NCBI GenBank assembly: GCA_053919585.1
Contig: CM132801.1
Direction: 5' to 3' (one strand)
Origin: Euprymna scolopes
Lineage: Eukaryota
Length of the DNA: 64,000 nucleotides
Shown: positions 1-64,000 of the stretch, one piece after another
Position numbering within the stretch: position 1 is the first letter of the stretch
Layout of the letters: each line of letters starts with the position of its first letter
Notes under the pieces: generated by a model
The model's input: the letters and a program-made list of their open reading frames with translations, nothing else
Databases searched by the model: none
What the model was told of the DNA's origin: nothing
Translations under genes and position numbers: made by a program

Positions 1-2191
1 ACCCCGTCTCTGCACTGATAACTATAGTGCCTCTCTTTTCCGCAATTATAGCATTTTAATTTTAAAGCCCCATCTATGCTTTTCCGGACATTCCTATCTC
101 TCCTAGGGGTCACCTGCCCTTTCGCTACTGGGCCGAACCTAACTAGTTTAAAGATTTCTTTGTTGGGGTCTTCCTGGGTTTTAATTTGGTTCTGGGTGGA
201 TTGTTTCTGTCCTTAATCCTACATTCATGTGCCCTGTGCCCTTCTTTCTGGCAAACAAAGCACAATAGACCCCTCTTTAAGTTAGGATGGGGTATGTATC
301 TTCCCCCTACCCTTGGGTCCCGGTGTTCTGGATTCGTGGCTTCTTCCCCCTCAACTCTGAAGCTCAGGGCATTTTGCTCGGATGTGTCCTCGTCGACAGC
401 ATCCGTAGCAGACCTTCAACCAGTCTGTCTTGTTCTCCTCTAATTTTCCTAATCTCTGGAGGAGAGCTTCAGCTCGTCGAGCCTGTGCAAAGGCCTCCTC
501 CAACGTGTTAGGTTCTGCTCTTGCCACGTCCTGATGCAACAGAGAATTACTCAATGCATCCGTGAAGAACTCTGTCAGCTGGGCCTGGGTAGCCGGATCA
601 TTTCTCCGATCTTGATCCGGGTAGGCTACCTTAGCAAGAACGCTCATGCGTCCCTCTAGGTGAGCAATGGATTCTCCATCCCTCTGCTTCACCCCTATCA
701 GCGCTCGAGCTGCCTCTGTTCGGCTCAAGTGACTACCGAAGTGCTGCTGGATGTCATGTTCAAACCTCTCCCAGTTGGTTTGGGATCTGTACTTATCCAA
801 TTACTCCCCAATCCATTCTCGGTATAGTCATACGCCAGTAAGATCATATTGGGCCCCCGGCAGGTTATAGATGCGCCCTTTCTTTTCTATTGCATTGAGC
901 CAGGGTCCCAACTCCACAGCTAAACCTGTGAACAGTGGAATTCTGGATCCCGTTACATTAAGTTTTGGGGTAAGCCGACCCATCATCTTCAATCCCGCGA
1001 CCCAACTCCTCTGCAGCCCTAGCAGATTCCATATTAAAAAAAACAATTAAGCGCTCTTTGAAAAGCCCACAAGAAGTCCAAAACGAACAATGACAAAGCA
1101 AAAAGAAGTGAAAAGAACAAAAATAGTGGTTTTCCTACCTGATTGCTGAGATATTCCTGGTTCTGCGCTGCTTTTTGTTGACTCGCTTGTTGGGAAGTCC
1201 CACCTGTTATAAACAGTAAACATCCTGGTTTTTTTTTTTTTTGGTTAGCTAACACACCTTCCTGATTTCAATAATCCTGGTAAACGGTTCCACATGTCAC
1301 CCCACCCCCACTCTCTCACCTTCACCCGCCTGTTGCGGATGATCGTCGACCTCCGAACCCTTCTACTGCCGGTGATAATTCTTGGCCGTCTAAGTTACGG
1401 GTATGAGGTAGTGACTGAATTATCGGTGGATCGTCTAGTTATACGTCCTGGACCTAGTTTGTTGTGTACCCTCTTAACGACGAACGCCGTCGAAAGAGGG
1501 CCGTGGATTTGTGGTGTAGTTTAAAGAAGAACAGGACAAACGATTATACACACCATATATTCAAATGAAACAGTAGAGTTCTTATCACTCTTTCAGAACT
1601 TTGAAGGAAGCGATGTGTTAGCGTTCTACAAACAATGTCGAAGGCGTCAGCTTTCAAACTTATTGAGTGTTGGTCTCTGGGGGTCTGGGTGGATGCGCAT
1701 GTCTCAAAAAATCCTCGGCTCTATGCATCTATCTTTTCATCTGAGAGTCTGTCGCTCTGGCATTCTCGGCTTCTTCACCCCTGCCTCTTCCCGGCAGTCT
1801 CTCTCTTTCTCTTCTTCACCCCTGCCCTTCCCGGCAGTCTTTGTCGGCTTCTTCACCCCTGCCCTTCCCGGCAGTCTCTGTCGGCTTCTTCACCCCTGCC
1901 CTTCCCGGCAGTCTCTGTCGCTTTATCTCTCTAACTTGGATATATATATAACAGCCTTCAAGTTTGACCTCTGAATCCGACGCAGATATGATTTCACTGA
2001 AAGATATATATTTAATTGTCAATTCATGAGTTGATTTCGTCATTCCTAAAAATAAACAATCACTTCCCTCAAATATCCGATTGAGTTTCAAACACAGTTA
2101 TTAATCTTCAACATACACAGAGTTCTCAGGTTCTTGAATAAACAACTTGAAACCAAGTGGTTTCGTCTTACTTTCTAACGGGGGGGGGACA
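1..2191 (-). mobile_element. Ty3/Gypsy-type LTR retrotransposon relic: gag with three CCHC knuckles and a probable 5' LTR (~1510-2191); continues off the left edge
   Basis: Minus-strand gag-like frames 828-1046 and 351-800; knuckles CYGCCRRGHIRAKC, CFVCQKEGHRAHEC and CYNCGKERHYSYQC; stops and a frameshift; TGTCCCC start at 2191 and a TATA-like run near 1940. LTR limits are approximate. Confidence 0.8.
1766..1920. repeat. 37-bp tandem repeat x4 inside the putative LTR
   Basis: unit tcggcttcttcacccctgcccttcccggcagtctctg. Confidence 0.9.
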
Positions 2192-3519
2192 TAAAAATGG
2201 GGACAACTTTCTATAATTCAAATATACTAAATTTGTACTGAAGTTGATTCATAGCAACAACATTTTCTTTTTTTTTTATATTGTTTTACAGATTATATAT
2301 CTAAAACAGTTACACATAGTTGTCACCCCCCTTACTTCGTTACATTGGTAAACATTGTATGTTTTTCGAACTGATAAACATGTTACATTAAATAAAAACA
2401 CTAAAAAAAATTATCCAGTTAGGTAGAAAAGTAACTTATCTTGCCTTCGATAACATTTATTTGTTATATATTTGTTTTTTGACAACTTTTTCGGATCTGT
2501 GTGTATAGTAATTCAGATTATTTTTTACTATTGAAAAAAAAAAATTTAGTACAAAAACAAACTTTTTTAAAATGGTTGCAAAATCAAATCCACCTAAATG
2601 CATATTGGTTTCTTTATAAGCTCATTTAACTCTATTTTTAACAGGTTGAAAAATATTTCAAGACCTTTTGAAATTTAAAAAGAATTTGAAATCCTAAACT
2701 ATCGAATAGAAAATCGTTTAAATTGACATTAATGTAATTGGTTAGTTAGAGTTAGGGAAATCATACACTTGTCACGTGCTGAGCAGTAAATATCTCTGAT
2801 ACTGGATGACGCATCTTCAGGAGGAATTGCTTCAGTTTCAACTTTATTCCTTGACTGTCACTGAAGTGGCAGGTCCTCTCCAACAGAAGAGGCTCATATG
2901 CTGGCATCTACTGCTAGGTTTTTAAGCCAGCAAGACTTTCTTTTTTTTTTTTTTATCAAATCCAATAAAACGCTTTTTCCACTGTCTCTTGTGGATATTT
3001 AAGCAGGATTCTAATCATATTGTTCTTCGAACAAACTCGTTTTGGAAAAAGATTGCCTGTGCATCAGCAACCATGATTTTGACACTTAATCAGATCAATA
3101 TTTTATAAGTTCTTGTTTTCACTGTGATGATGCCTCTAGGTTTTCCTCCTGTGGCACGGCTCTAACACTATTCTTTTCTTCACACTATACATCTTGGCAT
3201 CAATCTGTTTAGATTATTGGGAAAAGGTAATGAATTTACAAATCCTTAACCACTTCTCAGATCCTTTGCTAACTATCATTTCTCATGAGATTTGCTATAG
3301 CAATATAGTAGCTCCAATTTGTTTATTCTGGTGCATTTTGATTTATCTACGTTTCATGAATCTACTTTGGTGTGACATCTACACTTTGTTATGCGATCTA
3401 CATCTTGTATTGTGATCAACAATGGACAAGAGCAACAAAAACTTCTAAGTGTTTTTTAAAACAAAGCCTGGAACTAGCAGTGACAGCCGATAATGTCTTT
3501 TCATTGGAAATCATCAAAA

Positions 3520-4279
3520 TTATATTCGTCTTCCGATTTATCGAAGAGGGACCTATGTTTTCAGTGGCGTGCGTCCGTTAGTCCGGACAATTGCCACATA
3601 ACCGTCCATTAGTTTTTTCTGAAATTTTGCCACAAACTGTATTTTGTCAAATAGATGTGCACCGTGAAAAAAATTTATTTTTGCAAAAATTCCAGTTGCA
3701 TGACTAGGGGCTCAAAAGAGGTTAAAAATGGCCAAAAGTGACACTTTTTAACCCATAACTTTTGATCCATACATTAGATTTTTCTGAAACTTAGCCAAAA
3801 TGTGGAGCCCATTGTTCTTAATATAAATCCAGTATGGGTGACCTTGACAAAATTCTGGTTCACGTTCCCGGGGATTTTAAGTGCTAAAAATGCCTATTTT
3901 TGTGGCTCTTTTTTATATTTCTCAAAAACTTGATATGTCTGACTATAGTGTTTTTTCACAGTGGTCAACTCAAATATACATGTGTTAAGGCCTGAAACTG
4001 CATCGTTATCCATTTACACCGGGATTTGGCGACCCCAGGGGCTCAAGAGATCAAAAATACCCCACAATGGCCAAAATTTACACTTTTTGCCCCATAGCAT
4101 TTGATTCATCCATTAGATTTTCCTGAAACTTGGCCAAAATGTGGAGGCCATTGTTCTTTATATAAATTCAGTATGGGTGACCCTGGTAACATTCTGGTTC
4201 GCATCCCTTTAGGACTTTTATGGCTAAAAAAACATGCTTTTTGGAGCTCTTTTTTCATATTACTCAAAAACTTGATATG
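3520..4279. mobile_element. non-autonomous DNA-element-like repeat with an internal duplication, interrupted by the Gypsy LTR
   Basis: blocks ~3705-3940 and ~4035-4280 are homologous (gggctcaa..ggccaaaa..acacttttt..cattagattttt.ctgaaactt.gccaaaatgtggag..agtatgggtgacc..aaaaacttgatatgt). Confidence 0.55.
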
Positions 4280-5096
4280 TGTTGGAGATGCCCCTCCATG
4301 GGATTAATGAACTCTCTCATTATGTCACTTCTGGTAACAAGTATCGGTGCCCGGCAGTCAGAGATTGGTACATGGCTAAGCAAGTCGTGTGCAAGAACGC
4401 CCAACAGTTTAGGAATGGTATTGCTCAACCCGCCTTGCCTGTAATATATGTGAATGCATGTTTGTTTCTAAGAGTCCTATGTTACTTTTGTTTTTATTAC
4501 CATTTAACACTATAACAACTGGTGACGAACGGATTCGATCTTCACATGGGTTAACTCCATAAAAAAGGAAAAAATGAAATTAATTTGACTTCAAAAGAAC
4601 TTCGGATTTACAAGCTAAGAATTTGGCTGGCAATTACTTTCTAAAAACAAAATTCTAAAAACAAAAAAAAAAAACAAGGTAAAGCTCTCGAGTCAATTGT
4701 AAGTAATCTTTTTGTCTCTATATATGAATTGAAAAGAACTCTACCAAACACATTTTTGTTAATGCTGTAAAAAGTAATTTGGTTGTTTATTGAAAGACAA
4801 AAAAAAAAAAAGAAAGATGTTGACCCAAATTCACCACAAAACAATTCTAATTGTAACTTGTCTACTGTTCATTATTATGCAAATTCGGACATTTTTCAAG
4901 TGAAGAGAAAAGTTTTTTTTGCCTTTTTTTTTTTTTTTTTTTTTGCTAACTTTATGCAAATTTTTAATGGAAGAGGAATGGTTTTTCCCATTTCTTAAGG
5001 AAAGACTTTTTCATTGAGTGAAATTTTCTGAACTACTCTATTTTTAACAGTGTGTTCTAAAGTGAAAATTTTTTTCTTCCTCGTGGGGACAAGTCC

Positions 5097-5133
<37 letters not shown>

Positions 5134-8100
5134 TTAAAAAAAAAAAAAACCTAGCCATTTTGGTTAATTTCCGGACAATTCCGCAATTATTTTTATTCTT
5201 TTGCAACTGTATTGTATCACAGTATATTTTCTTTTGTTTTTGTTTCGCAAGTAAAAATATTTTTTTTTGTCCACCCTCATATTGGGTTATCTCTAAGGTT
5301 TTTACCAAGAAGCAAGGGATACATCGCTCCCTCCCCATAAGCACACACTCAAGGAAAGGACATTTTCTGTTTTTTATTATTTTATCTCTCTTCTCCAGTT
5401 AAAAAACAGAAATAAAGTTTTTTTTTTTTTTTTTTTCGGGAGCTTGGAAAAGCAATTACAAGATGGAGGAGGTTAAAGCAGTATTAATACAGCTAATCAA
5501 GGCCCAGATGGACCAGCCACAGACAGCTGAGCAAAATTTAAAAGAACGTAATAAACAGCTCCAGTTACAATTTCAAGAGAGGCAACAAGCATTGGAGGAG
5601 AGAATGCTACTCCAACAACAGACAAGAAGAGCTATTGTTAAAAATACTCGCTAGAACGGAACACCGGGGCAACAGTTTTGCTTTTTCCCAAAGTACAATA
5701 TGGAGCGCTATAGAAATGTTCAACTACCAACCGGAGTTGGATGGGACGTTTTGATGCTTTCTATTGGAGATATGAGGACGTATTCACTGTGGACTGTTAA
5801 GAGTGGAGCAACGCTAAAAAAGTTTGCCTACTTTTGAGGAAATTAGGGACCACAGAACATAGCAAGCTTGTGGATTATATTCTCCTCAAGAAGACGAGTG
5901 AATTGGAGTTTTCTGAAGCGGTCAAACTTTTATCCGAACTGTTCAGCCCGAATACTATGCTCTTTCATAAAAGATGGAAGTGCTTTAACCTGCAAAAAAG
6001 TGACGACGACGATTATCTGACCTTCACATCCATGGTAAATAAACACTGCGATGATTTCCGTCTGTCTGACTTCAGATGACTTCAAGCATTTAATTTTTGT
6101 GCAGGGTCTAGTCTCATCCAAAACTGTGGAGATTAGACGATGTGTTGTCTCTAGACTTGAGAGCGAACAGGGCCTCACCCTCCAGAAGTCAGCTGAGGAT
6201 TATCAACGGGCAGTCTGCGTAAGGAACAATTCAAGACATGTCAAGGAGTCAGGTGCAACATTCATTAGGATGACCTTCAGACCAGAAAAATATTCATTCC
6301 AAAAAAGCAAAGCTGGAAGTAAGAAAACTACACCTAATAAGTACCACCCAGTCACAAGACCCGGATCCCCTACAAGCCGATGCTATTGCTGCAGCGGGAA
6401 ACATTGGTCAAGTCAATGTTTTACAAAGATAAGTACTGCAACGAATGTGGCAGGAAGGGCCACAAAGCAATCCAGTGCAGGAAGAACAAGGACAAGAACA
6501 GCGTCCAACAGACTAGATCTGACTTGGATTCGGATAAGAACCAGATCAAATATGTCACAGTTAACATTGCAAATAAAACTGCATCTACAACTGGATTCCA
6601 GATCAGACCTGTCAATCATTAACCTTAAGACGTGCAAAAGGTTGAGGAAACCAACCATGCGGGAGACGAACAAATCAGCTCGAGCTATGACAGGCGATAA
6701 AGTGGAATTAGAGGTAGAGCTCACATTCCAGTTGACCTTAAATGGTGTTACTAAAAAAATGAGTGCATGTACATAGGACATCCGAAAACCTGTTCGGTAC
6801 TGATTACATGGAGCGATTCAAATTGTGGGACCAACCTATGAATAAATTCTGTCATAGGGTAGAAGATTCGTCTACGGAAGCGCAACAACTGAAGGACGAG
6901 TTAAAAGTGGAATTTCCAGAAGTATTCTCACCAGGACTAGGAAAATGTACAAAGGCTATAGCAAGATTCAAACTAAAAGAAAACACTCTGCCTGTTTTCA
7001 AGAAGAAACGAAATGTCCCATTTGCAGCAACAGAGAAAATCAATAAGGAATTGGATCGGCTAAACGAGGCTGAAATACTATCGAAAGTAAGGAGCAGTGA
7101 TTGGGCAGCCCCTACTGTATATGTGACCAAGAAAACAAACTAGATTTGTGTATGTGCGGATTTCTCCACGGGTCTGAACGCAGCCCTCAAAGATTACCAC
7201 TATCTACTCCCTACACCAGAGGAGATATTCAACAAATTAAACAGTAGTAAAGTATTTGCTAAGGTGGATTTGAGCGACACATATTTGCAGATCCCTGTTG
7301 AGGCGAAATGTTCAAAACTTTTCTGTATAAATACACACAGGGGACTCTACAAGTTTGAAAGGTTAGCTTTCGGAGTCAAGGTCGCACCCGTAATTTTCCA
7401 GCAGGTCATGGACACCATGCTGGGTGGCCTCAATTTCGCTTGCGTCTACTTGGATGATATGTTCATAGCCAGTAAATCCACAGATGAGCACCGAAAACAC
7501 ATACATGAAGTTTATGAAAGAATTCAAAGTTTTGGTATGAAAGTAAAAGAAGCAAAGTGTGACTTCCTAATGAAGGAAATACGTTACTTATGTCACATTA
7601 TTGATGAAAATGGTAGACGCCCCGATCCTGAGAGGGTGGAAGCCATAAATGACATGCCGGCTCCCAATAACGTGCAAGCACTACAAAGGTTTCTGGGCCT
7701 GGCTAATTTCTATCAAGTCTTCATCAAGAATATGCATGATTTGCGCGCCCCACTAAATGAACTACTGAAGAAAGAGAAAGCCTGGGACTGGACGCCAGAA
7801 TGCCAGAAGGTGTTTGAGAAGATCAGAGACGTTCACTTCAGATTTTTTTTTGACACACTATGATCCAAGGTTGAGAATAATAGTAGCGTGTGACGCAAGC
7901 TTATTTGGTGTAGGAGCTTGCATACTTCATATAATACCTGACGGTATCAGGAAACCAATTGCACATGCATCTAGAATGCTACTAACGGTCAAAAGACAGT
8001 ACTCTCAAATTGAAAAAGAAGTCTTGAGTATTATATTCGCTGTGACTAAAGTTTCATAGGTATTTACACGGCAGAAAATTTACATTCCAGATGGATCATA

Positions 8101-9085
8101 AGCCATTGCTCATGAATTTTGGTTCCGAAAAAGGCTTACCGACATATACGGCTAACAGACTGTTGAGATGGGGTACATTATTACTGAATTATGATTTCAC
8201 CCTGGAGTACTTGTCTTCAAAACAAATTAGCCATGCAGATAGCCTATCTAGGCTGATACCATTGAAAAGGGATCTGTTTGAAGATTCCATCATTGCCACT
8301 CTTCGGATGGACGGGGAAATAAAAACTATGATGGGCAACACAATCAGAACTCCCTGTGTCCCTGCCGGAGATTAAAAGGGAAGCGGACAAAGATGACTTC
8401 ATCTGTGACATAAAAAATAAGATCGCCATAAAGGGCGATGTTCTGGAAGTATTTTCACTTTGCAATGAGGTTTTACTATATGGTGGAAGAGTGGTGATTC
8501 CCAAATGTCTCCAAAAACGAATTCTATGGGATTTTCACATAGGACATCCTGGGAAAAATCGTATGAAGAGTTTTATGAGGAGCTATGTCTACTGACCTAA
8601 AATGGACAAGGACATCAATGAGAGGATAGACTCGTACACAGGCTGTGCCCTTGTGGCTAAATCACCACCGATTACGTTTAAACCTTGGCCAAAGACCGAC
8701 CCGCCATGGTCTAGGGTGCACATCAATTTTGCGGGTCTACTCGAGGATAATTATTACTTAATCATAGTCAATAGTTTCACCAAGTTGCCTGGGGTATTGA
8801 GGTGCGGAAGACCGACAACTGAAACGACTACAAATTTCTGACATGAACTGTTTGCACAATTCGGGGTAGTCGATTGCATCGTAAGTGATAATGGAATCCA
8901 GTTTATGTCTGCTGAATTCAAAAGTTTTTGTGATACATTCCAAATTAATCATATCACCACTTCCCAATACCATTCTTGGTCAAATGGTCAAGCGGAACGT
9001 TTTGCGGACACTCTTAAGAGAGCACTGAAGAAGGCTCAAGGGACCCCAACAGATGATGCACTTCAACAATTTCTGCACCGTTTGT
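4280..9085 (+). mobile_element. degenerate Ty3/Gypsy LTR retrotransposon (K02A2.6-like gag-pol), 3'-truncated within integrase
   Basis: 5' LTR TGTT..AACA at 4280-4517; primer-binding site at 4520; gag from 5463; knuckle CNECGRKGHKAIQC; protease LDSRSD; RT CADFSTGLN/YLDD; RNase H CDAS/YSQIEKE/DHKPL; integrase HxxHPG, SDNG, NGQAER. Many stops and frameshifts; no 3' LTR. Confidence 0.93.
4520..4538 (+). promoter_or_regulatory. primer-binding site (tRNA-Ser-like)
   Basis: TGGTGACGAACGGATTCGA lies 2 nt after the LTR end and resembles the complement of the tRNA-Ser(GCT) 3' end (TGGCGACGAGG..GGATTCGA). Confidence 0.6.
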
Positions 9086-9118
9086 CCATTTTCACTGGGA
9101 TTCGGCGTTCCCAGGAGC

Positions 9119-9295
9119 TCAAAAGGGTTCACAAGAAAAGTTTTGCATTGCAGAATTGAAGAATCCGGTGTTCCCACTGTTAACGAGTCCGACAGGGGGA
9201 AGCGTGTTGCTTGGGACGATTGAATTGCAATCGTGAGAGGTGATTGGGAGAGTACCACGAAAGCGCCGTAATTTCTTACGCTGCCCAGCCACCAT
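9119..9295 (-). pseudogene. ubiquitin-specific protease (peptidase C19) N-terminal/Cys-box fragment
   Basis: MVAGQRKKLRRFRG...LPPVGLVNSGNTGFFNSAMQNFS matches the USP Cys-box GLxNxGNTC[FY]xNSxxQ, with Gly at the catalytic Cys; truncated against the Gypsy integrase. Confidence 0.65.
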
Positions 9296-9438
9296 GATTG
9301 GGCCAAAAAGAGCAGACAAATGTGATAAGTTCAAATCAAATTACTCAATTTTTAACTATGACAGAAGTAATATTTGTTTTTAGGACTAACTCAACCTTCA
9401 CACTTCTCACATTCATCATTTCTTCACTATTTTTGTTG

Positions 9439-9487
9439 TGACGTCATCTCCCATGCAGCAGCAGAAGGGGACTACACATGCGCGACT
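9439..9487. promoter_or_regulatory. promoter-like motif cluster upstream of the USP fragment
   Basis: perfect CRE palindrome TGACGTCA, plus GGGACTACACATGCGCG (ACTACA-type and NRF1-like CATGCGC), 150-190 bp upstream of the minus-strand ATG. Confidence 0.35.
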
Positions 9488-11599
9488 TGTTATATGCTGA
9501 AACAAGCCATATCTTCTTTGCAAGTTATTTTTTAAAATAGTTACATGCATGGAAAAGTAATAAAATTGGCATTCGAATGTTACTTCATGTACGTTTATAC
9601 ATTTAATATTTTATATTCCAAGTTAAAAATGAAAAAATACAATAAAAAAATTGGACCAGAAAGGGAAATTTTTAATTGCTTATATTCCGATTAAAATTCG
9701 CAGGGTTACATTTTATTGGATATTCTTGAGATGTAAATATGCAGTGCATACAAATATTCTTGAGATGTAAATATGCAGTGCATACAAATGGCAGACGTTG
9801 TAGGTGATCGATGCTTGGTTAAAGGAAAAGCGCAGAGTTGGCACAGAAAACTCAAAGTATCTTTGGCTGGAGTTCAGCAACCCAAGATGTGTTTTCTTTG
9901 TTTAAAATAAGTATCTCCTTGAAGTCATGCTAGGAACAGTGTTTGTGAGAACACCAATGTCCAAGATTCTTTGCAAATGTGCTCCTTTGGATGGAAATTG
10001 TCTAGCCATTATCTCCATGGATAGCTTGAGTAGTCAATTGGTGGGTGGTCAAATGATGATCACTAGCAAAGGCCAGAATCAGCTGGGGGGGGGGGGGTGA
10101 AAGGTTTCAGGAGATGAGAAGGGAAGGAAATTACAGCCCGCTCATTGGGGAGGACATGCATTTGAAGTTGGATGCTCAAAAAAAGTAGTTTGCTTTTATT
10201 GAGGACTCATAGTCAGTTGAGCTGATGAGCCCTGAGAGCTTTTAGCTAAAAAGTTATATTGATGCAACTTATATATTTTGATTTGGTCAGACACAATTTT
10301 TATTCTGCAAGTCTGCCATTCAACCTAAGTAAACGAGTGGCACTTGTAATTTCCAAAAACTATTTATTTGTTTATAAATTGGATTTGGGATGAGAATTCT
10401 TTGACTGAATTTGACATCGAACTTCGACTGACACAGTAAATGGGACAATTATGGTTTGTATAGTGAACGCATGTGTGCATGTTCATAGAGATTTCACAAT
10501 CTGTTTAAAACAAGAAAAAATAGTTAATGTGTCATGTGATATGGGTTTTTTGACCACTGCAACTGAGATCAAAATTAACTTTGAGTTATTTCGAAATTGA
10601 TAAGATATATCGATATGCATCATTAAGTTTCACATAGATGATAGTTTCAGAATTATTTCTATGTATAATATGTAAATATTTGTTCTAAAAAAATGGTTCG
10701 GAAAATTTTTAGACCTTATGTTTTAAGTCACTAGTAAAATAATGAATTTCATTTAAGCTGTTAAGTGAGTTCATATTTCTATCTTAAAAATAAAAAAAAT
10801 CTAAAAATGGTGCAATTGATATTAATTTTTTTTTTTTGTCAAAAAGATTTTGAAGTCGCAGGAATCAACAACCTTGATCAGGCTCAGTTTTTCATAAGCA
10901 AAATTGTCCCAACCTCAAAAATAGAAGCAAATCCTTTAAAAAACACTCCTTACTTGTTTTGTTAGATTTGTTAATGTTGAGAATTGACTTATTGATAATA
11001 AATGAATGTTTCGAGAAAAAATTTGTATAATTTTCATTCTTCTTTGTAAAAAAACATGCCAAAATTGTACAAAATTTTTTTACTCAGGTTGGGTGGTTTT
11101 TTTTTTTTTTTTTTTTTTTTTTTGCATAAATTGCAAAATATCTTCAAAAAGGCTAAACTCGCATATTAAAGTATATACTTTTTGAAATCCTTGGTTTATG
11201 GCCTATCTGATGCAATAAACAGATTTTTGTGAGATTTAGTCATTTGCAGAATAATTTACCCTGAAATATCCTATAGTTACAAAAATATTTTTTAGAAATA
11301 TTAGAATTTCCCCAATTCTTTTCACAATTATGTCTTCAAATAGAAAGCATTTGTTGCAAATGGATGTTGAATGCATACTATGTTGTTTGAGAATTGGCCA
11401 TTCAGATGTTCCCTGTGTCCGTTTGGGATTTCCTTGGTTTTCTTTTGTTTACACTTTCCTTTATATCATTTAAACTTTTTTTCAATGTTTTTTTGTTGCA
11501 GTAATTGTTTTATGTCATCAATATTTACATTTCAAATATACATTTACATAAGAAGGAAATCAGCAGTGTCCATTACACAAAAGCAAATCTTCCAAGTAA

Positions 11600-12924
11600 T
11601 CATTTATTACAGGTCGCAGTTTCCACTAACCAAATTCCCTGGTTATGATGCTTGTATCAGTAAATGTGGAAAAAAATTCAATGTAATCCAAGATTCTTCT
11701 GACTAGTTGGAATTCTTCAAATTGCCATGGATGCAATTCACTCGTTTAAAGAGTCGGCACAAGAATTTGCTGCTACAGAAGTAAAGTTGTTTGATGCTAC
11801 TGTTGTTGTTGGTGGTGGTGGTGAATGAGTGAGTGAAGATGTTATAACAACAAAGAAAAGAAGAAAGCATTTTCGTGATCAGTGTGCACACGTTAGCAAT
11901 AAAGCATATAATGTAAGGATAAAAATTCATGACACCATGAAAGATTTAAAGTTTAAGTAGCATGTGGCAAGACTAGGTGTTGCAGATTGTATTTGTATTA
12001 ACAAGCAGACAGACTGGACGGATCCTGAATTTATTTCTGATGGATCAGCAGATGTGCTGAAGATACTCTGAAGTTGTGGAAAAGTCTAGTTGATGATGAT
12101 GGTGTGGTTCCTACTAAAATTAGTGACTTTAAGACCAGGCAAGTTGTTACAGCGAAACCAATTTCTGTATCAGACCAGAAAAGTATCACCATTACCCATG
12201 CCTGCATCAATGGCACAACGTAGTTCCTTCAAGTTATGTATCGTTGCCACATAGACTACCAATAATAGATTGAGAAGTATGAGCTACTAGGTGACCTAAT
12301 TCATGCCTCCAGAGAAAAAGTCCTTAACAAAATTCACGGGGGAACTGGTCTATCTGGATAAATGTAATTATATGCTGGTAGAAAAGGTGAGACATCAAGG
12401 AAGACATTTTTCCTCTAATGAGGTTATTGATTGCATACAAGAATTGATTCCTGGTAATCACAGGGATGATTTGTTGCTTTTGCATTGCCAGTTTTCAACA
12501 ATCCTTAGTGTTGTATTTTCCTCAAGACAAGTTAACCTTGATAAGATGAAAATTCTTTACCAAAGTACAATGAGGAATATGTGTGATCATTTTAAATAGG
12601 GGAAGCTAAATCCCTCTTCATGGGATAATTCAGTATTTAGTCAAGTTGATGGCTGCAGATTAGGAAACTTGTCAGGAATGTTTGGAGTCCAACAATAAAG
12701 GCATCCTTAATTATTTGCAATTCCTTTCAAGAAAACCATCACCAACTGAACAGTCAACTGATGTTATTTGTAGACTGCTTGAATGTTCTGATCCTGGTGT
12801 TGTAAAACCGTCCAATCAATTGCATCCCAATAAGTATTAATCGCACTATTAGATCTTTATGCAAAACTTTTCAAGCTATCAAAGAAATTTTGTTTCTTTT
12901 ATTGAAGATCTCTTACTTGGTTGA
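11600..12924 (+). mobile_element. decayed RAG1-like/Transib DDE transposase
   Basis: HDTMKDLK (second catalytic D at 11943), DCIxC, RCAEDTLKLWKSL, TRQxVTAKP..THACING, HQGRHFSS, LGNLS(E)ECLESNNK (E at 12685), SRK..DVICRLLECSDP, HTIRS. Stops, frameshifts and an internal deletion; the 5' limit is uncertain. Confidence 0.8.
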
Positions 12925-13065
12925 TATTTTGTAATATGTATACTATTTCGTATTCACATTATTAAACTTACAACAAGCCCTGAATTATTTTTCACTGATA
13001 TGCCCAAATATCTAATTTGCACTTGTAAGATCAAAATCCCAAATTTAAGCTGTTTTTGCCGTTGG

Positions 13066-13281
13066 CTACTCACACCTCTGTTTGCAAGTCCATACGTCTG
13101 TACAAACTCTATGACCCCATTTGCAACAATCCTGAACATGACCTTTCTGCCGATCTTTAAAAGTGATATCACTTAAAAAATTGTCCAATTCTTTTAGCAT
13201 TTCCTTTCTTAGAGGTGAATCCTTTCTGCAATTCACCATCTTGTTATAACATGTTTTTTTCCTCCACATTTCTCTGATCAA
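13066..13281 (-). pseudogene. short ORF ending in a PHD-finger-like motif, convergent with the RAG1-like transposase
   Basis: ...HVQDCCKWGHRVCTDVWTCKQRCE* contains CxxWxHxxC and WxCxx(x)C; spacing is shorter than canonical. Confidence 0.35.
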
Positions 13282-13809
13282 GCAGAATAATTTTACATGC
13301 AGCCTTGGACACTATAAGCCTTTTAATTGCACCATAACTGTAATGGTATTCATGGCAGGTTGGTTTGTTTTATATTAGGGATCCGACATCAATGTCAATT
13401 AAGTTAGCTAGTATTAATTTTGACAGGGGTCACACTGAGTGCATGAAGATTAAGGTTATCGTGATAACCTTAATCTTTAAACAGAATCATTCCCAGAAAC
13501 TGGTGACATAAAGTTGAGGCAGGGGTCAAACATTGTAGACAAAATGAGTTTAATAATCACTAATGACATTTAGTTTTCCAAATCAGCCTCTCAATGGAAG
13601 CCATGCAAACAAGAGATGGCCAATAATGTAGAAATAATCTAAGGCAAATGTTACTTTGATGTCTGTCTGTGTATGTCATGCATTTTGTAAGTTGGAAAGT
13701 TATGTTTTAGAAGTAAATAACTAGCTTGGGAAATATTAGTCTTTGTCTGTACAGTCCATTCTCTTCAAATAAAAAACTTTGAAAAAAGACTTCTTAGCCG
13801 CATCAGACC

Positions 13810-14373
13810 CGGTCAAGATCAGTACCATCTGAAAGTTTTGTCAATGTGAGATTTAGAAAAAAAACGCTCAATTATTTCATATAGAAATAAATATTCATAA
13901 CAAGGGAGGGTAAAAAAATTTCCCTCTTTTTAAATGACTTCGACAAGTACGCAAATGCGTCAGGCATTCTTTCTTGAATTGGTTTAAATAAAAAAAAAAT
14001 GTTATTTCGCTGATCGCGTCATGGAGCAGTGGGTAACAGTCGAGTCGTAAGCTTTTAGTTTTCATGTTCATCTAATATAACAGTTGCCTTTTTTTTTTTT
14101 TTTTTTAAGTTTTAACATTTAAACAATTTTTATTTGCCATAACATTTTTCTTATTTCGAGACTTACGTAATGTGATTTTTTTTTTCCTTTTAAAACAAAA
14201 ACTGAATTGTTTTCAAGTTCGCTTAAACTGGTTTTCACATACTTCTTTTTCTCGCTGATTACATTTTCGTGGGTTTTTTTTTTTTTCTCATCTCTCTCCA
14301 CCTGGGCTGCGTCTAATATTCTTATTACACCACCTCTCTCTCCACCCGGGCAATGCCGAGTACCCCCTGCTAG
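13810..14373 (+). mobile_element. non-autonomous Helitron-like element, followed head-to-tail by another one
   Basis: 3' hairpin cccgggcaatgccgag then CTAG, immediately followed by tctattatataaaaagg; homologous to the minus-strand copy at 44590-45263. Confidence 0.65.
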
Positions 14374-14458
14374 TCTATTATATAAAAAGGAAAATTTGTG
14401 GCTGTGTGTGATTGTATGCCTGCCAAATACTTTTGATAGACACATTGGACCATGACAA

Positions 14459-16320
14459 ACCACTAAAAAACGCATCGAAGCACAAAAACTAGGAACTCGT
14501 GACTTCTGGAAAATCTACAACAGTGTAGTAAATAATGGGCAATCAACAATTCCCCCACTAACCAACAATCACGAGGTTCTTTGCTCAGCAACCGAGAAGG
14601 CTAACATGCTTGCCAGTCGGTTTGCCTCAAACTCCACACTGGACCCTCTAAACCACCCCCTACCTCAATTTCCTATGCGGACAGACGTCACGCTAGACGA
14701 TCTGATAATCACCCCTGCTCAGGTGCATGCTATCATAAAAAACCTTGACACTTCAAAAGCATGTGGACCCGACCTCATCCCAGCTGTGCTATTAAAAAAG
14801 TGCTCAGCCGAAGTAGCTCCAGTTCTCTCCAAACTCTACAACAAATGCCTTAATGAATCTTGCTTTCCGGGCTGTTGGAAAACTGCTTCTGTGGTACCAG
14901 TATTCAAGAATTCTGGCGAAAGAACTGACCCATTAAATTATCGCCCTATTAGCCTCCTCCCACTTTTTGCCAAAATATTTGAGACCTTAATTAACCATGC
15001 TCTAGTCCAGCACCTTACAGATGCTAAACTTCTGACCGACCAACAATATGGATTTAGACAATCCCGTTCCATGGCAGACATCCTCACTGTAATCTCTGAA
15101 CGCATATACCATTCACTGGACAAAGCGGGAGAGGGCAGAGCGGTAGCTCTAGATATATCTAAGACTTTTGACAGGGTATGGCATGAGGGTCTCCTCAGGA
15201 AGATTAGATCTTACGGTATCACTGGTAGAATACTTAACATAATTAAATCCTTCTTAGATAAGAGAAAAATCCAGGTTGTCCTCGACGGTCGTACATCTAA
15301 ACAATATGATATAAATGCAGGAGTGCCCCAGGGATCTATCCTTGGACCTCTGCTGTTCCTGATATTCATAAATGACCTCCCTGACAAAATTGCCTCTGAG
15401 ATGGGTATATATGCTGATGACACCACACTCTATAGCAGGCACGACAGGAAAACAAATGAACATATATCTAAAGTAATGGCAGAAACACTAGAGGATGACC
15501 TCCAATCAGTAGTGGAATGGGGACAAAAATGGATGGTCACGTTCAATGCCGCCAAGACAAAACTGGTTTCATTCAATAATTACAAGAAACCTTCTCTACC
15601 ACCTATAGCAATGGCCAACAACTCTTTATCTGAGAGTACGTCTCTCAAGCTCCTTGGCCTAACGTTCACAGGAAACATGAGTTAGAACAATTACATCGAG
15701 GGCATTGCCAGGAAGTTGGGCTCTCTCTACCGTGCTAGAAAACTTCTAACACCCGAAAGTATCCTGTACCTCTATAAGGCCACTATTCGCCCATGTATGG
15801 AGTATAGCTGTCATATTTGGGCTGGTGCATCGGCTACTAGTCTCTCGCTCCTTGACAGGGTTCAAAAGAGAGTCGCAAATCTGATAGGCCCTAAACTGGC
15901 ATCTAAGCTTCAGCCTCTGTCCCATCGTCGAAACGTTGCATCCCTCTGCCTGTTCTACAAGTCTTATAATGGCAAATGCTCTGAAGAACTGCAAGCACTT
16001 GTGCCCCCACAACATGAACACCCTCGACAGATCCGACAAGCTGCAAAATCCCACCCCCACACTGTAGAGATCCCTAGATGTAAAAGATCTTTCTACTCCA
16101 GTAGTTTCTTCCCCAGAACTGCTAGACTTTGGAATTCCATTCCAGGTCACTGCTTCCCCAACTGTACTGACATGCATAAGTTCAAGTGCAACGTGAATCA
16201 ACATCTCGCTGCCCTAATCCCTACATAGTACCCCAGTAGATGTTTCCCCTGATAGTAGCCCCCTACACCAAAGTGGCAATGTGCCTTGTTTGGGGTGAAA
16301 ATGTAATAAAATAAAAAAAA
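14459..16320 (+). mobile_element. young 5'-truncated CR1/L2-group LINE (RT and C-terminal domain, 3' UTR, poly-A)
   Basis: One frame ~14462-16228 with a single TAG at 15683; NYRPISLL, QYGFR, ALDISKTFD, GVPQGSILGP, YADD, RPCMEYSCHIW, LWNS; A-tail; TSD ATGACAA at 14452-14458 and 16321-16327. Confidence 0.95.
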
Positions 16321-17759
16321 ATGACAAGATAGATCAATCTCTCAGATGAAAAATATCTAAAAATTGGCCCTAAAGATTAATTCTGGTCTGGTCAATTGGG
16401 CCATTTTTTGCAAGGAGGCGTCAACATTTTTTGCAAGTCATACGCCTGCCAACTTCAACGTACATTTATAAAACGTTATTTTGAAGGCCCGTGACCTAAG
16501 TCGCTGTGGCCGAGATAGCTAACATGTTAGCTTTTTTCACCTTTTTCTCTTTTGCATTACAGATTCGAGCCTGCCTACACTCGCATGGGTACTCGCGTCT
16601 ATTTTGGTTGAAACATTTGGAGTGGAGGGATACTCAATAGGCTTTGTATACCACCTCTCTCCATCCAGGCAATGTCGGGTAGTCATGTTAATACTTAATA
16701 AATCCTCAACAAATAAAGCAGATGCCATGAGTAGCGGATAAAGTGCTCAGTAATAATCAGTTTTAAGTGACATTTTTGGAGGTTGATGGTTCAATCTTCA
16801 ATACAGGCGATGCTAGTAATATAATTACTCAATACTTCTACCCAGTTAAGACTGATATAACAAGACTAATCTACCTCCATAGATTAAATAAAGGGTTCGG
16901 TTTTAAATTCTATTAAGATCAGAGAATAGAAAGTGGATTTTGGGTTTACTTTCGGCAGCCTCGTAACTCTCGCTTTTATTTTAGTCCTTTAATTTTCACA
17001 TTCCATGAGCGATGTTTTTGACAAATAATTGCCATTTTCTTGGTCTGAATCCATGTAACACTCATCGTTAACTAGTTTCTGACCTTGAAACTTTTTATTT
17101 TTGTTTTTTTAAGCTCCTTACCTCAAGTGGCTCCACGTCTTGTCTGGAGCAAAAAATAAGATTCCAGAGTTCGACAAGACGCACTTGAAGGTCATAGGTT
17201 ACATCATCTCAAACAATGTGAGAATAGCATCCGAGATTAGAATAGTAATCTAAATAATATAAATGTTTAGGGATTTTCAATTGCTGATATTTTTCCAGCG
17301 TGTCCTGATTGACAAGTGGGATCAGGGGAGGTCATTTTGTCTCACACATTGAACAAAATATCCCCTTTTTTGTTTTTTGAGATTAATTGTGATTTTTTAC
17401 TTACTGTCAGTATTACTCATAATGTACCTAGCATATGTTTTCCAAAGCGATTATTCACAATAACAAGCCTGTCATTTCGGGGGACAGGTCAGATTGCTCT
17501 CACCCTAAATTCAACACAGACAAAACATTCCTTCGCTTATTCGTCTTGCAAAACTGGGGTGTTAGTATTTTAAAGTTTAGAATTTGCATGAGAAAAATCT
17601 TGATTCAGAAAGTATGATGTATTTTTTTTTCTGTTCCAAGTGGCTTTTTTAACCCTTTTCCTGGAAATTAGAAATATCAATCGACTCTATACAGTCTCGT
17701 CCAAAGGGTTGACTTCAGTCATATAGTTGTTTAGAGGAAAGGGCAGGTATATTCTAACA

Positions 17760-18400
17760 TCACAATCATCATTATTGGTTTAACGTCTGTTTTACATGCT
17801 GCCATACACCGGACAACTTTAAGAAATTGACTTTCAAACTAACCTATCTCTAACCAGGTCTTCATTTGTCCCTCTTTTGCTCAGGTCTATTTCTATCTAT
17901 TCCTCCCATATTTTCCTTGGTTTTCCCTTCTGAACTGAACCTGCTATCTCAACTGTTCTACATCTGCTAACCTAATAACTCCATTTTTTGGGTTTTTTTT
18001 TTTTTTTCAATATGGCCAAACCAACGAAATCTGCTCTTCTGCACAAGTTTCCCTCTTCTGTCCAGACTTGTTCTTCTTCTGACGTCATCAGAACTAAGAC
18101 AATCTGTAAGACTCGCATTACACAGCCATCGTATCATTCTCATCATTACTCTCCATGAAACCATGTCCTCACCCCTTATTGGCCAGGTTTCATTTCTATA
18201 CCTGATCACACTGTACACATATGCCTGATTGATGTTTCCTTTGATCTATGGTGGAAAAGCTGTGCTGAAGTCTCCTGAACTTACTCCAGCGATTCCTAAC
18301 TCTTACAATCACACTAACACCTGTTTCAGTGGTATCACTTAGGTAACAAAACTTCTCAACAACTTCCAACATCTCTGATGTATTCTGGAATTGTTTAAAT
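17760..18400 (-). mobile_element. RTE-clade LINE 3' fragment
   Basis: LEVVEKFCYL, ETWP, RMIRWLCN, RFRWFGHI motifs across ORFs 18196-18429 and 17967-18218. Confidence 0.8.
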
Positions 18401-19242
18401 TTTACCAAAATTTGGATTTGTTGAAACACGAGTTTTGTGTATTTATTTATTTTTTTATTTATTTTTTTTTAATGGAAATCGTGGTGCTAATGCACTTACT
18501 GATCCGTGCTATTATTTTAATCGTATTTCCAAGTTTAATTAAAGTTTTATGATATGTTTTTTTATTCAATTGTAAGGTTAAAGTACAGAATAGGTAAAAA
18601 ACACCCTCCCCCTCCCCATGTTAAGAATGGCTTTTTAAATAATATTATTTCAGCACAGATCAATAAGTGCGCTAGTACCGAAATCGCTCCAGGCAAAGCA
18701 TAAGACCACTTAATATAAGAAACTAAAAAAAGATACTGCAATATCAAAAACTAGCCAACGATAAGTGTGAGATGGATAATTGGTTGACCAAGAAAACAAC
18801 AATTCTTCCCTCTTTTGTCAAACATTACTAATCAACTGTAATGACTGTAGGATAAATTATGAGAAGTGAGAGTTGCTATTGGTTGTTACAGTTGCTTAAA
18901 ACATTCTTCATATTGTTTAATCTTTTTATCCTTTTTTTTTATTCTATTTATCTAATGTACGATGTACCGAGTTGTCTAGTAAAGTGATAAAAATTATTTT
19001 CTTTAACCATGGAATTTTAATGGATCACATTATTAGATAGGGAATTGATCTAGTGACCAATTTGGTGAACTTAAATTTAAATTAAACAATTGTTGGATTG
19101 TAGCTAACAAAACGGATTGTCAAAATATTGCAGATGATGAATTTTTATTTGTAAACATTTTTGAATTTTTTTAACTGAATTGTTTGACAGATGCCATTGG
19201 AAACAATGGATTCTCTTTCCGTCTAATACCCCAAATTAGAAA

Positions 19243-19759
19243 TCTATATATTTAAAGTAGTAGCGTTTATGTGTGTCTGTGTGTACAACTTTCCTACAGC
19301 CCACACCACTAAACCGATCATGACCAAAACTGACATCATGATGATCTCTGACCTAGGGATGGGGCACACCATTTTTCAAGGTCCAGTTCAATGGTTAAGG
19401 TCATATTTAGTGTGGCTCTTTATAAACTCACCCACCTAGGTATGATGCACAATAAGTCACCATCATGGCGCCAGTCAACTTTGTGAATTTGAATCAGATC
19501 ACTCTCCTCCACCCCTATCCTCTCAACCAATTAAACAAATGTTAACGATTGTGATTCTTACAATTTTTATGTGTAACAATATAAGCATCAACTTTGATAT
19601 AATCTATTTGCTTTAAAGTTCATAGTTGGATTTCAGTCACTTCAGGAGGTAGTTAAAAAATTTTAAACGCTATAATAAATAATTGCTCTTACAGCATCCA
19701 CTTATTGCAAGGGTACCTGCGAAGCAAAGTCCCGTGCTAAGCGCAGATATCTTTGCTAG
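19243..19759 (+). mobile_element. non-autonomous Helitron/DINE-like element
   Basis: TCTATATA start, short TG/TGTC tract, aaaccgatcatgaccaaaact, 3' hairpin cccgtgctaagcgc and CTAG-T end. Confidence 0.6.
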
Positions 19760-21132
19760 TGTTTTAATGATTTTAAAATAACTTATTAAAAACGAGCAGG
19801 GCTGTTCAGTGTTGCCCCAAGGTAGTAGTAATTTATCAATGACAATTGATTTGCTACTTGTGATTAAATGCCTTAAAAATTAGTACAAACCTGATTTTGT
19901 GCAGCAGGTAGTATTCGATGGCAAACAAAAAGAATAAAGAAAAAAATGGTTATTGCTTCTAATAAGATGTTGCTGGTTTGAATAAAAAGTGTAGCTTGTT
20001 TTTTTCAGAGATAGCGCCAAATTTGGAGTATCAAGTTTTGACAGGAGTATCAAATTTAACTTTCAGAAATTGTCAGTTGAAAGTGCAGAATAGTTAACGG
20101 TTATTGTTATTACACGAGGTGAAGCTTACTGTAAAAACCAAAACAACTAATTGAGGTAAAACTTTAAAATAAATAAAATTAATAAGAAAATAAAAAATAC
20201 CAATTAAATCTTTACAAACAAATATACAAGTAAATTTTTATTAAAAAAAATATGGGAGATGAGTTTTTCTTAAAAAAAAAAAAAAAAAAAGGTGAACTAA
20301 TCTGCTCCCTTTTCTGAATCCGTAAATAAAGCATGTGTGTGTGTGTCCATAGATTAATTCCTATTTTAAGGTTAAGGGAATGTCCTTTGTGCACATCTTG
20401 TAAAAGCGAAATCATTTTTATTTTTATCAGTTGAGATAAGGCCTCCTCCTTTTTGGTCATGACATTTTAATTTGCATATGTGATTATCCTTTCCTTTATT
20501 AAGATTAAATCTTTTGTTTGCGTGTGAAAATAAATATGCGTACATGATTATTGAAGCAAGCTGGGCACACTAACATGTTTATTATATAATCTACATGTGT
20601 AGTGTTGCCAAAGATGTGGTAAAAGTCATTTTATTCATTTTTATCATTTGTTTGCAGATTTTTTAAATTTAGAAATAAAATTTTAGTTGCCAGGGAGACA
20701 ACTCAAAAATGAATTATTTCCCTTGCTGCATTGGATTTTCCGGTCATATTTGAAAAATGTTTCTATGTTATCAGTTGTCGAAATGGGACTACATAGTATT
20801 TTAGATAAATAGTATCAAAGTATATTGTTATAGTGTCAATAACACAGTACTATGGTAACAAATGAAAATTGGCTCGTCAGAAGCAAAGTTTTATTTGTCA
20901 GTTTAAATACTATTTGAGTTTGACTTTAGAAAGCCCAATAATATCACTTCATATTAACCACTCCAAGAACCTGTGCCTTGGTGTTGCCCAGGAAAAATTA
21001 AGGAAAGCAAGAACCACAGTTCGTAGAAGTAAATTTAACAGAAAGGACTGGAAAGACCTGTTTTACCCAAAATGCTAAGCATTTATTCATGATAAAAAAA
21101 CATTTGTAAATACAACTGTGGTTTAGAGTAAA

Positions 21133-21536
21133 ACTAGCTGGACTACTCAGCATTAAAAACAAATAGGAGAGTTTAAAAGGTTTGTAACATCTTTATATTA
21201 AAACTTCTTTGTACCTCTCAGCCCATCTCTCTCTCTTTCTCTTTCATCCTTCCCCATTTTTTCCACATTCCCCCCATCTCTTTCACCTCTACTCAGCCCA
21301 TTCCTCTCTTGTTTTAAATGTATTGATAATAATAATGTTAGTCATTCATGTCCCCTTTATATAATAAATAACATTGGAAATAACTGAAAAGCTGAGCTGT
21401 TGTTCTTGTTTTTCTTTTTAAATATTTATATAGGGCAATGCCAATCAAGAATATATCAACTTTGGGTATTTGTTTTGTAGTTTTTGGTTTTACTTTTAGC
21501 TGCAAACATACGATTGTCTTTTATATAATAGAAGAT
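21133..21536 (-). mobile_element. non-autonomous Helitron-like element, copy 1
   Basis: collinear with 23545-23985 (tgtaacatctttatattaaaacttc, cagcccattcctctc, atcaagaatatatcaac, tttatataatag). Confidence 0.65.
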
Positions 21537-22554
21537 AAAAATGAATAGTTAAATTAGATGTACTTTTTTTAACATAGCGTGGACAGCTTTAAGCAAATGC
21601 ATATGAAATGACGTTGCCAATAAAGAAAAGAGACTAAAAAGGAGAAAGAGGACGATCATGGGAGAGACGTGGAGAACGGAACAAGATAACGTTCAAGATC
21701 ATGTGAGAGACATGAATGACACTCGAAGACGATCATATGTGGGACGTTACAGAGTTAACGTAAAAATAAGGAAATAAACGTCCTCTTTGCTTTGCGACTG
21801 AAAACTGTTGGTTTCCAGACAATGGTGCACTTTTGAAAAGCGTAATATCAAAACTAAAACCAGATTTTACAAGCATATAAGAAAATACAAAGCAAGACTA
21901 AATTCCATATTTTATCCCTATCTTTCAGTTTGTTAGATTTTATTAAAACTATCAGTGAGTTGAAAATGTGATTTCATCCTTCCACTTCTATGTTTAAAAT
22001 CTTTTTCATGCTAGAAAATACAATGTTACAAAATGTTTCTGTTCTGTTTTTGCCCAGGAGTGATACGTCACAAAAATCTTGGTAAGAGTTCATGTGACCC
22101 AATCTGTTTATCCTCTAAAACAAGGCATTCGTCTATGCAAAATGGGACACATGATCATCAAACATCTTATCACCAAAATTGAATATCTGACACAGACTGT
22201 CACCAGCTAAGACATGAAATTTCATCTCTCACAAAACAAATAAGAAATGATTAAAAAAAAAAGAACTTTCACAGATCAAAAATACTTTCAATATATATCT
22301 TCTGTGAAATTGTTGTGCAAACAATATTGCTTTTGAAATTTCAAATAATCTGGTATTCTTTTCAAGTGTAATACAAGTTGAATGTGAGAAATATTTACCT
22401 GATGTCTGCAGCCAAGGAAATTAGAATCATAACAACTGAGAACTGACTGGTTGATGGATAGAACTCGTTTTCAAAAATTTATGGTAATGTAATTCCATAG
22501 GAAAGTATGCCATTATGCAAAATTTGTATTTGAGGTGACCTCTATACACCATGC

Positions 22555-22949
22555 AATATACAGCATAATTACATTGATGCACCATTTCTCATTGGATCAC
22601 TGAAGTTAAGCAACATTGAGCCTGGTCAGTATCAGTTAAGTGATCATTTGGGAATTGCAGGCTCTGTATGTAGGAGGACGGTGACACTTCTAGCAGTTCC
22701 TGCACCTCAGCTGTCCACCTGTGGAACTCTGTTCTGCTGATTTGCTTTCCAGCTGACTACAATATTGCCATCTTCAAGTCCAATGCAAACAAGCTCTTGT
22801 TGAACTGTCTTCTTAAATAGTCTTATTATACCAAATTTGCACTAGTACCGATTACGTTATTGTCCCAATGACTATCATGCACATATTATCCCTTATCCTC
22901 GAGTGGCCCCTGGACCTTGATAAGTGGTGACTTCTTTGTAAAAAAAAAA
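22555..22949 (+). mobile_element. SINE3-like element: 5S rRNA-derived head + CR1/L2 3' tail + poly-A
   Basis: 22555-22671 aligns to 5S rRNA (gatcactgaagttaagcaacattgagcctggtcagta..tgggaa); the tail encodes LWNSVLLICFPADYNIAIFKSNANKLL, like the LINE C-terminus; it ends gagtggcccctggaccttgataagtggtga..An. Confidence 0.8.
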
Positions 22950-23140
22950 TGCTAGCTCAGGCTGGTTGAAACAAGAAAGTGAGGCTAGCTCTGCACAAAC
23001 CAGCTTTGCTTTAAACGAACTTCAATATATTATGGCAAAGAGATATATATTTTGTTTTGGTCTCCTATGTGGCAAGAACTGGTCTTATCCAGATATTTAG
23101 TTGTGATAAAAACTTTCCGAAGTGTATGTTTCTTTTTGTA

Positions 23141-23406
23141 CTAGAATGGTGAAGTGTGATATAACTTATACTAGAATGGTGATGTGTGATATAACTTATA
23201 CTAGAATGGTGATGTGTGATATAACTTATACTAGAATGGTGATGTGTGATATAACTTATACTAGAATGGTGATGTGTGATATAACTTATACTAGAATGGT
23301 GATGTGTGATATAACTTATACTAGAATGGTGATGTGTGATATAACTTATACTAGAATGGTGATGTGTGATATAACTTATACTAGAATGGTGATGTGTGAT
23401 ATAACT
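23141..23406. repeat. 30-bp minisatellite, about 8.9 near-identical copies
   Basis: unit ctagaatggtgatgtgtgatataacttata; a single substitution, in the first copy. Confidence 0.98.
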
Positions 23407-23544
23407 AATGTTACATAACCATTATCTTTAAAGCTTCTCTCTGGTTGGCAAATTCATCAAGCATTTCCAAAAATGTCTCCTAATGCAGGTTTCATCATAA
23501 ATGATGGTTCAAAACAAAAACACCTTGCTTGATCTTAATCCTGA

Positions 23545-23985
23545 TTAGCAAGTCTACCCGGTTTGCTGAGGGCTATAACAAAAATAGGTTAAAAAGTGTG
23601 TAACATCTTTATATTAAAACTTCTACGCCTCTACATTTATTTTCCCCTTATCTGTTTTTCAAATCCTTCTCCCTAACTCCTCTTTCACCTTCACCCAGCC
23701 CATTCCTCTCTCTCTTGTTTTAATGTATTGAAAATAATATTAATCTAAGTCATTTACTTCACCCTTATATAATAGATAACATTAAAATTGACTGAAAAAC
23801 TGATACTCTGCCCTAACGAAACCTTCCCCAATTGACCGCAAAGAATGAATAATTTCTTTCAAATTTTAGATGTTATTTATTCAGGGCAACACTGATCAAG
23901 AATATATCAACCTTGTGGGAATTTTTGTAGATTTTTACTTTTAGTTGAAGAAACACACATACAACTGCCCTTTATATAATAGTAG
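23545..23985 (-). mobile_element. non-autonomous Helitron-like element, copy 2
   Basis: collinear with 21133-21536. Confidence 0.65.
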
Positions 23986-24204
23986 CATTACAAGTGTATG
24001 CTATATTTTCGTGGACATCGGCAATATTAGATACCTAATGTGCTTCAAGTCATATCTTTTTTATTTGTTGGTCAATTTTTAAAAGAATTACATTGATGAA
24101 AAGAGAATAGAATAAGCATTCCAATGATGTTAATTTATTTTGCTTTTATGCATTCAATGTTTTTATGCTCCAAGTTAAAAATGAAAAAATTACTTATCGC
24201 ACAA

Positions 24205-24955
24205 CTTACTAAAATAATAACTTTGATATATTGTCTGGGCTGATTTTTTTTTCATTATGACACACAAATCAATTAACTCACATTTTTCATAATTCTTAGA
24301 TATGTTAACTAATTTCGACAATCATTTTTATCATTTTAATCGACATCATCGCCCGCCCCCCCCCCCTTACTAAAATAATAACTTGGAAATATTGTCTTGT
24401 CTGGTTATTTCATTGCAAACACACTAATGCATTAAATCATCATTTTTCATAATTTTTGGATATGTTACTAATTTTGACAATCATTTTTCATAATTTACAC
24501 CATCCTTATCGCCCTCTCTTAGTAACATAATAACTTTGATATATTATCTGGACTAATTATTTTATTATACACACACCCATCAATAAACTCACATTTCATC
24601 ATTTTCGTAATTCTTGGATATGTTACTCATTTCGACCATAATGTTTTCTAATTAAAACCATCCCTATCACTCTCTCTTACTAAAATAATAAATTTGGCAT
24701 ATTGTCTGGGCTGATTATTTCATTGCAAGCCCACTAATGCATTAAATCACATATTACCGTTTTTCATAATTCTTGGATATGTTACTAATTTCGGCCATAG
24801 TTTTTTTTTTATAATTTAAACCATCTTTATCGCCCTCTTTTACTAACAAAAATAACTTTGATATATTGTTTGGGCTGATTATTTCATAAAAAAACACAAC
24901 TATCTATTAACTCTCATTTCATCAATTTTTATAATTCTCGGATATGTTAATAATT
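24205..24955. repeat. ~155-160 bp diverged tandem repeat, about 5 copies, within a DNA-transposon-like repeat
   Basis: cttactaaaataataactttgatatattgtctgggctgatt..ggatatgttactaatttcg recurs at ~24205, 24366, 24518, 24676 and 24838. Confidence 0.9.
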
Positions 24956-25691
24956 TATTTTTGTTACTGAACAGAGTGCCCCTTTTGGGGAGCTGATCCC
25001 CCCCCCCATTTTTTTACTGACCTCATGTCCAACTCTGCCCTTGTGAGGGAGGAGGTAAGTAAACAAATAAAAAAAAAAAAATCAGGGCATGTTGTAATTA
25101 AATCAGAAATTACTTTCTCAGTTATTTTTGTGATATTAAAACTGTGTTACATTAAATGTAGTATTTATTTACAATGCCTCCCCACGGGACAGATTTAGAC
25201 ACCAGGGTCATTTTTTAACGTGGAGAAAAGGAACAAAAAAATTGTCTTAGTCGTAAAGAGAGAGAAGAAATTGAAATGTTGCACCTGAAGAACAGATGGT
25301 ATTTATTTGCTCCCCCACCGAGCAAATTAGGCACAAGGCCGATTTTTAATGTGAGGAGTGAAAGGGAAATGGGGACCAACTCCCCGGGGAGTAGGGGAGT
25401 TGGATAGTGACAATTGCTATGAAGGGTTGCCCCTACATTGACCAAGGTCTTATATGTGAGGTTGCCCACACATATGGTCTTTGCTTGCAGTATCTGCCGG
25501 AACAGATACTACACTTTGATCTCGGCCCGAAGGCCAAGAAGAACAAATCACTTTTATTAGCTTTGCCTCAACAGTGACACCAATCTTTTTTTTGTTTTCA
25601 ATTAAGCGTGACACACAAAAGAACACACACGTTATCGTATTAATATATAGATTAGGTGGTTTGATAAATAATTTCATTGTGATGCATTTTG

Positions 25692-26070
25692 TAAATTTTT
25701 ACCCTATTTCCACCTTAACATTTTTCTTTAAAATGATTATCTTTTAAGGTTTTCAGTTATGCTGAAAACGAATATTGCATTTAAATTTTCCACAAATAAG
25801 TAGCTTTCTGAATATTAAGCAATGTCATTTCTTATGTTATTGCTGTGGCCATCTTGGTACGTGTGTTTGCACCTAGTTTCTTGGGGGTTAGGTTTGCGTG
25901 CTTGCGCATACCAAGATCACCACCAGCGATAACATAAGAAATGACATTGCTTAATATCCGGAAAACTACTTATTTGCAGAAAATTTAAATGCGCTATTCG
26001 TTTTCAGCATACCCTAAAACCTGAAAAAGTAATCATTTTAAATGTTAAGGTGGAAAGAAGGTAAAAAAAT
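25692..26070. mobile_element. palindromic foldback MITE
   Basis: arms of ~180 bp in inverted orientation (atgctgaaaacgaata..aatattaagcaatgtcatttcttatgttat / ataacataagaaatgacattgcttaatat..tattcgttttcagcat). Confidence 0.85.
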
Positions 26071-28542
26071 TACTATTTTATTTTTATTTTTTTGTTTACA
26101 TAGTTGAATTTTCAGTAAAACAACAGAATCGAAATGACAAACATTACCATCAACTGGTGAATATATAGTTGTTGCTTATCAGGATTCCTGGTATCCTAGT
26201 ACTGTGAAAGCTACATCAAGGATTCATGTAGAGTACGATTTATGGTTGCATCTCAGAAAATAGAGGTATTTTTTTGGCTAGATAGAGAGGCTTTACAAAA
26301 TTGGACTAGTCCCAAAATGCGTAAGTTCTGGTCAACTATGGGAATTTCCATCTTTTACAGAAATCCAAAATCTATACGAAAAATTTTCTTCGATTTATTC
26401 ATATATCTACTCACTTTTTTTTTTTTCTTTGAGGGGACTAGTAAATACCGGCCATGAATGCTCTTTAGGCATTCAATGGTTACATCCAGATTAAGCTCTC
26501 CTTTGGTGAAGAGGCAGGAAAATGCCTATTCTCAATAAAGCTATATTTAAATACTACTATAATACTTAGTTTTGTTCATGAATAGACACCCACTGTATGA
26601 TACCATGCACCAGTTTAAAAAAATGTTAATTTGTACATCTGCATTTATAATTCATGGCTTATGGTAAAGAGATACATCAGATTTGACTGCATAATCAGAA
26701 AGAGCACACAATTTTACTTAAGAGTGCCAAGTTTCATGAGAATAGCTTGAAAAATAAATAAATGGTGGCGAAATTACCAAATTTCTTGAAATGTTGAGAT
26801 CCGTAATTTAGCCCACTTTTTCTAAAGAAAAATGTCCACAGAAAAGCCTAAATTTTGGCACTTAAAATTCTCATATCTTTTGAACTACTTGATGGTATTT
26901 GCATAATTAAAAGGGTTTTAAGCGTCTTTTACATAACTCTTTTCATGCAAGTTGATAAAATAACAATTTGAAAAGAAAAAAATCAACTTGTAATAATAGA
27001 TGAATATAACTATAATTTTATTCCCATACTCATTTCCTTAGCTAATGAGACTGTGCCAACCTTTGCTTTCCTTTTTTTTTTCTCAATCAATATCATAGAA
27101 AACTTTGTTTTTATACTTTCTATAAGCAATATTGTTTATTTTACAAATTCAACTACTGCATTTCATAAATCACAAACTGTCAAAACAAACTCCTTTGAAT
27201 TTAATATCTGAGAATTTGCATTCCAATCTTCTATATTTGAATGGCCCACTATTTATAACTTTGCTGGCTCTCTTGTCATCAGCATAGCTATTACAAATTA
27301 TAACTTTATTGTCATTAATTGTAAAATGCATTTTCTTGATGCACAAAGGGTGGTCTTCAATAACGCACTGTCCTCACTGCTAATTTTGAGTTCTGCATCA
27401 TATCAGCTCAAACAGTAACATCGACCTTAGTCCAGACACATTAAATAACAAAAAGAAAACCATGTGGTTCTTATCCAGAATTCCCTCTATATTAAAAAAC
27501 AAAAATAAAGAAAAAAATCTGTATGATGTATATACCCATGATGAAACGAAAATATCATATTCCAAAAATCACATAAATTGATCAATAGTTTTATTTTTAA
27601 ATAACATCAAATTTTATTAGTAGGGGAGTGACTCTCACCATTTTGAAAAAAAAAAACTCTAAAAATAAGAGAGATAAATCAATAATTCAAAAATTGCAAA
27701 ATTTGTTAGAATGCCTATGAATTCCCATTAATCGCTTAAAAACGTTTTTTTGTTTTTGATAAAAATGCAGTTCAATTAATCAGCTAAACAATTAGTGATC
27801 TTCAAGATAATTAAGACATAATATATTCTAATATGCAGAATACAGTTAGTATGGGATTATAATAATGTAAAAAAATAATAGGTGTTATTTTTTATTTATT
27901 TATTTTCATGACTGAAAATAAAGAAACATGAAAATTTGTATACAAATCAATGGAGTCTTGCTAAGCTTGAATTGTAAATGCTAACTCTTAAAGCCGATAC
28001 TCCCTATTTATTTGCCTCCTCACACGAGCAAAGTTAAGTACAAGTTCAGTTTTTAAGGGAGGAAAGGGGGCACAGTATTGGGACAAACATTTTGTCTCAG
28101 GATAGGCACAGAACAAATACTACACTTTAATCCAAGCTTAATGGTTTGAATACTTTACCGTTGAATTGTTGCTTAAAAATAGGTATTAATTTAGGGATGG
28201 GAGTAAGTAACGTAAGGTGGGTTGTCTTTAGTTGAGGACAACTTTAAAACTTTTTTTTATATTGAATATTACACTAAAATGTAAAAGGAGAGTGACTCGC
28301 TGTTCCAGGTATTACTTGACTTACCCATGACTAATTTGAAGATTGAACCTCAATCCCCCAAATTTAAGTTTTCTTCAAAAAATAATTTTTTTTTTTTTTA
28401 ATTTTTTTTTTTTTTTTTTTATTGCGAGAGGTACCAAAAATGAAAGTGGTTTTAGGTTGTGTGTTTTTTCTCTTTTCTGATGTTTATTTTGGTTAGATTT
28501 TATGGATTAAATGCATTTCTTTCTATTTTTCTTTTTCTTTAG

Positions 28543-28675
28543 ACAATGCATACGATCCTGATGTCAATGCATCTCAGTTGTGGATCGATAAATACACAAT
28601 CAACAATAAAATCTGTTTATCATTTGTCGATAATGGAAGTGGTATGGAACCCGATAAACTTCTCAGAATGCTTAG
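28543..28675 (+). CDS. MORC3: MORC exon A (GHKL N-box end and G1 box)
   Basis: ttttctttag|AC AAT GCA ... CTT AG|gtaagt; (D)[43 protein letters not shown](S). Confidence 0.95.
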
Positions 28676-31600
28676 GTAAGTCTATTCCCAAATCGAAGGG
28701 CAGTGAACTGTTTTTATTTTGTGTTAAATGGTGAATTACTTCCCTTGCTGAATATTGGCATAAGTTTAAAATGTGGCTAATTCACAACTTTTAGAACATA
28801 ATTTTTATTTTATTTATATTTATTTTTTTACCAAATTATTCAAAGTTCAAATTTTAAGTTGTCATTAGATGACTCTTTCACCTTTTGAAATGTTTATGAA
28901 TTTTCGGTACTTGTACAGTTTAATCAAGACATTAAAAAAATGAAAAAAAAAATGAAAATATCAAAAAAAGGTTATATTGTACATATCAGTTTTGAACTGA
29001 AGATCTCTGGAAAAAAATTTCACTTAATTTGATCGTGTAGTTTTTTTTTTGTTTTTTTTTTTACAGTGGAAAAACACGTTTTTATGACTGCACGTTGAAG
29101 GTAGATATCTTTGAATTTTTTAAATTTTTGTTTGGAATTTTAGAACACGCTACAGGGAGATAACTCAATTTAAAGCGCCGACACTCTCTCCTCATCTTTT
29201 GATACTAGCTGTTCTTCCTAAAAATCGAACCTTTTGCTCAATATCATAAATTGTTTTTTTGCTGTAAAAAAAAAAACAAAAAAAAAACTACTTGATGAAA
29301 TTAAGTGAATTTTTTTTTTTTTTTTTCAGAGAACTTCATTCCATAACGGATATGTACAATATAAACTTTTTTTCAATATTTTCATTTTTTAATGTCTTAA
29401 TTAAACTGTAGAAGTACCGAATTTTCCTTAAAATTATTTATCAGTTTTATTGATTCGGTACTAAAGTTGATAATTGAGGGAAGGGATGACTTTCGTTCTC
29501 ATCTTGGGATGAGAGGCACCAAAATAGCGAGCTCCAACCATCAGCTTCACCTTTGTAAATCCATGTCTTCAGTTAGCGACCTCCGTGCTTCCTCCAGCCA
29601 GCAGGTGCAATTGAGGCTACCAAATAGTGGATGAATTCTTCATAGTATTAAAAAATGTAACCAATAAAATCTCTTAAGAAGAATCTCTGATGCTGTTGAT
29701 TCAAATGAATCAGCATGGTATACTACCTTTTGACCAGCTTCATTATAGTGTTGATATTGTTTTTCCAGATTTCTCCCCCCCCCTCTAAAATTATATACTT
29801 ATAAGAGGGATCACATGATGGTTGCCAACATCCATAAGTAAAACTGGTTTTTATGTACAGCATAGCAAAATCCGTAGAATACCGGTAGAATCCTGTGAAT
29901 TGATGTGAAAATAAAGTTTTGTTTTTTTTTAATTTTCCCCTTTACTTTTCCTTATTGTTCTGATGGTATAATATAAGTTTTATTCCTCATCTTTTGTTTA
30001 ATACATTTATTTGCTCCTTTTAATAGTGTTGCACTTATCTTGATAAGCTCTTCTTTGTTAAAGATTTACTCTTTCATAACATAATTATATATGTATATAT
30101 AATTTTGTTGGAATAGGACGGGGCATCCTGCTATTCACCCGCTATCTCATATATTCTAACTAAGAGATCTTTTTAAAATTCTGATTGTCCTTTTAAGTGT
30201 AATTGTTTGTATCTCTCTTGCTTTGGGTGCACCTGGTATATTTACTGGATAGTTTTTTTTGTTTTTTTATTTTGTTTTTTCATGAATCCGGTTGCTCTTA
30301 TAATCACTGGAATGATGGAAATCTTCCTCAGATTCCATTTTCTTTTCAAGTCTTGTATATTCCATGTCTTGTATAAGTCTTTGGTATTTCATTATCTTTT
30401 CCCTTTCAGCTCTGTTTAAATCAGCATCGTTGGGGACACTAACTTTTACTAGGGTTGCTTCTTTCTCCTTCTTGCTCCATGTCGCTGTCTGGTTTAATGC
30501 TCCATTTTCTAGGTACATAGCTATAGGAATTGCATAGTCATAATGGATGGTGTACTAACTGTTCTTTCTGTTCCCAGTACTTTCTGCTGCATTTTATATT
30601 CAACTTTTTACAGATGGTTCAGTGGCAATATTTACACAATTCATTGTGTCTCGTTGTATTATAGCCGTTCCCCCACAGCCAGACAATGTAGCAGCTCACA
30701 AGGGCTCTCAAGTATAAAATTACGACCTGTGAGACGTTGGCTTGGGTTATAGCTGGTTGCGATGATCATGTCCCTTGTTTGGTACGAGGTAGGTTCAATC
30801 CACTGTCGGATTTTGCAGCGGTTTGCTTAATCTGTGTCAGATAATAGGCTTTCTTGTGTGTGTGGCGTGTTTGCTCAGTTGGTAGAGTGCTCGCCTTGCA
30901 TGCAAAAGGCTCGGGTTTCAAATTCTGAGTTCGGATGTGTCTAACTGATAAATCCAAAATGAGGGTAAAACTCGAGTCTTAGACTTCCGATTTGTTGGCG
31001 TCATGGCTCCTGTGAGCTGTGACGTGTGGCTGTGGAAATAATGATATATTCTCTTTCATTCTGAAGAGTTTTTTATATGTAAGAACTTTATTAAAGACAG
31101 TAAATGATAATCTTCAACAATTTATTCTTCAACAGGATACAAAAAAAAAAAAAAAGAAAATATTAGGAACTCCTTAATCTGCAGAGTTTCAAAGAATGCA
31201 TTCTTTTCATCAGAGGAAAGATTTTAGTAAAATAATTATTATAGCGAAGATATGATTTTGCTGATACTAATAAATTGAAACTGCATCATGAAACTAATCA
31301 TAGATGCATAAAAAGTAGTAGAAAGGGTTTATGAAACGCAGAAATGAAAGAATATGCAGTTTTTAGATTGATACAGAAGATCATTAGATGCCATGTTCTC
31401 ATAAGTAAGTAGTTTGTTAGGCAATATTGACATCACAATCTATTCTTAATCTGGATCACTGTCATTTTTTTCTTTTCTTTTTTTTTTATTTAGATGTATG
31501 GCATAATCACATTGACACACTAGTCTCCATTAAATCACCAAAGTTAAGCAGTGTTGAGCCTGACAGGTACAAAATGAGTGACCATTTGGAAATAGTAGTT

Positions 31601-34600
31601 GATGTATGTCATTCCCCTGACTGGGGACCATATGTGAATTTTTATTTCTCAAAGACTTTCAGTGGAAGTCTTACATTGGATGAATGCCACAAGTATTATC
31701 AGTTATTTGAATACAACCTAGTTGGCGGTTGAGGTCGTCATGCCATGGAATTTTTTACTTTCCTCTTAGCCTTCTCCATTGCCCTTGTGCTTTATTTTTT
31801 CATTCTACATGTGCACCTGTTTGTAAGGTGATCTGCCCATCTATGTTTTGTTCTGTTTATGATTTATTTTCGCATTTCTCCGTGAAGGATCATGAGAAAC
31901 CATTTTTGTTTGTGTCCAAATTCTTCACCCTGCACCCGGATGTTCAAGTAACCATCATGCCATCCATCAAAAGATCAAATAACCCAGTATTTATTAAATA
32001 TTGGTTAACCTAATTTAAAATAATGTCCATACTGATTTTTTTTTCCTTTTTTCCTTTTTTTTTTCTTTAGCTTTTTCTTTTTCCTTTCCTGTATTTTTCT
32101 TTTTTCCTTTCCTATTGTCTCTTTTTTTTCCCCCCATTTTTTTGTTTTCTATTTTTTTTTCCTTTCTGACAAACAAAAACATTTTTTTTATATAACTATC
32201 TTTTTCTTTCAGTTTTGGGTTTTGTGAAAAAATTGCTGTTGGTGGTCATAAACCAATTGGACAATATGGTAATGGATTTAAATCTGGTTCAATGCGGCTT
32301 GGGCGTGATGCCTTGGTTCTTACACGGACCAATACATGCATGAGTGTTGGTCTGCTATCTCAAAATTACTTGGCGGCTGTCCGAGAAGAGACCGTGCTCG
32401 TCCCCATTGTGACCTGGAAATTACCACAAAGTATCCTTTTATGGTAGTTGAAGTGGGGGGGGGATAAATTTTACTCTTTGCTTTTCTTTCAGTTTGTGTT
32501 TTAATTATTGTTTCTTTGTATCTATCTTTCAAACATTCAAATAATACTGATTAGTTGTTTGGATTAAGGAAGTAATCTTTCAAACATTTTGAAAGGGTCT
32601 AGGAATTTTATTTTTAAAAATTCTCTCAAGCAATCGTAGAGCAAAAGTTTGAACAATACTTTTGGAGAAAGGATTTTAAAACAACTGTTTGCATGAAGTA
32701 TAGTTATACTTCGGTGGAGATCTGTACTCTCCAGGTGCTTTTCTTATAATTCAGTCTTGGGATCTACGAATTTGATTTTAACGAGTCCTTGGGAAAATTT
32801 AATGATTAAAATAGTGTTTATTTATTATCTTCTCTGCCTCTCCCAAACAGAACATAACTAGAATTTAAAAATGTATCTTTTAAAGAATGTTGATCCTAAG
32901 ATGCTACTCTTGATGTACCATTGACAACTTCTCCAGGTGAGAGGTGATAATGAAGTTCTGACCTGAGAATCCTTGTTCACAGCCAGATGTATTTCCGTAA
33001 TACTTGTCACAAAATTAAGCCCTTCTGTTTTTCTTTTATTTTTTTTTCTTTTAAGTGCAATTCTGTGGGTTTTAGAGGGATTTTTGTTGGGTGGGGTTTG
33101 CTTGTTTTGAGTTTTAGAATATAATAATTTTAGTAGCACTGCCTTGAAATCTGTGCTGATTCAAATCCATTTCACGGTTGGTTGGTGTTGCTAATTGATT
33201 CTCACAAAACTGAATAAATCAAAAATTGTTGATGATAGGTAAGGATCTGGAAGAATGACACAACTTGGTAAATAGTGGAAACAAAATATATTGAAAAGAA
33301 AAGTAAATACAAAAGATAGTGTGGCTATACATCAGTACAACTGCCAAGTGCATATGACTCGTGCATAGCTGGTGTGTTAACACCGGGGAACATATTCTCT
33401 TGCTCTTGATAGTAAGTAGAGTAGTTCATTATTATCACTATTATGAAAATAAGAATCAGATAGAAAGAAAATTTATAAATATTGTGTTATGGACAAAGAT
33501 TCTTCATAGTCGTCTCCATTTCAATGATGACTGATGACACATCTGTTCAGTCTGTCATTTTCTCTCAAAGCAACTACTGGAAACTGAAAATGTAGTTTAT
33601 ACTTTTTAGTGGTGTGTTGTTTAAAACAAAATGTAGGGTCCATTTTATTATATACTGGGGGGGGGGTACCTGACGTTGCATGGGTTTTTAGAGGCGTGTG
33701 TGGTTGGGGGGGAGTAAAATGAAAACAAAGCGAAGTACTAACCCTTTTTGTAATATAGTATAAAAACAAACAATGTTAAAACTATTTAAAAAAAAAAAAA
33801 AAAAAATTGTGAAAAAAAACCATTAAAAACATGAACGTGATGCAATACGAACGCTCCGGCGGTTCCTGGATGTTTGTAAAATCCCAAAATGGGCTCGAAC
33901 TCGAATCATTGAGGCGTAAGCGCAAAAAAAAAACAAAAAAAAAAAACGTGATGAATTAACTAAAAAGGGAATTAGGTCAAATATCAATTCCGCAGTGAAG
34001 TTTGTTTTGGTTTAGTATCAGTAGTCCCGCATCACACTGAATTCAAAATGAATGTTTTTGTTTTCTCGAATTCTAAATGAATTTATTTGTTTTAATTTTA
34101 ATTTAAGTGTAATGCAAGTGAATTCACGATACCGTTGCGTTGTAACAATAAACAGTAAAGAATTAATTCTTTGTGTAAAAATAAATGTTGAGTTGAAAGC
34201 AATAATAAATAAAGGTCATAGTTAGATTTCACGGTTAGAGGCGTTAAAACCGGAAGTAAAAACCGGTTGCGTCTTGCACTAAATGAAAAAAAGCAAAAAG
34301 AAAACAATAATAATTGCGTTTTCGCGTTTTTTTTTTGTTTTTTGTTTTTTTTTATTTTTAATTTTATTTATGGGAAAAAGCATAAATCAGGGGGAAAACA
34401 AAAAAAACAAAAAAAAAAACGGCATAAATAACCTTATACGATTCCAAACTGGTATTTCCTCGTACTGTTCCTTGTGAATGCATCCGCTGCAGTGTAAATG
34501 GGGAGCGGGGAAAGGAGGAATCTAATAGAGAGAAAAGATGTTGCAACTTCCATTGAATCTAACCGATTTTGGCAGTGGACTCTCACCGGAAAAAATATAG

Positions 34601-37600
34601 GAATGTACCATTGTCGAGGAACTGTAGAGGTCTATAACACATCTAAGATAATGTGCTACAGTTTGTACGCATTACATTTGCATGTTATGTCATGATTTTT
34701 AATCCTATTATGGTCAAAGTCGGAGGGGAAAAATGAGTTGATTTTATTTATATATATGAATATATATATTTGTATATTTTGGCAGCAAGTCATTATTCAA
34801 GCACGTTTGACTGATCATGAGAGTTCTTCCTTTTTCCGATTTTGTTGGATAACTTTCAATTCGCTGAGTGGGCTTTTTTATTTCGGCGGGCATGTTGTAT
34901 ATTATGGCGCCCAGTAGTTGTTGTTCGGCCTTATTCTTCTCAAGTGCTTTTAATCGGTACATCCAATTAGTAATACACACGGACGAAAAAACGCTTTGGA
35001 TAATCACAGATTTCATGCTAGTTCTACTAAAATAGCCATATTTTTTAAACCAAAGCACTTCAAGTCTTCAAATTACTACTGTTTTGTTCGGAAATGAATA
35101 TACTTTCAAATGAATTAATAAATATGAATGTACATTATATATTTTAAGAGTTTTGAGCAAATAAAGTGATAGAAATGTGAACGTCATAAAATGGCGTTTT
35201 CGGTAAGGTTTTGTAATGACCCCCCTGTTTTCTAAAGGTCCGTACCGTGATTGTATGAAGAATTTCGTCATGAAATTTGGGAATCAATAAGAAGAGGTGT
35301 TAATCTTAATACTGTCAAGTGTCCGAAATATTTTTGACCATTTCTTTTTTTGTTGTGTTAAAAATAAGACTTTAATATGCCGAGTATCGAACATTTTGAA
35401 AAAAAAATTCTTCGGACACCCAGTAGTAAGTAAATCAATCTTTTTACTATCTTTATCAATTAAAAGTATTATTTTATGTTGAGTAGGACCGCGGTAATTG
35501 ATAATTTAAAAGGACCTACCCGAAAAAAAAAATTGTTTCTATTTCGAGAATTTGGTCAAATGAAGTTAATATTACTAGAAGCAGCAGCAGCTCTAGCCTG
35601 TAGAATCAGCCATAGCACAGTGTATAAACAAACACGCGTTCTTTAATTTTTATTCAAGAACGAATTAAGAAAAACAAAATGAAACATAATGAAAATAATT
35701 AAGAAAAACAAAATGAAACCATAATGAAATATAAATATAAATGTTCTTATGTTTAATTAGAGCTATTTTGTTATCAGAATAACATTAGTTTAGAACTATT
35801 CGGTTTTCAGAATGTATAATTAATCCCAACCAATTCGGCATTATGAATCTGTTGCAATTGCTCACATTTTTCGTCAAATTTAAAAACATGGTTAAAAAAA
35901 ACAAAATAAACTTTTGTAGATATATAGCTTGCATGCACTTTTATTCTTTAAATTAGTTTTGAACAGCGAATTAAAACAATGTTTTACTGCGAACAGCCAC
36001 AAATGTTTTTTTTTCAAAATCAAAATAAGTATCAAAATCTCGTTTATACATAGATTTGAAAAAGTTGTCAAAAAACAAATATATAACAAATAAATGTTAT
36101 TAAAGGCAAGATAAGTTACTTTTCTACCTAACTGGATAATTTTCTAGTGTTTTTATTTAATGTAACATGTTTATTCAGCTCGAAAAACGTACAGTGTTTA
36201 CCGATGTATTGGAAAATTAAAAATGGCGCCCGGCCCGACTCTCTTTGACACGGTAAGTTTGAGAAAAGGAGTTAAAAATTAAAAAAAAAAAAAAACTATA
36301 CAAAATACTGTTAAAAACTCACTGAATATATGTTAACCTATGTCACGGTAACATATATTGAGCGAGTTTCTAGCAGTATTTTGTCTACTTTTTTATTTTT
36401 AACTCTTTCCCCCAAACTTACCGTTTCAAGAGAGTCGGGCGGCGGGCGCCATTTAAAATTTTCCAAAACATCGGTAAACACTGTTTTCAAGCTGAATAAA
36501 CATGTTACATTAAATAAAAACACTAAAAAATTATCCAGTTAGGTAGAAAAGTAACTTGCTTTTGATAACATTTATTTGTTATATATTTGTTTTTTTGACA
36601 ACTTTTTCGAATCTATGTGTATAGTAATACAAACCCTCAAAATCTATATCAATATTCTTGAAATTTTAAAAGCAGTTAGAAAACACATCAAACTACAATT
36701 AGGAAGCTTTTTATTTCGTTAATTTTTTTTTCTACTTATTAAGCGAAAGATATTTTTACAACCTGCTCCAGCGTAGTATAAACGGCCTATGGAATTAACA
36801 CCTTCAACCTCGAAAATAGAAATCAACAAATTTATGGAATTTTCTTTGAAATTTCGCAACGCAGTTTCTTATTAAATTAAAACTAAATATATAATATAAA
36901 GCCAATAATTATGAATCGCTAACAGTAAATATGAGTGATGAACGCTCTCTTTGAAAAAAAGCTCTCTTAACTTCACCTCTAATCCAAATTATGTGTGGCA
37001 AGTCTCCTCCTAAAACACTCTTTAACCCTAACAATAACACTAAGTTCGAGTGGCAAGCCCCCCTCCCCCTCCAACAAAATACCTCTGTAAGCCACATACA
37101 AGCATCTAAAACAAACAAAAAATAGATCCTTCCTTAAAGAAAATACACATAAAAATAAATTGGTTAACTGTCCTAAAATGCTAGAATGGCCAGGAAATGG
37201 TGAATTATTTTACATTAAATTTTTGTGAAACTAACCGCTCCCCCCTCTAATATTGTTTTTGTTAGCTTTGTCTCTGTCAAGTTTTCAGTATGTTCACACA
37301 TAATTTTCCTTAGCCCTACAATTAATTCAAAGTCCGAATGGCAACCCTCCACATATTCTCATTGCATAGAAACCCTCTTAAAACTACACATAATCATCTT
37401 AAAAAAAAAAAAAAAGCATGCATATTTTCCCATAGAAAAAAAAGCAGTTAACTGCCCTAAAATGCTAGAATGATCTGTAATAGGAAATTATTTTACATTC
37501 AATTCTAAAATAATTTGTTTATCTTTCATTAAAGTTTTTCATGGCATTTTATACATAATTTCCTAAAAAGGTAGAATCACATTTTGGAGGGGTGGTCAGA

Positions 37601-38226
37601 AGGAGTTGAGTGGGGTTAAACAGAAGGTGTTAATCTACAATAATACCAAAGAAATATTGCAATATATTCATTTTTAAATGGTCTTATGTTTAGATTTAAG
37701 TTTTTTGTACATAAAGCACATTACAATTCAACTTTGAGTTCTCCAACTTCTTTTCTGTTTATGGATACATGGCATTTTTAAGGAATTGCTGCATATTTAT
37801 GCACATTTACTGCAGATTATTTGGAAACCATAAACTTTGGGAGATTTTCAGTTGCATATTCTGATTCCTTGTACAAAAATACACTTATACAGTAAATTTC
37901 ATTTTTTAGTCTTGTGTTTTAACAAAGATATGACATTTTTACTGAAAAAGTAGTGTAAAAAATGTGACGAAACGCATATGGTCTTAAAGACGGGAAAATA
38001 TCCAAACGTGTGAGGCACAAAAATAGCCATAACTTCCTTAATTTTAATCAGATTTAAAAAATTTAAAAAGATTCTTTCTTAGCTCATCAAGCTCTTTCTA
38101 CGCATACTAATATTGAAATATTTCAAGCTATTTCAATTTTTTCATGTGTATTGCTAATCCAATCGTTGTACGGGGCGATTGTTGTTGTTGTTATTTTCTT
38201 TATTGAGGCTTGGTGTATTTATAGTT

Positions 38227-38272
<46 letters not shown>

Positions 38273-41200
38273 TGGTTGTAAGGTGGGTGCAGGTTGGGTA
38301 GGGCCGAATTATTTATTTTTAATTTTGATTTTATTTATTGTTGGTTGTTAAATATGGTTAGTATATTATCCCGATATTAAATGAGATCCGGTTAATAAGA
38401 GGCTATAGTTTTTTAATTAGTATGGTTTCTACTAATTTTAGTCTTTGTGTGCAATTGTTAAGGTATGAAATTTAGTATTGTTAGTTGAGATGTTTCTAAT
38501 GTTGGACGATTGTAGGTTTTTTATCATGGAATGTTAGGTGTTTTATGACGCTATTCTTTGCTAAATGGTAAGTTAATCATCAGGAGAGTGTTGTCATGGT
38601 GTGGCATATCTATGCGTTGTATGAGTTTTTAACATGGGTTCGAAGAGATTCTTCGAAGAGGCAAATAAATTCATACCCTACATTAGTTTGGTTTAGTGTC
38701 ATGTTAGTATTATTATATAATATATATATGTTCACACAAAGGAGATTGTTTGTTAGTATATTCTGTAATTAGAAAACAAAATTTTGTTATTTTATTAGCT
38801 GTTCAACTATAAATTGGCATGATTAATATTACCCTATGTAGTACAGGGTGTAACAAAAAAAAGTTATTGCAATTAGATTTGTACACATACTTCTGATATG
38901 GTGTTCTGGGTTTGTTACTAGGAGAGAGAATGTAATTATTCTTACTCCCATGCTGAAATTGGTAAGCAAAAATAAAACTGATGAATGAATAAAAAAAAAG
39001 TTGCTAAATTTAAATGTAAAAAAAAAAAATAATAATTTTTATAAGTGCACATCAATAAGTAAACTAAAGTATATACAAAGCAGAATTTTATATACAGCTC
39101 TTGTTTATGGGGTTATATCGATCAAAGTAATAGGGGATATTCTTTTATTTTATGAGATGTAAAAATTATGATAATCTGATTTACTATACTACTGAATGTT
39201 AACTTGAAAAAAAAAAAATGTCACTGTGCTTTGTAATTTGCCTTGACACTTTCTCTCAGAAATTCGTTCACCAAGCCAAGGTAGTCTAAACAGCCTTCGC
39301 GCTATTTTGAAATACTCTATTTTCCGTACAGAGAGGAGCCTCTTGGATGAACTGGCTTCACTAGAAATGCTGAAGACAGGAACAAAGATCATAATCTACA
39401 ATCTGAAAAGGTTAGTTTCTAAGAACGAAATTTTATTTAATTATCAGAACGAAATTTTGTAATTGATAAATGGAGTTTTCAAATGAAAAAACAATGGTTG
39501 CTACTGATTTTTTTGTACATTCTAATAAGTTAAAATGTTAGCTTCCAAATTATGCAGTCGAAATTACCTGAATATTACTGAATTATTAAAAAAAAAAAAA
39601 CAACTTTAATCATATTAGCAGGTGAAAAATTGCGGCTATCTTGTTTAAATCGAAATGGAAAATTACCTCCCTTTTGAACCCTCCTGTGTTTTACATAAGC
39701 AAATACAACCGTTTCCTTCAATTTTAATTTCTTCAATAATTTTCTACCATATCAATTTTCTTAATTTTTTATATATAATCATATTAAAAAGATGAGAAAT
39801 ACGTAGATACCATTGTTTTTATGTGAAATTCAGTATTACGATTTCCGAAATTTCGTTTATTATATCTTATATATTCACATATGGTTTGTTGCGCATCATG
39901 AACAAAGTTTATATACCTAGATCAGTGGTTCTAAAACAATTTTCTTTGGGTTACATTTACAGAATAAATTTACTTGTGGCAGGCACACCAATATTATAAT
40001 CTGATGAATAAAAATCAAGAGAGTATAAAACCATGCAGCTATATGAACATTTTAAATATATAGTGCTTGTCCAGAATTTTCCCTTCATGAAAAAACAAAA
40101 ATTAAATAAAATCTGTACATGCCTGTGACAGAAAATATACTTAAAAAGTTACGTACAATGATAAAGTAGTTTCATGTTTAAAGAAAATTAAATTTAATGG
40201 ATAAACAATAATCTTGTGACATAAACTTGAAAATAGTCTTAAGGGACAAAAAAGGAGGAGCAGGGGGGGCATTGAAAATAAAACTCAAATTTGCTTAAAA
40301 CTTCTTGATCAATTTACGTAATTTTTTATGGATGTTTTCTTTGTCACAAGTATGTGTATCATGCAGATGTTTCTGTATTTTCAATTTTCAAGCACTGAAA
40401 ATTTTTCTAAATCTTTGATTATATTTGAATCTCTCAGCCACTTTTGTGCTATACTGTTTGGAAACATCAGTGTAGGTCATTTTTGATTTGGAAACTTATA
40501 ATCAGTCACTGTAAATTCAGTAGTCAAAAATTACATGATACTCTTGTAAATCTTATGTAATCAGACTTGGTGGGTTCCTGACTTAGTTTCTATTTTCTTG
40601 CTTTCTTAAGAAGGTAATGTTAAGTACTAGGTCATTTTTTGTGGATGTGTGGAGCATATCCACCCCCCCCCCCCACTCATCTCCAAAAAAAGGACTTGCA
40701 CCAATCAAGACCGAGATGAAATGTCTTGGCAAGTTGTGTTTGCGTGATCTGCAAAAATTGTAAACATTTATCTGAAACATTTCATTGCATTTCTGGATCA
40801 TGTGTTACATTATGCACTATGATGTGTAAATAGTTTCATATTTTATGATGGTATTTGACCTGTAATTATGCTTAAAATTTTTGTTTTGATAATGTTTTCT
40901 TCGCCCTTTTTTTTTCTTTCTGTATATGAAAGTATGAAAGACCTTTTTTATCCTGATCTATTGCTAATAATTTTATGTTTTGTATAACTAAAAATAAACA
41001 TTGTTTAAAAACAGTCGTAAACTTGTATATTGATATTTGAAGCCTTTACTTGGTATATTTGAAAATCTTTTTAAAAAATATATATATCTAGCTCTACTTG
41101 ACACAAATATTGAGCTGTTATTGATTTTGAAAGTGAAAAATATTTGTAAACTGAAAATTATGGAAAATAATCAAGTAGAATTTTAATAAAAATTCCAAGT

Positions 41201-43182
41201 CTCCCTTCTAAAAGAATGACACAATGTTAACTTGTTGTTTAGAGTTTGTGAATTCAGAATAGTAAATTCATTTTATTTTTAAGTCTGTGCTTATTTTCCG
41301 TAATTTTTGGTGTACACAAATATGTTTTACTAATAAGTATATCCATAAGTTTTCCTAGTATTTTATTTTAAACTGATATATTTCACTTCAAGTCTCAAAA
41401 ATAAACACAAAAATATCTTTTTTCTCCCTCAAGAGGAAATGATGGTAAGCTCGAACTGGACTTCGAAAGTGACCCCGTGGACATCCGAAATCCAGAAAGT
41501 CACGAGTTCGATTATTCCTCCATTAACCGTCCACTCAGTCAGTACTCACCTGAATATCGCAGATCCCTTAGGGTAAGACTTTCTTTTTTTTGTTTTGAGT
41601 TATTGAGATGGATAGATTTTCAGTTGAATGATGAATACGGAGAGAATTGAAAGTGATGAATGGACTGTTATTTTCTTATGGAGATGGTTTATCGCACGCA
41701 TTCATAGGTATAGGATTTAAAGGTGGCCCTGCTATAGTCTCCAGATATAAAGTTTTGGGAAAAGTGTTCTCCCAGATGTGGTATTGCTCCATTTTAGGAC
41801 ATAACTGATTGTCATATAGAGGATTGCTTTAGGAGTCGGTACTATAGTAGAATAATCCAATCATTTTGGCAGCAACTTTAACAAAGATTGGATACAAGTT
41901 TTCCATTTTAGATCTAGTGTGAAGTTGGATGAAGACCAGAAGCTTCCTCAAGAAGACATGTATTCATTTCGACTTTGATAGAATAAGGATCTAAGCATTG
42001 GTGTTGAAAGATCTTGGTTTTGGAGGTATTGGTGTTAAAAGAAACAACCCTTTTTTTTTTTTTTTTTTTTTTTTTCTTGCGCCATGTGCTCTGTTGATCA
42101 CTAATGCTCTTCTAAGTGCTGTCATAGATAATTATTGTCTACATAGATATCAACAAAGGATCTAAGAGCATGATGTGGCAGATCATTAATGAAAACTAGT
42201 GGGACCTGTGGAAATTCCACAGGGGTTTGATTCATATATAATATATTGATGTTGGCATTTTGTGGATATTCAGCATAAATGGAGATGCTCTGATATTATT
42301 GTAGCTATTTTGTTTAAACTGAAAAGGTATTTATCCAAGCTAGCAGGGACGCCCGGCGTAGCCAGGTCGTAAAATATGCTTAAATATGATATTTTAATTC
42401 TTGCAGATTTTGTATATATTATAGAGTTATATTGATTTTTATATATTATAAAGTTGCGATTTCAAAAATAAAAAATATCTATATGACTTCGGTTCATCAG
42501 CTTGAATCGAAACCGAATCCCAAACTTATGAATATATATATATACACATATATAACTTTAGTTCCTTCAGCTATAATCGAAACCAAAACTTATGAAGAAT
42601 TTTGATTAAATTATTTATAAAAAAAAAAATAGATTACTAAGGTGCCATCAGCTAAAACCGAAATTAAGTCTTGTAAAAAAAACTCTTGATAAAATTATTT
42701 TTTAAAAATAGATTATTGGAGAGCCATTAGCTATAACCGAAGCCAAAACTTATAAAGAATTCTTAGTAAAATTATTTATAAAAAAAATTAAATGACTTGA
42801 GTGCCATCAGCTATAACTGAAACCAAAACTTATGAAGAATTCTTGATAAAATTATTTATTACAAGAGATAGAAGTACATAATAATTAAACGGCCCGAATG
42901 TAAGCATGACATAGAAAATAACACACACACTATCGTATTAATATCTAGATAAATTGGGCCCATAATATAACGTTATACTATATCAGGGTTGATGTTATTT
43001 CATTTGACTTCTGTCAACAACTACTTTTATAGATCTATTAGGATGCAAAGCTAAGCATACATCCAGAGCCCACTTCCTTTTAGCTACCATAACAATATTT
43101 TGCTTTTATCTAATGTCAAATTTTCATTTTCGTGACTCTTTTTTAGTTATCAATTATTACACAATTGATATATTTTTTGTGC

Positions 43183-43215
<33 letters not shown>

Positions 43216-43739
43216 TTTATTTTAGGAATATGGTTCGATTCTGTTTTTGAAGCCGAGAATGAAGATAATTCTTCGTGGCAAGAAAATACAGACTAAACTG
43301 ATCTCCAAAAGTTTATCACAAACAGAAACAGATATTTATCGACCAACATGGCTGGTATCCTTTTGAAAAAAAGCTCTTATTATTCAATCTCATTACTTGA
43401 TTTCCAGTTCTGATTTAGACAGATTTAAAATGTTAATTTTACAAAATGACACGATCCGGCCTGCAGTACGGCAATGGATGGAGAAATTTGCTGGTCTCAC
43501 TGTATAAACCTTGCACAATGTCTCAACTGTTACAGCCACGTCACCTGCAGTCGGTCATCTGAAATGCTTAAAGTTTGCTACATGTCAATGGCTCAAAGCC
43601 ACACAGTAGGCTGTTCAAGACATGGAGATCGGTTAATAAAGATCTGAAGTTGACAGATGGCATAATGGAAATGGCAACAGACGGGAGAAATAACCAAATT
43701 TTTGCCTTTGTAATGGTCTCATTTCAAAATAGTAATTCT

Positions 43740-43771
<32 letters not shown>

Positions 43772-46700
43772 TTATGAGACTTCATCTCTCACCTCTTTGG
43801 TAACTGTTTTGATTAATTACAGAAAAAACAAGGGAATGCAGGTCAAGAGCAGCCAACTCCAATGGATTAAAGAGTTCATTTCAAATCTCTAAGAACAGTA
43901 CTGTCTATTTGGATTATTTGAACTACTGCTTTTATTTTTATTTTACATTTGACCTTAACGTGCATCTTTTTGAACTTGAACTGTACCTTTTATTTAATCC
44001 AAAGGAGTAGATTGTTCTTGTTTCATCAGCTATTAACAGTGCAACGGTTAAAGGCATTGATTAACAATCAGTTCTAAGTGACAGTCTATCTCCATGGATT
44101 AAATAATAGGTTTAATTCGAATTCTGTATAGTTAGTCCAGCACACAGGCAACAAAATGTGCTCAATAGCCAGAGAATAGCTTCTCTTCATATCCCTTCTG
44201 CCAAAATATCTGTTGGGGAGGTTGTCACATACTTCTTTTTTCTTGAACGATTACATTTTCGTACTTTTATCCATTTTTATTTTTGAAATTGTTGTGGGGA
44301 TATCGATGAAAGTGCTCAATATTCTTAGTATAGCAGCTGTGTCCAAACTGTACTTTACATGACCCACACCACACCCCACTCCACCCCAAGCCCATCAGAT
44401 TCTGTGGTCGTTAAGGTAGAAAAAAAATGAATATTTTGTTTTAAATTTCACTATTATGCATCCAAGTCCCTGTTCTTTAAGACAGTACCGGAATCATTTT
44501 TATTCAAATTGGATTTCAAAAGATTTATCAAGACATACAAACACACACACACACACACACACACACAAAACTGAGATTTATATAATAGACTAGCGGGGGT
44601 AACCGGCATTGCCCGGGTGTTTGGAGGTGTGTAAGGGGAGGGGTAAAGTAAAGAATAATTGAAGTAATAACCCTGTTTAAATATTATTTAAAAAAAAAAA
44701 CGATGTTAAACTTAAAAAAAAAAAATCGAAAAACAAAAAAAAAAAAACAGCGATTGAACATAAAAATTCTTTTAAAAAATTTGATTAAAAAAAACAGCGA
44801 AAAGCGAAAAAAAAAAATGGCATAAATAACCTTGTTTTAATATTAAGTTTAAAAATCAAAAAAAAAAAAAATTTATCTTTTACCTCAGATTGAACCTGCA
44901 ATCTTAAAATAACGACGCTGTCACTTTGACTATTTTGCCATGACCGTGTGGGCGAATGTTGGTCGGTTTTTATAATATTTAAATGAATTCAAGGGACACC
45001 GTCTTTTGCGCATGGTTACGCATGCAGAGAAGCTATCTTGTCATGAAGAAACGATTTTTTGCTGCCCCTCCCTGGAGAAAAGTGTCCAGTTGTTGGTGAA
45101 GGAACAAATATTTTTAGCCAATTTTTCAATATTTGTCGTCGGAAGGTTCAAGCTTCAAAATGATACCTATCTGGTGAAAATCCGTCGCCTGTGCGGAAAG
45201 TTTTTGCGAGACATATAAACACACATACACACAAACACACATTATCATTCACTCAATAAAGATAACTGTCATAGTTACATACGTAATTCCTCAACTTGGT
45301 AATATGATAGCAACATAAGCAAATACTATGGATAACAAAATCTAAGTTGAGTATAGGAATTGTATACGAAAGAAATATTAATGGAGGCAAAAATCAAACA
45401 AAATAACTCATTTTGTCGCTAGGTAATCTCTACTATTATATAAAAGGAACTTTGTCTGCGTGTGAGTTCATTGCCTATGGACTTGGGGAAACAACCGAGC
45501 TGATTTTTATGAAATTTCACACAAAAGTATTTTACGTGCGTGGCAGTGTTCTTAGTTTTTGTACCAGAATGTCTTGTATGAGTATCAATAATCGAAATAA
45601 TCCAATGAAATAAGGAACGGACGATTTGGACCAAAGTTAACACCTTACACAGCCTAATATCGCAAGTGCATTTGAGAATTTTTATTACCACACAAGCCGA
45701 AAGGCCCAACATAAAAATCAACAGTAGGTTTTCTGATATGACAGAGGTGCATTCAAAATGAATGTTTCTGCTGTAAGCACAATTGAACCATGATACTTGA
45801 TTTTTTCATTTTTAAATGCAAGCCATTATCACTACATAAGTAGTAAGGCCAAGCATATAAAATCAACAGTACAGTTTTTTATATATGATGGGCACGTTTG
45901 AAATTAATGTTTTTGTTTAAAGCACAATTGAAGAACAATACTTGATTTTTTTGCATTTTAAACTTTACTGCAAGTGATTATGTATAAAAAATAATTTTAT
46001 AAATCAACAGTACGTTCTCTACAGTGCAATGTAAACTACAATGTATTGTGGACTAAGTCACTGCGGGGGAGGCATGTGAAGTTACCCTCAGTGGACTGCA
46101 ATGAGTCCTCAACTAGAGCAGGCAATCAATCGGTTTAATTGAAAAATGGACAATTTTGCCAACTTTGATTATAATAAAATATGGGAGGGTGAAACCTTCA
46201 TTGATCCTCATTCAGGTCTGGACAACATAGTGTCATCCTGCTACTAACCTTATAAACATATGCAACTGTCAGGTTGAAGATTGCCCATTTGCATTTCAAA
46301 CGCCAGCTCTTGTGATTCGAAACAAAACTGGTTTGTTAATCATTTGTCCATCATAATGTGGTAATTTCTACTGAACTCTTTTAGGGTTTCATCTATAGAC
46401 CCTTAGTTTACAGAGCAGAGAGCCATAAAGTAAGGCATTAAGAAAGGCTCTTACCACCTGCCGACTAGGCAATCTTCACTTGAAAATAATAGTTTTCCAA
46501 ACAAGAAACACTCAGCTTCACACAAACCCTTGTCAGACACAATATGATTACAGACTCCTTGTGGGCAAATTAAATTTAGCCTTGGTCGCTAGGTCATAGG
46601 TTCTTTATAGGCAAACTAAAAGTTATGAACTATTAAACGGAGCAGCAGTTTCACAATCTCAGTCACATACAAATCCACTATGAAATTCCTACAGCTACAT

Positions 46701-48566
46701 AGCTAGAAAATGGGGCTATTAAACCTGACATAGTGATATGGAACAAGAGGGAGAAAGTGGCAGCCCTAGTTGAAGTAAGCGTCCCTAATGATGCTGGCCT
46801 TAACAGAGCAGAGAGGAAGAAAATAACAAAATACCAAGGACTTATGTACGACATGAAAAGAAACTGCAATCTTAAGGAGATATCAATCATACTAGTCATT
46901 ATAGGAGCAACCGGGCTAATGAAAATGAATTTCAAAAACTATCTGGTGAATAGACCCGGTGAACCAAGTGCAAGAGAAATACAAACAATAGCACTTAAAG
47001 GGTCAGTTAAAATCTTAAAAAGATCTCTCGATTCAGATAACTAAACTAATGGGAAAATGTTTGGCATCCGGTAGAATGCCCCATCCCCAATAAAAACAAA
47101 GTGATAAGAAAATTAAAACAAAAGAGTGTATAGGCAAAACCTTTTTCTTCGAGATACTTTGAACACTTATTAACTCATTAATTTTGGTTGTGCTAACAAA
47201 TCGTAAATAAAATGTTTATACTTTTATATGGATAGACTTTGTTATTCTTTTGATATTGACTTTTCCATTACAAAAAGGCCCTGGAAATAAAGTTTAACTT
47301 CTAACTGGTAAGCAGAGAATGATATTTTTTATTTAAAACAAAATGAGTAAAAAAAATGTCATATGTCCAACAAAAAAAAACTTTCCTTTACCACTCTCCA
47401 GCCAAAACCAATTTTACTGACCTTTGGATTCAGTCCAAATAAAAATGACCATAATACTGAAAATTATGGTGTGCTCATGTATCATAGAAATCGACTCATC
47501 AAGGCATATGAAAAAGTTGGTTTACAGAGGCAAGTGAGTATTAAGCTTTTGTTTTAATACTGTTAGTGTATTCTTCAATACTGTATATGTATATATATGT
47601 TTGTGTGTTCTAGGTTAAAGATAATCAAAAGTAAGAACTAATGAATTTAACAAGATTATTAACGATAAAGAAAAGAGTAAGATATACTTTTATTTATACT
47701 GTATATAATATTTTGATTGCAGAAATTCCCCTTTGAATCAAATTACCATAGGTTTGCAATAACAGATGCCACATACAAATTTATTATGTCTAAACTAATA
47801 TCCACCATCTTATGTAACTTTTAATTTTCTCATGCATGAATTCTGCAATAATGGATTTTTGTCACCACTTAACATGATCACAGGCTTCGTTCAGGTGAAA
47901 GCCGATTTTATGGAGATCTCTGTATGAGGTGTTTGCTCATCACATCAGTTTTCCTCTGTCGCTTCCCAATAACTTCTAATCTAAAGGCACGTTTGGCAAT
48001 GATGTCATGGTTTACCCTCAGCACGTACAGTAAACAAGATAAAAAAGAGTAGCTGTTTTGGCTAACCCCACCCTTGCACATTAATTACAATGGTTGGGCA
48101 AGCCCACTACGCATCCCTTATAGGGGATACCCTAGTGTGTACCATGTTTGAAGACTTATTTGTAGTTGTACAGCATGATACAATACTTTGGCTTGTGCAT
48201 TTTTCATCTTCCGCCAGTAAACCCACCTTCACGTTAACCTATAACATGGTTCCTCTGAATCTGAGAATTCTAATGCTTCTTTGGCCAGTGCCATACTTAA
48301 ATGGTGATACATAATAGTGATATTTTTATATCTGAAGCACAAAAAATGTTTAATATAAAATCTAAATGTTTCAAACTTTTATTGATGCTTTGTATAACTC
48401 CAAGTGCAAAGGAAACTTCAAGCATTTATGTCTATTTTTTTCATGTTTGCATATTTCAGAATTATCCCATTATACAGGACTAATCATTGAGAATTTCGTT
48501 TTGTCTTTTTTTATGTAAACTAGACTGGATTTCCTTGTGAAACCTCAGTTTCTTTAAGGTTTTAGT

Positions 48567-48610
<44 letters not shown>

Positions 48611-48875
48611 CCTGCACATACTTTGAATTCTAACGGCTACATGTCAAAAAAAATTTTCACTCGTTCTATGTTATCCATACTTTGAATGATAACGGCTATT
48701 TATTCATTTGAAAAACGAATAAAAACCTCCTTTTTACATTACAAACATGACAAATATATTTTTAAATATTATACTTGTATTTTATTTCTTCAAATTAATC
48801 ATCCCTAGGAAGTCTTGAAATAAAGACAAAACATTGATAAACAGATAAATAATTTTGGTTTGTTCCATTTTCATT

Positions 48876-48932
<57 letters not shown>

Positions 48933-50892
48933 GATAGAGAGAGAGGGGAAGTCACCAAAGATGATTTTTTTTTTTTAAAAAAACATCTTTAATATCAAAA
49001 ACAAATCTGTTTTGAAAATAGGTAGAAACAATTGCATATTTGTTTTTTAAAACAAATTTGGAACATTTATTAAATTATATTTTGAGCTTTATTAATATTT
49101 TATCTAAACTAGACTGGATCTCCTTGTAAAACCTCTATTTAGTTATTAACCCAACTTTTGTGTGCTTTTAAATAAAATTAAATAATATATAAGCAAATTA
49201 CCAAAATCTGAAATTACATGTTGGTTGTATGTCTTTGTTTTATCTGTTAATCTTGAATTTTTTTTTATTTCTCAGGCCAATGAATTGGGAATTGGTGTTG
49301 TCGGGGTCGTGGAGGTTGACTTTTTAGATCCTATTCATAATAAACAAGATTTTAAGCGAACTGACAGATACAAGTGAGTTTTTGTTTTTTGTTGTTTTTT
49401 TTCTTGATTTCTTTTTCTTTTTTTTTCTTTTTTATTTTTTTTTATTTTTTATTTTTTTGGATTTTTTCTTTTTTTGATTTTTTCTTTTTTTGATTTTTTT
49501 TCTTTTGATTTTCTTTTGATTTTTTTTTTCTTTTGATTTTCTTTTTTTTTTTCTTTTGATTTTTCTTCTTTTTTTTTCTTGATTTCTTAAATTTTTTCTT
49601 TCAATCTTTTATTGTCTATGCCCAGACTATTCCTGGATCGAATATGGCCATCTTAACTAAAAGTAGTAAAGTGTCATAGTTATTGACAATTTTGTACATC
49701 TTATCGAGGTTTGCTTATAATTGAATAATGGTAAGAAACTGAACATTCATGGCTGAAACTTGGACAAGTCAGGCATCAACTGAAGTTTATTTGTACTAAA
49801 TATTGTTAGACTGCATTGAAGTGATTGTGAATTTTATTTTTATTTTTTCACATCAAATGCATTTGTCGTTCATCTGCCTTACTGGGGCAATTTTTGCTCC
49901 GTGTGTGTGTCTGTGTGTCTGCATTGTAATGAACCAAAGGTCATTGGAATACTGGAATTAAAGAAGTCAAACTATTCTACAAAGCACTCTTAGAGAAAGG
50001 AGAATTCATTCCATTGCATGCTGTTTAACTCCCGTCCGTGACTAGTGATATCTGTCGTCGCAATGATCACCTGGTCACTGAAAATGTCAAAGGGGGAGAG
50101 AAAGTTAATTACATGCTAAGTGCATAACATAATTATATTATTTTGTTAGACACCTTTTTATGTGTTATATAATGTGTGTGTGTGTGGTATCTGATCACTT
50201 GGTTGCTTCTGTCAAGTGTCATTTCATTAGTCTATCTATCATATCTTGTTTGCTTAACACTTCCACTAAGGTCAAGAAACCCTTTGCTTACTACTCTGTT
50301 GTTCATTTGAATGCCTACTAGACACTATCCTTGAATGTCTAAGATTTCTCTGTACAGGGATTTGTCAGAAAAACCTGGCATAAGGATACTTTCCCGATAA
50401 GTAAACTCTTGCTAAATATTCCAAATCACAATATTTGTAGCCCAACTAAGATCTCCTCAGTATGGCTAATCCACACACTCTTGTAGGAAGAATGTTACAC
50501 CTTCTCCAACCTCAAGTAACAACATGAAGCTGGATACTCAGCTAGGTTAGATGAATTCTTGTCCTGGAATCTGGTAAGACCAAGAGATGACAAAAAATAT
50601 ATAACATTGAAATGGTCAATTGGGAAGAGGAAAATTATGTTCACAACTTCTTTATTAACTCAGTGTTTGAGATGTAAAGGAGAACTTTAATGAAATATTC
50701 GAATATCTATGGAAATTGAAGGGGGGGGGGGCTTCATTTCTCAAAACTTTGAAGTAAAGCAAAACAGAAAGTCTAAATATTGACTCTTCCAATTCTAGCT
50801 TACACAGGTGGAAATAACTTATTGATCTCTCTTGGCACATTCTGTCTTGTCACTAAGATGTACGAGTCAACATATCTAATAGCGAATCTACC

Positions 50893-50932
<40 letters not shown>

Positions 50933-51879
50933 GAATGTGTGTGAGGACACTTTTCAACCTATATATTAAATGAATTTTTTATCTACAGACTTGAAATTTG
51001 GTATATAGAGTGTTCAGACACGTGGAAAACTTTTTAATCGGTTTTCATCCAGAAAGGGCTCAAATTAAAAAATTTGTGGAGGGGGGGGGGGGCATCTGAT
51101 TGTTATCTGTTTAACTGTTTCACGAATGCGTATGCATGAATCATTCAAATGATAAATTCCTGATAAGAATAAGTAAGTTTGAAAGCACTATTTAAAGATT
51201 TTATCAAGCTGACTAATGGTTATCGTACTTACTGTTTTTAGGTTTTGGTTTTAGCTCGTTTTTTTTTTACTTACAAGAAGTGAACTGTTTAGAAAAAACA
51301 ATACTCGCATGCATATGTCTCAATTTCTGTATGAATTGAAATATAATATTTATACATATTTTATGACTGGACAACNNNNNNNNNNNNNNNNNNNNNNNNN
51401 NNNNNNNNNNNNNNNNNNNNNNNNNNNNNNNNNNNNNNNNNNNNNNNNNNNNNNNNNNNNNNNNNNNNNNNNNNNNNNNNNNNNNNNNNNNNNNNNNNNN
51501 NNNNNNNNNCTTTTTCTGGGTCAACGGCCAACTAGCACCATGTATATTTGTGTGTGTGTATATGTGTATTGGGGTGGAGAGGACTCCCGTAAGCCGTGGT
51601 GAAGGCAACCTTTCTAGGAAAAGCAAATCTCTGATTTAAAAAACCATAAAGCAGAAGACCATTACCCGCATTAAGCTGGTCTGCAGTTTAATTTGTTGCT
51701 GGCTATCTTGCTCTTGCTTGTTGCTGGATCTCAACATTTTGAACCAAGAGAGAGACTTAGCTGTCGTACAAAGCTAAGACTCTGTAACATCATATTTGTA
51801 TAGATACTCCCTCAGACATTTGGGCTCATGGATTTTAAATGTCTGAGGGAGTGGCACTCGTCTGACAAGACGTTGCAAT

Positions 51880-51936
<57 letters not shown>

Positions 51937-52266
51937 AGCTAAATCTTGCTTTCTGACATTTGCATCTACAGCAAATTCTACCTGACCACTAATATTTACT
52001 AATAACCCTATGTACATCAATATTTGTAACACTTTATTTTTTTTTTTATTTGCTTGTGACCATATATACTTTGCATCATGAAATTGATGCAGCTCATGAG
52101 ATCACAAGACAATAGTGAAAATGTACAAGTATAAATAATGCTTACATGATTTGTTTTTTGTTTGTTTCAGTTCATTCATGTCATCACTTGGCACCAAATT
52201 AAATGATTATTGGAATGAAAAATGTGGAACGGGAGTAACGGGAAAAAGTAATTCAAACCCAACCAA
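28543..52266 (+). CDS. MORC3: MORC family (MORC3/4-like) GHKL ATPase + S5 domain gene, partial, 8 coding exons; 5' exons and CW zinc-finger/3' exons not found in window
   Basis: join(28543..28675,32213..32430,39260..39410,41434..41572,43226..43354,47402..47533,49276..49373,52171..52266) is phase-consistent and stop-free. It gives [102 protein letters not shown], which matches the MORC3/MORC4 ATPase-S5 module. The symbol denotes the closest family member; orthology is untested. Confidence 0.95.
28894..29431. mobile_element. long-TIR MITE (Kolobok-like TTAA end)
   Basis: ~200-bp inverted arms ttcggtacttgtacagtttaat.. / ..attaaactgtagaagtaccgaattttccttaa. Confidence 0.8.
30110..30700 (-). mobile_element. 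R4/Dong-type non-LTR retrotransposon 3' end (restriction-like endonuclease), copy 1
   Basis: [42 protein letters not shown]; 3' UTR shared with the 46670 copy. Confidence 0.8.
30862..30935 (+). pseudogene. tRNA-Ala(TGC)-derived pseudogene / SINE head
   Basis: gctcagttggtagagtgctcgcCTTGCATgcaaaaggctcgggtttcaaattc: A box, TGC anticodon loop and decayed B box; stems are imperfect. Confidence 0.6.
31494..31990 (+). mobile_element. second 5S-derived (SINE3-like) copy, more decayed
   Basis: 31494-31609 is 5S-like (aaatcaccaaagttaagcagtgttgagcctg..gagtgaccatttggaaa) and shares variants with the 22555 copy; weak LINE-like NLVG/PLS remnants lie downstream. Confidence 0.65.
32213..32430 (+). CDS. MORC3: MORC exon B (G2 box); followed by a U12-type donor
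   Basis: tttcag|T TTT GGG ... CCA CAA A|gtatcctttt; [72 protein letters not shown]. Confidence 0.93.
33654..34450 (-). mobile_element. Helitron-like non-autonomous element related to the 44590 copy
   Basis: gggggtacctgacgttgcatgggt..gaggcgtgt start and shared ggcataaataacctt. Confidence 0.45.
34744..34960 (-). mobile_element. Penelope-like element N-terminal fragment
   Basis: [15 protein letters not shown] followed by a TA-rich tract, typical of Penelope ORF 5' remnants. Confidence 0.5.
36045..36622. mobile_element. long palindromic foldback element; one arm also present at 2340-2510
   Basis: ~285-bp inverted arms centred near 36342; taaacatgttacattaaataaaaacactaaaaaattatccagttaggtagaaaagtaactt is shared with 2375-2437. 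Confidence 0.85.
38290..38700 (-). mobile_element. Penelope-like GIY-YIG C-terminal remnant
   Basis: reverse strand [24 protein letters not shown] resembles the LKxxEAxxIKxxxPxIN motif at the end of Penelope ORFs. Confidence 0.5.
39260..39410 (+). CDS. MORC3: MORC exon C
   Basis: ttgccttgacactttctctcag|AA ATT ... AAA AG|gttagt; [50 protein letters not shown]. Confidence 0.9.
41434..41572 (+). CDS. MORC3: MORC exon D
   Basis: ttctccctcaag|A GGA ... CTT AGG|gtaaga; [46 protein letters not shown]. Confidence 0.9.
41650..42240 (-). mobile_element. old CR1/L2 RT fragment
   Basis: reverse strand [41 protein letters not shown]. Confidence 0.7.
42340..42949 (-). mobile_element. Helitron-like element with an internal ~80-bp tandem array (about 5 copies, 42480-42860)
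   Basis: ctagcagggacgcccggcgtagccaggt (reverse complement of hairpin + CTAG); repeated gccatcagctataaccgaaaccaaaacttatgaagaattcttgataaaattattt. Confidence 0.65.
43226..43354 (+). CDS. MORC3: MORC exon E (start of S5 domain); followed by a U12-type donor
   Basis: ttttag|GAA TAT ... TGG CTG|gtatcctttt; [43 protein letters not shown]. Confidence 0.93.
43450..43700 (+). mobile_element. RTE LINE 3' fragment
   Basis: [22 protein letters not shown] resembles the RTE C-terminal RPxKTWxxxVxxDL motif. Confidence 0.45.
44590..45263 (-). mobile_element. Helitron-like element, same family as 13810-14373
   Basis: ctagcgggggtaaccggcattgcccgggtg is near reverse complement of 14343-14373; same tandem junction ttatataatagactag. 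Confidence 0.7.
46670..47100 (+). mobile_element. R4/Dong-type restriction-like endonuclease 3' end, copy 2
   Basis: [61 protein letters not shown] (PD..ExxK nuclease signature). Confidence 0.85.
47402..47533 (+). CDS. MORC3: MORC exon F
   Basis: tttcctttaccactctccag|CCA AAA ... AGG CAA|gtgagt; [44 protein letters not shown]. Confidence 0.93.
47860..48310 (-). mobile_element. RTE LINE fragment
   Basis: reverse strand [24 protein letters not shown]. Confidence 0.5.
48568..48940. repeat. (TA)n and (TG)n microsatellites; others at 5099-5132, 44541-44567, 50897-50927, 51883-51932, 54767-54798 and 59930-59968
   Basis: direct inspection. Confidence 0.9.
49276..49373 (+). CDS. MORC3: MORC exon G
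   Basis: tttctcag|GCC AAT ... TAC AA|gtgagt; [32 protein letters not shown]. Confidence 0.95.
51376..51509. other. assembly gap (134 N)
   Basis: run of n. Confidence 1.
52171..52266 (+). CDS. MORC3: MORC exon H (end of S5 domain, start of linker to CW finger)
   Basis: gtttcag|T TCA TTC ... ACC AA|gtgagt; (N)[31 protein letters not shown]. Confidence 0.92.
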
Positions 52267-53132
52267 GTGAGTTATTTTCTAAGACATAAAATTTTAATGA
52301 GTCCCTTTTTTATCCATCATTTCTTCAATAATATTTGAAAGTGTATCAAAAACTAAATATCAACATATGTAATATTTGGAAATATTCAATTTACCTTGAT
52401 ACATTTTTTTTTTTTTAGGCGAGTAAATGTTTCCTCCCAGGAACATCTTAATATGTAGAGGATCATGTATATATATATTGTGACTATTTTCAGTATTTAC
52501 TTCAACAATTCTAAATACATTAGGAATTCTGAAGATACTAGGTACTTAATCTTAACATTTTTTCCTTTCCCTTTACAAAACTCAGTCATTTTCTGCAAAG
52601 TCAAAAACAAAATTTCCTTCTATGAAACAACCAAACCAAATATCATGAATAAATATTTGAAAATATTTAAAAAAAAAAACCTGGAGCATCAAAACTTACC
52701 AAAATTGTTGGATTTGGCATTAAATAACCAGAAAAGGGTTAATATGACGTCAAACCAAACAATCAGTATGTCAGTAGAGAATGTTAGTAGCATGCCAAGT
52801 ATGTTGTACAGAAACTTTTGGATTAAAATTCATTCCCAGAATAGTTTTGTACCACTTATATGTCCCCCTACATGGATATGTTTAACTGTATTTCTAAATT
52901 CATAATGGTCAGTTAGTCAGTTTGAGTGAATCCTGTGCACATAAATAAACATGTATGCATATCAGATTTTATATGAATAGAAATATGGAGATACATTATT
53001 AGAAATCTACATATGATAAATAAACTACACTGAAACGCATTTCATTTCTGATGATTCTTAATAAGCTTTACTCATGTAATTGAATTGTTGAAGTACGTAT
53101 TAAAATCAAAAAAAATGTTAAGTATTATTATA

Positions 53133-54017
53133 CAGACTGGAACGATAAACTTGTCGCCCTAAAGAAAACAACATTATAGCTTTATTTGAAAACTTTTATT
53201 GAAAAAAATCAAGTTACCTGAATTGATTCTGTACTAGAGCTGATATCTATTCAATGTAGACGCTTTCAGCCTCAATCACTGCCTCGATACAGGTCCAGAA
53301 CTAGGAGCATGCCTTTTCCACAAGCGCCAGCGGGAACCTAGCAGATGGCGGCGATTAGGCTGGCTTTGGTGTTGTGGGAGGTCATGTTGGTGATGTTCTT
53401 GCTGTGTGACCAAACGAAGTAGTTCAGCAGGTTTAAGTCTGGGAGTGGAGGGACTAGTGAGAGAAGGGTACAAAGTCGTAGCACTCTTTCTCAAGCTAAG
53501 CCTGGGTCTCTTTGGACTTGTGAACTCGTACTGTGTCTTACTGCCACACCCAGGGTCTGCCAGCAGCCACTTGATTGCACCAGGGAATCACCACACTTTA
53601 GTACATCAAGGTACACTTTGGTGTTGACTTTCAAGCCGACTTCGTAGATGTGTGGTGGCATGATATGGCCCTCACTTGAAACCACACCAAAGACCATAAC
53701 TGTGGCTGAAAACTTTGTTGAGCTATGCTCTCAAGTGTTGAACTATTCGGATTTTCATTTTGGGGGTGCTGGTAATGGTCCTGTTGTCATAACTTGGATC
53801 AGTAGAGAGCATGAGTTGTACAGCGGCACATCTCTGATCTCACTCATTGAACATTGTGTCACTTTCAGACATGATAGAAAACTTCTATTGCTCTTGGGAT
53901 TTGTACACAACTGGCCAATTAGTAGATGGTCTGCAACAAAAAAGAAAAACAGTTTTCATCAAACAGAAATGGGATCCTTTATCTTTTCTAGGGCGACAAT
54001 GTTATCGTTCCATCCTG
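53133..54017 (-). mobile_element. Tc1/mariner (maT/DD37D-like) internally deleted transposon
   Basis: TIRs cagactggaacgataaacttgtcgcccta / tagggcgacaatgttatcgttccatcctg; TA on both flanks; transposase MVFGVVSSEGHIMPPH..KVNTKVYLDVLK and PDLNLLNYFVW. Confidence 0.92.
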
Positions 54018-54225
54018 TATCATATAACTAAATAAAAATGTGTTTGTGTGAATTTGTAAACAAAATTATATGCAAGTATTGTACGTGTACATTTTTTATA
54101 GATAAATCCACCTACAAGCAAAATAAAGTTTGTAATTTATTACTCTTTAAAGGAAATGAATTTTTAAATTGCAAAAAAGAAAAAAAAAAAACTTTATCAT
54201 AAAATTCTTTTTTTCTTTTTCTTAG

Positions 54226-54243
54226 AGCCATTCCATTCGCAAG
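54226..54243 (+). CDS. candidate 18-nt MORC microexon
   Basis: long pyrimidine tract + cttag|AGCCATTCCATTCGCAAG|gttagt; in phase 2 it reads (K)AIPFA(R/S), with no stop. Confidence 0.4.
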
Positions 54244-54763
54244 GTTAGTATTGAATTTTCTTAATATTATTTGATGATGGTGAAAGAAAAAGTGAATGAT
54301 AAGATAAGTGGTGAGAGAAATTTAATGATATAAATATTTGAGATAAGAGAGATGGGGTTCTATTATGACATCACAATATATTGTACAGTAGAACACCAGG
54401 ATATGGCATTAAAAATTAGTAACAAAATACAGTACAGTATCCTAGGGCCACCCGATACCAGGGTTCTACTGTATTCTGAAATCTTTTGTGAAATCTAAGT
54501 AAAAACATTATCAAAATGTTTGAGTTAAATTATTTATTGAACCTGTCCCAGGACAAATAAAATTAATTCTCTGAACAAAAATTTTGCACTATTATATGTC
54601 TCGTATAATGGATCAAATTCTGTACAAATTTGATCTATTTTAATTTTCAAATGGAGGATTGGGCTCATATTATGCTACCTAAAAAGTCTTTAAAATATCA
54701 CAAAGAAACTGAAATTTTGCAAATATTGATTATCTCATACCGAATTCGTTTAGCTATTCACAT

Positions 54764-54802
<39 letters not shown>

Positions 54803-55167
54803 TTTTTTTTTTTTTCGTTTATCACTCCTATGTTACAATTAAAAAGGTTACTGTTATTACAATCAATACATAATATTCTGAAATACTGTGAATAGAGTAC
54901 ACCTCAATGATTAAGAGAGTTTTGTTTGTTTTTTAAATAAATTAATGCTTGATGTTATTAATTTGGAATTGTGTGTGTGTAATGGAATATTTGTGACATT
55001 TATTCAATTTGAGAAAACATTAATTTGTTAAACTTTCATATTGTTCTGTGTATTTTATCAGCTGTGTTGCTTTTATTCGGGCAATAATATTCTTATTTTT
55101 AACTGTTAGTATTTATTGTTATTTATTTTATCCCATATAACAGTTTCATTATTTTCATGATGTATTA

Positions 55168-55900
55168 CAGTGTTCGTATGGACTTGAAAAGTCCTTGAAT
55201 TTTTGCTTTTGCCTTGAAAAGGTCTTATTTCTATTGTTACCTTGAAAATTTGTAAAATGCCTTGAAAACTTCTTGAAAATTGTATTTATATTCAGTAAAA
55301 ATTTGTTAAAATATTAAAAATAAAGTCGAAATAAATACTATCAAATTATATTTTAAGTATTAATCAAAATACCATTAAAATGTTTTTAAAAATATTGGGT
55401 AGTTTTGTGAGAGATTCAAATCTCTGTCTATTTTTGTTCTCATTTATAATTTAATGGGGGGGGGTGTAATGGCAGACGCTATAAATAAAATTACACCCAT
55501 CCTTTCTACAAAAAAATACTTTCCTTGTGCGGATAGGACTGTCTAATATTGAAACTCTAAATTTTGATAATTTAAAATTAGGCCGGCTGAGAAAAAAAAA
55601 AAAAACCTTGTTAGGAAATTAGAAGCTGTAAAGAGAGTTAATATTTGAGATGAAATATAAAGCATTTAAAACTTTTTAAAAACCACAAAAAATGATGCAG
55701 GTCGATTGCAAAGTAACTTTTATTGACTATGGTAACATTTGTTTGTTGTATATTTGATTTTTTTTTTTTTTTACCACTCTTTCGAATTTTTGTGGATTGT
55801 AAAACAAACTCCAAATTTTGTTTTGAAAACTTGAATTTTGTCTGGAGAAAGCTTTGAAAAAGTCCTTGAAAATGGAAATTCAAAATCTGTACAAACCCTG
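55168..55900. mobile_element. hAT-like MITE
   Basis: termini cagtgttcgtatgga / tctgtacaaaccctg; repeated ccttgaaaa subterminal motifs; flanking TATTA direct repeat. Confidence 0.6.
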
Positions 55901-57049
55901 TATTAAAAAAGTTTGTTTTGATTTTACATATTTTCATCAATATTAGTTAGCAGCTAGTGATGAGATGATTCCAATACAATTATCAATTCTAATTCTTTTA
56001 AAACCTCTAAATATTTTGCTTTATTTTTGGATTGCTATAAGAATACATCTAATATGTTCATATATTTCGACACAAGTAAAATTACACTTGTGAAAGTGAT
56101 CTATAGATTTTAGTTTTACTGGTAGTTTAAAATCAATCATTTTGTAAATAGTACAAGTAAAAGAAAATTAATTTTAAAACAATAAAAAGAATCGTTGTTG
56201 GCATCAGGAAATAAGCACATATTTTTCCGATTCTGATTAATAGTCGCAAAACTAATTGTAATGTGTCGTGTTTAATATGTTTATTTTCAGGTTTCAATTT
56301 TACATATGCATTTATCATATTAACCTCTAGAAAACTTATTTTTGGATTAAAAACTGCATTAATCATCTGCTTTGCAATTAATTATGTTATGAATTCGTTG
56401 TTTTTGAAAAGTAAATGTTTTTGATGTAATATGATTTGCTTATTAAAAACATTTACTTTTTCTTTTTTGTATCGAAATTCTTTTTTTATCTAATTCATAT
56501 TTTTAATGTAAAATAATAAGGATTCATTTTTTTTTTTTTTGTATTATAGTAAATTAACACCTCCAGCTATATCACCTCTCTTTCTCTCCAGAAACTATAC
56601 TTTTGTGATTATGTTTGAACACGCTGAAGAACTTGACAGAAAGGAAAAAATTTGGCATGATTGATTTTGCATATAAATTTAACATAAAATTATCCCCCAT
56701 TTCCTGGCCACTATAAAATTTTAGGGCAATTAACAGCTTTAAAAAAAAAAAAAAATGGGGGATTACTTTGTTAATTTTATATATGAAACTGATCTACTGT
56801 TGTGTTGCGGAGGTTCATATTGGGGATATGTTGAATGGGGCTCCGAAAAGGGGCTGATAATGACATATCTATTACACACACGGAGCTGGGACATTTATAC
56901 AAGAGTTCTTGTTAACAAAGAGGAGGGGATATACATTACTTGAGGGGGGAGTTATACAAGGTTCATTAAAATGATGAAAAAACACATTTACCTTTTCGGT
57001 TGTAAAGATGACACAAAGATAACGGTTACAAAATATAGGCGGTGATTTC

Positions 57050-57190
57050 TTTATTCATCTGTCAGCTGATTGATGATATCAGGAATTCAAACTTGTATAA
57101 CTACATGGCCTCTCTTCTACCCTTTGCTTCTAAGGGAGTAACTCCGCTAAGTCGCTCCCGACTCTATCACTGTCACAGTGATTGTGTTCT
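57050..57190 (+). mobile_element. CR1/L2 3' fragment
   Basis: QLIDD..SLLPF..LYHCHSDC resembles LIxDxxLxxxLQPLSHRR..FYRYYHGxC. Confidence 0.4.
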
Positions 57191-59926
57191 GATTCTCTCT
57201 CTAATTCTCCTAATTTCAAACAATATATTTATTTAATAATAATTCTTCTAATTTCAAACAATATATTTATTTAATAAATAAACATCAAATTTTCTGTTGA
57301 AAATATTCAATATATTGAGAAATTACTTTGTTTATGACGTCAGAAGTCTACTGTCAACCATCGTGACTATATCACATTTTCTACATGTCTGTGCAAACAC
57401 ACTTTTGGCAAACAAAGAATTCTCCATTTTAATTGTTCAATATCTAACCTATTTTTAATTATTTATAACTCGTATTGTCCATTCTTTTTGCTGACATATT
57501 TAATATCCAGTTATTCTAAAAGAATGAACAATCGCCTTTTTTCTGACATAAATAACTTTTAGTTATTTCTAAAAGAATTAACAATGGACTGCATTTCTAG
57601 GATTTCAATTATCCACTTGCCTACAGGGTTCGATTCTAGCCTTTTCCTAATATTATTTTCAATTATTTAGTCTGCCTTTTTACTTACATGTGAAGGGGAC
57701 AGCCCTTCTCATGTAACACTACTCTAAATTTTAAAATAATGGAGGGGAGGTCTCCTTTCTGTCAAGTTTTTCTAGTTCATACATAATCACAATATAAAGT
57801 AGAATCTCATTTCAGGAGGGAGAGCAGTGGATTAACTCAAATGAGGGTGTTAATCTATAAATTTACTTGTTTGCCTTTATTAATTGAACTGCATAATTTT
57901 AATGACAAAATTTCAGATTAATCAACGACTTTCTTAAATCTTTGTCAACAAATATTAGAACTGTTGTTTGAATTTTAAACTGTCTTACATTTTTTAAATG
58001 AGGGTGTTTCGTTGTTAGCAGTAATTCTTTATAAAATGAACCTTACAAACCAAACACTTTTTTCTTAATATTAAATCATCAAAATATTAAAATCATCTCT
58101 CAGATGAGGATTAATGCAATGGATAGCTTATCAGTTAAATGTTGCTAAATATTGAGAAAACAATATACACTTTTTCTTTTTTTTTGTCTACCATATTAGA
58201 TGACTATTGCATGTTGACCATGGTAACACAAAGTGACCTTCTCCATGAAACTATTATTTACGTTTTTTTTTCAATGTCCCATTGCAGGGCTCTACAGACA
58301 AATTTATTTTTAATTGGCCTTTGACAATTACGTTTATTGGCCACATAGAAAAGTTTCTAGCCAAACCCACGTGATTTTTGGGATATGACATCTTTGGACC
58401 TTAACAAATGTGTACATCATAAAGATTTTTCTGAATATAAAATTTTTTTTTTTTTTTTTTAAATAATAAATAAACATCAAATTTTCTGTTGAAAATATAA
58501 ACATTTGGATTTCTTCAAATGTTTTTTTAAACAACCTTCATTAAAAAAAAAAAAGGGTATGTTTATTGTTTTAATAATTTGACTTTGCTCATTTTATTAA
58601 AAAAAAAATAATGGCTGAAAAGACATTTTTCACTCTGTAATGAGCTTTGGAAGATTGTTGATGGAAAAACACAATTGGTAAAAGATAAACATTTGATTAT
58701 TTGTAATCGCCACTTGGAAAAATCGCTCACAAATGCGAATGCTGAACTCAATGTAAAGCCCTGCATTGCTTGGGATCATCTTTTACCAAGTAATTCCTAG
58801 TCGTTTTTGGTCTGCTACATCTGTTTAAGCAACAGGTGTTTTGTTCAACATGTATAGACATATTATACAAAACACCAGTTGGATATTATACATGATGCCA
58901 ATACATAGATAAAAACTCTGTGAGTGTCTGTTACATACTTTTCAAGTTTTAGATAGACATAAAAATTTGTCTTTTAGATAATTAATGATTATCCAATAGG
59001 CTGTAAATCAATTAACTTTTAAGCTTGTTGCTTAATGATATACTTGTTAGATTAGCAGGATAATTAATCTTGTCCAATTTAAACTCCCATCAAGATGGCC
59101 TAGGGGCTCTTGCTACCCTCTGTTGTGTTTGATAATATATCCTTCTAAATGTTAATCGATAACATTTCTCATGATCTTAGCTTGTACAGGAAGGGTCAAA
59201 TGTTTAAATCTTTTGTGATCCCTTGTTTAAAATGAGTTTCCTGTTTCCATCATAACACCATCTTTGTCTAAGCAAATATGTCCCCCCCCCCCAGTAATAT
59301 TTCACTCAAGAAACATAGAAAATTATGTTCATGAAATGTCTAAAACATCAACTATTGTGAGCATTCTGTGCTACCATAGTTTTCAATAAAGACAAATCCT
59401 AAATTAAATATTTATTTATTCTTATACTGAATATGATTTGATCAACACTCGTTTCCTGAAGGCTTTTTTTTTTTTTTTTAAGTTCTGGGGTTGAGTTGTT
59501 TTAGAAAAATCTCTTTTGTTCTACTTTGATATAATCTGTAATCAAATTTAAATAAGTCATTCATCTTTCAGCTTTCTCTGTATTTCTCCCATCCACACTC
59601 ATTCCATGTTGACCCAACTACTTTCTAATGGTTCTTGATATGAGTATTTAGAGAAAGAGTGACTCTCTTTGTGTTGTCATCTAATTTACATGTCTCTCTA
59701 TGCACCATAAACATGTAAATTAGATGGCAAAATTAGTATTTTTATTTCTATTATAGAATAATAAAGTATAATAGTCTATATAGTAATAAACATAAAAGAC
59801 TAATAGAGATTTATTATTATTACTTATGCGAGAAGAATGTCTCCAAAGATGTCACAGTTTATGAATGTTCAAATGACATCAAAGTAAAATGAATAGTGGT
59901 TCTTACAACTGTTCATGGGTATGTTA

Positions 59927-59972
<46 letters not shown>

Positions 59973-60454
59973 GTGACAGATCAGAGTTATAACATTGAGA
60001 TTTAATGTCAGTTTCAAAGCAAAAAAAAAGCTAACACTTACTTCTAAGAGAATTAAAAATGTACATTGAACAAATCAGTTTATTGTTTTGTGAAAACTGT
60101 ACATCATCAAAATGAAACTTCATGCAAAATCTCTTCAAATGTCCAGAAAAATAACACCAAAATCTAATGGCAAAATTGGTTTGACAAATATCGAAAAACA
60201 GTTTTAAATCACAGAAAACTTGCATTCAAATATTCAGAAAAAAATATTGAGTTTCATTTTGCATCAGAAGTTGATTCCCATAAGAATAGATCTGAACTAG
60301 ATAAAATAATTGTTTTCTTATATTATCACATACACACGCACGTACATACATTAGGCGAAGCTCTTTGTAAATAAAAACAAATGGAGCACTGTGAGAGTGG
60401 CAGTTGATGTTTGTTTAAAGTATTATTAGATATTATTGCCAAAGGCACCAATCC

Positions 60455-60520
60455 TTTGGTTTGTTGGTTAGAGCTACTATCAACTATATGGTTGTTGGTT
60501 CGATCCCCGGCTCTGGATAG
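60455..60520 (+). mobile_element. tRNA-derived SINE head
   Basis: A-box-like tggtttgttggttagagc and B box ggttcgatcccc. Confidence 0.45.
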
Positions 60521-60807
60521 GTGTTGATCTAGCCACACTGAAGAGCTGCGATACAGCAAAACAGTCTGTTTGGATGATTATATATACATATATATTGAAA
60601 TCTAGATTTTAAGAATCTATCATGCCAAAATTTTTACTTTTTTTTTTAAATTTATTAATAGCATTGAAATTTAAAAAAAAAAATTTTTATTTATGTTAAA
60701 AAGAAAAAATTAACTGAATTTCACCATAATATAACTTTGAAGGTTCTTTTTGCAAATTTTTCTATAATCCAATCTTAATTTTTTTTATTTCTCCATTGTT
60801 TTGACAG

Positions 60808-60819
60808 AATGTTTTCTGG
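60808..60819 (+). CDS. candidate 12-nt MORC microexon
   Basis: ttttttatttctccattgttttgacag|AATGTTTTCTGG|gtatgt; in phase 2 it reads MFS(G), with no stop. Confidence 0.35.
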
Positions 60820-61499
60820 GTATGTATATATTTATTTCTGGCGTGTTATCCTATTGTTATGACTTCCATCAGATTTTTATTAACTTGTATTATTTAGCCT
60901 GAATCGCAATAACAGAATGTTAAAATAACATTAAACGACATTAAAAAAAAACTTTTTATTTTATACTTTATTTGAAGAATTGATACAATATATTTCTTGA
61001 TTTTTTTTTTTTTTTTTTTTTATATATTTATATTACGCCTGTTTTTAATTGCAAATATCGCTCCATACATGACCAGGTATATAATCACCTCCTACCTGGT
61101 TTAGAGAGTGGGTTAGTCTATTGGAATGCTATCTACTTCAATCCAAATTTGTTTTTCTGATAATTGGAAGGAAAATTCATCCCCTCCATATATTATTGCA
61201 CTTTTTTCTTTTGCTAGATACACAATACACACTAACATGACTGTCTTTTAAACTTTATGATCTTGAACCACCGTGTTCACCTGTTTAACGTCCATTTACA
61301 CACATTGTCTCTTTTTCTTTTGTTCTTTCAACAGATTTTCTTGTATTATATCTTCAACACATATTATAAATAGTTCCACACTGAAACCCTTAGTGTGGCC
61401 AAAATAGACTTTACATTTGAGGCCATTGATGGGACGTTTGGATGTGAGTTTTTGTAACTTTGTGACCAGATAGTTTATGATCATTTTTGTAACTTTGTG

Positions 61500-61990
61500 A
61501 TCAGATAGTTTATGATCATAAATGAAGTGCATGATGTGGATTGGCAAAGTTTCTACTTTCTTGCGCAGTTTTACAGTCCAGTTGATACATTCAACTCCCT
61601 AGAAGACTATAGAAAGGACATCAAGTCCAATCAGAATCCTCAAGGGTTTAAAGCAAGGTGGGCCTTTCAACACTTCTATTCTGCATTGTTATGGGATTAG
61701 TTACTTGGGAAACAGAACAATGTAAGTCTGGTCTTTTGTCCAATCTAAGCTATACGAATGACATAGCTGCAATGAATAACTCCAGCTCTGATTTGCAGTT
61801 ATTTCTGGTTAATCTTGTGAAGTACTCATAAGTTGGTTTTCTATTAACATAGCCAAAACTGAATGTATGGTCAACATCAACAAATCAAACAAGTTTGATA
61901 GCTTGTTTACTTTCAGCACAAACTGTCTTTATCTAGCGATGGACAAACGGCTGTAAATCACAGAATTGGTTTAGGTTGGAGACCGTCTTT
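61500..61990 (+). mobile_element. RTE-like RT fragment
   Basis: LQLFLVNLVKYS..SINIAKTECM (region after YADD). Confidence 0.55.
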
Positions 61991-62366
61991 ACAAGAAAAA
62001 AAAACACGTCAACTTCTTAATGCATACTATAGAAATATATCAATTTTGTAATCAAATTATTTTGTGGCAGGAATTTTTTGTTTGTTTTAGAACTCGACAT
62101 TAATCGATTAATAGTTAAGAAAAATCACATGTAATTTATGTGGAGACAAGAAACATGTTCAAAATTGCACAATTTAAGTTATGTTTATCCTTAGAAATTT
62201 TAGGAAACCTAAAATATAGTTTGTTTGCAGAAAAAAAATGAATCAAAATAAAGGTTTAATAACAGTGGAAAGAAAAAATAGGCTACTTTAAATGAAGTAT
62301 CTATATGCCCATATGAGTCTTACTATGAATGGCCGCCGAAATAATTTTAAGAGATGTGTATATATA

Positions 62367-62900
62367 CAAGGGGCATTCCAAAAGTAAGATCTATTTTTTA
62401 ACTAAAAAACTAAAATGGTAAAAAACTGAAAACAGGAGTGGTTCCATTAAAATGAGCAACCTTTTGTGCTCTAGAACTTATTTTTCTACATAGTCACCAC
62501 CATCCTCAATGCTTTTTTGCCGGCCTCTTTTGATTCCTCGGTTGTAAAAGTCTGCAATGTGCTTTGTCATTCACATCTCTGTCCCCAGTCTGAAGTTGAT
62601 AAACCTTTCCCATGACTGTGTGCTGATATCAATTGCGTCAGTTTCATAAACGTTCGACAGGCATCTTTGAATGTTGATTAGACAATTTTCTGAGGAATTC
62701 AATGATGCATCTGTTTCTGACACACGTCCATGACAGGAGTTGCTTTCTTAGTTTCACACCATGAATATCTGCAACAAGGAGATAAAAATTTCAGGTTACG
62801 AATGCATAAGTTCAGTCATCATAATGATGCAATTTGCAATGGTCTACTTGGGCAGAATAAAATGAATAAATAGGAGGAAATACTTTTGAAAAGTCTCTCA
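62367..62900 (-). mobile_element. mariner deletion derivative
   Basis: TA-flanked degenerate TIRs caaggggcattccaaaagta / tacttttgaaaagtctctca; reverse strand IEDGGDYVEK* is the mariner C-terminus. Confidence 0.7.
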
Positions 62901-63330
62901 TACAATAACTTGCCGGTCATATCAAACATTACACAGGAGGCCATCAAGCCAGACATTGTTATATGGAATAAACCTGAATAGACTGCTCTCATTATTAATG
63001 TAACTATTCCAAATGACTATGGTCTCAATAGAGCTGAATGCAAAAAGATAATGAAATACCTGAAGAATGATTTAAAAACAACATAATTTTTTAAACAAAT
63101 AAACATTATACCGGTTGCAGTAGAGAAACTATTCTAAAAAAAAAAAACTTTAAAAATATTTAGACATCATCGCTGGAAGACCAAACTGTAGCAAAATATA
63201 GATAACAACCATAAAAGGGACAATGTCTATTGTTAAGAGCTCTCAGATCTAAATTTATTTTGTAATGAAATTAAATATTAGCTCCAGAAAAGATCCTCTT
63301 GATCTCTTCGAATAAACTGAATTAAAATAA
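62901..63330 (+). mobile_element. R4/Dong-type restriction-like endonuclease 3' end, copy 3 (divergent)
   Basis: [39 protein letters not shown]. Confidence 0.8.
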
Positions 63331-63343
63331 ATTTTTTTTAGTC

Positions 63344-63374
<31 letters not shown>

Positions 63375-64000
63375 TTTTGGTTATTACTTTTGCTATTTAT
63401 TCTCTTTGTTAATTTTCTGTAAGTGAATATTTACATTCTTGTAATAATTAAATGGAAGAATGTTATTTAAAAAAAACAATCAGTTTGTCACAAAATTGAT
63501 TAGATATTTTACAAAGTTTCAACGTTTAAATTTCATAAATACTTGAACATTTTTTTTTTTTTTGTTACTAATCAATTCATAAATAAGCAGATAGAGGCTG
63601 ATATGCCTACCAGTTTTTTCATTTCTAGAAAATTATTTTTTTTAAGTGCTTTTATTTTTATTTTTTTAAGTGCTTTTTAAGACTAGTTACAAGAAAATGA
63701 CGTTTTGTTTTTAGAAAATATCACCAGCATTATTATAAAAGTCGAGCAAGATGAGATCAAATGTGAAGAAAAAAAATTGATCTCCCTTGAATAATATGAT
63801 GGTGGCGATATTTAGTGTACAGCTAATAGTTGAATTTATTTTCTAAAAACAAAGCGATCAGATGAATTTCCATAATTTTTGGTGACTGGTATTTATTTTC
63901 TCTCAAAAATACATCATACAGCTTTGTTGCTATATATTTTTTTTTATTTATTTGATCTTGGTAGAACCAAGGAGAAACACTGGGTTTTAAAACATAAAAT

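What the first reader, a model, noticed from the sequence alone, without database searches (positions are those of the whole stretch)
11600..13300. Fossil RAG1-like transposase facing a PHD-finger-like ORF tail-to-tail: possible RAG1L-RAG2L (ProtoRAG-type) transposon relic
Seen: the + strand frames give TMKDLK, DCIxC, RCAEDTLKLWKSL, TRQxVTAKP..HACING, ECLESNNK and DVICRLLECSDP, ending at ~12924. About 140 bp further on, a minus-strand ORF stops at 13066 right after DCCKWGHRVC..WTCKQRC. Known: the RAG1 core has D708, a CxxC, the segment R..ENL..W..RVKGVSAKPF..LH and E962 in ESGNK. Classical Transib transposases have a much shorter CxxC-to-H segment. RAG1/RAG2 and RAG-like transposon genes are convergent, and many RAG2(L) proteins end in a PHD finger. 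Inference: the transposase is closer to RAG1 than to compact Transib, and the convergent ORF could be the C-terminal remnant of a RAG2-like partner. Caveats: the PHD spacing is too short, no kelch repeats were seen at 13300-13800, no RSS-like TIR pair was found, and the first catalytic D is deleted.
Basis: partly seen in the sequence, partly recalled or inferred. Interest (0 to 1): 0.7.

Follow-up and report, generated by a model that had tools for sequence, protein, structure and literature searches.

The report
Dead, internally deleted Transib transposon copy
This is a broken, end-truncated copy of an old single-gene Transib jumping gene (a relative of the antibody recombinase RAG1) in a mollusc-type genome, and the small facing ORF is unrelated single-copy DNA, not a RAG2-like partner, so the finding is ordinary.

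Summary
Window 11841-12837 aligns to residues 344-691 of an intact 726-aa transposase found elsewhere in this genome (tblastn E 5.6e-67). That protein passes Pfam RAG1 and matches HzTransib better than amphioxus RAG1L or RAG1.

The window copy (about 10787-13058) belongs to an old repeat family of at least 66 matches. Full copies are about 2.6 kb, with CACAGTG/CACTGTG termini, asymmetric TIRs and 5-bp target duplications. The transposase stop lies only about 280 bp from the 3' terminus, so there is no room for a second gene.

The sampled short copies share a 0.73-kb in-frame internal deletion that removes the first catalytic Asp, so this subfamily is non-autonomous. The window copy has also lost both termini.

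The facing ORF (13069-13308, minus strand) starts beyond the point where every other copy diverges. It is single-copy, has no Pfam hit and no meaningful relative among 1.84 billion proteins. It had no polyA RNA-seq reads, and its length is what chance gives.

The long CxxC-to-His segment is real. It is a published trait of Subgroup I Transibs (Tao et al. 2022), as are the zinc-knuckle tail and asymmetric TIRs.

Earlier scan notes reached the same Transib classification on other DNA of this genome.

The parts
10787..11565 (+). 5' non-coding part of the Transib copy. The first ~95 bp, including the 5' TIR, are missing.
   Evidence: Family copies align from 10787-10844 onward, and full copies start ~93 bp earlier with CACAGTGGGCCCAG. 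No TIR-like match lies near the element in the window.
11566..11878 (+). Remnant of the transposase N-terminus (about residues 6-100 of the intact relative), including a KKRRKHF basic patch at 11853-11873.
   Evidence: tblastn of residues 1-130 of L023:781-2958 matches 11566-11757 to aa 6-67 (E 4e-5 in the small search space) and 11853-11873 to aa 94-100.
11879..11888 (+). Breakpoint of the ~0.73-kb in-frame internal deletion shared by the short copies sampled. It removes about residues 100-365, including the first catalytic Asp motif.
   Evidence: Longer copies L044 and L045 carry ~730 bp more here, and that extra stretch encodes the KD..DGAG motif. No short copy shows protein similarity before aa ~333-344 at E<=1e-3. 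One frame runs across the junction in the window and in L012.
11889..12921 (+). C-terminal half of the transposase (residues ~366-726), decayed. It holds the D708 equivalent at 11943-11945, a CxC remnant at 11988-11996, the RAG1-length ZnC2 segment at ~12044-12200 and the E962 equivalent at 12685-12687. The stop is at 12922-12924.
   Evidence: tblastn shows four segments in three frames with 7 in-frame stops. Catalytic and zinc positions come from invariant columns of A1 and PDB alignments. A 20-bp deletion removes the zinc-knuckle CxxC at ~12838.
12922..13058 (+). First part of the 3' non-coding region. The last ~150 bp, including the 3' TIR, are missing.
   Evidence: All copies stop matching the window at 13049-13058 and continue with ~150 bp of their own ending in ..GGGCCCACAGTG. 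An independent contig of run X6 spans 12881-13137 with one difference, so the junction is not an assembly slip.
13059..13366 (.). Single-copy DNA outside the element. It contains the 80-codon minus-strand open frame 13069-13308 (stop 13066-13068), read here as a chance ORF.
   Evidence: DNA and protein searches of the 5.9-Gb genome find only this place. There is no Pfam hit. HMMER against 1.84e9 proteins gives only two weak summed hits to TPR-repeat proteins. Depth is zero in three polyA RNA runs. The ORF length is within chance.
13366..14000 (.). Two unrelated repeats: an old one at ~13366-13788 (69-73% identity to other copies) and an abundant short one at ~13783-14000. Neither is part of the Transib.
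   Evidence: Own-genome DNA search found 2590 first-look candidates, with matches confined to query 308-942.

Best explanation
Window ~10787-13058 is a dead copy of an old, non-autonomous Transib DNA transposon. Its ancestor was a single-gene element of about 3.3 kb with the layout TIR, 5' UTR, ~730-aa DDE transposase, ~280-bp 3' end, TIR. It was of the Subgroup I type: a RAG1-length ZnC2 segment, a CTT1-like zinc knuckle and asymmetric TIRs. An in-frame 0.73-kb deletion removed residues ~100-365, including the first catalytic Asp. The resulting 2.6-kb derivative could not cut DNA itself. Inferred: it was multiplied in trans by intact relatives that recognise the shared CACAGTG/GGCCCAG/GTGGAAATAG termini, inserting with 5-bp target duplications. 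After insertion this copy drifted about 7% from the family majority. It gained frameshifts and stops and lost both termini, so it can no longer move. The facing ORF at 13069-13308 is a chance open frame in single-copy DNA brought next to the element by the 3' truncation. It is not a RAG2-like gene.
For: The family has at least 66 matches at 75-83% identity. Element limits, termini and 5-bp TSDs (TTGAT in L005, TAATG in L007) come. The window aligns to an intact 726-aa ORF of the same genome at E 5.6e-67. That ORF passes Pfam RAG1 (50 bits against a cut-off of 25). It and its family profile score HzTransib 96/208 bits, BbRAG1L 55/148 and RAG1 46/99. All 19 short copies lack protein similarity before aa ~333-344, whereas L044 and L045 keep aa 18-726 with the first-Asp motif. 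In family copies the transposase ends ~280 bp before the 3' TIR (L006: 2861 against ~3140). In the 3.8-kb young relatives the largest ORF downstream of the transposase is 70 aa. The facing segment is single-copy, has no Pfam hit or meaningful relative, and had no polyA RNA reads. Nothing in the genome passes the Pfam RAG2 or RAG2_PHD cut-offs. Divergence from the family majority is 7-12%, and 6.8% for the window copy.
Against: No phylogenetic tree was built, so Subgroup I placement rests on three structural traits and pairwise or profile scores. Trans-mobilisation of the deleted family is inferred from copy number and shared termini, not shown. Pfam RAG2 is known to miss invertebrate RAG2L (PMC7204232), so its silence genome-wide is weak evidence. 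Own-genome searches score only the best candidates, so a diverged second copy of 13059-13366 could in principle have been missed.
Confidence: 0.9

Rival explanations
1. One reading: a relic of a ProtoRAG-type RAGL transposon whose RAG1L faces the C-terminal PHD remnant of a RAG2L gene.
For: The orientation is tail-to-tail with a ~140-bp gap. The ORF tail is Cys/His-rich. The transposase has the RAG1-length ZnC2 segment that binds RAG2 in RAG1 (PMC9435367). RAGL transposons do exist in molluscs (PMC7204232).
Against: The ORF lies beyond the point where every family copy diverges from the window; those that reach the end go on to their own TIR and TSD. The segment is single-copy. It gives no PHD, kelch or RAG2 signal. 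ORFs of this length are expected by chance. The family and its relatives are single-ORF elements.
Confidence: 0.02
2. The facing ORF is the terminal coding exon of an unrelated, lineage-specific host gene that happens to abut the truncated transposon.
For: It is an 80-codon open frame ending in a stop in single-copy DNA. One metatranscriptome contig covers 12881-13137.
Against: Depth is zero in three polyA RNA-seq runs of the same species over 10968-13900, and no splice joints were seen. The X6 contig may be DNA carry-over, and it crosses into the dead transposon. There is no homologue among 1.84e9 proteins apart from weak summed hits to TPR-repeat proteins.
Confidence: 0.05
3. The in-frame deletion derivative once encoded a truncated, catalytically dead transposase (N-terminal ~100 aa fused to the C-terminal ~360 aa) that acted as a regulator of transposition, in the manner of P-element KP repressors, rather than being a passive non-autonomous element.
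For: The junction is in-frame in the window and in L012. The retained part carries the ZnC2/ZnH2, CTD and zinc-knuckle DNA-contact regions.
Against: Every copy examined is full of stops and frameshifts. There is no sign of selection and no expression. One deletion in three is in-frame by chance.
Confidence: 0.03

Closest known systems
Subgroup I Transib transposons (Tao et al. 2022, Natl Sci Rev, PMC9435367)
   Same: It is a single transposase gene. It has a CAC-heptamer and asymmetric TIRs, with the second conserved block 9 or 18 bp after the heptamer, and 5-bp TSDs. It keeps the segment equivalent to RAG1 alpha11-alpha12. It has a CTT1-type C-terminal knuckle, Cx2Cx3-D-Hx4H in the family.
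   Different: In the knuckle the Gly before His is Asp and the last ligand is His, not Cys. Placement by tree was not tested. The window copy is a deleted, truncated fossil that has itself lost the knuckle's CxxC.
HzTransib of Helicoverpa zea (PDB 6pqn; Subgroup II Transib)
   Same: It is the best-scoring solved relative (96 bits pairwise, 208 bits with the family profile). It shares the DDE core, ZnH2, CTD and the LSEE..E..NK motif.
   Different: HzTransib lacks ~38-45 residues between the CxxC and the conserved His that this family has. According to PMC9435367 it also has a different tail (CTT2).
ProtoRAG / RAGL transposons (amphioxus BbRAG1L-RAG2L, PDB 6b40; bivalve and nemertean RAGL, PMC7204232)
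   Same: They share a homologous DDE core aligned end to end (148 bits with the profile), the ZnC2 segment, a CTT*-like knuckle, a heptamer-type TIR and 5-bp TSDs.
   Different: This family has no RAG2L gene inside the TIRs. The transposase is ~730 aa with only the Pfam RAG1 core detected and no RING/ZDD N-terminal domains. It scores lower against RAG1L than against Transib.
Non-autonomous internal-deletion derivatives of DNA transposons (for example Ds of Ac, or KP of the P element)
   Same: A shared internal deletion removes an essential catalytic part while both termini are kept, and the short form is the more common among the copies sampled.
   Different: Mobilisation in trans is inferred here, not demonstrated.

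Membership tests
Transib/RAG1 transposase superfamily | Sequence homology to the RAG1 core / Transib transposase | tested here: met
   Window pieces alone gave no Pfam or PDB hit. They do align at E 5.6e-67 to an intact ORF of the same genome. That ORF passes Pfam PF12940 (50 bits, cut-off 25) and hits 6pqn, 6b40 and RAG1 structures.
Transib/RAG1 transposase superfamily | DDE catalytic triad | tested here: not met
   In the window the second Asp (11943-11945) and the Glu (12685-12687) are present. The first Asp lies in the deleted 0.73 kb. The triad is complete in the intact relative (D270, D380, E641 invariant). The window copy is therefore a member by descent, not a functional one.
Transib/RAG1 transposase superfamily | 5-bp target site duplication and TIRs starting with a CAC heptamer | tested here: met
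   This is met for the family: CACAGTG / CACTGTG termini, TSDs TTGAT (L005) and TAATG (L007), and 4 of 5 young copies with a perfect 5-bp TSD. It is not met in the window copy, where both termini are lost.
Subgroup I Transib (PMC9435367) | Retains the ZnB segment equivalent to RAG1 alpha11-alpha12 | tested here: met
   Profile positions 411-469 align to BbRAG1L and RAG1 but fall in a gap against HzTransib, which has 21 residues there. The segment is present in the window at ~12044-12200. That it forms two helices was not tested by structure.
Subgroup I Transib (PMC9435367) | CTT1-type C-terminal zinc knuckle (Cx2Cx3GHx4C in RAG1L) | tested here: met
   Family copies and relatives carry C-x2-C-x3-D-H-x4-H, with C692 and C695 nearly invariant. 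It is a variant in two positions. In the window the CxxC is removed by a 20-bp deletion.
Subgroup I Transib (PMC9435367) | Asymmetric TIRs | tested here: met
   The second conserved block GTGGAAATAG begins 9 nt after the heptamer at the 5' end and 18 nt after it at the 3' end, in both the old and the young family.
Subgroup I Transib (PMC9435367) | Groups with Subgroup I in a maximum-likelihood tree of core regions | not tested
   Reference RAG1L and Transib sequences could not be brought in by reference. Only score ranking is available.
RAGL / ProtoRAG transposon | Convergent RAG2L gene (kelch propeller, with or without PHD) between the RAG1L gene and the 3' TIR | tested here: not met
   Only ~280 bp separate the transposase stop and the 3' TIR in family copies. 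In the young relatives the gap is 864 bp and the largest ORF is 70 aa. The window's facing ORF lies outside the element, is single-copy and is not kelch or PHD.
RAGL / ProtoRAG transposon | RAG2/RAG2L homologue detectable in the genome | tested here: inconclusive
   PF03089 best hit is 20 bits (cut-off 21, E 0.66). PF13341 best hit is 23.7 bits (cut-off 27). These vertebrate-based models are known to miss invertebrate RAG2L (PMC7204232).
PHD finger | C4HC3 ligand pattern over ~50-60 residues, with a Pfam PHD match | tested here: not met
   The ORF tail has 5 Cys and 2 His in 24 residues with no CxxC pair. No Pfam family is found at E up to 10.

The most novel reading that the evidence does not exclude
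The Transib transposases of this genome keep the ZnC2 segment that contacts RAG2 in RAG1. They might cooperate with an unlinked, highly divergent RAG2L-like kelch protein encoded elsewhere in the genome that the vertebrate-based Pfam RAG2 models cannot see. That would be a split intermediate between Transib and RAGL. Nothing in this window speaks for it, and the evidence only fails to exclude it genome-wide.
Probability: 0.03. Interest if true: 0.6.

Novelty: new member of a known kind. Interest (0 to 1): 0.12.

Why it matters
It matters little. A real RAG1L-RAG2L relic would have added a RAGL locus in a mollusc, but even that kind is already published for bivalves (PMC7204232). What is actually here is one more decayed copy of a Transib family whose RAG1-like extras were described as Subgroup I traits in 2022. 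The one useful by-product is that this genome holds two related lineages. One is an old, mostly deleted Subgroup I-type family. The other is a young family with intact reading frames. Together they could serve comparative work on how Transib and RAGL diverged.

Tried and rejected
- Pfam on nine window pieces and six longer pieces from other copies found nothing relevant. A PDB sequence search with a 207-aa piece found only chance urease hits. The fragments are too short and decayed, so homology had to go through an intact relative found with PF12940 in the genome.
- PF26100, which is precomputed on all homologues and named RAG1_RNase_H, is not in the local Pfam copy.
- Liu et al. 2019 (HzTransib structure) is not held, so the alpha11-alpha12 statement is taken from PMC9435367.
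- TIR pattern scans of the window gave only chance-level hits.
- A tree with RAG1L, RAG1 and Subgroup I/II Transibs was not built. The reference sequences exist only in PDB alignments or a paper's supplement and could not be supplied by reference. A further costly protein search was not justified, because the protein was no longer open.
- No structure was predicted, because the sequence and profile alignments already answered the segment question.
- Majority-rule columns of 13 copies were used inside a script only to measure distances.

Full report
**Observation**

The frame shared with other copies ends at 12922-12924. One detail differs: the window reads DCIC, so the CxxC has lost a codon here. 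The minus-strand open frame is real. It has 80 codons at 13069-13308, with its stop at 13066-13068.

**What the + strand is**

Pieces of the window alone hit nothing in Pfam or the PDB. A search of the window's own 5.9-Gb genome with Pfam RAG1 (PF12940) found 32 places, many with uninterrupted frames of ~736 codons.
- One of these, L023:781-2958 (726 aa), passes PF12940 at 50 bits against a cut-off of 25.
- It matches HzTransib (6pqn) at 96 bits, amphioxus RAG1L (6b40) at 55 bits and zebrafish RAG1 at 46 bits.
- tblastn of this protein against the window gives four collinear segments covering residues 344-691 at 11841-12837. The combined E-value is 5.6e-67 and identity is 44-53%. The segments lie in three frames with seven in-frame stops.
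- A weaker match places residues 6-67 at 11566-11757 and a basic patch (residues 94-100) at 11853-11873.
- From invariant columns of a 25-protein alignment (A1) and the PDB alignments, the D708 equivalent is the Asp of MKDLK (11943-11945). The E962 equivalent is the second Glu of ECLESNNK (12685-12687).

**The element and its limits**

The stretch 11600-13300 has at least 66 matches in the genome at 75-83% identity.
- All copies stop matching the window at 13049-13058. On the left they start matching at 10787-10844.
- Compared with each other, full copies are ~2575 bp (for example L006 566-3140). They run ~93 bp further left and ~150 bp further right than the window copy.
- Their termini read CACAGTGGGCCCAG at the 5' end and, as reverse complement, CACTGTGGGCCCAG at the 3' end.
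- Several copies have 5-bp target duplications: TTGAT in L005 and TAATG in L007.
- A second conserved block, GTGGAAATAG, follows the heptamer after 9 nt at the 5' end and after 18 nt at the 3' end, so the TIRs are asymmetric.
- In the window both termini are gone, and pattern scans give only chance hits.
- A contig from an independent run (X6) spans 12881-13137 with one difference, so the right-hand junction is real.

**Subfamily-wide deletion**

In all 19 short copies, protein similarity to the intact transposase begins only at residue ~333-344. Two longer copies, L044 and L045, keep residues 18-726. They carry ~730 bp more at the point corresponding to window 11879-11888. That extra stretch encodes the first catalytic Asp motif, which reads KDDSDGAG in L045.

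The window copy therefore belongs to a non-autonomous subfamily descended from one internally deleted element. The junction is in-frame in the window and in L012. Its multiplication in trans by intact relatives with near-identical termini is an inference.

Copies differ from the majority of 13 aligned copies by 7-12%, and the window copy by 6.8%. In the window a further 20-bp deletion removes the CxxC of the C-terminal zinc knuckle.

**The facing ORF**

The ORF begins 8-17 bp beyond the point where every family copy diverges from the window, so it lies outside the element.
- The segment 13055-13370 and the ORF's protein each find only this one place in the genome.
- Pfam finds nothing at E up to 10.
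- HMMER against 1.84 billion representative proteins gives two hits (E 9e-6 and 4e-5). Each is built from 7-10 weak stretches of residues 11-59 against TPR-repeat proteins. The Cys-rich tail is unmatched.
- Three polyA RNA-seq runs of the same species show zero depth from 10968 to 13900.
- The window has 74 open frames of 81 aa or more, against 26 in composition-matched shuffles, so such an ORF is expected by chance.
- The tail has no CxxC pair and cannot form a C4HC3 PHD finger.
- Beyond it, 13366-13788 and 13783-14000 are two other repeats.

**No room for a second gene**

In family copies the transposase frame ends ~280 bp before the 3' TIR (L006: 2861 against ~3140). The young relatives are 3.8 kb (L021 22-3822) and 98-99% identical to each other. 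Their termini are CACAGTGGGCCCAG, and four of five copies have perfect 5-bp TSDs. The 864 bp after their transposase gene hold no ORF above 70 aa.

Nothing in the genome passes the Pfam RAG2 or RAG2_PHD cut-offs. This last point is weak evidence, because these models miss invertebrate RAG2L (PMC7204232).

**The RAG1-like segment**

With the family profile, HzTransib scores 208 bits but in two pieces, leaving profile positions 411-469 against only 21 residues of HzTransib. BbRAG1L (148 bits) and RAG1 (99 bits) align straight through.

Tao et al. 2022 (PMC9435367) describe exactly this. Subgroup I Transibs keep the alpha11-alpha12 region of the zinc-binding domain, a CTT1 tail and asymmetric TIRs. 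Subgroup II, which includes HzTransib, lost these traits. All three are met by this family. The knuckle is a variant, with Asp for Gly and a final His for Cys. A tree was not built, so subgroup membership rests on these traits and on score ranking.

**Context**

Two runs labelled mollusc metagenome hold the stretch. Homologues of the intact protein occur in krill and rotifer records and in many short assembly contigs, all carrying PF26100 RAG1_RNase_H. Five earlier notes of this scan, on other DNA of the same genome, reached the same Transib classification. I checked their paper and their traits myself.

**Verdict**

This is an ordinary fossil of a known kind of transposon.

Noticed in passing
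L021 22-3822; L023, L024, L025, L026 (other chromosomes of the same genome): This is a young 3.8-kb Transib family with copies 98-99% identical to each other. Several have uninterrupted ~736-codon frames, termini equal to the RSS consensus heptamer CACAGTG, asymmetric TIRs and 5-bp TSDs. It may still be active. Earlier scan notes already describe this family.
   Followed up: partly
L022 1300-3521 (minus strand): A second RAG1-Pfam-positive lineage has ~68% DNA identity to the young family. Its transposase frame is split in two (250 + 526 aa).
   Followed up: no
L046 2936-3491: One old-family copy carries a tandem expansion of about 12 copies of a ~46-bp unit taken from the 3' part of the transposase region (element positions 2155-2204 of L006).
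   Followed up: no
window 14452-15685: A non-LTR retrotransposon-like reverse-transcriptase ORF (359 aa, + strand, from 14606). RNA-seq depth rises from ~0 to 15-115 reads from 14452 on, with many variant letters, as expected of a transcribed multi-copy family.
   Followed up: no
window 13783-14000: A very abundant short repeat (2590 first-look candidates in the genome, 76-87% identity), possibly SINE-like.
   Followed up: no
window 51376-51509: A run of 134 N (assembly gap or masked), left untouched.
   Followed up: no
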